Below are positions 1 through 64,000 of a stretch of DNA of 64,000 bases, piece by piece. The stretch's first letter is position 1. Each line of letters opens with the position of its first letter. Origin of the DNA: Perkinsus chesapeaki ATCC PRA-425 (Eukaryota > Protista > Perkinsozoa); the NCBI GenBank assembly GCA_013115145.1, contig JAAPAO010000090.1, positions 19,808 through 83,807 of the forward strand, written 5' to 3'. The translations under genes were made by a program, and so were the position numbers. Below the pieces are notes generated by a model. It was not told the DNA's origin. It did not search any database and saw only the letters and a program-made list of their open reading frames with translations.

Positions 1-3000
1 CAGGCCGCTATTGATGAGAGGAATGGTGTGAAGGCAGGAAAAGGTAGGGACAATTTCGTGGCGCGCGAAATCAGGTCTTAGGGGTTAAACGACAAGGGAC
101 TCCAAAAGCCAAAGCGAAGAAGAAGAGTCGCGGCAGCGTTGCCGAGCTCGAGGATCCCGGCGAGGAGGTGACCTATTCATCGCTCCGCGGGTGCAAACCG
201 TATTTTCAGTATGCGCCGAGCGGTGCTGCCAAATCCGACTTGCGGCGACAATCAGATCGGTTGTTTGAAGTGATGAGCTACCTCGAGTGCCTAAGCCGAG
301 CCGAACTGCTGGAGGAACTGCAGGTGACTTTGATGCTTCTTGTACACATCCGTAGCACTCTCTGTGGTCAGTCGAATGGGTTCGGAATAAGGAAGGGTGG
401 AGAGGACGAGCTTCGACAGATAGTGACAGACTGTGTTGTATTTGGTGTACCGCAGCGGTGCTCCACCTGTGGTGGACAGTTCAGGTGATGATGATCAGCA
501 GCTGCTGGAATCATTGCGTATCTGTGTGGTAGAGTTTTGCAGGGTGCTAAGGTCAATATGTGGTAGTCGCGAGAGTCTACCATCTGTGAACCCCCTAATT
601 TTCTTGAAGTCAGACAGAAACATTGAAAGTTCCTCGAAGAAATGGTTCAGATGTTCATGTCCCGCCTCCTAGGATAATACTTCCTATCAAGCACTCTAGT
701 CCTTTCTTAACTCCCTGGACAAACTTCATTGACGCTCGATGAATGTCGTTGCTGTCGGGCTGCGGCGAAACATGCGTCGAATTTCGTGGCGCAGTGACTT
801 ATCCTGCCTTTAGGATCCACGGGGAAACCTACGAGTGCGGTGGATGGATCAGCGGCTACACGAAGTGCACAGAGACCACTCGCACCCCTGCTAGAACCCC
901 TTGGCGATTCTCTGACGACCTCCTCATGGTTCATCCGGAACTCGACGGAATTGAATTTCCTGTTGGTAGGGACGGAATTGCAGGCAAGGTCGGCCAATAG
1001 CGGATAAATTAGGTGACCGGCTTTTCGCAACTGTGGAGAAAGTCAAGAGTGCCGCCAAGCATGAGGAGGGTGACGAGCAGAATGAAGTGCAGCCAACCGA
1101 ATGGAACCGTGTTGGCGACAAGACAAATACGCCATTAAAAGGTGGGGTGCCGGGATCGAACTAGGGTCCAATATTTCCCTGGTACAGGTATGATCATCGG
1201 GGCTATCGGTCGCCTTAGCCACACCCGTCCACAACTGAAGCAGATAATATCTGATGCTGGTGGCAAATTGCAGGATAAAGTGGACGGCAGAGTAAGTGCG
1301 CTTTCAGTCTCCCTGTTTGCGGAATCTCTGCGTCGATACCATTGACAAAGTCCGCACGATTTCAACCGCGCACTCGCATTTATCTCGGAACGCATGCGGC
1401 TGTTTCTGGCAGGTCAATCTAGTTATATCAACAATAGAGGAGCTGGAAAAGCAAGCAAGTATCTACGCCAAGGCTAAGCGTTCGAGGCTCCCTGTTGTCA
1501 ATGAGAGCTTCGTAACCGACTGTGTAGTCCGCAAGGAGACCTTGCCTTTGCAGTCGTATCTGTGCCACCCGGAAGGTGAGTATCCAGGCATTCCAGTCGA
1601 GGCAGCACCTTCTCATTGAGCAGAGGCATCGGGGTTCCTAAGCCACAGTGCGGGACGGAAGAGCGTCTCCTCGGCACGCAGCCTGGTGTCCAGGAAGTCG
1701 GCTCAGTCCAGCGGTAGGGAAAAATTAAGAGTAAGGCGCTATTATATACATCAGTGCTGCTGCATCTTGGGGGCAGGTTAAGAACGGAGTGGTAGCACAT
1801 GATGAGGAACTTGCCGAGAAGGCCCACATCTATGTCGAGGGTGAAGTAGACGTCAAAAGATGTTCACCCAGCATTTGTGATCAGCCCAGGTGGTTTACAG
1901 TGAAACCCTCTCGAGAACGGATGCAGCAACTGGGATGAACAGCTATTATATTTTACAACTTTATGAGTCTGACAGCGGCACTGCTACGTACTGGCTCTAC
2001 AGGCAAGTGCCCTCCTGGTTGTGACCGGGGGCGGCGGCGGAGTGGTTATTGCAGGAAGTGGGGACGCACAGGGAACGACATGATCGGGGACGAGAAACGA
2101 GAAAGAATGGCGGGGAAGGAATCTGCTATAGCCCAGTTTGAGAAGTAGACTGCTAGCATTGCCAGCCTCGTGCTTTTTTCGGTTTTTCTATCAGATTGTT
2201 CGAGGAGAAAACCGGCAATCCGTTCTACGAGGTCGCAACAGGCATGCTACCTTTCGAGATGCATGCTGGGAAAGCCTTCCGGTTGGACACCAACATTGAC
2301 TCAGCAGGCGGTGGCAGTGGCGATCAACGGTCGTCGAGCCAATCGCTTGTTCGGCGGATGAGTGAGTGTGTTACTTAACGCTCTCCCGAACCGCAGAGCC
2401 ATCAGGCCTCAGCAGCGGATCGAGCCTCCCCAAGGCTGTGGCCAACTTGGTTACGCTCATCTGTGACATCACCGCGATGGAGCAGGAGCTCAGAGATCTG
2501 GAGATTGACGCTGATAAGATGCCACTCGGTATGATATCGAGGAGGGGCCTTACGGCGGCCTTTGCAGTGCTGCGGGAAGTTCAGGAGGAGTTGATGCGGC
2601 CAAGTAGGGGAAAGGGTGAATAGAAGCTTTCATTTCCACTGTGTATTTCGTCCTCGTATCTCAGGTGGTCCGAGAAGCGTCATCATCGCTGATCTTACTA
2701 ATCGTTTCTACACTATGGTGCCCCACAGCATCCCCCCTGGTGCTCGACTGCCGCTTTTGAACAACCTCCGGCTGATAGATCAGAAGGTGCCCCTTTTCCG
2801 AGGCATCTCAGTTGTTGACCTGTTTGTGCTAGGTTGATCTGGTACAGAGTCTTATGGACTTGGAGGTCTCCTTCAGTGTGGTGTCTGGACCGAAGGCAGG
2901 CAATGGCGCCGATCCTGTTAGAGCACAATACGATCGTCTCGGCTGCGGCCTTAGCGTCATTGACAGGACGTCCTTCGAGTTTGAGCTAATTGAGGGGTAA

Positions 3001-4087
3001 GCGGATGTAGCAGCGGGCTCGCCGTAAAACCTTGGAAGCAATGATTTGCTGAGCGTGACATGACGCTTAGCATAGTACCCATGCAGCTGTAAACTGCGAA
3101 CTGTAAACAGTTAAAGCTCGCAGGAAGGCAGGGAAGCTTAGTGAAAATGACCTAAGGTCTGACCATCCCTATTTTTACTATTTACCTCGGATAAAAGCTT
3201 AAACCTAGGAGTCCAGAGGAAGTCTCTTTCAAGCATGCATGATATCTTTTGATAAGATACGTCAACAATACCCATGCCCCAACCCACACTACGTACAAGC
3301 TACGCGTCATGAACTGCTTCCGAGTTGACCGTGACGGTGAGGATCAAAGGTTCGGCCGCCACTCGAAGGACCCCAATAGAATGCTTCTTTGGCATGGCTC
3401 CAGAATGACCAACTGGGCCGGCATACTACCGCAGGTGGGTGTCTCTGGTCCAGATTCAACTTCACTTGGCACTTTTTAGGGTCTCCGTATCGCTCCGCCC
3501 GAGGCCCCTGTGACGGGTTACATGTTCGGTAAAGGTGTCTATTTTGCGGATATGGTCACCAAAAGTGCCAATTACTGCTTCGCGTCGATGAGCGGTGACA
3601 CTGGCCTGCTCATGCTCTGCGAAGTGGCACTGGGAAAATCGTAAGTCTCCCCCGCCCCTGTGCTTTCCCTCACCACATACCATTCTAGATTGGAGCTCCA
3701 CGAGGCACTATTTGTGTACGGCAGCGACCAAGAGAAGCCTCCTCCAGGATTCCAAGGTAGGCATTCCCGTACGTCTACTTCGGACCCTAGTTGCCTCAGG
3801 GAAGAAGCTGCCCAAGTCGTACAGGAGCACCAAGGGCATCGGCGGCACATGTCCGGACCCAGCGGGGAACTACGTCACATCGGACGGATGCATTGTAGGC
3901 TGCCACCGGATGCCCTTTTACTGCGATCTTCTTAATGTAGGTGCCTCGAGGTAAACCAGTTAATAACCCCGAATACAAAGCGAATGGTTCCTTGCTGTAC
4001 AACGAGTACGTTGTCTACGATGTGTCACAGATAAAGTGCAAGTACCTAGTGGAATGCAATTTTGAAACTATTGGTACGATGTGGTAA
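1..4087 (+). CDS. PARP1: PARP1-like poly(ADP-ribose) polymerase, multi-exon, 5' end outside window
   Basis: Spliced exons give PADR1 Zn motif (RCSTCGG...[13 protein letters not shown]), BRCT-like exons, WGR (KWGRTG...FEEKTGN), regulatory domain ([20 protein letters not shown]) and catalytic H-Y-E triad ([24 protein letters not shown]). Stop TAA at 4085-4087. Confidence 0.95.
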
Positions 4088-4899
4088 CTTACGATGTTAA
4101 TTGCTTTTTTATATTCCATCATGTTGTGTTGTTAATGACGACAATGCCTCACCGGCCGAGTGTTACCAAATTGTACGCCTCTTATCTCGGATGCCACTAC
4201 ATCCCACGGCCTTCTCAGCTGCTGGTCATGATTCCGGACTGGTAGCATGAGCCTTTGGCGATCTGCCCGTGCCAGGAAGGTACTTCAGGCTCACGATGCT
4301 GATACAGCTGATAATAATGGTATCGGTTTCTCCTTCACTCGCCTGCACAAGTCTCACAGGAAGCTCCGTCTCAACCGATGTCGGCATGGTCGCTACTACT
4401 ATTGCCCCATAGAATTCCTATTGATTCAGGGCGCCGTTCCAAGTGGCACAAACACCACGGGGGTTGGCCGCATGAAACCGGTCAGCACATGTGGCCTGGC
4501 ATCCCCCTCGAAGAAGCTGGTAATTATCAGGTCGAGACGCCATCTATGCGATACCCTCTGGGCCCGGTGGTGGACCTGGCGGCAGCTCACTCACCGACAA
4601 CTTCGCATACCTTTCCGCACCGCTGATGAAGGTGGCATCTGCTACGGTTCCTTAGACTCAGTTCGCCAGGTACCGCTCGAGCTCGCCCCGTTTGGAACGA
4701 GAGTGGCATCTCTGACCCCTGAAAGTATCCACAATCTTATCTGTATTGGAGCGACCGTTAGACCTCTCACACTGCATAATTCCCCATCCGTGCAGACGAT
4801 CGATTTTCTATGGCAACCGAGGCGTTGGCTTGAAGTTAGGCATGCAATTAATGCGCACCCTTTCCTAAGCCGTGGTTGCCAGGCTTAGCTCAGAGACCA

Positions 4900-7800
4900 G
4901 CGGACTAGCTCACCTTCCCATGGTTCGCAGTTTTCATACAATATGCGAGTCGAGTTTGTGAGTAAGCAAGTTCTGCATCTTCTTCATGCTACGAAGCTGC
5001 ACTGTTGCTCGGTCCGTAGCCCCTAATGGCTCAGCAATGATGGGCAGTTCGAGGTGACCTATCCCACTGCATCCGTCGGGAAATATGTTCGAGGCGCTGA
5101 GGACTCGGCGTCGTTGTGTAGTGTTGAATGTAGCATGCCTTTGCATCATCTTCTGTCGAGCGATAGCCCCGAGCCATCTGCAACAGCATTCGGTCTGTTC
5201 CGACATCACCATCATCACCGTAAGTCCATCTCTCATAACGAAATCGTTCCGTGTCGCTTCGGCTCTCAGCTCCTAGTATTTTCATAATCCCCAGTGGAGG
5301 AGGGTGCGGTTGTGGAGGAGGGAGCGGTATGGCCGCCGGCTTCCCCTTCACCGGACCAATCAAGGTGGCAGATCCACCCATCACTGGCATCGTCTTGCTT
5401 GTGCAGTTACCGAACATCGCGCCACATTACCACTACCATGGTCGGCACTATTACGGTGCATCCGAGGAGGCATTGATGTGTGTGTTCGGTCTAGCTAGAG
5501 AGTGGCTCGGCATGGGCCGCCTGCGGTCGCGGCGGGTAGGGCAAATGGTCAACGATAGCTGTGGAGATTACTGTTGCCTTCAGTGCAGCAGGCATAGGTC
5601 TGCTAGCTACCAGGATGACTTGTGGCAACTTTGATGGCTATTCTGCTGTAAAATAACGTATAAGAGGCGTTGTGTTACCTGCCTAGTTCGGAGGGGTCCT
5701 CAGGTGGCCTACGCAATGACCGCACCAAAAGGTAACCACAGCACCCCGGCAGTAGCATCCTTCAGCAACAGCCTTTATGGGCCTAAAGGAGGAAAGACGC
5801 ACTTTACAGTGAAGGGCACGGAGACCTTGACACCAAGTGAAGAGAGGACCCCTCGGAAGCTACGGAAGTCTGTTCCTGTGAGATTGGTCCACAAGCCCGC
5901 GCAGTCGTTGGTGACACTGGCTGGTTAGGAGTATTTCACGAGCCTCTCAAGCCCCAAAAACCCAGCTAACCGTCCTCGGGGCATCAGAGTGGTTCAATCG
6001 GCCCGCCATATGTCGGACTCACCGGTAGGCATTTTGCTCACCTCAGCAGCTAGTAGCGCCAAAAGGTGCATCCTGTCGATGGAGTATCGGCTCCTGTCTT
6101 GCCCCGCGAAGACCCCATCGGTAGCAGCAGACCCGGCATGCGCGAGCATTTTGGCCTGTCAGGTTTCAGAGGTTCTCTGAGCGTCGGTCCTGTATACTGC
6201 CAGGCTCACGATAAACCAGAAACAAGGCCGCACAGGTAGCGGCGGTGGCGGCGGTCAAATCCGCACCAGACATATCCCTGCTACTCAGCTATGGGGCAGA
6301 ATTCCGTCCAGGGAGGCGGTTGCAGTCCAGTATAAATGTATCCCTCAGGAAGGTCCACAGCAATGACACACGGAACCCAATAACAGGTCCGTGCTCCTAG
6401 ACTCGACCTGAGCTGTGTATTAAGGCGGCTTAGGGCAAGGCTTGGAAGCAGGAGAGCAGCGGCAGAATAGTAGACGCGGCATTGGCACGCAACTGAGCAC
6501 ACTGATACCGTCCGAGACCAGCAAGTGGCTGAGCGCCAAGTCGGTGGTGAGTAGGCCCCTCAGCCATTGCATCAGAATGTCTAAACAGGCCTCTAGCAGT
6601 TACTCCCCTCGGAAATACGCCTCATCACACGCGGCAGTCTACAGAGAGCTAGTCACAGTCGGAACGGTGAAGTCGCCGCGGTTGGCGCTGTCCCTACTGA
6701 GAGAAGTGAGTCCTTATATAGATGCACGCAATGCAAGTATCTGCTCCAGCTCCGACACGCGGCAGTGGCCTGAGGGTCAGTGGGGACTACGCGAGGCTTA
6801 AAGGCTCATCGGTAAGGTTACCACTCAGATACACCTAGAGTTATATTGTTCATTTGAGGTCGGTGCTATCTTGACGACAGAGCTCCCGCCGCCCTCCGCA
6901 ACCAACGCATCTCAGAGAGGCCGCTCAGTGGGGACAAGTGAGCCTGCCGCTCCTCAGTGGTGTAATTTTCATGCCTAGGTCCTGACTTCGAACGGATCTG
7001 CCGAGCTACCAGATCCGCTTCGAGGGAGGCAAGGCGCCGTATGAGGCGGGCACAGGCCAATGCAGGTCGGGACCACCTCCACGGCCAAGCATGAAATGAA
7101 GCGCTCTGTTGTGTCTTTGCTGCCATGAGGAGTTGTGTGGGAGGTGTGATGCAGAGGAAGTCGGCTTTACTAGCTTGATCACTTGAATGAGCTTCTCCTT
7201 GCCTGGGCACAGTGCTGCGCTGCTGGCCGCTTTGAGCGTTCGGAGCGCGATTGAGGAGGCTGGTATAGGCGGGGCTACGCGAGGGGAGTACGCAGCCATC
7301 TATGGTGAGGAATTAGGAGATGAATATTTTAAAGTGAGGCGGCGCAAGGCTTACCCACCACTGTACCAGCTTCGACAGAACTCACAACAGAACAGCAGCA
7401 GCAGCGCCGCCGCCGCGGCCGATTCAGTGTTTGATAATAATGAAGCAGATAGCAATCATGTTGGTGTTCCTGGCTCTTTTCGTTGCGACACTCCCTTGCC
7501 TTTGCAGACAGCTCCAGTCCGTGTGGGCACTCCGGCCAGCAGCACCTCCTCGACTACCACAAGCCCTCAAGTGACCCCAGCGACAACAGCATCGAGGCAG
7601 TTGGAGGAAACCCAGGAGCCCCACGGCGGCGGCGCCGGAGATCAGCGCTCGAGACCGTCCGAGCTCTTCCTCGACGACGATGACGATAGTGAGCTGCTCA
7701 GGACTCCTAAGAGCGGTAGGACTGCTGGAGTTAGTGAAGGGCCAGATGAGGTGAGCACCGTGGGGGCTGCCATCTTTTAATCGTTAGTTTCGAAATTTCA

Positions 7801-8255
7801 GGTGGATCCTGAAATGGAAGATGATGAGATCCTGGAAAGCCAATTGACTGCTGAAGTAGAAGGCTGAATGTGGCAGTGATCCGATGAACCACTTCTCTCT
7901 TTAGATTGGCGACGTTTACGTCCCGCCGCCAGGAACCACCCCGCCATGGGAGAATCCGCGACGACGTCGAATACTCAACAGCCCTACGGCTGGGCGGATA
8001 GAATGTTATTTCCTCGAGAAGGACCAAGATATGATACGAGTTTGCGAGGCCAACGGTGCCCGAGACCGATGGGTCCCGCGGGAGCGGGTGTTCTGGCACA
8101 GAGGTGAGGCAGCTCCCCAGCGTCTTCGGGGGATGCCGCTTATAGGGCCGGCAGGAATGGCGGAAGTATTCGATGTGTTCGGGGACGGAGAGGAAGAAGA
8201 CGGCAGTGAACCTTCAGCTAGGGCAACCAATAACGTCAGAGATTCGCTCATCTGA
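4900..8255 (+). CDS. Large multi-exon hypothetical protein (His-run and Cys/Gly motif, acidic/Ser-rich middle); 5' limit uncertain
   Basis: Exons join across canonical short introns (e.g. gtaagt...ctcag 5220-5269) into a continuous frame. Last exon ends ...NNVRDSLI* at 8255. No family recognised. Confidence 0.5.
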
Positions 8256-8385
8256 TGACAGGACTATGCGTCATGTTTAGGCCCCATTAAGGCGACGACA
8301 GACGGCTCCATCGAATCGGCGTGGCTTGCGGCGCAATAGTTCTGGAGGAGTGCACACGCCGCGGGGATTCAGTGAAAGGAATACT

Positions 8386-10308
8386 ATGTCGCCCCCGAAC
8401 CCGAGACGGGGAACACCGCAGCGCCAGGTCAAGCGGACCAGAACATCTGCGACGACGCCAACAAGCGCACGGCGGAGGGGCAGAAGCGTCTGCTCGCGAA
8501 CCCCGGCCAATGTGGACAGCACATTACAGCAGTGGAGATTGTTTGAATATCTTACCTCGGCCACACCGACACAGTGGATGCGGGAGGTGTTCTGCGAATC
8601 TCCAGATGCCGAGGTTCAAAGGGTCATGGCCGAGGGCTTCCATGGCATCTTACCTGATGATGAACTAGTGGCTATGGCTGGGGACTCCCGACAGGAGATG
8701 CCCCTCCGAATAGTTGCTCTCATGGCCCTGCTATCTAGTGGTGATGCGACCCAGAACCAGGAGAGCTGTCGCCAAGTCGCCGCGCTGGTCATCGACGAGC
8801 TCAACTCTGCCATAACACTCGCTGAGATCGGCGTTGTTATCCTGATGGCAATCTGCCAAAGTATATCAGGGTCGATCGGGACGGACCGGGCCACCAGCAT
8901 CAGAACTTTGACGGTCCTCAGTTTGGCTTCGACCGTCAGAGTACGCATCCTATGGAGCGTGTTGAGCCTTGCACTGCCGCAAGGGTTAACCTCACCGAAC
9001 ATCGAGGTGTCGGAGGAGGAGATTCTACGCGACCTCCGATTCAAGAAAGCCACTCTCGGGGAGAGGCTCACCGGCGGTCTGCTTGTTGTGTGTGGCAAGT
9101 GGCTCATGACGGGATCGGGCCCGACGCTGAAGATTGGTACGATTATCCCCTGGTTGGTCGGCAGCGGCAGTAGTGCTTCCCTGGCGAGGAGGTCCTCAGA
9201 AGCCGGCAGTGCTGTGGTGGAGCCCTCAGAAGCACCCGCCTTGTTGACAAGGAGTGACCGGTTCCCTAAGAGCGCTGCCATACACGTGTGTAGGTTAATG
9301 ATGAGCGCTGGGGCCTGCACTGCTGCTGTTGACGACCCTTTCACACCAACTCATCCGCTGCAGGTGGAGATATACTACAGCTTCCTGCTACAGCACCACG
9401 GTGATCGAGACAGGGTATCAAAGCAGATGGAGCGTTGGGGAGGGGGCTCTCCGAAACTCGCTGAGGCAGTCCTGGAGATCTTGCTACGAGACTTTCCTCA
9501 GCAGTGCTGCAAATCCGGACTGTGGGAGAAGGTTGAGAATTCTGCCCTATATAGATTGGTCGCCTTGCTGCCTGGTCAAGAGAAGCTACCAGTGGAAGCC
9601 TTACGAAGGCTGACTCCACCCTCGACATGGCCAGACAGGGTCCGTCTTTCGCCTTGTACAGTAGACGCTGTATGGGAGCTTTCGATCGCCATCACAAACG
9701 CTGCTTGCCACTCTACAGCCCTGGACGACGGCAGTAGCGGGCATGAGCTGGAGGTCGCTGTGGAATTTCTAGCGAACACTCTGCAATTGCTGATTCGTAG
9801 TGCAGAGGATCCCCGTCCAGCCGTACTTCTAAGCAGCGGTGGACTCTGTGACGACAGGCATTTGATGCCCTTAACTACCAAGAGGACACCAGAACCTCGA
9901 CCGTACTGGATTGCCATGTCGGAAGACCGTCTACGCAAATGGTATTTGAAAACCATTCCCGAATCCGACTTTGGGCGCTACATCAAAGATTATCAGACAG
10001 GAAGCATCCGGCCTCTCTCACCGAGCCTATTCACCAAGATGTCCGAGAAAGCCCGTCGCACAGCTGCTGCAGTTGCCGAGCTCTTTTACTCAAAACTACT
10101 CCAACTATGGGACGCTCCAGATGTCCACCGAGGGCTTCACCGAGCTAGACTGCTCCATTGGATATTCACTGAGTCCCAGCAGCCTCCCTTGGATTCATTG
10201 AAGCTGGTAGAGAATGGTTATAAACAGGCACTACTGAGCTGGCTGGCGGACCTTTCTTTGAGACCCTCATCATTCGTGGTGAATCGAATTAAAAGCCTCT
10301 TTGATTGA
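8386..10308 (+). CDS. Intronless ~640 aa hypothetical protein, probably all-alpha
   Basis: Uninterrupted 1.9 kb ORF, first ATG at 8386. Basic disordered N-terminus followed by Leu/Ala-rich amphipathic helices. Confidence 0.75.
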   Translation: MSPPNPRRGTPQRQVKRTRTSATTPTSARRRGRSVCSRTPANVDSTLQQWRLFEYLTSATPTQWMREVFCESPDAEVQRVMAEGFHGILPDDELVAMAGDSRQEMPLRIVALMALLSSGDATQNQESCRQVAALVIDELNSAITLAEIGVVILMAICQSISGSIGTDRATSIRTLTVLSLASTVRVRILWSVLSLALPQGLTSPNIEVSEEEILRDLRFKKATLGERLTGGLLVVCGKWLMTGSGPTLKIGTIIPWLVGSGSSASLARRSSEAGSAVVEPSEAPALLTRSDRFPKSAAIHVCRLMMSAGACTAAVDDPFTPTHPLQVEIYYSFLLQHHGDRDRVSKQMERWGGGSPKLAEAVLEILLRDFPQQCCKSGLWEKVENSALYRLVALLPGQEKLPVEALRRLTPPSTWPDRVRLSPCTVDAVWELSIAITNAACHSTALDDGSSGHELEVAVEFLANTLQLLIRSAEDPRPAVLLSSGGLCDDRHLMPLTTKRTPEPRPYWIAMSEDRLRKWYLKTIPESDFGRYIKDYQTGSIRPLSPSLFTKMSEKARRTAAAVAELFYSKLLQLWDAPDVHRGLHRARLLHWIFTESQQPPLDSLKLVENGYKQALLSWLADLSLRPSSFVVNRIKSLFD

Positions 10309-10543
10309 CTATTAGTTTCAATAGTTATTCCTTTATTGTGTTCTACATAACAACACAACACTGAATAAATAATCGTTCCTAGAAAACATAGCTAATGATT
10401 AGGTGTTAATGATTGGGCGGCGCGAATCTTATCTCACAATTCTGCGCACCATGCGGCACAATTGGCCACTACAAATCGGGCGGGTACATCAGTAAACCAC
10501 CAAAATGATATTCACCTCTTCGATACTTAATCACATTTTACAA

Positions 10544-11476
10544 TTACTGAGAGTAGGTGTGAACCTTGTCTGCAGCAGTCTGATAATACTTATCAGCAGT
10601 AGCCTTAGCATCGGCAGCATACTTGCCAGCAGTTTCCTTAGCATCGGTGGCGTATTTGGTAGCAGTCTCCTTAGCATCTACCGCGTACTTGCTAGCAGTA
10701 TCCTTGGCATCAGCGGCATACTTCGTCGCTGTTTCCTTGGCCTTAGCAGCTTTCTCCTTCACATCAGTAGAGTATTTATTAGCAGCATCCTTAGCTTGGG
10801 CGGAGTACTTGGCGGCAGTCTCCTTAGCTTGAGTGGTGTACTGGTGAACTGTGTCTTGACCCTTCTTCATAGAATCCTGAGCAGCTTCCTTGTTCTCAGA
10901 GAAGGCCTTCTGAAGACGGTCAATAAATGCAACCCACCACTCGCTGGCCTTATTGCGAAGTGCAAGAACATCCTCTTCAGCAATCTGTAAAGCAGGGAAT
11001 GTGTCCTTTACATAACCAACCATAGACTTTAACGACTCCAAATAAGCGGAGAAGAAGCCCATTACTGAAGCATAAACCTTCTGCCAGTACATAGTAACGC
11101 AGCTACCACACTTGGTGATTTGGTAGTTGCCACGATAATAAAGGCGGGACGCCACGGTTGAACCCAGAGCTACTGCACGACTGAGAGGACTAACGGAAGC
11201 CCCTTGACAACTTGATGGACTAGCAGCGGTGGTCTCAGAGCGATCCTCACCAGATTGAGGCTGAGGCTCTACAGGGGGGAGATAGTGGTTTACTAACTCT
11301 TCGCCCCGACTGAGCAGAGAGTCTAGGAAGGAGTAGACACTTCCCAATGCCGCGTTGGTTGAGCGGGTAACTTTCTTCCCAGCATCAGTTTTCTTAAAAT
11401 CATCAACCATCTTCTGAGTCTTCACTGTAGCATTATCAACAGTGCTACTGATAGAGTCGGCAACGTAGTTTGTCAT
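10544..11476 (-). CDS. Perilipin-like / LEA-like amphipathic-repeat protein, intronless
   Basis: ORF from ATG 11476 (MTNYVADS). Contains LDSLLSRGEELVNHYLPP followed by SRAVALGSTVASRL (perilipin-like motifs) and C-terminal 11-residue repeats. Confidence 0.6.
   Translation of the reverse strand: MTNYVADSISSTVDNATVKTQKMVDDFKKTDAGKKVTRSTNAALGSVYSFLDSLLSRGEELVNHYLPPVEPQPQSGEDRSETTAASPSSCQGASVSPLSRAVALGSTVASRLYYRGNYQITKCGSCVTMYWQKVYASVMGFFSAYLESLKSMVGYVKDTFPALQIAEEDVLALRNKASEWWVAFIDRLQKAFSENKEAAQDSMKKGQDTVHQYTTQAKETAAKYSAQAKDAANKYSTDVKEKAAKAKETATKYAADAKDTASKYAVDAKETATKYATDAKETAGKYAADAKATADKYYQTAADKVHTYSQ
10560..10860 (-). repeat. Coding tandem 33-bp (11-aa) repeats, consensus AKETAxKYAxD
   Basis: AKETAAKYSAQ/AKDAANKYSTD/AKETATKYAAD/AKDTASKYAVD/AKETATKYATD/AKETAGKYAAD/AKATADKYYQT. 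Confidence 0.9.
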
Positions 11477-12137
11477 TGTTATAAGCAATACCCAATAACG
11501 GAAACAAAGGATAACACACCACAGGACAGCTCGAGAGGAACACAAGAAAATTGCACGCATGCACATACTTGCACAAAGCTCAGTGTCTCCTTAACGCGCA
11601 ACTGGACAGTTTTGCACGAAGTGTTTCCCATTCCCACAACTCAAAATCGACACATGGCGTATTGTCCAACAAACCTAAGATATTGTGCCGGGCTGAGTTA
11701 TAAGCACCGTAAGTGTAAACGTTATTCAGCAGATATTCAACTGAGGCAGCCATAACAGGAATGAGACAATACTAATCTATCACTTGGGAGGAGAATAGAT
11801 ATAACGAGTCATGACTGGATCGGAAGCAGCATAAGCCAGACAACGCCTTGTTAGGTAAAAGGTGAACAGACATCCGAAGCACAGAGTGCTTCGTCAAGGC
11901 ATAATATGGTCAAGGAAACGGCAGTAAATGAAACATAATCCGCCATTGAATGATACACGTCTTTACTTGCCTGAAGAATGTCGACTGATAATAGAACAGA
12001 ACTTGGTCAACTCCACTCACGCAGCTAAAAACTATTGAATAAAATGGACTAATGATTGATTAACGATGCTTGATAACGCTGAAGACTGAAGACACGAGCC
12101 AAAAATCATAAATGTATATCAGACCATGCGCAGGACC

Positions 12138-13533
12138 CTAAGAGCGGCCATAGCCGCCTGAGCAGCCTGAACTGTTCGGGCCTGAGATGCACTTGAATGT
12201 CGGGGCAGATAGGTAAAAGATGCTCATCACATTGCTCCATTCGTAGTCAGGGTTCGTAGCCTTGAGATTTTCCTTAGCAGCATTGACTATAGCAGTCGCA
12301 AGCAGCCAGTCGTTTGAGTCATTCTGATAGTTATAACTATTGTTCTGAGAGAGCAAGGAACGATAAGATATATTATCATAGTAAAGCAGGTTGAAGCATT
12401 GCTCACCGAAAACTGAAATGGAATTGTATAAAATCCGCCGGGGAGGTATGGCTGTGAGGTGTAGCAGGGCGCAGCAGCAGCAGGTTGCGAGTAAGGTAAA
12501 TGGTATGAAACAGGGTACCAAACAGAATCGTTTCCAAGGGATCTGGAAAAAAAGAAAAAGACAAGTTTCCCAAACAGTTCTAGGATAGTGGTGGTGGCCT
12601 TCTTACGTATTAGCCAGGCCGGAATTGGTTCGCGCACGCCCGTTGTTCACCGCTGCAAACGACGAGCGTCTTCTGCTTTCTCCATCCCCTTCAATATGTT
12701 GATCGATATTAGGCACGCTTGCCCTTCGACCAGCCTTGGCTGATTTTTTATTTGTTTTAAATTTTCCGAGCAGGTCCTCAACAGCCACCCTGGCAGCAGC
12801 GGAAGCACGCTCTATACGGGTACGACCCCTCGAAGAGGTGGTGGAGACTGGGGATGAACCTGGAGACAATTCCAGGCTCTTGCTGCTGCTGATCAAGAGA
12901 GATTATGTGAATGTTACAAAAATGTTCCTCGCTTGTGATGTTCTGATTTGTCGGCGAAATAACATCTGAACCTCCGTGGACCTGACCGAGGCTTTCAACG
13001 ATAGTTCTGGTAGTCTCGCTCGAGAACTCACCGTGGCGTCCGGATTGTGGACGTGCCTCAGCTCCTCGTGGGAGTGAGCAAAAGGGCAATCTTGAGATCC
13101 TTTTCTACACGCCCCGTTCATAAAAGCGATGCACAGCTTCGTCTTGCGGAGGTCTAGTCCCTCATGGACTTCATCAGCGGTATGAGCAAAGCAACCTAAC
13201 AGGATTGCCTTATTGCCATTTGAGTGGAGAGGGCCCAAGATGGACGCACATGCGTTTCCGAAGGTGCAGGCACCTCGAGGATAATACTTGCATAGCTTTG
13301 TACGATACAGCTTAGCCGCCAGCCGAGTTCCTGCTCAGTATAGTACTAGAAAAGAAAACAACACTACCCTACCGGTCCGAGTTGTAGGAACGCTATCATG
13401 CGTCGCAGCCCTAAAAGTGAAGGTATGATGAGCACGACGGAAACTACGCGGACTACGCCCCATGTGCGCACCTCTTCCGCGGAACGTATTGATGCCTCGG
13501 ACTCTCATAGATGGCAGATTTGGATGCCACCAT
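12138..13533 (-). CDS. Tandem CCCH zinc-finger RNA-binding protein, multi-exon
   Basis: Splicing gives LYRTKLCKYYPRGACTFGNACCFAH...LRKTKLCIAFMNGACRKGSQDCPFAHSHEEL. Ends are approximate. Confidence 0.85.
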
Positions 13534-13806
13534 TGGTGTGGGAGGCGCGGTTGGGGAAGACACATTTGATGAGGAGAAGGAGGGGGAGGATGATGACATG
13601 TTCAGAATTGTGAAATTAACCAAGCTACTCCTGCGGTATTAGCGCCATCAGCGCAACAATCGGGGGAGCAGCCCGAAACAGCCGTCATCACGGAAAAGTT
13701 GTAACTTCCATCAATCATGCGGGACGTGTTGGAATTACAGGACGCGGAGGAGGAACGCGAATATGTCGAAAATGCTATACAGTTTCCTAACTACTAACTT
13801 CTACAC

Positions 13807-16800
13807 CTAAAACGATTGTGACTTGGACACTTTCAGGGAAGGAGCGTCACGTGGGGTACGGCGCCACTGCCTTCTCATCATAGGCATCGGCGGCGATCTA
13901 CTTGATAGTAATAATAGTAGGCGGTCGTCTGTGGGGCACCTTCGAGTGGCGGAGGAGGATGAAGGGGAACCGATGATCTACCTGAGACCGAAAGACGTCA
14001 TTGCTGTCAGCGATCGAGGGTCAAACCGTTCCGGGGCAGATACTCCTGAAACTGATGAGAGCGTCTGTTGTCACCAACGAGCGGCGCCGCCAGAACAGGC
14101 AGGTGTGCTCGGTCGTGAGAAGGTCGATGGAACCTACTCACATTGGCAGCAGCTTGCTCGACTTGTGGAGGGTCACCTAAATTCTCTACGGGACCGTTCA
14201 CGACTGCGTCGTTTGCCCATCGAGAACGGCCAGCAGCCGGCGCCACTCGCCGCACGGTCGGAGCCGGCCACAGGCCTCCCGCGCTGGCCCAGCGACAGCG
14301 CCCGTCTTATCGTGTTAGAAGTTGCAGCCATGAGGAAAAGCAATGTGACCTGTTATAGGGGCAGTAAGGCGGGTAAACGGTGGGCGCGCACCAACCAGCG
14401 CTAGGGCCACCAGCGCCCCAAGCTCGGTCTCCCGAAATCCCCGAGCATCTTGTTCTGGTGGCAGAAGCAACGGGGAGTTGATGACCATACGGGACGCGGA
14501 GTGATTGGGAACATGGGGGCGATCGGCCAGACTAGGGGGCAGCGTAATGGTGTAGGCATGGTAAAAGCTTACCCAATTCTAGAACGACCGGCATCGAAAA
14601 CGGTGTAGAACTTCTTCATGAAAGTATCGCCGAAGACCCAAGGCGACGTATCGTGGCCCATCTGCACCTGCACCGGCTCGCATCAGCTTCAATCATCCAC
14701 AGCGATCCAATTTAGTCTAGACGCTCACCTCGAGTACACACTGCTTGCTATCGAGACCAGGTCCCGTAAAGTAGTCATGTGGCAGCACCGGAAACTGTCG
14801 GTTGGCAACGAGAACCTGATCTTGGCAGTAGTAGTAGGGGACCCCTTCCTGCTTCGGGGGCTGCTGCTGTCCTACACTGATTCTTCGGGCATGCTGCCGT
14901 AAATCACATGGACAAATCTGACCATGGTGATCTCTGTAGATGAGACGAGCAGCAGCACTTACAACAAGATTGCTCGGTTTCAGAACCGAACACTTGGCGA
15001 GCTTATCAGAGGGCAGCAGAGCAGAGAGGAATTTCACAAAGTCCGGTCTTGGAACCATCAAATAAGAGGTTCCGGTGTCCAACACAATAGCCTGTAGCGG
15101 AGCTACCGATTGCACACCAATGCGCCGGCTCAAATTCGGAGGCTTACCTGCCTCTGGACAAGCAAGCGCTTTGGTACAGGTTCAATATCGTCACCCCCTT
15201 CAACAAGCTCACTGTCAGCAGCAGCAGCCGCCGCCGCCACACCAACAGTGTTCCCTAAGGCGAATCGAGCCATCGACAATCTAACTGTGATTGCATTCTC
15301 TTCCAACCGTCGTCCTTGTGTGACTTTTTCTCTTCGATCACTTCTATAACTGTCTCCATGGCCCAATACACATGACTAACCAACGGAGCCCACGTAAGGG
15401 TCTCTGCTCGGAACCTACACCACCACCAGCAATCACATCATCCCTCTGCGGTCGACACACTAACATGCTTGCATCCAAGCCACCGAAAGCAACGGAGCTT
15501 CCCATCGTAGCAGCAGCAATAGGGTCCTCCGACAACGAGAATGCCATAACCTGCCCGATACCGCTCCCTTCCATCTGGCATGCAATTGGTGTACTGGTTC
15601 CCCCAGGTGCTGTAGGATGTTCTCCAGTGCCGTCGTGCCCGTGCTGCCGAGCGCAGGGAAGCCGAGCCTGCGAACGGCTCTTCATAGGGAGAATCAGGAA
15701 GCAGTTTTTTACCCCATGACACCATCATACAATCCACCCTCGAGGTCTTCACTAAGTGTCGAAACAACCCTGAGAGCTCCTCAGTGAGGCCACAGAGCCA
15801 AATGCTGAGTACAAATGCTGATGAGGAATGCAAAGGGCCTCCGCCGAGGTCCGAGTGGGGGGCACTTCTATCATGTCGCTCTTTGGGTTATTGTCAACTG
15901 CTCCGAAACACACCCGGTCCGACCCTAAACCATGCTTCTGCTGCATTCTTTGCCGCCAAGTACCCTCACCCAGCATGCCCTCGATCGACCCAACGCCATA
16001 GGTCAACTTCCGAGTATCTTTAGACGCCTCGAACGTGCTCGAATTCGACGGGTCGAACCTTGCACGATCCCTCGAGAGTCGTTTCCCTGCTGCTCACCTC
16101 GATCTCGGCACCCAAACGTCAGCGCTGCCAGTGTCAAATATAACAGTGACAGTCTGGGCGGGCACACCAATCTGTATAGGCCCGAAGTACTGGGTGTTAG
16201 CAACGTTGATCAGAGGCTCTAGAATGTACGACAGTCGACTCGGGTCTGCAACAATGACAACGACGACGTATTCGACAGGCCAAATGTCCGAGTTCACCAG
16301 CACCTTTCAAGGCCTGGGAGGTCGAGACCACGGCAGCCGTCTCAACTTCACCAGCCACTGAATTCGCCTGCAGAGCGGTGTTCCACGACAGGCTCCTTCA
16401 CGCCCTCTTACATCGTTCGAAAACTCATCACTTTTGGGCCTCCTATAGACCACCTGAGCGAAGCTGCTGTGTTTTTCCCGCTACACACTGATGAGATATT
16501 CTACTTTAAACTCTGATAAAGCGATAGGTATCTGGCCGCGAATCTCCATCGGAGAATTGCTGTCGCAAGGTACACCGGCGTGTGACACTTGTCTTGACAA
16601 GCGCACTTTCACAGGACGCCGCTACAAGAACACCGTTAACAAGAACAAGGGAAAAGCAGGTACTTGTTCATCGCCGTCCGACCGTTGGTCAACACGGACA
16701 TACGACGCGAACTTATTGTGCGAAGAGCCCCGCAGATCCTGTTCACCGGTTGCCATTGAGAGAACCACCAACCCGAGGTGACCAAGCCTAAGGCACACTA

Positions 16801-16852
16801 GTGCCATTGAAAAACAAACTATTTTCGCCAAAATTACACTCCTACAATCCAT
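13807..16852 (-). CDS. Pepsin-like (A1) aspartic protease with N-terminal hydrophobic signal and probable C-terminal TM helix
   Basis: YFGPIQIG...VIFDTGS, flap [44 protein letters not shown]. Hydrophobic LGALVALAL(V)TLLFLMAA after the catalytic domain. Confidence 0.92.
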
Positions 16853-16958
16853 GCCCTACGGATTGACAAGCACTAAATCCGCAAGCCGTCTGTCCTGTCC
16901 CGAAGAAACTCTAATAGAGCAGCATCCCTTCAGACAATGACCATCTTATCGTTCCTTC

Positions 16959-17410
16959 TTACTCGAGAGCAGTGAGAATATCGGAGTCACCGGCGTCGAG
17001 GATAGCCATGCACGAGACACGGTAGAACCTACGGCAGGCGGTACCGAGGGCATTGTTGTCACCGACGTAGTGGTGGACGCCAGTCTTGGAGAGCATGGCG
17101 TAGTACTCAATCTCGGAACGACGAAGAGCAGGGCAGTTGCTCGACACCAAGACGAGCTTGGCAGAACCGGAACGGATGGCCTAAAATGCACACACTTGAA
17201 GGACAGGCTAAGGGAAGGGGACACTACCTTCATGGTGGACCTCCAACCAATGGTGTACTTTCCGGACTTGAGAACGAGCTGCAAGCCGGCGTTAACGGAC
17301 TCATGAGCCTTAGTCTAAAAAAATAGAAATGGTGACAAGAGGAACATGAAGGAGCCAGCATTCATCTCCCGCTAGTCGCCGCCCGGGCATACCTGCTTCT
17401 TGGACACCAT
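16959..17410 (-). CDS. RPL30: 60S ribosomal protein L30 (eL30), 3 exons
   Basis: MVSKKQ|[29 protein letters not shown]|[49 protein letters not shown]...DAGDSDIL. Confidence 0.95.
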
Positions 17411-17470
17411 ATTAAGAGATGCTTCGAGGGTGCTTCCTGAGAAAGAAGACCGACATTAGTCATCTCAAAA

Positions 17471-17821
17471 GTGTCATCCACAGGGTGCGAAAACGACAAC
17501 AACGGCAGAAGAGATGAGGAACCAACGTTCGCTTCTTACCCGCAAGGTTTCTTGAGGAGGTTTAGTCAAGGGCTCGCGCGAGATTCTCAAAGGGCTATCG
17601 ATCGCGCAATCGATTATCAACTCTTGAAATTCTTGAACAATCTTGCTCTCTTTACTTTCCCTAATGAGATGTTTGCCTTTGCGCACCTTTGCCCCTGTCT
17701 CCGACTAGAGGCTCCTCCTCGGGCCCTCTCGCCTATCACTGAACCACCCCGTCATGCTCAATATGACGATCGACCGGGAAGCACAGTCTCGGGCGAAATT
17801 GAAGTCAGCAAGATCGAGTAG
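17471..17821 (+). CDS. Hypothetical protein/exon
   Basis: 116-codon open frame divergent from RPL30. Start unclear, no motif. Confidence 0.3.
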   Translation: MSSTGCENDNNGRRDEEPTFASYPQGFLRRFSQGLARDSQRAIDRAIDYQLLKFLNNLALFTFPNEMFAFAHLCPCLRLEAPPRALSPITEPPRHAQYDDRPGSTVSGEIEVSKIE

Positions 17822-18480
17822 GAATATATTTTCGATGTTTTGGATTTTAAGCTAGAGCTTGCCGGTGACATTCCTCAACAGTGGGCTCTGATAGCGTCCT
17901 TAGTTCAGCATTAGTGTCTGTATTAGGCGTTCTCTTCTGTAAGGTCGTATTCTTAAGTAGCTCCGCTTTCGTCACGTCACACCTTTCGGGGGAGCTTCTG
18001 AGTTCATTAAGCTTCATTCTTTTAAAGTAGTAGCTGCAAGTAATCACCGAATATTCTCCTTTACTCGAACACTATCGAAAATGCCGTTGTTGTCCTACCC
18101 TCGTCATCTCCACTACAGAGTCGACTGGTGCTTCATCGAGCAAAATTCAACCTGATATCTTGCATGTTCATTATTATGGTGCACGTACCGCGGCTCTCAT
18201 AAGATCTTATACTCCATTCGGCACTGTTTCTTATCAGGCCCTCCTTTCAACACTCTAGGGGCTGTATCGTCATGGGTGACAGTTCTGTCATTGGCTCATG
18301 TGAAGATTGCCAGTCTATAGACACCGACCAGTCTCGTCGAATCAGGTTTGTTGAAAGTTATTCTCTTTTATCACTTCTGACCTCTTCAGCGTCTTATCGT
18401 TCCACGGATACCGATCCCCTACAGGGAAGCTGTCTGATTGTGTATCAGTTGACTGCGAGGAGGAGAAAGGCACAACCGCT

Positions 18481-18807
18481 GTGCCGACAGCTTGCTCGAG
18501 CCCCACCGGTCACGTGCACGCTCGTACGGAGGATTCCCCTACAGATGAACACTTTGGATTTTTCGTATCGATTGCTCACTCGGAAGCTTCGCCAATAAAG
18601 GCTGGTACTGTTGCCGGTGACGATAGCGTTGTTGATTACGTTGATGAGCATGGCAATCCTGAGGAACAACGCGTCCCTCTGGGAGTCTTTTCGGTTGGAG
18701 CTTCGACGTTCGGCTACCACAGGGCCCAGCAGCTGCAGACGCGCCTCGCTGGCATTATTATGACCGAGCCCAGCCGGCCGCCTTGGAGCAATATGCTGGA
18801 GCGATAA
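18481..18807 (+). CDS. Hypothetical protein/terminal exon
   Basis: 108-codon frame with protein-like composition. 5' exons not resolved. Confidence 0.3.
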   Translation: MPTACSSPTGHVHARTEDSPTDEHFGFFVSIAHSEASPIKAGTVAGDDSVVDYVDEHGNPEEQRVPLGVFSVGASTFGYHRAQQLQTRLAGIIMTEPSRPPWSNMLER

Positions 18808-18946
18808 GGAGAATGTAGTATGCTGTAATTCGCTAACATGGGAGAAATATAAGTAATTATTTCATCAATTCTGATGACGCATACGTGTTGAGTATTGTTT
18901 GGATTATTTATGTTGTTGCTTCCCTCCAGTGGTGTTGATTATTATA

Positions 18947-19390
18947 ATGGCCCTCTCGTGGTTGATAAGGTTAACGGTATTTTTGTACGCAGTATCGTGC
19001 GCATCCGGTTGGATCGGAACATCGACACCTCTCGCCGGGCTGGGTTATGATGTATTGATGCCCCCCAGTGTTCCGCCGTCTCTGCCGCAGCTGCAGCAGC
19101 TGCTCGAGTCTGAGCAGCATGTTTCCAATCTCTCAGATGGTCCCATGTCGGAGGGTGTTATGATGCCCAGTCCGACGGCACTATTTGTTATTGCTATTGT
19201 AGCTGTGTACTGCAGTGACCTGTTCTTTGGAGAGAGCTCTTCTTCAACGTCACCCTCATCTTCATCGGCCTATCAGGGTGATCATCAATCGGTAGGGGTT
19301 TATACTCCTTACTCTACTGGAGCGGATACGGTGCTTGGGTCGTCTACTCCAATGTGGCAGCAGCTGCAGCAGTCATCGATACGCAGTTGA
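18947..19390 (+). CDS. Small intronless secreted/membrane protein
   Basis: ATG 18947, signal-like MALSWLIRLTVFLYAVSCASG, second hydrophobic stretch ALFVIAIVAVYC, Ser/Gln-rich tail. Confidence 0.5.
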   Translation: MALSWLIRLTVFLYAVSCASGWIGTSTPLAGLGYDVLMPPSVPPSLPQLQQLLESEQHVSNLSDGPMSEGVMMPSPTALFVIAIVAVYCSDLFFGESSSSTSPSSSSAYQGDHQSVGVYTPYSTGADTVLGSSTPMWQQLQQSSIRS

Positions 19391-20361
19391 ATGTTGGTGA
19401 TGAGGCCCTTGTGCCAGAGGGGCTCCTCATAATCTGATTTAATAACAAGTTCGATAAGTACACTAGTAACATAATTCTTGTAAGCTGTTAATGAACTCCT
19501 TCGATCACTACTCTTCAATTGTATCCTTGCTATACTACTACTACGACAAGACTGCTCAGGTCATTGTTTGCCGTCTCTTCGTAGTTCATATTCATCAATA
19601 CCATTATTTCCCCCAAGTTCCTGGCTTTCTAACAAGCTTTATCCGTTTGTTGGTAGCATTGGTCCCTATGAGCCTGTGAGCTCCTTCTCGCCTTTATCTG
19701 TATCGTTCTATTTAATCCCCGCTTAAGGCTACATTCCCCCTCGAAATCTCGTATTGGTTTCGTTAAGGTTGCTCATCGCTGCATGTTGCTGCACGACTGA
19801 TTCTTTCCCTCCAACTGTTATCTCTACTTCCCTACAATTGCCCTAATTATTATGATGGTAATGACTGTGGTCGTCACTTTAAAGTCCACTCCTACTAATG
19901 CACCCCTCAATTTACCCTATTGCATGATGCTGTAGCTCGCTTATTATTATTGTCGTCTTGGTCATTTGTCGTATTATCACGGGACATGGTAGTAGTAGTG
20001 CTGAGGTGGCTGATGTCGAATTGCTAATATATCGTCTACTTGTTCACTATAATTTTTGCATCATCTCTGCATACCGCCTTGGTGTCGTTAACAACAGCAA
20101 CAACAACTTACCATCGGCCTGCTGGATTGGTAACAAGTGCTCACTGACGAGGTGGTTAATATTGGCAATGTGTTATTATTGCGTCACTGCCCAAGAATTA
20201 GGCCTGTACCGCACTGTAGCCCTACAGCCTTTTTACTATATCTGTAGCATATATACCGTCATTATAGTCATTTATCTTGTGTTGATATCACAGTTTGTCA
20301 AACCAACTAAGGGAACTCAAAACAGAAAGTTGAAAGGCAATATATTATATCATCATGCGGA

Positions 20362-21817
20362 CTAGGCTTCACCGAGGTAGCCCAGAAGATCCTTGAATAA
20401 AGCATCCGCGTCATCTTCGACCTTGGAGCTCGAATCAAATGGCTGACTTGGGTCTGTTGAGCCTGCTATATTATTGTTGATAAACAGAAACATCGAAGGT
20501 ACCTAGGTTAACCTCGACGGGATCTAACGGTTTCACGTCATCACGGCTAGGATCTTCCGCAGAGCCTTCATGAGTAATGCCCACCCTATACAAGATAATG
20601 ACGCATGATTTACCCGTACGCAAAAGGACGTGGCATTAAGTACGATGCCGCCGGCTCCAATGGCAATCTTTCCGGTAGGGGAGAGCTGATCGTTATTGAT
20701 TCCTCTGCAACGGTCTTCACCATATCCTTCGTATCTATAAAGGATCATAACACACGGGCTTGCCGGCTGGACCGCTCGGGTGGCGCACCAGCCAGATATG
20801 CGGGTGAATCCGGCTGCTGGGAGATCGAATATGACGGTTCGACAAGGCTCCTAATCGGGAGGCATGTCTCCATGTTACCGGTTTCCGCCGCGGATTCCCC
20901 TAGATTCCCCAGCGCGCCCTCCTCCTGATCTTTGTCTTTAACTCGCGCTTCGGCTTCGACCATACATCTGGCCACTTCACGCCGGCGCGCATCCACCAGG
21001 TTAGCTCGCAACTGAGCGATCTCGTCTGATTAGGACGCTAAAAATATCTGTATGTCATTCCTTTACCTTGTCGTCGATCCTCCATAACAAAGCCCTGGCT
21101 ACTATAACTGCTGCTGCATTCTCGCCAGGGTCGAGCCAGGACCTCCGCTACTTTCCTCTTCTCATCAACCGCCAGTTGTTTTGCTTGGTGGACCGCTCTA
21201 AAGGGTCGCCGCCGAAAAATACAAAACCTCTGTCTACCGGTCTTCCACAATTGGCTCAAAGTGTTGTTCTTGCTGAGCTTCCGCCCGTCGACGTTCCTGT
21301 CTTGCGGCCATGTCATTTAAGCTCGAGATTAAGTGTCCTTCACAACATACCATCGTAACTACTCCATCAATGAGCACTACGTTGTCCGCAAGGCGGCAGT
21401 TCTCTAATCTCTTCACTGCTATTCAATACTTCCGGTGAGTTCCTCGGATTCAGTAGCATCTCTGCTACTCCGACGTTGCTGCAAAACTAGACAATTAGGT
21501 CGGTTGAGGTCTTGGCGGTACTCGATGGGTATGTCTTCGATTAGGCCAGCGTGTGCTAAGTTCTTCCCCTGCTCTTCTGCTTGGGGTACCAGGCGTCGTG
21601 TCGCCATCGCTGGCGTCTCTCGGCAGTCATTCTCAATACGGCTGTTGTCTAAGCTTTGTTTCGTAGCCGAACTCGCAATAGCGTGACCTCTGTTCGACAC
21701 GTAATCGTTCGCACCGGGAAACCTAACCATTTCCCTTCCTTGCTTAAGTCCCTTCGCTAGCTGCTGGGGCGTCATTCTCTGATCAGCTCCAGGTGGGCGA
21801 TTCGGTACGGGTGCCAT
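20362..21817 (-). CDS. Multi-exon hypothetical protein with coiled-coil segments
   Basis: Series of minus-strand exons (MAPVPNRPP..., ARQERRRAEAQQEQ, DARRREVARCMVEAEARVK, ...FKDLLGYLGEA*). Confidence 0.55.
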
Positions 21818-22003
21818 TGACTAGTGAGTGAACACTAGGTGTCATATACTTTATTTATTAAGTGTAAGGCACGTTCTCTGCTCTGAGTCCGTTGCAGAGG
21901 GCGATTCACTGTACGCAAGCCTATGATTCTCAACCTTATACATCATTAATGCAATTACAGCAACAATAAGTGCAAACAACTAATGGTAAGGTATGTGACA
22001 ACA

Positions 22004-22711
22004 TTACCACCTATCGTAGTAGTAACTGCTTTCGTGTTCATATCTCGTAGTTGAGAGGCCAGATTCATTAGCTGTACGTGAGCTATAGAAGGCTGGGCGT
22101 AAAGACTGTGTGGCTCGTCGACGGCCAGAGTCATAGAGCAGTGTCGATTCTGATGGGTCCTTGTGTGGCGCGAATTGATACACAACGTCATCTCGTGCGT
22201 CACGTCTGGGCAGGGATCCGGCTAATGCGGGGCTCCGATAACTGGTGAAGGTATGGTGATCGGGGTTAGTGTATGATCGCGGTCGGAACGTGTGATCTAG
22301 CGCTCGATGGAGTGGTGCTTGAATGATGATATCAGGAGGAGCTAGGACGCTGCTAGCTCTCTTTAAGTGATACGGCGTCGTGACCTCTATATGCCTTTCA
22401 ACCTTGTAGTGACCGTCATCGCCGTAAACAATATCTTCTTCGCGGTCAACTTCAAACACCTCATGTTTGCGAGGGCTTGGTGGATCCCAATGAGACATTC
22501 GACCTTGTAGTTCAGCAGCTATATTATGATGCAAGTCACGGATTATCATGTCCGTGGTTAGCCGTCGGTCGAGCGCGCTTGCCCGGTGCTGAGAGCGCCT
22601 CGACGTACCTTCCGAAGTCGATGGCTTCCCACTACCACCAACAGGGGCGCCTCTGTCATGCTCGTAACTGGGACTCATTCGGTGTTGTTGTGGATGCTCA
22701 CGTTGCGACAC
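22004..22711 (-). CDS. Intronless hypothetical protein, disordered, Ser/Arg/His/Tyr-rich
   Basis: 235-codon open frame; likely ATG at MSPSYEH. Confidence 0.55.
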   Translation of the reverse strand: MSQREHPQQHRMSPSYEHDRGAPVGGSGKPSTSEGTSRRSQHRASALDRRLTTDMIIRDLHHNIAAELQGRMSHWDPPSPRKHEVFEVDREEDIVYGDDGHYKVERHIEVTTPYHLKRASSVLAPPDIIIQAPLHRALDHTFRPRSYTNPDHHTFTSYRSPALAGSLPRRDARDDVVYQFAPHKDPSESTLLYDSGRRRATQSLRPAFYSSRTANESGLSTTRYEHESSYYYDRW

Positions 22712-23269
22712 AGAACCGTATGATACGTTGGAGCTGGAACTCGAGAACTGGTCTTCCTCACGCGCTGAAAATATAAATTCATATACACTTAGTCGTATAC
22801 CCGTAAGGCAAGCAGATAAGGCAAGTGACGGGAATTGGAGGCAAATCGCGAGAGAGGTTGTAGCCGAGAAGCATTGCGTGGCAATTTTTGATTGTTTCGT
22901 ACAAATTTATAGTTAGCATTTCACCTTACAGTTGGGTTCAGTTTTGCCTTGTGTATATTTGTTATCGCCGTTATCTTCTCCCTCCTTATCTTTATCGGAT
23001 GGACAGCAACAGTTACCCATGACAAATTCACCGAATCAATACGGAAAATATGGATCTTGCGCTCTTAGTAGCGCGCGCCGATAAACTCAAGATCTTGAAT
23101 AGACGACCTCTTCCGAAGCCGAAGCGCTCCTAGGAGCGCGCTCCAATTCAGGAGAGCCCTATTGACCACCCTGTCTGAACCGTGCAGGAGCCACGTCCTT
23201 ATGATGAAGCTTCCTTAAACTTTTATTAGCATTAGGACACATGCCGCTGGGGGAGCCCGCCGCGCAAGA

Positions 23270-24689
23270 ATGGATACCGGGAGTACATTGCCGTCCTCTT
23301 CGATAGCAACATCCACTCGTTTACGTCTAATGACTCTAGAGTTTATGTTTCGTAGTCTCTCCCCGTCGACCATGTCCCTTCTCTACACCGTTGACCCACT
23401 CACATCGACGTTTGGGGGTGTGGTGACCGGGGGGTTTTCTATCGATGATGCTGCAGATGCTGATGATGAACTTATTGAGAAAATAAGAGCCGACATTCAT
23501 AAGTACAGGTTCCTGTTATTTCGGAAACAGAAGGATCTCACTGGCGAGCGCCAGGTAGTGACGTTCCGTGGCAACCAGAGATGGAGGGCCACACCCGCCT
23601 TACGGGTCGGATCGGCTCGCTCAAGTAGGAGGCTTCTGCGACGAACCGTGGATCGACGACGTTTTATTCGTCCTAGGCAGTCTGATTGTAAACCAAGTGT
23701 GGCTTGTGCAGACCGGAGATGCCAGCATTCGTCCTTTAATTCTTTCTGTGGTTAGGTAGCGTTCTCCCAGAGATTAGGGAGCATAGAGTCTACCTTTTAT
23801 AAGCACCCTAAGTCCCCTCATAAGGACATCTTCCGAGTCTCGAACGAAGAAAGCGTTGGGTGCACTCAAGTCGGTAGGAGTGGGTGGCATGTCGACGGCA
23901 CCTTCCTGCAAATGTAGCCATAGTCAAGTCTACAAGTGGTACAGGTTACTCTCATAGGCCCTTCCGTTATCAAACGATGTACTTTCCCAAAGCGAGTTCG
24001 ACGGGATTCACCGAGCTAGTACCGCTGAAGGAACTATTTGAGCAGCAGAACGCTGAGCGCCAGGATCGATGGAACAGGTGCTGCCAGCGGCACATCGCAT
24101 TTGCTTGGTAAATGTGCGTTTTGATACTATGGGATTCGCGAGGACGGATTCTTTGATGAGCGCTCTTAGTATGGAAAAACAGTGTTATCCGCAGGGCATG
24201 GTTCGTGAGCGATAATGGTCGGATCGTTCACCCTCTAGTGTACAAGCATCCAACCACAGGCTACACTACTATGATCTTCCATTGTGGCAGAGTAAGCCTT
24301 ATTCGATGAAGTGCTAAGCAGCATTCGTGGTTCATTTAGCCGTTCTGTGCATGCTGGGTCATGGACTACAGTCCCGACACTCGCCCTAGTGAGGATCAAA
24401 TACTTCCACCATCTGAGCTCCAAAATGAGATAACTCAATCCATTCAGGAGTCACGTTCGAGGAACCTCGTGTACTGCTGCCGCAGCAGCGACGCATGTAG
24501 CTGACCATCGTATTGTGTAGGTACACAATGAAATGGGAAGAAGGCGATTTTGGCATACTAGACAACCTAGCCCTGGCGCACTATGCCGTTCCGGGCACTC
24601 AGGATCCAGCCTCTGAAGTCGGCCTACGTATTCTACACCGCACTACAATTGAGGGAGAGTCCATCCCACGAAAGAGCCGCAAATCTTAA
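23270..24689 (+). CDS. TauD/TfdA-family Fe(II)/2-oxoglutarate dioxygenase, multi-exon
   Basis: IEKIRADIHKYRFLLFRKQ, IFRVSN...GWHVDGTF (HxD), VHPLVYKHPTTG, WEEGDFGILDNLALAH (distal His), LRILHRTT (2OG Arg). Confidence 0.9.
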
Positions 24690-25534
24690 AGCTATACCTA
24701 GTGAGCGTTGTGCCCACCTGTACTGTTATTACTGATGTTTCATGAACGTATGAGTTATTCGGTTCATAGTAAAAGCAGTAAATCTATTGAAGCACTGATA
24801 GAGCACATGCATCGAGAAATAAGACGGACAGTTAGGGGCACCTGCAACACAGCTGTCAAGTGACTTCATCAACGTGTAGCTAGCCTCCTTTCAAGTAGGG
24901 CTAATTCCAGTAGGGGTCACGGTGACCAGTGGGGCCGCGCGCCGTGGGAGCAGGCAGCGTGAGACAGGCGGTACTATAGCACAACCAGACTGATTATTAT
25001 CCACCACATTCTGGTTCCCTCCTCCCCCTCAACTCCCCCGACACGAGCACTAATAGGCATTACGGTACAGCTATATACAATGAATGGACAATATATACAA
25101 TGAGCAGATAGAACTACAAAATAGTAACGAGGGGCAAATAAGAGATAGGCAGGTTTGCCGATACGTCACTGTGTGCTGGAGTCTTGTACCCATCTCGTAA
25201 TCTACCATCTCACACGTCACGACGATCGCGCGCCATCTCGCCATCGTAACTGCTTTGTAAGGCTCCTTTGTGCGCCACCAGATGTAGGCACGTTGTGTGC
25301 CACAATGTCAGTGTTAGTCTCAATTATCTTGTCTGATGAGTATCGATTAACATGGAGTGCGCTTATTATTGTAGCGTCAGTGGTTACTCCATAGTTGTAC
25401 GTATGTACACAATTATACTCGCCTAATCACAGCCTGTTGCGCTCCTGGTACTCGGACGGCTAATCGAGCTACTATCAGTGACATCAGCTGTAGCTAGGAA
25501 ACACTCGTTTACGAATCGTAGGATTCTGCCCATT

Positions 25535-28093
25535 ATGGCACTCAAAGCGCCGGCGATCATGTTACTCCTCGCGTGCCGTCTAATCGCGGTTAGCAGTCTC
25601 TGCGATGATAGGGTGAAACAGATATTCGGATATTTAAAGGGAGCATCTGATGCTCAGTAATTCTATGTTCCACGAGTTCTCAGTGTAGGTGTGTATCTGT
25701 TCAGACTATTCCGCTGGTTCTTCGAGTCCCGCGAGAAGCCGCTAACAAGTCCTATTCTCATATATTTCCAGGGGGGTCCCGGAGCTAGTAGCATGATTTC
25801 AGCCGTTTCGGGTAATGGTGGACCGTGCATTCTTAATACTAAGGGTGATGATACATCTGTGAATAAGTAAGCTACAATGGAAAATCGCTGCATCTCTACT
25901 TGTTTTATGCACATGGCAAGACCGTCGTCATAATCAGGTATTCTTACAACACATTCGCCAACGTTATGTACATTGATCAGCCTGCGCCAGTGGGCTTCAG
26001 CAAAGGGACAACGCCAGAGGGAGATGTTGAGACCGCCAAATCGACGTACCTTGCTAGTAGACTTCCACTGACGTCATTTGTTCTCTGTCGCAGTCTCCAT
26101 GCGTTGGAGGCATTTTTCAGTAAATATCGGTCGTATAATACGCGTGTTATCCTAATAGGCCAGTCCTATGCAGGTAGTCACAGCGCTTCCTGGATGAATC
26201 CCGTACCTTATTAACGTCTTGCATCGAGGTCATTGTCAGGGCATTTCATCCCAGCTTTGGCTCAGCTGGCAGTGAAGAGGAAGTCATCGATAAATTTGAA
26301 AGGCCTCATTCTTGGGAATGGCTGGGTTAATCCCGAGCCTCTGTGAGTTCGTGGGGCAATGAAGCAGCACTGTATCATTCTCAGGATCCGCTCAATGCCC
26401 ATAATGGCGTATAAGAGTAACACAGCCCCAATCGTCATTACGGAAAAAGAGTCCGTGTTATTAGGAGGAACGCTCCTTCACGCTCTCGTCAGGTTTGATA
26501 CTTTGACCGAATGTATCCCAGGGTTACTCGGAAATATTTCTGATTGCGTCAGTCAGAAGCTCAAGGAGGTATGCGAAGGCGCACGAAAATTATTTCGTGA
26601 ACAGATGCTTGATCGTATTCGAGACAAGGATATTGATCAGTAGGTCGCAGAGCGCAGTTCTGACTCCAGTTTTCGACTTCTCAATTGCTTCCCTTAGGTT
26701 CGACCTACGACGTCGGTGCACTGAGCCAAAACCGGCATGTCGGTATATTGAAAATGTGAGTGAGGAACGTGTATGCCGTCGGCTATGCCGAGCCGGCTCT
26801 ACGGCTCGTTCACTTCTAGACACTCGGAGCATCACGCAGTAGTTTCTCGCCATTTGTTGGACAACACGGTTCCGTATCTTGAGAGAATGGTTTTCATAGT
26901 ATCCTGGGCTCATGCAACTTCCTGTATCTAACATTAGTTGTTACGATAACTTGTAGCAAGCGCTCGCGAACGGTGTCAGTTTGATGACATAGACAAGAGT
27001 AGGTATGTTGGCTCCTAGATTAGTATGCGATTCTTTTGTACCCAAGAGACTCTACTCCTGCATAGTGAAACTCATATGACGAGTCTCGTCCCTCCCTCGG
27101 TTTTTGTTATTCTCTTTTGTTGGCAGTTCAAGACGTACTTTGACAGCCCTAAAGTTCAGGGGTATCTCAAGGTGGATAAGACCTGGCTATATGCCAACAA
27201 CTCTGTAGGTTACCGTTTCTAAGCTTTCCTGTACGGCATAGTGTATGTGATAGTCCTCAGTCGGAAAATATTGCTTCCTCCTTCTCAGGTAATTGATCAC
27301 TTCGCCTATGACTATATGGTGGATTACAGTCCCGCTTTAGGATCACTGTTAGATGCGGGCCTCCGGGTATGTTGCTGCATTAACCCGTGGCGCTGAACTC
27401 GTGCAGCATTCCTCACAGCTACAATCAAGAAGCACTGTTTTCTTAAGTATTTTTGCTGCTCTTTTTTCGAAATGGCCTCTATAGTTGAATAATGTGTTAG
27501 AGACACTCATTTTAAGGACTGTGTCGTAGTCCACGTAATCTGATGGTCTCATACGCATAGGTTGCGCCGTGTAACGTTGTGACTTTCTGTGTTGGATAAT
27601 GTGATAGGTTCTACTATATGCCGGCGACCAGGACTACGTTTGTAATTGGATTGGAACCCGTCATGCGACTTTGAACATCCAGTGGAGCGGTCAAGACGGA
27701 TTCAAAAGTGCCGAAGATGTTCCATATTATGTAAGAAGCACTATTGCTTCTTACTCCTGCTGGGGGTATCCCCAGCGACATGCCAAAACGCTAGTGTATA
27801 TGGTCATCATTCAAGTCTACTATGCCTCTAGGAACTTGACTCGATTGTGTGATAAACCCTTCGAGATGTTTCCCTTCAGCTACCAGATGGAAGGGAGGTG
27901 GGCAAGTTGAGGAGGTTCGCTTCTGAACGCACAGGAGGGCAGCTCAGCTTTGCTCAAGTAGTGCTCCTTAGTCTACAGCCACTTTACTATCATCACGTAT
28001 CATTGGTGTCAGATTTATAAGGGAAGTCACTCTGCCGCGAAAGACGCTCCCGATGCGGTGCTCAAACTTGTCATGGATGTCGTTGCGAATTGA
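25535..28093 (+). CDS. Secreted serine carboxypeptidase, family S10
   Basis: Signal peptide; FFESR...GGPGASS, NVMYIDQPAPVGFS, GQSYAG (Ser), LKGLILGNGW, YAGDQDYVCNWIG (Asp), FAQ|IYKGSH (His), stop 28091-28093. Confidence 0.92.
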
Positions 28094-28703
28094 TGGCAAT
28101 ACGATGGCGAAGATCGGCAGCGACATCCGAAGACGAAATCTTTGACATAACCTTTTTTTATGTATCTTTCTAAAGAGCGCATGGTCTGGCTGATTTTTCA
28201 TTAGGTAGCCAGAGTTAGGATGTTCTATAGATGCAGGCGTTAATACACCTTTGCGAAGGCCTTCTTAACTTATAACAATAAAAAGGAACGAAATTTGAAG
28301 ACATATGACTTGTCCTGTTGTAGAAGAACTAGTTTCGGTTTGCTGGTAGCATCCGATTCACTAATGATGATTCACCATCAATTCTTTCTCACATAATAGA
28401 CTTTCAATCCCTTTGGCGTCAAGACCTTGCGTTGGGCCTTCAACCTTAATACTGCAGAAGGCAAATTCGGCAGTACGGCTCATTGTTCGGCCGCCGACAG
28501 GGCTGAGCGGAGCTCAGCTCGCATCAAACCTTGTTAAACGATATTACAGGGGCTTGGACCCACCGTCGAGGTCAAGTGACTGGCTTCAAGCTGGTAATGT
28601 ACTAGCGCTGGCGAGGGCTAATCCTACCCCATCAGCTCCAAGGCACAAGGGCAAATTACTTCAGTGAAAGTCATGAACTATTAACAAGGAAGGAGTAAGA
28701 AGT

Positions 28704-28841
28704 CTACACCATTGACCGGTCAAGTTTTTCTCAGTTAATTTAAACGGATCTTTTCCCGATTTAAAGATAGTTTAAAAAGCGAATCCGTTTCCGCGTCGTT
28801 TTTAAATTGATTGAAAAAAGCTTAACCTTGACCGGGTGTAG
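28704..28841. mobile_element. MITE-like ~138 bp imperfect fold-back element
   Basis: Left end ctacacc...ccggtcaagtttttctcagttaatttaaa matches the reverse complement of the right end tttaaattgattgaaaaaagcttaaccttgaccgggtgtag. Inner arms aaacggat/atccgttt. No clear TSD. Confidence 0.55.
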
Positions 28842-29829
28842 TAATGACAAGAAGAGCGGAAACAAACGACGAAACTCATCAGCACAGCGGAACGCAGCAT
28901 TATGATTCCAAATCACTATCTTGTGTTACGAAACTAGCGTAAACCGAGAGTAGAGTTGAACGCTCCACAATTGATGAGATTCCACAGGTGTCCATATATG
29001 GAGCTCAGTTAGCATGCTTAAGCTAATAATCACGGTGAGTCAAACTATTTTACTAAGGTATGCTGAACCTCCGAGGCGGCTATAGAGTCTCTATTGCCGC
29101 CTTAGCGACATTCTTAATTCGCTCCTAAGTGCCTTCTAATGAGCTAATGCGTCGCCGCCCTTGAGGGTGTTCAAATATAAGGTATGTTCACAATATAAGA
29201 GAGTATGGTACTACAAGCATGAGACATGTGAAGTTTCCCCCTTTATATTCAGTTTCAACCGTGCTTCCTGCTCCATTATCTGGCGTACACTACAGCGCCG
29301 ACCGACCAGTGTGACAGGTCGCAGCTGTCTGCGTATCTTTATTATTGTATATTCATTGGCACCATCTAAAAAATCTCTCTGTTGGTTAGTTAAACTCACT
29401 TTAGCCATCCCAGCTACTATGTTTTGGTGCAGCAAAAACTACGTAATTTGTAACAGTGCAGTATTGGCGGCTGAGAGCTTGTGTTTGAGGGCTTCTAATG
29501 GTGCTGCTCCCTATTCTGTACCCTCTTTCATCAGAGAAGGGTTCCACGTGGAATCCTGTCCCAGTGCGCGGATCCAAGTCCGTGGAATGGGAACCTGGGA
29601 GATCGTTACACTTTAACACAAGTAATTTCTCCAAGTTTGGAAGGGTCTACTTTCCAGCTGTGCGGACTTCAAACGTCTGCAATCCTTTCGCTGGTGTTAG
29701 TGTTAGCCTTGTTCAGATTTCGCGCTGTAAAAAGCGTGCGCCATTCCAATCGATTAATATCTCGCTCGGATTTCAGCTATTGTAATCGATTTTGTGCGTA
29801 GCTGCTCTAATTATCGACATCTTCAATTA

Positions 29830-30010
29830 TCCATTAATGTGTACCGCACACTTCGACGATCCGCTTGCCGGCCTCTATGGCTTGCGTTGATTGCGTTTCT
29901 TGTCACAAGTGCTACACAGATTCGGAACGTGTTGTCCGGCTCCGATGCTTTGGCGTCAGCCGTAGTGTGTCCAAGTCTTTCCGAACATTTGAAGTGTTAA
30001 TAATACCAGC
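29830..30010 (-). pseudogene. Possible degenerate retroelement gag/ORF1 zinc-knuckle remnant
   Basis: Frameshifted fragments FKCSERLGHTT, GAGQHVPNLCSTCD, ...SSKCAVH resemble the three CCHC-like knuckles of LINE ORF1. Stops and frameshifts present. Confidence 0.3.
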
Positions 30011-30276
30011 ATTCCTTCTCCATAGAGGCCCTTTTTTGAAGGGCATCTTTGAAGGCTTAGTTTTTGTGTGGTATACAGGAAGTTGCTACCGAGGGCGGAC
30101 GGTGCGAGGTCGCCGTGACGCTCTATCTGCAACGTACAACGTTGATGAATGATGAGCTTTTAAATGATGAAAACTCAGAGGCTTCTCCTGATTCTCTATG
30201 ACTGAGAGAAACTAAAATGGATCGATAGGACTGATTAAAGCTCTAACATCTTTTGGTAGCGCTTTTGGTTTTCGCT

Positions 30277-30950
30277 ATGTCAACGGGACTGACCGAGAAC
30301 CCCGCAACAGCACTTCAGAACAGTAGGGCGTTACCTTCGCACCACAAGCAGACAAACTTTTAGGCAAATCTGTTCCGGGCGGACTTCAGAATAACTCGCG
30401 AGATGCTTTCTCTTCGTTCGCTCCTTCCGGCTTGAAGGTGAGTTGTTGTTTCTTGCTACTGACGAGACTGAAGAGTAGGGCAAACTGGCGTCTTTGGAGG
30501 ACTTCATCGCAATGCAAAACGAAGAGCTTGCTGCTCAGAGGCAAGAGATTGAAGCCTTGCGGAACGACAAGGTTTGAAATAATAGCAGCGGTTGTGATAG
30601 AATAGGCACTCTTCAGTCGAGCATCGAGCAGCACTATCAGGGTCAGCTACAGGACCTCAAGAAGACCGTTGTTTCGGATGTTCAGAGAATGCAGGTCAGC
30701 ACTTCTCAAGTGCCACGTGGCCGGCTTCAGGATTCCCTGTAGGATGAAGTGAAGAGGCACTTCAGCCATCAGAAGGCCGAGAACTCTAGGCTTCAGCAGC
30801 AGATCACAACGCTTAAAGTGAGCGGTGTATAGCGAGTCCAAGGGGGCGAAGGCTTGCTCTGGTTAGGGGGAGAAGACCTCCTTACAACAGCAGATCCTCG
30901 GACTGCAGCGGAGGATCCAAGAGATTGAGGAGCAGATAGGCTCGGACTGA
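30277..30950 (+). CDS. Small coiled-coil protein, 5-6 exons
   Basis: Clean GT-AG splicing gives GKLASLEDFIAMQNEELAAQRQEIEALRNDK...DEVKRHFSHQKAENSRLQQQITTLKGEKTSLQQQILGLQRRIQEIEEQIGSD*. Confidence 0.85.
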
Positions 30951-31071
30951 GTGACATGACTTACAGTTATTCCTATGGTGTACGTAGACATGATAGCAAT
31001 CACGAATTAAGTTGTTGTTAAATTGCATAATAGTGTCTAGTTGTGTAGTCAACTCAAACAAGAGTATCGAT

Positions 31072-31830
31072 ATGAATGCAAATTACTGCTGCTGGTGGAG
31101 TTGTTTCATCTGCCTAATGTCCCCTGGATTCACCCTCGATGTTCCTGTCCCTGAAAATAGCACAGTGGAGCGAGTAGGTTCGTGCCATTGGCACCCTCAC
31201 ACCATCTCTGCTAGGCTGATCCGGTAGACCTCACTCCAGTGCATTCTAGTCCCAGGCTGAGTAGCTCTTTGGAACGCTGCATTCTGCGGTCACCTGACTC
31301 TGGAGATGTAGGCGTTTCTGCGTTGCATTTCGGTTTCAACTGTGTCCCTAAGGTACTATTATGGGTATCCACACCGAAGGTCGCCAACAGATACACTCCC
31401 CTGACGAAGGGCGCCCGAGACACTCCCTTGTCGGCAGAGCACACCCGACGAGGTAGACGGCAGTTTCGCGGTATTACTGTGAACTAGCTGATTCTCAGCC
31501 TCGACTGCTCCGGAGCTGAAGTCAATGATTGAGTTCGAGGCCGAAGTCATCAGTGAGCTATTTATGATTCATTGTAATTGAAAGTCACCGTTAAGGTCCC
31601 ATGGCCAAGCGTAGGGCTGCCGAGCAGCTTACGATGATGCAGGTGAAGAGCTTCGCCCAGCGGTGTAAAGTAAGAGCCAGCCTGTACTCCAGGAATTTGG
31701 ACGGTGAGCAGCAGCAGTGCTATGCCCTACACCCAGGGATTTGTTTCAGCCTTCTCTTTTTTCTCAGGAGAGCTATTTGATGCAGTCCGATCCAGGGGTT
31801 ACTCAGAAGAGTCGTCGTGTAACTCATCAG
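31072..31830 (+). CDS. Hypothetical multi-exon protein with signal-like N-terminus; 3' end unresolved
   Basis: MNANYCCWWSCFICLMSPGFTLDVP followed by short exons with plus-strand splice signals (gtgagc...ttttttctcag). Confidence 0.35.
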
Positions 31831-32581
31831 ATCAAAGCGAGTAACGTACTTCTATCGCCGCACGTATCAGATGACAATGTCCAAGGTGCCAAAGCCCGCA
31901 CAGTGTTAGAAAGTGTTCAACAGCAGCACCTAGAATATCTGTTGCTTCTACTGCCGCTTCGTTTGGCTCGTGCGAAGAATCGGACGAGGGCGCTGACGTT
32001 TGCGTCGGGTTTAATGATTCCTCCGAGGCCCTTCCCGCACAGCAGCACTTCAGCAGAGAGGTGAACCACATACTTTGCCCGCAGCAGCAGCGGCCTTTGT
32101 TTCAGGCCCTTATTAGGACGACGATTCTTAGGTCGAATGCAGTTGATTTTACTCTCAAGTTCGCGGAAACGGTTGAAATTATTGAAAAAACTCTTCGACT
32201 GAAGTACAGTATCTTTCACAACTTGCCTATTGAGTATTTGCTGACCCAGGAAACCCACTCGGCGTCGTTCAGTTTGCGGATCTGCCGATAAGTGGAATAC
32301 AGCTGATGGTGGCGAGACCATCCAAGCTTGCTGTTAAAGTTGTCCTTTCTTCCTGTTCAGATGTTAAGATGAGAATCGAGGATACCCGATTATGGCTAGA
32401 CATCATCCAATGTGATGATGTTCCTGCTGCGTTGTAGTTTACTCTATTATTTACTGTACTTTATCATATCCTAAAGTTACCTCCTTCCATGAAACCCTAG
32501 TCTAGCACTATTCACATGCGCCATTATCCTTTCGACATTGTTATTATTGCGTTATGATGTAGTGCACTCTTCCTAATCCGA

Positions 32582-32653
32582 GGAAGGTTACTGTGGTGGT
32601 CTGAGGCATAGTTATGAACCCGTGGGGCGTCGGTTCAAATCCCACGTCTGACG
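32582..32653 (+). pseudogene. tRNA-Leu-like pseudogene with shortened anticodon region
   Basis: GTGGTCTGAGGC (D-arm-like) and GGCGTCGGTTCAAATCCCACGTCTGAC closely resemble eukaryotic tRNA-Leu. Anticodon arm and 5' acceptor strand do not pair. Confidence 0.6.
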
Positions 32654-32782
32654 ATTTGACGCGTTGGATAATACTCTATTTCCGTATTCACCAATCAAGA
32701 CAGATTCCTTTGCGGACTTGAGTAACGCAATAGTAGACAGTACGATAGAGAAATGTGAACAGTATAGAGACAGCGGTAACAA

Positions 32783-35700
32783 TCACGCAGATGCAACTTT
32801 AGCTGGACTCGGGGCGCAGGACAAGTCAATGCTTCGATACCTGCACATCCATAGGAAAGCTGACGAGCGGCTTGAACGTACTTTTCTCGGTAGTCTGGAT
32901 CGTCCTTCAGCTGCCGAATGTATGCAATTGTGGCCGCCAGGTGAGCCTTAACAGCGACGATCCCAGCAGATGAGGAAGCCGATGAAGTGGTGTGCATCGT
33001 GCCTACGAGGGTAGGAGAGTCAAGGTACTCACTACGTAATCTTTAGCTCACTGTGGTTCTCGAGAAGGGGATTTTTGGCGTTTGAGGCAGCTGTGTTGGG
33101 GTTGGTCGATTCCATGGCAAACTTAACATGCTCCATACAGAGGGCAATCAAACTGTTAATATGCGAAGATAAGATCTGAGACACTGTAACAGTGGAATGG
33201 ATTACTGCGGGACAACTGACCTGCTCGTTATTCTTGTTGAAGTAGAATACATAACGGTCAAGGACATCGACAAACAGCGACACGCCGGTCACCTCAGAGA
33301 CGTCGATCTTATCCAGATCTTCTGTGCTAGAGTCGCTACCGAGTCCACCTGAGTCCAAGGTTCCACATTCCTCAGGTTACCCGAAGCCCTACTCTCCAGG
33401 ATTCTCTCGGCAATCCTGAGGCATCGTTGCAGACACTCAAGCACTCGTCGGGAGTCCCAACGGTCTCGAGGAAGAACCTACCAGCGAAGCATGAACGTAT
33501 CGGTGGAGGGCTACTCGTAACTTACAGGATTCCAAAACATATCGGCACAGCAGAGGATCTGGCGGCACTGATCAGACTTCCGCACCAACTTCGCAGCGTA
33601 CTGCGTGATCTACAAAGGAAAGTCCGCACCGCTTGTAAGCGCATAACTCACCGTGGTTGAAGTGGCCTCGTAATCGTCAGGCGTCAGCGCCTGTCCCGCT
33701 GGACCAAGAAGAGCCCCGACCATCAATGGGATGCATGCCTAATGAGAGATGCTTTGAACTGCGGGACGTTGCTCATTGCTCGTACACTTTGAGAATCGGT
33801 GATGTCGTCTTCATACGTGGCCAGTGCCCGATTGATGAACTCGTAGCCGATAGATTCGAACGCTCCTTCACCATAAAGATTCGTTTCGACGTATCCCGCA
33901 ACCTGATCATTCTATCGTCCACAAGCCACCGAGAGCTCTCCAAGTACCGCTGCTGCGTCGAGCCACATCTTCAGCGTTTGCATTGCCGCAGTTGGGCCCC
34001 CTCCCAGCAAGCAGTGTGAGCCGTAGGCATCCAGAGTTTTATAAACCTGCGAACATAATAATTAGCGGAGCGACGCACAACTTTCCCGTACAAATTGGAA
34101 GGCCTTTTTGGTGCTATTAAAGAGCCTTGTATGCTGCAACTCCAAAGTCCTAACTTTCGGTGCTAACTTCACCGCTCGATAAATGACGGGCACCAGCGTG
34201 ACAGTCTAAGCAGTAAAGTGCTTAGACAGCGTCTTAATCTCCATTTTACCAGTTTAGCTGGGCTGCCATGACCGAGGTGCTGACGCATCACACTCAGAAG
34301 CTGCAGCTCGAGATCGGTATTGGCATCGCTCTCTCGAATGAGATGGCAAATCTTTGCAAGATTACACTGATCCGTGGCGGCTTCGGTAGCGTCCGTTGCT
34401 GAGAACAGGTAACACTCGGGACAGGCGGCCACGTGGTGACAGTACCATAGTCCTCGGAAATGAGCGGTCGCAATAAAGTCATGAAGCTCTGCAATCGACT
34501 AACGTTGTCAATAACTTGTTTTTCTGGATGCTCGCACATGAGTAAAGCGTTAACCATGCCCACACCACAGTGAGCTTGAGTCTGAAGCGTCAGGTACCTT
34601 TCCGAAGCGACATGGAGATATGTTCGAGATGAGTAGGCTTACCGATACACATTATTGTAAGCATCGGAGAGGCAGTCCATGCAGCTGAGACCGAGCTCTT
34701 CGATTGGTCTAAGGGGGGCGGACAGATATAACGTGTTTGGTGAAGGTAGCCGCTGGCCTACTTGCTAAGGAGGTCGACCATACTAAAGCATGCTTTCTCA
34801 TCTGGGCGGATCTTCACTGCTCCACCGGATAGTTGCCTATCTAGCATTCTAGCTAGTGCAGCATGGATAGACTAATGAGATATAACATTAAACCAGTCCA
34901 AGCTGATACACTAGCAATAGGTTAGAACTTTACTACTCTACCCATCCAACATTACGGGTGAACTGCTACTAATCATCTATAATATTATCGCAGTCTTCAA
35001 ACCGCCTCATGTACTAATAAGGCTACTGGCAGCAGCGCGAAATTGCACTGTGAAATGTAGAGCCGAGTCGTGGTATAAATTCCGTTATAGATTTATAACG
35101 AGAATTTAACATAAATTTATATTAATTAATAGTTTCGGGTTAATGAACACACACTACATTGACCGCGAGTGTGGGAGAGCGGAGGGAATGGCGTCGCTGT
35201 GTTCGCTGTTATTCGGCCACTACAGTACTTTTGATACTATTAGAGTGTAGAGACCAATTTCTAGGGGCGGATCTCTTCTAGATCGGATACACTAGAGGGA
35301 AGCCTCAAGCGATTACTAACTACCCTGTCAGCAAAACATTGCATCTCTAATGAAGGCCCTCTTCACTAGAAGAAAGCTCCGCTGGAAAATCACAGGCAAT
35401 CCCAAACGTTCGTTCCGCCCCGCCACCGCTTTTATAACCTGTAAATGGTCTAGCCTGTCAGGGTAGAGCGTGATCGTGAAGCCAAGATAAGCTCCCATTA
35501 TATCAATCAAAGAGGCCAAGCTGTTGTTGTGACCCTTGCTGCCGCGCCCTACCACGCAAAACTACTACTCATGACTGCCGTCGCCGGGCAAACCTGCCTT
35601 CTCCGTTCAGCTGACTGTCTGTTGTCACAGCTGCATCATTCTCACTTCTGTCAAGCATGCGATCAAGATGCGAGCGGAACAATTCAAAGACGTCCAGATC

Positions 35701-37426
35701 TTGGGGAACTGACCCAGGGTTCGAGGACACCTACGCTAGAGCTCTCCGGGCGACTTTAGCGAATATGATCCCTACATAAACAGCAAGACGGTTCATCAGA
35801 TTCACTATTATTGGCTTCAAGTCCACAGCACCTACAAGGAGGACGCCATGCTGGATGATACGGGCAGAGCCACCTACTGTTGGTTTTGCTGCAAGTTGTG
35901 AGGAGGGAATCGAGTGTTGCGAGATGATACTCATCCGGGAAAACCTGATGCGAATGGTGAGCTGGTGAAGTTAGGATATGGCCATCGATTACCTGTATAA
36001 TACAGTCCAGAAGGTATTGCTGTGCCATAGTATCTTGGCATGATACCACTTGATCCAGGAGCTTTGGTAGGACAACAGATACGTAGATCTAAAAGATAAA
36101 GAGGATGTCATCGCCCAATGTAGGGGTACTACATTCTTATCCATGCCGTCTAGTTGACTTAGCCGAATTAGATTGTTGCCAACCAAAACCCTCAAATCGT
36201 GTCGTTCCCTTTCGCGCCTTGCCCTGTCCCGTGCACTACCTATCAAAGCGGTCACTGCTATTCAACGAGGGGGTCAGCTACCTTGGTGGTTGAGGCGTAT
36301 CCATAATCGATTAGCTTCCGTGAAGTTATTGAGGATGAAGTCTATGGCATCATACACATTACCGCCCTCAATCCCCTCGTACTGAAGTCACATTGTATCA
36401 CCAAGTAAAGTGCTATTCAAATAGTACTACCGGTGAGCCTGTATCTGGTAGCTTATCCTTGCAGCACTGTGATAGATAGTATCGAAGAAACAATCCCCGT
36501 ATTGGATGCTGTACGCCCTGAACAACAACTAGTACTATATAACATGGTTATATATACCACATATTGGAGGTTAACGAATTTAAGAGGCTCAAAGCCTTAC
36601 CCTGATACCAGTGACCACGGAGCAACATTCTATCCTGCGATTTCCCTATATATGGTCTTCCGAGCCATAATGTGAGTATATGAAAGCCAGTACTATGGGT
36701 CATCCCAAGTACCTTGCAGAGCTCAGTAAGGTCTGTGAGTATCTCCTTAGCAGGCGCTTCCTTGCTTTGTATGAAGCCGGCACCAACAGTAATAAGCAGA
36801 TATAGTCTCGGTATTATATTGCCTGAACAAGCCGCTTTCTGTTATGATCAAATTCGCAAGTGGTACGCATTCTGAGCTAGTTTGAATCTTTATTACCAGC
36901 ATGTTGCACAGACTCGTACAATGCAGACAACTTCATACCATGCCTTTGAGTATCTTGGAAGTACAGAGCCAAAGTTTGGAGCTCGGTGAACACCTACAGC
37001 ATAATTATTCAAGTCAACTTGACCAGCAATGGGATAAAGTCTATGCAGTATTCCCCCCTCCAAAACTGATAGAAAAACCGTATTTCCGCGGTTTATACCT
37101 GCATATATAGCTCATAGTAGGTCTTTGGCTCCAAGGTACCGGTTCTGAGCTCACATATCATATTAGAGGCATGTTTCAGTGTTTCCCGCATATTATTGTT
37201 GGTGATTGCCCTAAGTGCAATAGGTGCTAGATGTGGTTCGGTTCATTACTGTTTCATAAGCCATGACTGCTCCTTAACAACCGCTGAGGCTTCCTCTAGT
37301 AGACGTTCTTGCTCGGAGTCTGGGCCCGTACTTCTCATATAGGGAAAACGAGGTAAAGTATCCAACAGAAGAGATATCACGACTTGAGCACATGTAGAGA
37401 CGCATTACGATCAAAATGGTAGTCAT
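32783..37426 (-). CDS. VPS35: Retromer subunit VPS35, multi-exon
   Basis: [117 protein letters not shown]. Start is either 37338 or 37426. Confidence 0.95.
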
Positions 37427-37648
37427 GAATCGCTTCGTTCCGCCTATTTAAGGCTCGAGGTCACCCGTGCATACGTGCAATACAAAGGCTAGCCCCCTCA
37501 CCTCGCTACAATTAAATGTTATCTTTGGGCTGTCCGTGCAAGATGTAAAGTTTGTTAGCTTTGTGCCCTTTGTTTATTTCCCAGATGGTTCATTTTTGCA
37601 CTTTTGTATATTTCTCAATGATCTAGCATTTATTAGCTTATTATTATA

Positions 37649-38452
37649 ATGGCTGCGAATGCTGCCGCCCATCGCTATTGCACCGTCCCTAATTGTACCA
37701 AGTATAGGCAAGGCGGCACTCTCTTTTGCATCTCTCATGGTGGTGGTAGACGTTGCCAGCATCCAGGTTGCCTCAAGTCGGTCTACGGCACTCTGACGTC
37801 ACGGTAGTGTCCCTCCTAGTGACAGCCTGTTCATGTGGATGTCTTAGGTTCTGCTGTGCACATGGCGGCGGCCCTCGCTGCCAGGTCCCCGGTTGTAATA
37901 AGGGGAGCCGAGGCAAGAAGACAGGACTGTGCTTCAAGTAAGGAAGAGCCATGGAGTATCTTCGATCATTCAATCCCTTAGGCACGGTGGTGGGCTGGCT
38001 CAAAGGTGCCGTGCACAGGGTTGTAGGAGAGCTAGACTAAGGCGGAAACTGTAAGGATAGTTGAGTGTCGGTATATGGAATAGCATATCAGGTTCTGTGG
38101 GGAGCATGCTCATCTTGAAGAGCTGGATGCCGTCGTTAACAGTGGTAATACTGCAACATCCCCGAGGACGACTCCCTCTATGATGGTCAGAAGCATCTCG
38201 CCGCTGAGCAGCTGCCTATCGGTTATGTCCAGAAGTACAGAAAGCTCCAGTCCAAGTAGACTTGGAGATAGGATACCGTCACTTGCCTCCCTTGGCGGAG
38301 CCAACGTAGCTTGTTCTTCAGTGAAGGCGCTGAATGTGAAGGACTATAATAGGACTACTTCTGGTCAAATTCATTCAATAGAACAGGACATAACCACTCA
38401 ATGGCAAACATCTTATTATGAGATTGGTTTGGCTTTACTGGGTGATGTATAA
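37649..38452 (+). CDS. WRKY19-like zinc-finger repeat protein (CxxHGGGxRC repeats)
   Basis: CTVPNCTKYRQGGTLFCISHGGGRRCQHPGC...FCCAHGGGPRCQVPGCNKGSRGKKTGLCFKHGGG, with Ser-rich tail. Confidence 0.85.
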
Positions 38453-38683
38453 AAGCATTATTGCTGTGCTGGCATCATATCCCTTGGTCAAGGATATTAA
38501 TAATCCTATCATACTCTTACCATACGTACCATACAAAGACTATCTTTGAAGATGGTTAGATTACACATTAGTATTTCTTATTCTGGGGTTGTCATTGGTG
38601 CTTCCCACCATTATATACCACTTCTGCTGCAGTTGATATCGGCAGATGTGCGAACTCTTGGGTGTTGAAACCCTTTATTATTG

Positions 38684-41600
38684 ATGGCGTCTCCTCCGTG
38701 CTTGACTAATCACGTTGGTTGCTGCTAGGTGACACTTCTGTCATTATTTTACCCGATCATAAGTATCGTTATTGCCGTATTATCTCGCATACTTTTCTTC
38801 TGCTTCTCGAGGTCGTGCTAAAGTGGGTTGGTTATCTAACAGTAATAGATCCACTAGTTGGTGCTCGCAATGGAGGGATAGTTTCACATTCTACATGTCT
38901 TTTTGTTGCCTATAATAGGGGCGAAGTCTGGCCTTTGGTACAAGGTGGCCTGGTTCTACGGGAGAGCGGTTTAAGATTGGCACCAGTGATGAAGTTGTGG
39001 CCTGTGATGCATCGTCTTCTGCTGTATAGTCTGGTCTGATTGCCTCGAGTCTTAATGGCTTGTAAGGTGCAGATAGCAAAGTACATTTGAGATGATGCTC
39101 GGAGCATAGCGTTGTAAAAAGCTGGAATTATATAGACGGGCAAATTTCGAAAGCAGTTCATCCAATTAGAAGGATCAGGCCTGGTAAGTAGTTGACCATG
39201 ACGGATTCATCATCAAAGGGAGGATCACCTCAACAGAGGAGGGGGCCTGTTAAGAGGGCTGGGATGGATATGAGCATGGATAAGACCAATGTGGTACCTC
39301 GGAAACAGCTATTGGCGTACGTCCGAAAGCAGAAGGTAATACTGAGGGAACTTTCTTAACTTGTAGTATTGTTATCAATTGGGTAACACTGCGCGATACA
39401 TCCTCCAGATCACCACCGTTACTGGGGATGCAAAAGAATATCGTTTGGTCTGTTGTTTGGTACTGGTGCTATTGTTCAGGAAATCATGGTATCCTGCCAA
39501 TACCTACCCTTTGCTGCTCTGTTCTGGGTGGCTTTTGTATTAGTCTCGGTAATAATAAGCTTATCGCCTTCGCATTAGATATCCTTTAGGTGATGCATGG
39601 TTCAGTGGAAGTATCCTATCAAATGACCTCTAGTGTGGAGTCGATGGTAGAATCAGTATCATTTACAAGACCTGTAGCTCCTTCAAACGATACTACCGGG
39701 AGTTCTCAAAGTACTAACAGAGATGGGGTCGGTCATTCTGTTCGTCGCATATCCGGAGAGTTGGACGCCTATGGTTCCTTGGTTGCATTGGGTTCCCACA
39801 CTAACGGTATCTGCTCGTGTTGTCTTGGCATCACTTTATTCATTTATCATTCGTGAGTCGCCGTTTACAGCATAGCCATTCTCACTTGTCAATTTCTGCC
39901 TTTTAGCGGTCCCTCAATGGAAGACAGGAGATGTAGGGAGTTATGATGACATCTGGCTGTGGCTGAAGGATGGCCTTTTGCCTGCATTAATGTCGGATGG
40001 TCGAGTTCGGTACTATAATGAGCTGGTGGGAGGAGTAAGTTACCGAGCTCTCACTGGTAACGGTTTGTATCGCGGTCTCGGCGACTAGCAGAGCTCCAGT
40101 TGAGGTAGACAGTCCTATATAGCATTTCACAACCTAATAGTCGAATCACCGGCAGTTGGGTGGGTACGGGTTCCTACTAGGAACTCCAAGCCTCACACTG
40201 TGGGGCATACGGTACCGTCTGTGTCGGGGGTCTTCGTCTAGAGCATTCTCGTACCTGTTATCGGCAACCTCTAGGCTAACACTCCCGCCATAGGTTCGCC
40301 TGTTGCAAGAGCGATCGGCTATAGAAAACTGCGATGATGAAGTTATGGGGCCCATTTATACGTAATAGTAAAATTCAGAACTCGCTGCTGCTGGGCACCT
40401 TCTCCCGTGTAGCTTCCCGGCAGACGAGGACTCAAAATGCCATCCACTCGCCAGTATATCTCGCCAGCCCATAGCCGACCAGGTCGGCAGATTCGGCTTC
40501 GAGCCATCGACAGAAGGACACTTCGAGTGGGGCTCTCCTTGCCGTTTGGTGGCCTATCGGGTATTGTACAGGTATTACATTGATGGCAGCCGAGGGTCGG
40601 ACTCACTAAGGGCTGGGCAGGCGACTATTGATCGACTTGCGAGCGCTCAGTGGCTCGATTTGAGTGGGGAGCAATGGGCTGAGGCTGATAGGCCATGGAT
40701 TACTCTGGCCATCTCTATAGGCACGAAGCTGGTCAAAGTCGAGGCAATTTTGTTTAATGGGGAAACTAACATGTTCCTTCATGTAGCAATATCATTTGAA
40801 GTTCAACGAGGCGGTGCTATAATACCGAAAACAACGGCTCGAACTCTCGTTAGTAAGGAGCCTTCATCTCCTCTGACTGGGCCCACCATGTCTTCATTAG
40901 GTACGGTGTATAACAGCATGGCAGATTACGTCATCGATCTTATATGGCTCGTGCTTATAGCTTACTTAGTCGTAATACAACGGAGGAGGAGGAAGAGGGG
41001 GGCATTATGTGGCCGCATCTTGCTGGGCACTCGTATATCATCGGACGCAGTAGTTCTTCTATCGAAACCCGCCAGGCCAATTCTGTACTGTGGAATAGAA
41101 CATTTTCCTTTAAGTGTGGCTATTGTTGCACGCAAAGTACTTGGCATGGGGGGAAAAGTGTATGGAGGATGTGGGTAGTCGTATCGAGCAGCATCAATTA
41201 TTCCTGGGAGCGAGGGGGGGTCTCTCGTGTCATCCTATTCCGCTAGGATTTGTGTACGAGGGATGCTGCCTTGTCATTAAAATATAGCATACTTGAGCTC
41301 TGAGCTTGGTTTCGCCAAGCAGGAGGAAAAACTTCAAATGTTGATCAGATGAGGGAAGCTCACCAGATATATATGGTCCGCAGAATAGGAAGGATAAGGT
41401 ACTATCTCACGGACTTCTGGAGCTTTGTGGACTGGATGACAATTTTCGGCGGAATAGGAGGTAGTCCATCCCCGGATTTGAACCTGGGTCGTTTGCATGA
41501 AAGTTTGTCGTAACTTTCAGTTGGTATATTCTATGCGTATCTCGCTCAACGTGTGAGCGCTGTGAAAGAGGATATAGTAGAAATATCCGACCTCGGAGAC

Positions 41601-43790
41601 ACCATATCACCGTAAGGCGACGGCCATCCGGACCTCGCAGGAGCGATCTTTGACCATGGCTTGGTCCTGCTGCTGCTGCTTATACTTTGGGTCGTTGTAG
41701 GTCGGAGCTGGACAGCCTCACCCCAACCGTGTACACCATCGCCTACTATGAACGGTGATAGGCAGTGCAAGTACTATCTTGCCTTTGTAGCTTCCTATTG
41801 CAGATGGAACACTGTATACGATAGCTTGAACACGATCATCTCGCACCAAGTCTATCACAGACTACTTATGTTTTGGTATGTCATCATATGCCCTTCCTTG
41901 CCAATACCTTGATCTTTCTATAGGTACACCATAGTCAACATGCTCCGCTTCTTCCGAGCTTTCCGGTCTGTTGAGGTTTCTCTCATTTTCCTTGGTAGCG
42001 GTGTTACCTTTTCAGGGGTCAACCTCGTCTGGCAGTTATTACTGATACGATGAAGCGTGCTTGGATGGACGTCGCGTATTGCGGCAGCCTCGTAGTTTTC
42101 TGGTTCCTTTGTATCATTCAGATACTTCCTGATTGTCTTCTGTACGGTCTTCTTCAATTTCGTCCTTGGCGGTGAGGAGACCTCCGGATCGCTCCGTTCA
42201 CAGGGAGCCTTCTCAGGTTACACTTTGTTCGGCAAAAGATTAAAGGGCTGGTCGACCCCTGGTGATGCCATCAATACGGCCTTCGTCGCCCTTATGGGCG
42301 ATTTCGATTACGTGGTGAGTTTCTTGGGAATCTTGAGGTTGATGCGTGCATTTGTCACACCCGAAGATCCCCTTACTCCCTCCGGTGCTTTAGTTGTATT
42401 TTCTTCAGGCAATGCGTAGAGTGGCGCCTATCAGTGCTGCCATTTGGTTCTGGTTTTATATGGTTTTAGTGTTCCTTATGTAAGCATGCACACATGTCGC
42501 TCTTCACAGTGTGACCTTTCTCAGAATGCTTAATATGCTTCTTGCTATTGTTATGGACACGTAAGCTCTTCCTCCATTTACCTGCTCTGTCATATTCCGA
42601 TTTTCATTCAGATATACTTCAGTCAAGGATGAGGCATGTGCTGCCGAGATGTTCACGATGACACCTGGCGACGAGGGCAGCGGCGCTCCCAAACGAAAGT
42701 TCCTAGAGTCGCTTGGCTTCCACCGCAGCTCAATAGGGCAAATTAGCCCCGGCGAAGGTGAGTTAGAGAGCGTTCTGCTGCTTCATTCTACTCCCTGTAT
42801 TCTATGGATGTTACTATGTGTATCAATCGAAAGCCAATGAGAGTGCCCCTTCGGCAGTTTGGCTTGCGGTTCATGATATCCCTGCTTCGGCTAACAATGA
42901 TTTATCACTCATCAGAGAGCATCTTATTTGTTTCTTTCTCCGAGGGTCTTCTTTCATTTCATCTGGGCTTCAGGTGGGGTATCCTCGTATGCTTTACTTG
43001 ATCGCGTCATGGAGGCATTGGAACCGTCTGGATTCCATGTAAGAGATCTTTTGGATCTCGAAAACGAAGCGAAGACACGGGAGCGACGAGCAAGTAGAGC
43101 AGTGCGTGCAGCAGCGGTGCTAGTTTATCCCCGTCATTAGGTCAACAGCAACAGGACGCGTCGGACCTAGTAACGCTGCCACAACTGATGAGCATCGGTC
43201 TACCCCTCGAGGATGCTAGAAGGCTCATACAGGGAGTCGGCCTCCGCTGTCCTCATTTGCCCTCATGCCGAGTTTCAATAGGCACGCAATATGTTCGGCA
43301 TTGGCGAAGATGAGCTCATTGGTGGTGGTGATGACGATAGGAAGCCAGTTTCGGATGCCCCCCCTCCAGCACCCCGCCACGTAGGTGTTGCCTGCTGAAG
43401 CTTGCCCCATTTCTCTGGTCAGGGCCGTCCAAGCCGAATGCAGCTTCTGGTGAACCAGCTCGTATTGAATAAGAATAAGGCCGCTGAGGTTAGTCCGTAC
43501 GGTCATTAGCTGAGACGCGGTTCCCTTCAGAATGACACAGAGAAAACTCAAAGCGATGATGCTGGTAAGCTAGGTTACAAGCTGTGCGAATAAAGTGACT
43601 CAGGTGTAGGAAAAGCTGATATCAAAGCTCTTACCAGGGACATAGAGTACTTGAAGGACCGGGTGAGGTCATTGCTTGTTCTGTGGTGGGAGGCTCGATA
43701 TAGGTTGCTATGATTGATCGGAACCTAGAAATTATTGCCAAACAGCTCACACCAGGAGAGAGCGGACTGAGGAACACTGGTAAGTTTTAC
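38684..43790 (+). CDS. Polycystin-2/TRPP-like cation channel, many exons; 3' end may extend further
   Basis: DIWLWLKDGLLP, WLDL...ILFNGETNMFLHVAISFE..GG, FWSFVDWMTI, MLRFFRAFR.GQPRLAVITDTM, GYTLFGKRLKGWST...ALMGDFDY, LNMLLAIVMDTY. Confidence 0.88.
41465..41503 (-). pseudogene. tRNA-Glu(TTC)-like 3' half inside a 60-bp intron of the channel gene
   Basis: Minus strand CTTTCAT GCAAA CGAC CCAGG TTCAAAT CCGGG GATGGA: anticodon loop, variable region, T-arm, acceptor 3' strand. 5' half absent. Confidence 0.45.
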
Positions 43791-43959
43791 GCGAACGGCG
43801 GCGGCGGCTTGGTTTAAAATTTCTAACGTCGATGAAATAAGATTCAACTTTTTCGGTACGTTGTTAGGCACACAACGCTTCCTGTCGAGCACCCCACCCC
43901 AGCCGGGCTCAATTGGAGAGTGGCACTCGCAGCAGCAGCAGGCAAGTCACTCTACTCGA

Positions 43960-45200
43960 AGTACTTGGTATGCCGACCACCGTGAAGATCTTCATCGTTT
44001 TTGACATTCATATAGATTTGCCATGTGTTAGGATTGTTGATGTGTTCCTTGTGCTGCTTTGCTGTACTGTACTAGTGTTCAGTGATGACAATTCATCATC
44101 ATCGGGGAGGGTCTCAACAACATCTCAGTGGGTTTTCTCACTGTCTGCAACCTTATGTCGATGACTTCATCAACCTCCTCCCCGCCACCATCAACTGGGG
44201 GAGCATCTCCCTCCTCTTTGAGCGCTTCCTCGCGGACATCCGCAGCAGCAACAGCAAGGGGAGAGGATCAGCCCTCATCAGCGTCCGAAACAGAGCTCAC
44301 CGATGTCCAGTCGCGAGTTCGCGTGTCGGTTGTTCGAAAGAACCGTCGAAAAAAGAGCGGTAAGTGCGGCGTATTTTGTTGGTCGTAGTAGCATCTGTCC
44401 GGTAGAGGGTGATGCTGCTACATTCGTCCTCGGCGCTGGCGATAAGCTTGTTATTGAGGTGGACAGAGATTCGGAAGGGACCAAGTCTGGTTCCAATAAA
44501 AACAAACGGCCGAGAAGTAAGCAGTTAGCGGGACGTAGGTTAAAGATATCTATGCAGCGGCGAACGACTCGGTCAAGAACGAGAAATCGACCAAACGCAG
44601 CAGCAGCACGAAGACACCGAGCAAGTCCAAATCACGGTGGGCTTTCCGAGAAAGTTTGCAATCTTATTCTTACTGTGACAGGCGCTCAAGCCACTCGGCA
44701 AAGCGGTGGTATCTCAATGATCTGCCGGAGCTTGTAGAAGCCAGGTGAGTTGATGAACTTGGGCAGGGGTGGAGATGGTATGCTGACTCAGACTGGTGAT
44801 ACATAGAGAAGATACTAATCTACCAGCCATACGTAAAAATGATTTCAAGATTTGGACAGGCCAGCCCCTACAAACTCAAATAGTAGACGTCCTCAAGCGA
44901 GGCCTGTAAGTGGCTGCTGCTGCTAATCCCGGTATCCAACAACACATGTCCCTAATTTCAGCTATAGGGATGCATCGAGTTGGCATTGCGAGTTCGACAA
45001 GGAAGGAGGTCAGCAGAGTCCCACCATTTGCGTATCTTATAGTTTTGTTCAGTTCGCGGGAAGCTGGTCGATGGCTCGCAGGCGCCGCTCAATATACCAG
45101 GGTTTGAACCCGGAATCACGATAGTTGTGAAACCTGGTCGGAAGCGCTGACTTTGTTCTCATCTGCTGTTTCGGCACAACAGCTAAATGTACAGTGTAAC
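43960..45200 (+). CDS. Hypothetical multi-exon protein
   Basis: Plus-strand exons with GT-AG boundaries (CLQPYVDDFINLLP..., YRDASSWHCEFDKEG, RGKLVDGSQAPLNIPGFEPG). No family recognised. Confidence 0.35.
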
Positions 45201-45332
45201 GCACAGGCTACTTCTATGGCATCTTCCCTTGATGCTGCTATCGTAGTTTGCCTGATATAATAAGTATTATTATTGCCCAATTGATAACCTACCATTGAAC
45301 CATTGACGAAGAATATTTATTTATCCGATAAT

Positions 45333-46481
45333 ATGGCAAGTGAAGATCATGATGATGATTATCACAGCAGCAACGACTTGAACATCATCCTCCAATAGTT
45401 GAATCACTTACCACTGGTGAGCGGTAACTCCGCTGGCACCTGTGAAAGATGGTTGAAATCATGCCCTGTTGAGTTGGCGGCATCTTGTTCTCTGCAACAG
45501 CAGCACCTTAGTTATTTTTTATCAAACTGACTGTCGCTTCTCCACCAACCAGTAGTATTGGTCTGCTCACCAAGCCACAGAAATTCAGCGAGTCATCGTC
45601 TACGTCCTTGTCTCCTCCACAGTGGTTATCGAGTATAGTTTCATCCGTGAAGGCCAACTGCTGCCAACTCAGTATTTTTCGTCACCATACATCCCCATGT
45701 CATGATAGAGAGCCTTCTGGTAAAGCCCTTTTTATTAATCCGTTAATACTTATATAAGGTTCATCCAAAAGTTTGAGCGTTGCCGATGATCATCCGGAAA
45801 CTTGGAAAATGCTGCTTGCCGAGCGTGTAGCGGAGAGACCTTCGGGAATGATACCTCGGTCATTGGTGAGTCAACATTCGCTGTTTCGCTGTTCGCCCTA
45901 TCATCGACCGTGAAGGTGGCGGTCTGAATGCATAACGCCTCGCGGTCTTCTTGTTCAGTGGGCTCTCGATCTTCCGTGTGAGCTGCAAGATCCGATAGCA
46001 TTTCGAGATCAGTATCGGACAACTCGCCAAGCGGCTCTTGGCGCCCTGGCAAACGTGAAGGAAAAGGACGGCTTGGTTGATGAAGTTCCAACTGAGGAAA
46101 TTAATAGAAGGTGAGCAGCCACAACAACAGCGTCGTGAACCTGTATAAGTCTCCGATGCCGATGGTGAATATGATTCCTCTTTTCTTAGGCTCATGGAGA
46201 GCATAGTGTCGGCACAGGCCAACATAGTGGTAGCCCGACGAGAATGCGCTTATCTCCGTCAACATCGTAATGCTGGACATCGTCATCATCGTGATGGAAG
46301 CAGTTCAGCAGAGCGCCGGACCCAAAACATCGAACGCACAGTGCTGCAAGGAGAGCAGCAGTCGTCTGATCTTAAGGACCTTACTGGCAGCCCTCAGAGC
46401 ATTCCATCGAAGACTTGTGTTCATCTTGATGATGCCGTGCAGATCAGAGAGTTCAATGCCTTCGAGCCTAGCGAAAAGTGA
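45333..46481 (+). CDS. Hypothetical multi-exon protein
   Basis: Spliced frame WALDLPCELQDPIAFRDQYRTTRQAALGALAN...LMESIVSAQANIVVARRECAYL...EPSEK*. 5' end approximate. Confidence 0.45.
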
Positions 46482-47277
46482 GCACTGTGGTCTCAAGAAG
46501 TGCGTTATTGAATTTCTATTGCCAGATTAAGTCCAGTTCATTTGTGTCCGCTGTCTCCAGCCAATTCTGAATCCGAGAGCTCGCCATCCACCCGAACCGC
46601 TCGTTTGGCTCGAAAAACGCGCCTGAAGTTTTTCTATTAAACACTGCGTCTATCAAGCCGACGGGCATGTTGCCATACTAGCCGTTTAGCTTTCGAGTGC
46701 TGAGCGAGTCCTGCCTGCAGTGACCCGTCATGTGTGCCCACTTATCCTGGACAACTGCTAATGGAGTAGATAAGATTGGCAACACCCACCTTGATGCGTT
46801 GAGCCCAATGCCGGCATCTCCCGCATGGGGAGATCCCGGTCGTTTGTACACCGTCGGTCTAGATTCCCTAATTTATTCTCGTAGTTGTTGTATTCTTTTC
46901 TGTTTTCCTTGCTCGTCTGTGCCCTAAATATACTGTAGACCCGTATGTGGTTTCAGCAATCTTGCTAAACTTCAGAGTCTTTAGTGACTCATCCATATTG
47001 TCGTGTTGTTAATGCTCTTAGCATCCTGCCTGTGAGGATGTTCGAAACCTTCCTGCTCCTCAGGGATACATGTTTCTCTCGTGTCATTTGTCGCGCCATG
47101 CCCCAAAGGGCGCTGTGGAGGTGGTGTTATCCTCTAACTCAAATATAACGCAAAATCAAGTCACGATCACAACACATCAAATAACATAATTACAGTATAA
47201 ACATTACATCCTTATACATTGCCCCATGTACTCATTGCCTTACACAGTCGACATGTACAACATTATAGCCTCTCCTA

Positions 47278-48039
47278 CTACTGGGTGCTTGTAGACCCTC
47301 TCATGTTAGCGCCATCCTGGTTATGAGGTTGGACCGATCTCTCACCCCCGATTTTGGCAGCGGTGAACGCCTCGGTGCATAATTTTCTCGTAATGCCATT
47401 CGACGTTGTATAATCGGTGTTCGCTCTGCCGAAAAATTCAACGTATAATTGACCCAACACAGAGTAGCATCGTCCCTCGGCATCAGTTTCAGAGGAGGTA
47501 TCGAATGCCCTGGATGAAAGCGGATCTTTGATAGTTTCATGTAGAGCGTCCTTAATCCGGGGATTCATCTTGTTAACCGTCAACATATGGTCTTGCCTGA
47601 CACCACACACGAGCCTTAAACAGTATCATCTCACAAAATTACTCAAAGCTTGGCATATAGAAAGCTTTGCGACACTGGAGTGTTAGGGTTTCGACATTCG
47701 AACCCTCTGCGTTGAAAAGAATAGTAGAGTCCATCTTTACTTTACCAACTTCGATATGTTCAGTGAAGATACAGGTCTTGGAACGCGGCTCTACTTGAAC
47801 TGGGCACGATTTCTGATCGAAAAAGTATTAAACCTCGGACGCCGATGATAATGTAACAGGAAGGTGCTACTAAGTGTCCACATCCGCTACATAGTGAGTG
47901 AATAGTAATAATTAATTACCCTAATGAATGCTCTGAACTCCTCATCGGTAAGTGGCTGGGAATTGCCAGTCGAGCAAAGGACCACTGGGTGATTATTGGA
48001 CAGTATAGCGAAGACGGGGATAATCGGAGAAAGACGCAT
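47278..48039 (-). CDS. 4-Cys family paralogue C, secreted, apparently intact
   Basis: Signal MRLSPIIPVFAILS; ...TCIF...VETLTLQCRKAFY|...KDPLS...EGRCYSVLGQLY...RKLCTEAF. Confidence 0.65.
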
Positions 48040-48492
48040 GGCAGAACAGCGAAAAGCCGTCACAGCTGAATTGGAAAACGTCCCACCGGTCATCAAAATA
48101 TCTAGTCTTGATAGACACCTGGTTAACCGTCAGTAGACAGTGGCAGAGGGGTGAAAAGAATCATTGTATCTCGCGCTCATCATTCTTTATATCACGGGTT
48201 GATCAAACGAGAGATCGAACAGTGGACTACTAAGGATTGTTCGACTGTGCATTGTAGTAACACTAAATTCGTGTCACAGATGCCACTTTCGTATGGTGAA
48301 GAGGTTACTCGGGAGTCGAGAAATAGCATCATTAGGAACTAAACGGCTTCCGGCAGTGACACCTGGATTACATCATGCAAAGGGTTAGCCATGAATTTAA
48401 CGGCTTATCGATAAATAAAGAAATATAGTCAGCCGGACTGAATTCCGTCGACATACGTGTTGATTCACAGCAGTCATGGATACACTTGAGAA

Positions 48493-49157
48493 TCACTTCT
48501 GAAGGTGCGGAGTAACATCTTGGCCCATTGCCTGTTTCGCAGCACGCTCGAAGAGCACACATAGTTTGTTATGTAACATGTCGAACGGTTGATTTCCAAC
48601 GTTGCTGATTCCCGGGACGCTGATTTCCTCAAGGATCTCAGCAACTCGTGAACATCTGGCTCCTTGCTTGAAGGTATGAGCGTTCGAGGATATTTCCTTG
48701 AGTGGATCCTGAAATTTTGCACTTCCAAGGGCGTCACCCTCGAGAGTCGTAGTATCGTATCTTGCCGCCACAGCACTTATCGTATCTCCGAACCTAGCAA
48801 AAACAAATCCACGCAATAGGAACAAGATCGATGTCATATGCCGTGCTACAAGGCTTGGCACCTTACCCGCTGTAAGTAACGCCAGGGCATCGCATCTGCA
48901 TCATTTCCAGTCCGTAGTCGCCAACTCGGAGGGCCACCCGTCGGTCATCATCCTTCTGTTTCGGGTTTGGAGAAAATCCACATGCCATATTCGGTGGAGT
49001 GGAGTCGTCGTACGTCTCGAGGAGTCGATATGAGCCATCCTGAGCAAGAACACCGAGCCGTTCAGTGACGGGAATTATAGAGGGATATGGTTACGTGAAA
49101 GATTCATAATATCTCAAGTCTCAAATTTACGCAGATGAGTATTTCAGTGACCGTCAT
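48493..49157 (-). CDS. 4-Cys family paralogue B, 5' end uncertain
   Basis: RLLETY...ACGF...LEMMQMRCPGVTYSG|...FQDPLK...GARCSRV...HNKLCVLF. Confidence 0.6.
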
Positions 49158-49541
49158 AGCAATATTCAACCCACCTTGCTGATTGTTTTGGATTGATGCA
49201 TAACGCTCTTCACGCCCATGATAGGGATCATGCATTTCCAGATAATGAACATAGTACTGATAAGGATACCACGAGCCATGATGCGGGAAAATGGGAAATG
49301 AGATTCACTAAAATGAGACTAAGTTGCCGAATACGAAAGGCAGGACACCGTGTGTGTGCGCAATACTTGAAATGGTTCAATCAACACCTTGGGTACTCCA
49401 TGCTGTTGCGTTTTAAACATCAATAAAGGTTAACTTTTCAGGATTCGGTCATAGTGAACGTAATGAGATGCGGGATGAGACAACCCCAACCGCAGGCCTC
49501 GTGATGGGACTATTTGAAGTCACTCACATATATATCTATCA

Positions 49542-50126
49542 TCATGTGGAACTTTGAGACCCAGCAAAACGTTCGCATAGCTTTTCGTGAACTTTTCTGA
49601 AGATATCGACGTTCCCCGGCTCCTCCACGGAAACAAAGTGCTTGTACAATGCAGCCATGACATATTTGCACCTTGCACCTTCTGGTCTGTTACTAATGTC
49701 GTCGATCTTAACGTTATTTAACGGGTCGCCGAATGAAGAACCATCACCTCCGCTGACTCGACCTTCCATATTACTGAAAGCACTATTATTCATCACCAGT
49801 CTTCCAAGATTGGCTTACCCATGATACAAATCTTGAGCGCATTTGAGCCTCACAGTATCGATGACGGTTCCTTTCACATTGAGACTGAGTTTGCGTTCCT
49901 TATCCTGGCTGCAGAACCCACAGCTTGTGCAAGTTGGATATGTATTCTCCCGCATGTTGATAGATTTCTAACAAACTAGATGTCACTGGAGTGTCACTGA
50001 GAGCCATTTTACTTCTAGTAACCTTCCTATCGCATTCTCATCGTCTGCGGCAGCGCTTGATAGAGTTAGGACTGTCTGCGGTAAAAGCAGCAATGAAATC
50101 TATTCAAGCATTGTTGCAGTGAACAT
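49542..50126 (-). pseudogene. 4-Cys family paralogue A with in-frame TAG in the signal peptide and a frameshift (or assembly errors)
   Basis: MLE*ISLLLLPQTVLTLSSAAA (TAG at 50100-50102); LLEIY then frameshift to TSCGFC...IDTVRLKCAQDLYHG|...FGDPLN...GARCKYV...HEKLCERF. Confidence 0.55.
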
Positions 50127-50590
50127 TGAGAGTAGCAACGCAACTGATGAAGGTGAGGCTACTCCTTAACGCGTGGCACACTTGATAGGAACCAGGAATT
50201 CCTGTTTGATTCAGTAGTCCCTGTTCCTTTAACGGGCACAAGGAGGCTTTGAATAACACCAGAGTGTTTCCTTAAAGGAATCATCATTCCGAGCAGCAAA
50301 GATCGCTTCGCCTAATATTACACTTTGCAGGAAGGAATGTCTCATTTCGGGCAACAGGTAACGCAACGCACAGGCATGCCCGAGTCCTTGTATGAGGGAA
50401 CCAATACAGTCTCACAAGAGGAGCTGACGGCCCCAGGAAAGCATTTTGTGCTGCTTGCACTAGCCGCTTGGGCAGATGTATGATAGAAGTGGTAGTCAGA
50501 ACTGCGGTGAGTTGCGATCTCTACCAACGGCGTTTTTGAAGCGTGACTATTGACAAGTTTAACAGATACTGATAGCCTTAGAAACATAAA

Positions 50591-53500
50591 CTAGTCGTCA
50601 GTGGTAGAAGTGGCCTGTCCAGAACACTTCATCTCTATCAGAGTATCGCCCTCATTGCCACGGAACACGATCGTATCCTTCTGGCTGTCGTAGTCGGCCA
50701 CTATCTCATCACCCCGCTGAATCTTCTCGCGCAGTATCTGGAAAATAACAAGGTGGAACTACGCCAAGGAGACGAGTTTTATAAGTAGATAGCGGAAGTT
50801 TTACCCATGTAAGTACTCACCAGCTCGGCAATCGGGTCTTCTACCCTCGATTGCATCACCCGGTTAAGATGGCGCGCGCCGAACTCAGCACTGTATCCTT
50901 CTCGGCCCAGAGCAGCTGTTAACCTGACGTACACGAAAACGCCTCGATGACACCCTTCTAACGGGAAGTTCCACTTGTCTGTGATACTGAGCTGTATGCT
51001 GTATTGATCCGCTAAGGCAGTCTTAAGACGCTTCGCGTACAAGCCCACGACTTTAACGATGTCTTCTTCTGTGAGACTAGCGAAGGGGATGACCTGGAGC
51101 CAGCTACCGTACAGCCGAGTGATTCAGCGGCCTACCTCGTCGATACGGTTGATGAACTCTGGACGGAAGTATCGTTTGAGATCATCCAAGCTGCTGCCGA
51201 CATTCGACGTCATAACAAGGATGACGTTGGAGAAGTCAGCGAGTCGGCCATGGCTATCGGTTAGTCTTCCGTCATCCATCACCTACATAATGAAAATACA
51301 CTTGATAGAAAATAAGAATATTAATTACTTGTAGAAGGATATTAAGGACATCAGGATGAGCTTTCTCCACCTCATCGATCAACACTAGACTATGAGGCTG
51401 TCTACGGACTTTGTCGGTAAGAACGCCGCCGGAGTTCGAATCGTATCCGACGTAACCGGGCGGGGAGCCAATAAGTTTCGAGACGCTGTGACGCTCCATA
51501 AACTCGGACATGTCTAGCCTTATCTGAAGCATTGAGAAGGTTCTTACCGCATTTACCGAGGAAAGCCTTACCATGTTGCGGCCTTCCTCGCCGAAGTACT
51601 CATCAGATAGAGCCTTGCTGAGTTCAGTTTTACCAACCCCAGTCGGGCCGCAGAAAAGGAAGCAGGCTGTTGGCCGTTTGTTCCCGACACCTGAAGTGAT
51701 TCAACCACTCGAGTGCCACAATAACTATTTCACCTCTAACACCGACGCGAGCTCGCCGTATTGCTTTTGCAACGGCGCTGGTCGCCCTCTTCTGCCCGAT
51801 CACTCGAGAGTCTAGTCTGTCCTCGAGATTGAGTAGTCTGACGGATTCGTCCTTTGTCAGCTGAAACAGAACAATATCAAAGACGGTAGAGGTTTAAAAA
51901 CTGCCCAACCTCTTCGAGGGGTATGCCCGTCCACTGAGCAACGGTTCGCGCCACGTCATTTGCTGTCACTTCTACCCGACTGCTCGGTCGCTGAAAGTGA
52001 GCCTACAAAGTAGCCGCTCGGCTACATTGCATACCGCTCCTTGTTGAATTCTTTTTCGAGCAGCGGCCTCATCCATGGCATCAAGCGCCGAGTCGGGCAG
52101 CCGCCGACTTGGGACGTACCGCGATGATAGTTTCACACATGCTTCTATGGCATCATCCGTGAACCTGAGAAAGCGATGGGGATTCACAAGTGGAGGCTAG
52201 ATGCTTACCGAACAAAGTGATGCTCCTCATAAAGGCTAGCAACACCCATGAGCATGTCTATAGCTTGCTCTTGAGTTGGCTCGGCAACCACCACTGGCTG
52301 GAACCGACGTTCGAGCGCTGGATCCTTGGCAATGTACTGAAAGTAACGCACTCTGGTCAGGCAGGACTGCGGGGACGTATGGAGCATAAGATCGAGCAAG
52401 AGGGACCTCACTTATACATCACGGATAAGTAGAAGGACTCATAAGTCATGAATCTATGTGTTATACTCGGTCATTCATTTAGTCAATTCTATGACAACCC
52501 TTCCAACGGGCTATAATTCTACAGTACTAGATGACCGACGGCGAGGTGTAAGTGACGGTAGATAGGGTGACAGAGGTGTCTACTTTATCATATTCCGATT
52601 GTGTAGTGGCACCGATGACTCGTAGCTCTCCACGACTGAGGGCAGGCTTGAGGATGTTAGCGGCGTCCATTGCGCCATCCCCGGTGGCGCCAGCACCCAC
52701 TATAGTGTGAAGCTCATCGATGAGGAGAATGATCTGGAAAGCAATATCAAACATAAAAGTGACCTTTATTGCGAGTTCACCTTTCCATTCGCGTCGGTTG
52801 CTTCCTTGACGAGGCTTTTAAGCCTCTCTTCGAACTCTCCCCTGTATTTGGTACCGGCAAGTAGACTGCCTATAGAGACGTCCCATATTGCGACATCTGT
52901 TAGATGGCTAGGGACTTCACCACCAGCTATTAACTGAGAGATAAACAGTGATGGCCAAAGCTGCTTCGGCACACCTACCTGAGCGAGGCCTTCGGCGACG
53001 GCGGTTTTGCCCACGCCAGGTTCGCCGAGGAGAACGGGATTATTCTTAGTCATCCGACTCAGCACTTGCACCATTCTGGCTATCTCAGCATCTCGTCCGA
53101 CACACTTTAGAAGTTTGCCTTCTCGTGCCAAAGCTGTCAGGTTTCGGCCACATGACTGTAAAACACTGCCACCCGAGGTCCCTGGCACGAATCCCGCAGC
53201 GGGTATTTTCTCAGTGTCACTGTTGTCTTGTTCCTCGTCAAGCCTCCGCAAGATGTCCTGCAACCTTCCCCTAAGCGTTGCCTCCATTTCTATCGCAGCA
53301 GGCCTCGTAAGCATCCTATTGATGACAGTCTCTAGGAGCTCCTCGGTAGTGACCGGCCCTTCACTTTTCTCTATCCTTCCTCGTACTGCTTCTACAACCT
53401 CCTCATCGAGAGGGACTCGCTCTACTGCTCCCCAAGCAACTCGATCTCCCAAGCTCAGCGACGGTAAATGTTTGATCTCCGAAATATGGACACCGGCCTC

Positions 53501-54218
53501 TCGGAGCAGTTTGCTAGCCCCACCGCTCCGTTCCGCAGCCAGGCCGATGAGAAGACCCTCCAGAGGCACCGATGCAAGATTAACACATTCCTCTTGTGCG
53601 CGGTGTATCGCTCTGACAGAGGAATCGGATAGGGCATCGAATGCAGTCTTCCCTATTTGCCGCCTGGCGGCATCACCTGAGAATGACGGGGGTTGAAGAA
53701 GCCCTCTAGAAAAGCGCAGCTGGAAAGGGGGGCATCGAGGGTATTGAAAGGCAGCTCACCTCTATTAGGATCAAACATCATATTGTTCCACCACCCAGCT
53801 AAGGAGCCTCGCGACACTCTGTTATCCCTAAAGAGTTTCCGCTGAGTAACAACTGTGACTGAGTAGCTTACTGGCGAACTCTCTTCCGTGATAATCCGAC
53901 TCCTACCACAAGAAGGGCGGCCACACCAGCCGCAGCTGCTGCACCGAACAGGTACTGCCGCGATGAGACATCTTGCTTCGAGAGCCGACCTCTCGAGGAC
54001 AACGCCCCAGCTGCGGTGTTAGCGAGGACAGGACTCCCTCGTAGGCTGACGGACGTGGCGGCCCTCGAGGAGGCGATGAATAGGTTTGAACAACAGGAGT
54101 AGATGGCCAGGAGACATATGCCACAGATCAGTAGTTTGGCAGTAGAGGCTCTTCCGCGATGCGGTCTTGAAATGCCGAGTCCTCTCCGTGTCGGTCCAAT
54201 GGTGCCATTGTGTTGCAT
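50591..54218 (-). CDS. clpC: Hsp100/ClpC-like AAA+ chaperone with putative plastid-targeting leader
   Basis: Clp N-domain (AIHRAQEEC...LLIGLAAE), NBD1 ([41 protein letters not shown]), NBD2 ([40 protein letters not shown]). Stop 50591-50593. Confidence 0.9.
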
Positions 54219-54386
54219 CAGAGGAAGGTAGCTCAAAGCTACTCACACTATCACTTCTTCACTCCAGAGGGGTCTCGGCACCCGGTAGCCTTAACTAGAT
54301 AACGCAAGCACAGTGAACTAAGAAGGTGCATTTTTAGCAAACTGTGGACTTCTAGGAAACATAAGGACGTTAGAAACAATGAACAA

Positions 54387-57367
54387 TTATTGTGATATCT
54401 CTCTATCCGGCTGTGGTTGCTGCCGACGACGTCCGTCCGCTGGGCTTGGGTCGTCCATACCAAGTACTTCAACTTCCGCTGGCATCTGTCAAGCAACTTT
54501 AACGTCAACTGCAATGGCCACACTTACCCCTGTATTCCACTCCTCTTTGTTATCTTGATCTCCTTCGCCATCAACTCCCAGAATCTAGCAGCAAAGTGTC
54601 AGCATATGGACGATGATCAATGGACTCAGTGGTCTACCTCAACATCTCCGAAGTACTCCATTACTGCCTCAGCATCATTAACAAAGTCGTCCTCTGCGGC
54701 ATCAGATTCAGAGAAGCTAGATTTGCGATCCTCTCGCATCGACGGCGATCCCTGCCGGACTATAACCACAGCAAACTTCGATTGAACCTACCTCGAGGAC
54801 CAGGCCTTCCAAGAAGTCAGCGACCTTCTTGCGGCCATGCCTCTTAGCCTCATCATAAGGTGTGTTGCCCCACCTATCGTGTGTGTTAAGGTGGGCTCCT
54901 GCATCCCTCAGAAGCTTCACCGCATTCAGGCAACCTGATGGACAGTTACCCTCTCCAAAAGGTAATAGCCTACCTGAAGCTGCCGCCAAATGCACTGCCG
55001 TTCTGTTGTCATAGTCCATAACGTCCGGGTCAACGCCGAGCTGCAGAAGATACTGCACCTGTTCACAAAGCACTTGCCACTGACAGAGGGTGGAGATGTA
55101 GTTACAGTATAGACGTCTTTGCTAGCGCATGCCATTATAAGCTGATTCGTCAACTCGTGCTTCACTGACCCATAGTAAAGGGTGGGATCAACGTGGCGAT
55201 CGCTGGCTCGAAGGACAGGATCATGCCGCTTGAAAAGGTGGAAGTTGAAGGACTCCTCCATATGGTAGAAAAAATCAAGGCCCTTGCGACTCAGCTGAAA
55301 ACAACACCGGCAATAAGCCTCGGGACCTTTGCTCACACCAACGCTTACAGAATAGGATTCCTCGGAGGTGCCGTACTTTCGGATCGTCTCCTCTGCCGAG
55401 GTCTTCCCGAACTCGGAACTGGGACAGTGCACACAAGCACCAAGCACGCCTGGTACCACTGCCATACCAGCACCGAGATTTGAGTTTTTGCCAGGAATAC
55501 CGAGGTTGTACGCCCACATGCCGGACCTGATGATGAAGATGAAGGAGCGACTCCTACAAAGGAAAGATGGTGAAGAAACTATGGAATACAAGTTATGGAA
55601 CTCGATGGAATACAAGGAATCAAGGTGGAAAGCGTTAGGTGGAGGATATGGAACAAAATGGCTAAGAGTCTATTAGCCATTTTGTAATTTTCTCTTAGTA
55701 AGAGAATTGATAATACTAACAACATCACTGAAGTGGGAGTGAGCCTCTCCAGCAAGCGAGGAACACTTGTTGAGTTGATAGGCATCGATCTGCTGCTTAC
55801 CTTTGATCCATACCGCAGGAATACATCAAACTGAGAGCGTAGCGAATAGTTTGGTCTTGGAATATCCGCTCATTCGTCATCGGACACACACCACTATTCG
55901 CGAACGAGGAAGCCACTGCAGCGACGTCAGCCACGTTAACCTGAATAATATGCAGCATGCTGGGATCGAACCTGCGACCTTTCGTATAAACGAACCTCTC
56001 GCTCGTGCGTCTGGAACATGAGCTCTATAGCATCATCGATACCAGCACCATCAGGAAACCGATGAATCGACCGCAGACGATAAGCCATGCTTCTCGCCAA
56101 ATCAGAGTGTCTAAGAGAAGCCAATATTCAAATCAAACGGCGCGCGCCACTAAATCCTTACCTTCTATCCAGCTTCTTTCCCAGCTCCGTAGCTTCTGGT
56201 GGAACTATATCAGAGCCACTGAGCCTCATCCAGTTTTCCAAAACCTTCGCCAAGGATGGCCGGACACCAACTCCCGTGCTGAGAAGGAAGTGCTTCACCC
56301 CGCACCACCGCGCCTACTTACTAATCCTTATCTAGCTCCCTCGAAAGGAGCGCGCATAAATTAATAGTGCCCATCATCACGAATGGATTGTGAGGTCTGG
56401 CAAGATACTTGAGGCTGTATGGATGATGATGCCTCACCTGTTGAGATGATCCAATCCCATATAGGTCTGTTTCTCTCCGCTTGGCTCTCGTCCCATCCAT
56501 TTATGCACTTCATCCAGCCCAAGCATCTCCACTGCCATACAGTAGAGGACTGGACGTATCAACCCACCAGTTGGGAACGTCATCAGAGACTGCCTTGGCA
56601 GCTGGATAGGCGAGCAATCCGATAGGCCGCTGCATGCCGTGGGAGATCCTAAAGGTGGACGTATCAGCAATAGATACGCGGACGACTGCAGTACGTTACC
56701 AATAGGAATCTCCTCATCTCGGGCATACTGCTGCCCATCTGTGGTGCAAACTCCGACGGTCAAGAGTTCTTGATCTGGATGCTGCTCACAGGAGGCGGCG
56801 AAACACTCGTTCTATAAAAGCCAAAGATGCGCTCGATTAGATTCGGACTGGCGATTTTTTCCCTCCCAAGTGAGGTCACGAATCACCAGACTCGACAGAT
56901 ATCAACTCACCAGACGGTGCGTGAATTTAGGCCAGTTCGGTACGATCAGCTTTCCGCAGAGAGCTTTCACTGCAATGTCATGCTTGCGCGCGATCCTCGA
57001 GAACTCGTCGGCCGAATATCTACCAAAGATGCTAACTGATCAGGGTGCAGCAACTCAGCTTACAGCGCCTCTGGGTCCCCCATAAGGTGCATATCTTCAG
57101 GTACAGATATGGCATCGGTCATCCCGCCAACCTTCACGCTGCTATACCAGCCCAAATCCTAAGCAAACCAGACTTGAGCACCAGAAATAACTGAGGTCGG
57201 AGCCTTGCCTGAAGGAGAGCCTCGATCCTCGGGGCATCTCGTGGTAAGCCATACCATTCCAATGCACGAATTAAACGACGTGAATCCAAAGGCCAAGGCA
57301 TATCCGCAAAGTACCTGGAGGGATAGTAATACACCGCTTGAAACTCCCCCGAATTTGATATTTTCAT
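54387..57367 (-). CDS. Glutaminase-like ankyrin protein lacking catalytic residues (pseudoenzyme)
   Basis: GLS fold motifs in order (VCTTDGQ, YCMAVEMLG..VH..GREPSG, HNPF, FANSGVCPMTNER, MYSCGM, GIPGK) plus ankyrin repeats (DYDNRTAVHLAA, DRWGNTP). SxxK is replaced by GLIR. Confidence 0.85.
55951..55995 (-). pseudogene. tRNA-like 3' half forming most of a 55-bp intron (55941-55995)
   Basis: AGGTC GCAGG TTCGATC CCAGC ATGCTGC A: variable loop, T-arm with one mismatch, 7-nt acceptor strand and discriminator. Confidence 0.45.
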
Positions 57368-57599
57368 TCATGCGCCCAGTGAGCTGGAAGGCAGCTTGGG
57401 AGCCTGGGTTGTCTACCAGAGAGAGGACAAGGAGTTTTCTTCACACTTGATGAAGCATACACGCACCGTACACAACGCAAGTCGTGAAAGATAATTTATA
57501 GTAGTTTGATCACAACTCAGTGGTGACAATTCTCAGGGACCTGGCAACTAGTCCCCTTCATAGCTTTTCCAGAGTGGCATCTTCAAACCACTGCAGCAG

Positions 57600-57960
57600 T
57601 GCACACCTCCGCAGCAAAGCATCAGGTCATAGGCGCTGACTAGGATGAAAAGTTGCCTGCAAATTCGCCAAGTCACACTCCGCTGCTTGAAGCTCAGAAA
57701 TTTTGGGTCCAAATCGGAGATGGCCTAGATGAATGATTCCACCGGTCTGCCATCCTGTTCGAGGACACCGCCGATAGCATAGTGTGACGCGTCCGTGTTG
57801 ACGTTGAAAGGCACATTCAAGTCGGGGTGCATCAAACCTCGGGAATCGCGAAGCCGTTGAGGCTCGGGAGCATTCCTGAAACTAATTGCTTTCAGGTGAC
57901 GAAAACGAATGCTCCGGCTGGGAGTGGGACATTCACATCGCCACGCAGTCAGGCGAATTA
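57600..57960 (-). mobile_element. Ty3/Gypsy LTR-retrotransposon pol remnant (RT connection/RNase H)
   Basis: F.HLK...HPDLNVPFNVNTDASHYAIGGVLEQDGRPV followed by stops and frameshifts. Confidence 0.8.
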
Positions 57961-58089
57961 TGCCGGGTCAGTAGGGCGTACCGCGCAGGTAGCAAGACCG
58001 CATCCTCGAACGATTAGCTGGGCGAGTTAAGTTGTAGATTCGACATTCGTGGGTGCCAGGATAGAATCCCAGGAGACGGCTTCCTACTG

Positions 58090-58211
58090 ACAGTAGGCTA
58101 CTCTGTAACAGAGTAGGCTACTTCTAACAGTAGGCTACTGTACAGTAGTCGCTACACGGTATATCGTACAGTGCTACTGTACGATATACCGTGTAGCGAC
58201 GCTACAGTAGC
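58090..58211. repeat. Short tandem repeats (agtaggctact x3) followed by a perfect 25-bp inverted repeat with 3-nt loop
   Basis: gtcgctacacggtatatcgtacagt (58148-58172) - gct - actgtacgatataccgtgtagcgac (58176-58200). Confidence 0.95.
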
Positions 58212-58369
58212 ATCGGATCGTAGTTTCGACGATACGAATTCTTACGATCAACTCACTAGCCGGGTAGCCGACTTTGAAGCTGTCAAACAGCTTCCGAGGA
58301 GCATTATCCTGGCCAGGACACGCCTCACGGACATTTGGCCCCGGCGCAAATCCGCCTCACGGAGTGGAG

Positions 58370-61300
58370 TTACATGATACTGTGTGCATGATACCAACTG
58401 TTTGAATGGACTCCACGGTAGGAAACTAACACAGAACCCCCTGGGTATGGGTACCTTGCCAGGACTATGTCTCCATCATCTTTCGGGGCTGACATAGGCG
58501 GACGGGTCTTTCGCAGAGCTATACCACGTCTGAGCTCTCGAACGCAATTCTGGTGCCCCTCGCGACAGGCATCCTAGAAATATGTATAATACGACAAAGT
58601 ACCGCCAGCCTTACCATAAGCGGGGTATTCGTATAGCGGTCCTTCGACTCTGGATCCGCACCCAAACACATGAGTAGCTTAGCTGTCTCCCTGTGTCCAT
58701 TAGATACTGCCAGATGCAGTGCAGTGCGGAGATCGTAATCGGGCGTACGTACGTCGATTCCTCTGAAAGATGCAGCAGCGTAAGCTAGTAACAGGTTGAT
58801 ACGGGGAGATCACGGCTCACCTAGCTGCTAAGTGTCTTATTCTAATTGCATCTCCAACTGCAGCACTCCACCACAAACTTGAGTACTCCGTCAAGGAGAA
58901 GTTAGTGAGCACGTCAACTGAGGTAAGAGACATATTTACTACCTTAAGCTACATGAGCCGTACTTTGAGCGCTTGTCCGCCATCGGAAGGTATCCCCAAG
59001 GCAGTTGCGAATACGATGTTCCACTAGAGGGTGATTAGGAGGGTTAGTTGCCTGAAGCGAACAGGAAACAAAACAGAAATACAAAAAAGGCAATATCGAT
59101 GGCCACCACCGCAACAGATGCCTACCTCGTCAGTAATGGTATCTTGTGGCCCACCAAATGCATGCACAGGCAAGCGCTTGGAGAGCATCTGGCAAAACTT
59201 TACGCCGCGGACTGAGTTGCCGAGGGCATCCAATCTCGGAGAAAATGTGGCGATTCCACAAACGCCGGGAATTACTATACACAGTACTCCCGATACCTGA
59301 CAGTGAGAATAGCAAAGCTAAGTGACTCGTAACAGACTTACTCCTGACTTGGCCGGAAACCCACAGGTAAAGGCAAACTCGCCAGAGTAGTCATACATAC
59401 CACAGCTCATCATCATGGATAAACAAGAGGACACAGTGTCCTGACTAAACACACGTTCACCTGAAGGAGCAGACAGTGGCATAACGACGTCTCAGAGAGC
59501 TGTTAAACCATACCTGTCTTTGGACAGATGCCGCCGTTCGCCAAAGTGGCTGCGACAACTGACATCTGCTCGCAATCGAGCTCCAATGAGCACCTGCAAC
59601 GTCTATGGGAATCCCAGAGGTCCCGCGAACTCACCATTGGAAGTAGGATTCGAGAGTCTTCTGGATATCGGTATTCGGAGGGAAAGCGTTCTCCTCGGCC
59701 ATCATATAAGCAAGGCAGTAATTACGATTAGCAGTAGCTCGCTCGCCCATAAAAGTATCATACCTTACCAAAAGGGGAGTGATAAGATAATGCGACAAAG
59801 CTACTTACTGAATATGAGGGCGCCTGGACATACCCCCCAAATGTTGCCATATCTCTGTTACTGTCTCATAACGTTCCCATTCTGATTTATCCATATATAG
59901 AAGTGAGGATACCATTATAGCACCTACACCAGACATTCCCAAACTTGCTTGCACATCACCCCGTAATAGTGTTATACTACACTAACCATATCAGCATCGG
60001 TTACAGGTTACTAAGATTCAGCCCCCCTTACAGTAAGCATGTGTGAATAGTTATTATCATTAGCCACTAGGGGGCCACATTGTGCTAGGTGGTCTCCCAT
60101 TATACCCCCTCCCTATACTACCAGCATTGATTAAAGGGTTATGTGGTATCCCCTTGGGCTTTAATAGGACTCTTTCATTAAAATTCCGTCCACTTGGTTC
60201 GTGTCCGACATGCTCATGTACCTTATTAACAGCTCGTTCGAAAAAGTACTCCACTAGCAACAGGAAAAACTTCACACCAAGATTCCCTTCAACTGCACAC
60301 CATCGATTTGCGCACCGGGATTTCACCGTTGAGATTCTTTCGGGTTTGTTACAATTTCCTCTCAACTCTACAAGATCGAAACGCCATCCATTCCGTAATA
60401 TATCCGTCGACCTTTCCCATCCCTCCAGTCCAAAGCCACCCACCCTTAAACAGTACCTTATCTTTCCCATGTAACTCTACTGCCATACAGTAGTTAAGAG
60501 GCTTGCACGTTGACTGTAGACAGAATGGCACCTGAGAGATAAGCCTTAGTCGGGGATGCTGGGCCACGTCCTGCCTTGCTGTCACCAATACAGTAACGTT
60601 GAGCATGAACACTGCAAACACTAATCGCCCAGTAATCTGGATTCACAGTCGCCAAGGTTGGAATGTAGTCGGCCTGAAGGAACCCTGAGATTCACGCGCC
60701 ACGAAATTCCCTTTGTTACGTTTTTGCCTTCAGTACAATCTTGTAGATCTTTATATGCGTCATTAATAACATCACAGAACGCTTCAAAATCTGATATGGC
60801 CAACTCACCGCGGAATGCTTTGCCGACCTGAACCGATCTTCGCTGCGCCACGAAATTGCCACTTACGAGCTCATTGCTGGTCTTTAGTGTCTGGAATCGC
60901 TCAAAGTCCACAAAGTCTTGGCTCTTCAATTCCTTGTACGTATTTCGCATACGCCCATCCGAAGTAGCTGAGTCAAGCGAAAGGATGCATGTAAGATACA
61001 CTATGAGATTCCAATGACGGTGGTGACGACGCGTAAAACCCAAGATCTGTGTAACTCCTCAAGTAGCTCGTATTCACTACAGCAGCACTGCGATCAACGT
61101 AAATCACCCCGGTTGCCATCTCAACCTCGAAATCCGGGCAATGTCACAACCCCGTCTGCGAGAGACAGAAATATTTCCCCGACTTGCATCACAACAGGAG
61201 ATATATCTCCTGCATTACAATGACCCCGTACTACCCAATCCCGACCTCTTCAGAAACTGCAGGAGCTTAACGCTGTCCACTTTACCATTCTCGTCGGGCT

Positions 61301-61395
61301 ACTTTGAAAAACGTCATTGCTGTTTCATCCACCAGTATCCTTCCTACCTCCAATGCCTTGAAGATATCTTTGGAAGATATCTTACCTCGACCCAT
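58370..61395 (-). CDS. GLS: Glutaminase (GLS-type, with ankyrin repeats), catalytic residues intact; 3' end approximate
   Basis: [13 protein letters not shown] (SxxK), [71 protein letters not shown], ankyrin [12 protein letters not shown]. Confidence 0.95.
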
Positions 61396-62009
61396 GTTAG
61401 ATACTAGGCGAGCTCGAGCGAGGGGCGTACTAAAAACGTTAAACTAGCTATTAACATGATATTCCAGAAATTATAGAAAGCAATGAGGAGCTTGCTCCAA
61501 TGCGCATACATCATCATTTTAGCGACACTAGAGAAAATGTGAGATTCTCATCATGGCAGTAGCCGTTGATTTGCGATCAGACTACGCGAGAAAAGAATAT
61601 TCTTCGGAATCTACTGCAAAGCCAACCGCCAAGGTAAGCTCAGATATGCGATACTCTCGGGGAAACGATAATGGCTTTCCTCGACACTAGAAGACTAGCA
61701 GCAGTTTTCCGGTGGAAAGGACCACCCTCCTTCCGCACTAGCCTAGGATTCTAATATGTGACAATAATGACTAATATCCGAAGCTCGTCGAGTATGACAG
61801 TTAGCCTTGTTGGTTGAGTCTCCGTTCCAGTACACCATCTCCAATCGAGAACGGCCACAACCACCCTCACAGCTAGATAAAGTACACACTAACACTGAGA
61901 GATATACAAATCCACCGTTATCTGTATTTTAGAAAGAAGGTTCTATTGCCTCCTGTATCCCCACCAGTGAGAAAATGTATCTATTCCTCCCCAACTATCA
62001 TCCCGTTCA

Positions 62010-62400
62010 CTACTCGTCCTCATCATATCCTCTATCGCTCGAATTCTCACTGAAGCTGGCATGCCGATGAGCTCTACCGCCAACCTCAGATACGCATCTT
62101 GAAGAGGTCGGAGATGATGCTGATGGAGATGTCAGATCCTCCCCGTTCGGCGCTCCTTTCGCTGGTGATCTGAAACTCCGTGTAAATGACGGAAGACCAA
62201 GGAAAGCGTGACACCTGGGTAGAGGATACCGGCTAGACCGGTCAAGGTCGATCGTCATCTTGGGGGTGCCTGACCATAAACACTTATACGTTTCCCCGTT
62301 TCCCTCTGTTATGGTACTTGTCTTTGATGACTGGAAGGTCTCTTTGGCGGCCATTGAACGAGCACCGCAATCAACGTAAAACTTGAAGCAGCACTGCAAT
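62010..62400 (-). CDS. Hypothetical Ser-rich protein/exons
   Basis: 129-codon frame ending ...RGYDEDE*. No motif. Confidence 0.35.
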
Positions 62401-62734
62401 GAACGAGAAGGATTGTCTTGTAATGCCCATAGCCCATTTCAACACATCAAACACAACAACAGTCGAGTGACGAGAGGGAGAACATGTTTCTGCATTCCTA
62501 CTCTAGCGATTAACACTACAATGCTGGTAAGGTCCGATTTCCGACGGGAATGTCAGATAGAGCTTGAAATACGAAAGTTTGATACATGAATCCGAGCCAT
62601 AACATCCGTAACATATCCGAGAATGGGCCTCAAGCCGTCCGCTCTCTCTGGTTGCAAAGTTATGACGTCATTTGAAAACACTCCAAGATTGCTCGGAGGC
62701 CGGTAGATGGGCGAGTACGTTAAGAATATCGTCC

Positions 62735-62795
62735 AGCCATAAATTATGGCTGAACCTGCGACCTGATTATGGCCTATAATCAGGTCGCAGGTTCA
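62735..62795. repeat. Two adjacent hairpins: 8-bp arms (62735-62751) and perfect 20-bp arms with 5-nt loop (62751-62795)
   Basis: agccataa-a-ttatggct; tgaacctgcgacctgattat-ggcct-ataatcaggtcgcaggttca. Confidence 0.95.
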
Positions 62796-62953
62796 ATTCG
62801 AGGTTAGTGCCGAATTCTTCGTCATATTCATCTGGCGCGCGCGCTTTTCGAGCAATTCGTCGCGCGCCGCGAAATGGTTAAGATCGCGCGGAATTGCGGA
62901 GCTGAATACTGTAGATCTCTGTCCACGATTTCCCAACATCGCCTTTGAATTGA

Positions 62954-64000
62954 CTAGTGGAACCCGTCGCTCCGCTCCAGTGTTATATTCCCATTTGATG
63001 TAGTAGAATAATGTGTATATAGATGGTGTTATAACGTGGTATGCATTAATTTAATGAATTTCACTAACTCAACACTCAAGAAATAATGTACACCTGAGTT
63101 GCACTACCCATCATGCGTGAATGATTCAAGTGAATAGCAACAACAGAGATATGTAAACCATCTATCCGGCTCCAAGGGGTTGTGGTTGACGTAGTTATAG
63201 CAATAAAATCTAACCGTGCATAGCGCGACGAAGCAGGCGGGAGGTTTATGATGTAGATCAGTAGCAAGTTTGCGTATCCATTTTCGAGACTCCAGAGCGA
63301 GGTGGAAAGCGACGAATAGCGCTGGTTCAGAGTGTAGCGACAAATCTGGGGTCTAGAGGAACTCATGAGCTGGCTTCTAGATTAATAGTAGTAAAGTACA
63401 GATTATACATGGCAGACATTCGTATAGCTACAACAGAAGTGGTCAGATTGTGTGACTCAGATATCAAACAATTTGTCAAAAAACTTAATAAATAATTTCA
63501 GTAATTATACAGCGTAATACGTTGAACGTGTTGTAGTAATGCGTAGGTAGCAACGTACGCTAGGTGAGAAATGCTTATGATTGGTCATGACAAAATCTCT
63601 CGATAAACGACGTTTGTTGTGAGTAGTTGAGTAGTAGTTGGATTGCGTGCAGAGTTTGTGTTGGTGTTGTATGTATAGGAGGATTGATCAACGACAAACT
63701 TAATGTTTGCGGGATCTCCCACGCGTGAGGCAGCTACATAAAGTTGACCATGATTGAAGACTGGTTGTGGGAGATACACACCTACTTTTTTTAGTGACTG
63801 ACCTTGAGCTTTATTAATTGTAACACACAAAGACGGTCGTATAGGGAATTGACGACGTTTGAAAGAGAATGGCAAGTCGGAATCTGACGGGCTGAGTGCA
63901 ATTCGGGGGATCAAGAGCTCTGTACCGGCATGAGAACCTGTAAGCATGGTAGCTTTGATGAGTCTGACTGGGTCACCGATCATTTGTGTCACGACATACC
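62954..64000 (-). mobile_element. 3' end of a Helitron
   Basis: Helicase C-terminus followed downstream by a degenerate GC-rich hairpin (ggagcggagcgacggg) and CTAG|T at 62954-62957. Terminus position is tentative. Confidence 0.7.
63585..63992 (-). CDS. Helitron RepHel PIF1-type helicase, C-terminal fragment
   Basis: LIPRI...LPFSFKRRQFPIR...TINKAQGQSL..VGVYLPQPVFNHGQLYVAASRV...TTNVVYREIL*. Confidence 0.92.
   Translation of the reverse strand: MTQMIGDPVRLIKATMLTGSHAGTELLIPRIALSPSDSDLPFSFKRRQFPIRPSLCVTINKAQGQSLKKVGVYLPQPVFNHGQLYVAASRVGDPANIKFVVDQSSYTYNTNTNSARNPTTTQLLTTNVVYREILS

What the first reader, a model, noticed from the sequence alone, without database searches (positions are those of the whole stretch)
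54387..61395. Active glutaminase in tandem with an intact but catalytically dead glutaminase paralogue
Seen: two same-strand glutaminase-ankyrin genes about 1 kb apart. The 58370-61395 copy has all catalytic motifs (STCK at 60502-60513, NPLINAG, GER...NRN, ESYFQ, GMYDY). The 54387-57367 copy aligns along the domain but has FPTGGLIRP for FCLQSTCKP (Ser to Gly, Lys to Arg, 56554-56565), HNPFVMMG (Asn lost), ELMFQ (Tyr lost) and GMDQRSG (Tyr lost). In the exons I traced it shows no premature stop or frameshift and keeps its splice sites, the ankyrin repeats and a new acidic tail. Established: GLS-type glutaminases use the Ser-x-x-Lys/Tyr active site and are regulated by oligomerisation. Inference: loss concentrated at the active site in a maintained gene points to a pseudoenzyme acting as a regulatory subunit, scaffold or metabolite sensor for the adjacent enzyme. 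I do not know of a described glutaminase/pseudo-glutaminase pair.
Basis: partly seen in the sequence, partly recalled or inferred. Interest (0 to 1): 0.75.

Follow-up and report, generated by a model that had tools for sequence, protein, structure and literature searches.

The report
One glutaminase gene, live plus dead halves
The two "neighbouring genes" are most likely the two halves of one Perkinsus chesapeaki gene whose protein joins a working glutaminase to a long-conserved, catalytically dead copy of itself, a layout shared by several single-celled eukaryotes and not described in the papers I could search.

Summary
The sequence observation holds. There are two minus-strand units, each with a glutaminase domain and ankyrin repeats. 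The upstream unit has every catalytic residue. The downstream unit has lost them: Ser286 to Gly, Lys289 to Arg, Asn335 to Met, Tyr466 to Asp, with Tyr249, Glu381, Asn388 and Tyr414 also gone.

The two-gene reading is probably wrong. The window lies on the Perkinsus chesapeaki contig that carries KAF4673144.1. A GT donor at 58454 and an AG acceptor at 57315, both phase 2, join the units as ...DIVLAR|YFADMPWPLD.... P. marinus and P. olseni proteins have exactly this junction. My model has 35 exons and 1,297 aa, with no internal stop.

At least eleven proteins in the collection, most of them uninterrupted ORFs on metagenome contigs, carry the same live-then-dead order. Dead units and live partners form congruent, strongly supported clades. 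Between P. chesapeaki and P. marinus the dead unit is 83% identical and the live unit 89%. AlphaFold2 folds a two-unit relative as one body (pTM 0.86).

The dead unit is therefore a maintained pseudoenzyme, probably a built-in partner of the live unit. That role is inferred, and no RNA data or dN/dS were available.

The parts
54387..62354 (-). Whole coding region of one gene as modelled here: 35 exons, 3,894 nt of coding sequence, 1,297 aa, from the ATG at 62354 to the stop at 54387-54389. It corresponds to NCBI KAF4673144.1 (FOL47_010990), with corrections.
   Evidence: Protein-to-genome spliced alignment guided by P. marinus and P. olseni proteins. The assembled ORF has no internal stop; 32 introns are GT-AG and 2 are GC-AG, with a median length of 48.5 nt.
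58455..62354 (-). Unit 1 (exons 1-19, aa 1-650): N-terminal helical domain, active glutaminase domain and ankyrin repeats.
   Evidence: Pfam PF04960 and ankyrin hits on exon pieces. All 12 tabulated active-site positions match the active consensus once the SxxK exon is included. It is 89% identical to P. marinus and 91% to P. olseni.
60457..60531 (-). Exon 9, which carries the catalytic Ser-x-x-Lys ([25 protein letters not shown]; STCK at 60502-60513). The NCBI model of this gene skips this exon.
   Evidence: Aligned to human GLS and GLS2 'FCLQSCVKP'. The motif stretch [18 protein letters not shown] is identical in P. marinus, and the exon match is 93% identical overall. P0030 (the NCBI model) lacks it.
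60532..60574 (-). 43-nt GC-AG intron just upstream of the SxxK exon. It is the probable reason the automatic annotation missed that exon.
   Evidence: donor aag|GCAGGACG, acceptor CTCTCAG|gtg. No GT donor gives the frame needed (reading).
57315..58454 (-). Inter-unit intron, 1,140 nt, phase 2, GTACCC...CTCCAG.
   Evidence: Splicing here gives ...DIVLAR|YFADMPWPLDSRRLIRALEWYGLPRD, which is the same junction as in P. marinus P0026 and P0144 and P. olseni P0156. There are 11-19 stops in each frame.
57728..57967 (-). Degenerate fragment of a retrotransposon RT-RNase H inside the large intron. The NCBI model spliced part of it in as an exon.
   Evidence: PF17919 E 1.4e-7, 31.9 bits against a cut-off of 29.8. 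Five diverged relatives (53-66% aa identity) lie elsewhere in the genome. P0030 contains this peptide and carries a PF17919 label.
58148..58200 (.). Perfect 25-nt inverted repeat with a 3-nt loop inside the large intron. Its meaning is unknown.
   Evidence: also seen as a self-match.
54387..57314 (-). Unit 2 (exons 20-35, aa 651-1297): N-terminal helical region, degenerate glutaminase domain, ankyrin repeats and an acidic tail.
   Evidence: Pfam PF04960 hits on exon pieces (39.8 bits for 55800-56024; weaker elsewhere) and ankyrin hits. It is 83% identical to P. marinus. A custom profile scores about 300 bits for unit 2 against 536-613 bits for unit 1 in the Perkinsus proteins.
56554..56568 (-). 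GGLIR, which replaces Q-S-x-x-K: Gln285 to Gly, Ser286 to Gly, Lys289 to Arg.
   Evidence: phmmer alignment to GLS2 4bqm; in full-length numbered chains (8gwr_B, 9pia_A) query residues 82-115 match chain residues 285-318. Coordinates.
56369..56392 (-). HNPFVMMG, which replaces HNPxxNAG: Asn335 to Met.
   Evidence: Met occupies this column in 9 of 10 dead units.
55806..55808 (-). Asp codon at the position of catalytic Tyr466 (GMDQR in place of GMYDY).
   Evidence: Query residues 26-72 match chain residues 419-465 in full-length numbered chains, so residue 73 (Asp) falls at position 466. Asp occupies this column in 9 of 10 dead units.
54792..55058 (-). Ankyrin repeats of unit 2 (exons 31-32).
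   Evidence: Ank_4 E 2.1e-12 and Ank_2 E 1.4e-7 on piece 54720-55121.
58615..58762 (-). Ankyrin repeat exon of unit 1.
   Evidence: Ank E 8e-9 and Ank_2 E 7e-8 on piece 58522-58809.

Best explanation
This is one gene of Perkinsus chesapeaki, with orthologues in P. marinus and P. olseni. It encodes a protein of about 1,300 residues built from two complete KGA/GLS2-like units in series. Each unit has an N-terminal helical domain, a serine-type glutaminase domain and ankyrin repeats. Unit 1 has the full catalytic set and is the enzyme. Unit 2 has lost the nucleophile Ser286, the base Lys289, the lid Tyr249 and the substrate-binding Asn335, Glu381, Asn388, Tyr414 and Tyr466, so it should not hydrolyse glutamine by the known mechanism. 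It is nevertheless kept under purifying selection. Solved GLS enzymes work as dimers that pair into tetramers and filaments. I therefore propose that the dead unit packs against the live unit as a built-in, asymmetric 'second protomer'. In that role it would supply the dimer interface, the partner ankyrin bundle and a remodelled activation loop, and so set or regulate the activity and assembly of the single live site. Shown here: the two units, the residue losses, the conserved junction, the conservation across species and the shared fold. Inferred: splicing across the 1,140-nt intron in this species, the cis packing and the regulatory role.
For: Residue losses are shown. Junction: a phase-matched GT donor at 58454 and AG acceptor at 57315 give DIVLAR|YFADMPW, identical to P. 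marinus XP_002771580.1 and XP_002775417.1 and to a P. olseni model. NCBI also models one gene here, KAF4673144.1, on a contig of 83,807 nt, which matches the window's contig end. Eleven relatives have live-then-dead units in one protein (P0001, P0002, P0003, P0021, P0025, P0028, P0029, P0031, P0146, P0147, P0155), most on metagenome contigs. P0028's ORF is uninterrupted on an intron-poor eukaryotic contig beside TIMELESS, Efg1 and CKS genes. Tree: ten dead units form a clade (SH-aLRT 100), their nine partners form a clade (100), and the three subclades are the same in both. Constraint: unit 2 is 83% and unit 1 is 89% identical between P. chesapeaki and P. marinus. Seven former active-site or nearby columns switched to a new residue that is conserved in the dead clade: K289R, N335M, Y466D, D467E, F to W, C to H and I to L. 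The activation-loop Phe318 is Glu or Gln in 10 of 10 dead units. Fold: AlphaFold2 of the two-unit relative P0001 gives pLDDT 84 and pTM 0.86, with matching secondary structure in both halves. The dead unit P0005 folded alone aligns to GAC, KGA and GLS2 at Z 36 over about 345 residues, and reaches the ankyrin repeats in two near-full-length chains. Roles of Ser286, Lys289, Tyr249, the activation loop and the ankyrin bundle are taken from PMC10912226.
Against: No RNA evidence was available for the 58455|57314 splice, and the 1,140-nt intron is more than 20 times the median intron length. Read-through of the donor meets a stop after 28 codons, and an in-frame Met (YFAD-M-PWPLD) follows the acceptor. 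Separate products by intron retention or trans-splicing are therefore conceivable. The model's coordinates are not exposed, so I could not check that the predicted packing resembles the GLS dimer; pTM is an indirect measure. The structural models are of relatives (P0001, P0005), not of the Perkinsus protein.
Confidence: 0.6

Rival explanations
1. One reading: two separate genes or products, an active glutaminase and a stand-alone pseudo-glutaminase that regulates it in trans as a hetero-oligomer subunit.
For: An in-frame stop lies 28 codons past the donor (58370) and an ATG at 57367. A conserved in-frame Met follows the acceptor. The gap is unusually long for an intron here. Perkinsus uses spliced-leader trans-splicing (my own knowledge, not tested here).
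Against: The donor and acceptor are phase-matched and reproduce the junction seen in three other Perkinsus protein models. The peptides that only a two-gene reading would create (YPYPGGSV...SIM and MKISNSGEFQAVYYYPS) are absent from the P. marinus and P. olseni models and from the five metagenomic relatives whose sequences I read. Relatives encode both units in one uninterrupted ORF. The gap holds a retroelement remnant, which explains its size.
Confidence: 0.12
2. Unit 2 is not merely a scaffold. It has a new function of its own, either binding a small molecule as a sensor or catalysing a different reaction with a remodelled pocket.
For: Former catalytic positions did not drift freely. They switched to new residues that are conserved in 8-9 of 10 dead units (Arg, Met, Asp, Glu, Trp, His), and the activation loop has its own motif, PSG[EQK]x[EQ][TD].
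Against: The position of the nucleophile varies (Gly, Cys, Ser, Ala). Of 116 columns conserved in active units, 67 are not conserved in the dead clade, including the SPRLDxxGNS loop. An Arg-Asp pair plus Met could simply fill the old pocket. No ligand evidence exists.
Confidence: 0.2
3. Unit 2 is a decaying relic: a duplicated half on its way to becoming a pseudogene or untranslated exons.
For: Loss of all catalytic residues. Branches of the dead units are longer than those of their partners: 1.6 to 3.7 times for close pairs.
Against: It is an intact reading frame of 647 codons over 16 exons with working splice sites. It is 83% identical to P. marinus and 98.9% identical between the two P. marinus copies. 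The same dead unit is kept in distant relatives, with co-divergence, and it folds confidently.
Confidence: 0.03

Closest known systems
Human kidney-type and liver-type glutaminases (KGA/GLS, GLS2; e.g. PDB 5uqe, 8gwr, 8szl)
   Same: Each unit has the same three-part build: N-terminal helical domain, PF04960 glutaminase domain and C-terminal ankyrin repeats. Unit 1 of relative P0001 aligns to GAC at Z 50 with 39-43% identity. The dead unit of P0005 aligns at Z 36 with 28-31% identity.
   Different: The human enzymes are single units that form homo-oligomers, with every protomer active. Here two units are in one chain and the second lacks all catalytic residues.
Perkinsus marinus 'glutaminase, putative' XP_002771580.1 and XP_002775417.1; P. 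olseni FOZ60_006444; P. chesapeaki KAF4673144.1
   Same: These are orthologues, or this gene's own record. They have the same two units and the same junction.
   Different: The records give only a generic name, and none notes the dead half. The P. chesapeaki model skips the SxxK exon and includes a transposon-derived exon. The P. olseni model stops early in unit 2.
Two-unit glutaminases of other protists
   Same: Two GLS-ankyrin units in one protein.
   Different: The state of each unit differs among them. Both units are active in Palpitomonas bilix P0023 and in P0027 and P0034. The first unit is dead and the last active in Mucochytrium quahogii P0032 (transcript-derived), in P0033 and in Aphanomyces invadans P0006. 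The second unit is dead in P0018. Whether the dead units share one origin is unresolved (p-AU 0.28).
Tandem enzyme plus pseudoenzyme proteins such as JAK kinases (pseudokinase JH2 beside kinase JH1)
   Same: A duplicated catalytic domain in one chain, one copy dead and used to control the live one. This analogy comes from my own knowledge.
   Different: The fold and chemistry are unrelated, and the regulatory role here is untested.
Inactive glutaminase-like domain of carbamoyl phosphate synthetase 1, and viral pseudo-amidotransferases
   Same: Glutamine-hydrolysing domains that lost catalysis but were kept as structural or partner modules (papers listed: PMC4655335, PMC7605207).
   Different: Those are class I amidotransferase folds, not the beta-lactamase-like GLS fold.

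Membership tests
GLS-type (serine-dependent, PF04960) glutaminase: unit 1 | Match to the PF04960 profile above the curated cut-off | tested here: met
   Exon pieces score 31-58 bits against a cut-off of 27. The orthologue's unit 1 scores 613 bits on a custom GLS-ankyrin profile.
GLS-type (serine-dependent, PF04960) glutaminase: unit 1 | Catalytic Ser286-x-x-Lys289 plus Tyr249, Asn335, Glu381, Asn388, Tyr414 and Tyr466 | tested here: met
   [12 protein letters not shown] (60502-60513), [21 protein letters not shown] and GMYDY are all present.
GLS-type (serine-dependent, PF04960) glutaminase: unit 2 | Homology to and fold of the glutaminase domain | tested here: met
   PF04960 scores 39.8 bits on piece 55800-56024, with weaker hits on two other pieces. 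PDB GLS hits have E 5e-8 and 3e-5. The relative's dead unit aligns to GAC at Z 36.
GLS-type (serine-dependent, PF04960) glutaminase: unit 2 | Catalytic Ser286-x-x-Lys289 plus Tyr249, Asn335, Glu381, Asn388, Tyr414 and Tyr466 | tested here: not met
   Gly, Arg, Asp, Met, Asp, Ala, Met and Asp occupy these positions. Unit 2 is therefore a homologue, but should not be filed as an active glutaminase.
KGA/GLS2-like architecture | C-terminal ankyrin repeats after the glutaminase domain | tested here: met
   Ankyrin families hit pieces 58522-58809 (unit 1) and 54720-55121 (unit 2).
KGA/GLS2-like architecture | N-terminal EF-hand-like helical domain (PF17959) | tested here: inconclusive
   No Pfam hit on the window pieces I scanned (60624-61058 and 57137-57367). 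PF17959 is precomputed for the P. marinus and P. olseni proteins. The P0005 model aligns to GAC from residue 141 onward, which covers that domain.
Pseudoenzyme | Homologue of an enzyme that lacks the catalytic residues yet is kept by selection | tested here: met
   Residue loss. Maintenance: intact ORF, 83% identity across Perkinsus species, and a co-diverging clade of ten dead units. dN/dS was not computed.
Pseudoenzyme | No catalytic activity in an assay | not testable with these tools
   This needs purified protein.
Two-unit (tandem) protist glutaminase | Both units encoded in one polypeptide | tested here: inconclusive
   Shown for relatives by uninterrupted ORFs and by one transcript-derived ORF. 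For this window it rests on a phase-matched GT-AG pair and an identical junction in three other Perkinsus models. There is no RNA evidence.

The most novel reading that the evidence does not exclude
Tandem live-plus-dead glutaminases may be a distinct, widespread class of protist enzyme. In this reading the pseudo-unit acts as a covalently attached allosteric partner that gates the single active site through its remodelled activation loop and pocket. One unit would have been silenced more than once: in the C-terminal unit in Perkinsus and its relatives, and in the N-terminal unit in Mucochytrium and Aphanomyces.
Probability: 0.25. Interest if true: 0.75.

Novelty: new variant of a known kind. 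Interest (0 to 1): 0.55.

Why it matters
GLS-type glutaminases are heavily studied because their activity depends on dimer, tetramer and filament assembly and on an activation loop at the protomer interface. A natural protein that hard-wires one live and one dead protomer into a single chain would give three things. It is an evolutionary experiment on what the second protomer contributes apart from catalysis. It adds a new pseudoenzyme family. It also offers a defined asymmetric system for studying activation. For Perkinsus, a parasite of oysters and clams, this locus holds the only PF04960 matches found in the genome, so it is probably the main route from glutamine to glutamate. On the practical side, the public P. 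chesapeaki model needs correction: it omits the catalytic SxxK exon and contains a transposon-derived exon.

Tried and rejected
1. The look-up of encoding contigs for the P. marinus loci was closed. I therefore had no P. marinus DNA, no intron-size comparison and no dN/dS.

2. I scanned metagenome contigs with P0028 to find a close pair for dN/dS. The only close relative (L007, 88% identity) covers residues 1-340 of unit 1 only, so it says nothing about the dead unit.

3. Folding the Perkinsus protein itself was not possible. P0026 is over the 1,200-residue limit, and the window's joined model has no reference, so I folded relatives P0001 and P0005 instead.

4. The joined 1,297-aa model was not sent to any database, family or structure tool. 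Only stop-free exon pieces were sent, by reference. The joined sequence was used only inside local scripts for alignment, identity counts and the tree.

5. I could not check whether the AlphaFold2 packing equals the GLS dimer, because model coordinates are not exposed and chain-wise fold searches see one unit at a time.

6. The question of one or several origins for all dead units is unresolved. The best tree groups them weakly (SH-aLRT 80-90). Holding the Mucochytrium-type dead units with their own live partners is not rejected (p-AU 0.28).

7. Literature searches for pseudo-, tandem or duplicated glutaminase and for Perkinsus glutaminase found nothing relevant. The library lacks most subscription journals, including the 2017 JBC paper on glutaminase evolution that I recall, so absence there is weak evidence.

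8. Rfam found nothing in the window.

9. I did not use the third large protein search, because naming more taxa would not change the verdict.
Full report
**What is in the sequence**

The window is G000:C3393:19808-83807 of a 41.7-Mb assembly. Between 54.3 and 62.4 kb the minus strand carries short stop-free pieces separated by short introns. Pfam scans of those pieces, sent by reference, find Glutaminase (PF04960) and ankyrin repeats twice over: in 58.5-60.7 kb and again in 54.7-56.8 kb. These are the only PF04960 matches in the genome.

STCK is at 60502-60513 and GGLIR is at 56554-56568.

**Organism and existing records**

A protein search returned KAF4673144.1, 'hypothetical protein FOL47_010990, partial [Perkinsus chesapeaki]'. 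It has 1,334 aa and lies on a contig of 83,807 nt, which equals the end coordinate of the window's contig. The window is therefore P. chesapeaki.

That record, two P. marinus proteins (XP_002771580.1 of 1,231 aa and XP_002775417.1 of 1,264 aa, both 'glutaminase, putative') and a truncated P. olseni model (755 aa) all run through both units or across the junction between them.

**Gene model**

I wrote a protein-to-genome spliced aligner and guided it with the P. marinus and P. olseni proteins. The combined model has 35 exons, 3,894 nt of coding sequence and 1,297 aa. It runs from the ATG at 62354 to the stop at 54387-54389 with no internal stop. It has 34 introns with a median length of 48.5 nt; 32 are GT-AG and 2 are GC-AG.

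Exons, on the minus strand:

- Unit 1: 62354-62318, 62269-62215, 62175-62014, 61429-61348, 61298-61235, 60967-60867, 60827-60720, 60673-60575, 60531-60457, 60221-60122, 59923-59809, 59763-59635, 59593-59514, 59460-59342, 59296-59126, 59051-58964, 58917-58821, 58762-58615, 58573-58455.
- Unit 2: 57314-57209, 57158-57064, 57019-56911, 56811-56700, 56648-56438, 56396-56322, 56278-56162, 56110-55996, 55940-55801, 55526-55349, 55294-55106, 55058-54974, 54934-54792, 54751-54638, 54584-54528, 54485-54387.

The first three exons and the 57209 donor (a GC donor) are the least certain parts of the model.

The joined protein was used only inside local scripts. It was not sent to any database, family or structure tool, so that step is left out.

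**One gene or two**

Its donor (aag|GTACCC) and acceptor (CTCCAG|g) are both phase 2. Splicing gives ...[10 protein letters not shown]|YFADMPWPLDSRRLIRALEWYGLPRD.... The stretch DIVLAR|YFADMPWPLDSRRLIRALEWYGLPRD is found unchanged in both P. marinus proteins and in the P. olseni model.

The peptides that only a two-gene reading would create have no counterpart in those proteins or in the metagenomic relatives whose sequences I read. The intron holds a degenerate retrotransposon RNase H fragment at 57728-57967 (PF17919, E 1.4e-7), which has diverged kin elsewhere in the genome. This accounts for the intron's size. It also accounts for a spurious exon in the NCBI model.

The NCBI model also skips exon 9, the SxxK exon. 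The likely reason is that the intron before it has a GC donor.

No RNA data were available, so cis-splicing in this species is inferred. I put it at about 0.8.

**Catalytic residues**

I built a profile from 108 single-unit relatives and aligned every unit to it. Unit 1 has Tyr249, Gln285, Ser286, Lys289, Asn335, Glu381, Asn388, Tyr414, Tyr466 and the KSGV motif. Unit 2 has Asp, Gly, Gly, Arg, Met, Asp, Ala, Met, Asp and KNSN at the same positions.

Alignment of the exon pieces to solved human chains with full-length numbering confirms Gln285 to Gly, Ser286 to Gly, Lys289 to Arg and Tyr466 to Asp. The roles of Ser286 (nucleophile), Lys289 (base), Tyr249 (lid) and Phe318 (activation loop) are described in PMC10912226.

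**Relatives**

A search of 1.8 billion representative proteins with an exon piece of unit 2 found proteins of 898-1,041 aa that carry a live unit followed by a dead unit in one chain. Further searches raised this to eleven such proteins plus one dead-unit fragment, P0005. Most come from metagenome contigs.

One of them, P0028, is an uninterrupted ORF on a gene-dense contig beside TIMELESS, Efg1 and CKS genes, so it comes from an intron-poor eukaryote.

Other protists have two-unit glutaminases in different states:

- Both units active: Palpitomonas bilix P0023, P0027 and P0034.
- First unit dead: Mucochytrium quahogii P0032 (a complete transcript ORF), P0033 and Aphanomyces invadans P0006.
- Second unit dead: P0018.

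**Evolution and constraint**

In a tree of 58 units, the ten Perkinsus-type dead units form one clade and their nine live partners form another. Both clades have SH-aLRT support of 100 and contain the same three subclades. The live-plus-dead chain was therefore already present in the clade's ancestor, and both halves have diverged together since.

Between P. chesapeaki and P. marinus, unit 1 is 89% identical and unit 2 is 83%. The two P. marinus copies are 98.6% identical in unit 1 and 98.9% in unit 2.

Of 116 columns conserved in active units, the dead clade keeps 42, has lost conservation at 67, and has switched 7 to a new conserved residue: K289R, N335M, Y466D, D467E, F to W, C to H and I to L. 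The activation loop keeps its length but has its own motif, PSG[EQK]x[EQ][TD], and Phe318 is replaced by Glu or Gln in all ten dead units.

Whether the dead units of other lineages share this origin is open. The best tree joins them weakly. The alternative, in which the Mucochytrium-type dead units are held with their own live partners, is not rejected (p-AU 0.28).

**Structure**

AlphaFold2 on P0001 (898 aa, two units, 20-row alignment) gives a mean pLDDT of 84 and a pTM of 0.86. The secondary-structure pattern is the same in both halves. Its first unit aligns to GAC at Z 50.

The dead unit P0005 folded alone gives pLDDT 74 and pTM 0.62. It aligns to GAC at Z 36 over about 345 residues at rmsd of about 3 Å and 28-29% identity. 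Against near-full-length KGA and GLS2 chains it aligns out to the ankyrin repeats, at rmsd above 10 Å.

A pTM of 0.86 for a two-unit chain suggests a defined packing between the units. I could not inspect the interface.

**Interpretation**

It is most likely a domain of the same protein and not a neighbouring gene. The best-supported mechanism is a built-in asymmetric pseudo-dimer in which unit 2 supplies interface, ankyrin partner and activation-loop contacts to the single live site. A ligand-sensing role for the remodelled pocket is a live alternative.

I found no description of such an arrangement in the searchable literature, but that library is incomplete.

**Limits**

The structural models are of relatives only. 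The inter-unit interface was not examined.

Noticed in passing
window 60532-60574 and 57159-57208 (minus strand): Two of the gene's 34 introns appear to use GC-AG rather than GT-AG. The first sits just before the catalytic SxxK exon and probably caused the public gene model to skip that exon.
   Followed up: partly
window 54387-62354 (minus strand): Introns are tiny: the median is 48.5 nt and 26 of 34 are between 39 and 58 nt.
   Followed up: partly
window 58148-58200: A perfect inverted repeat with 25-nt arms and a 3-nt loop lies inside the 1,140-nt intron, near a 19-nt direct repeat pair at 58084-58139. Its function and origin are unknown.
   Followed up: no
window 57728-57967 (minus strand): A short, degenerate retrotransposon RT-RNase H remnant (PF17919) lies in the intron. 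Five diverged relatives are on other contigs of the genome.
   Followed up: partly
P0026 and P0144 (P. marinus, contigs of 504,701 and 1,018,260 nt): P. marinus has two copies of the whole two-unit gene, about 99% identical at the protein level. They may be haplotypes or a recent duplication. P. chesapeaki shows one locus.
   Followed up: no
L006:5140-5946 (+), and protein P0031: In two distant relatives a CKS (cyclin-dependent kinase subunit) gene sits directly upstream of the two-unit glutaminase. In P0031 it is merged into the predicted protein. This may be conserved gene order.
   Followed up: no
L008:1762-4441: On an unrelated metagenome contig, a single-unit glutaminase-ankyrin gene lies next to a glutamine synthetase gene and near a PHO4 phosphate transporter gene.
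   Followed up: no
window 50591-54218: A Clp/Hsp100-type ATPase gene lies just downstream on the same strand. It is the subject of another first-stage note, and I did not examine it.
   Followed up: no
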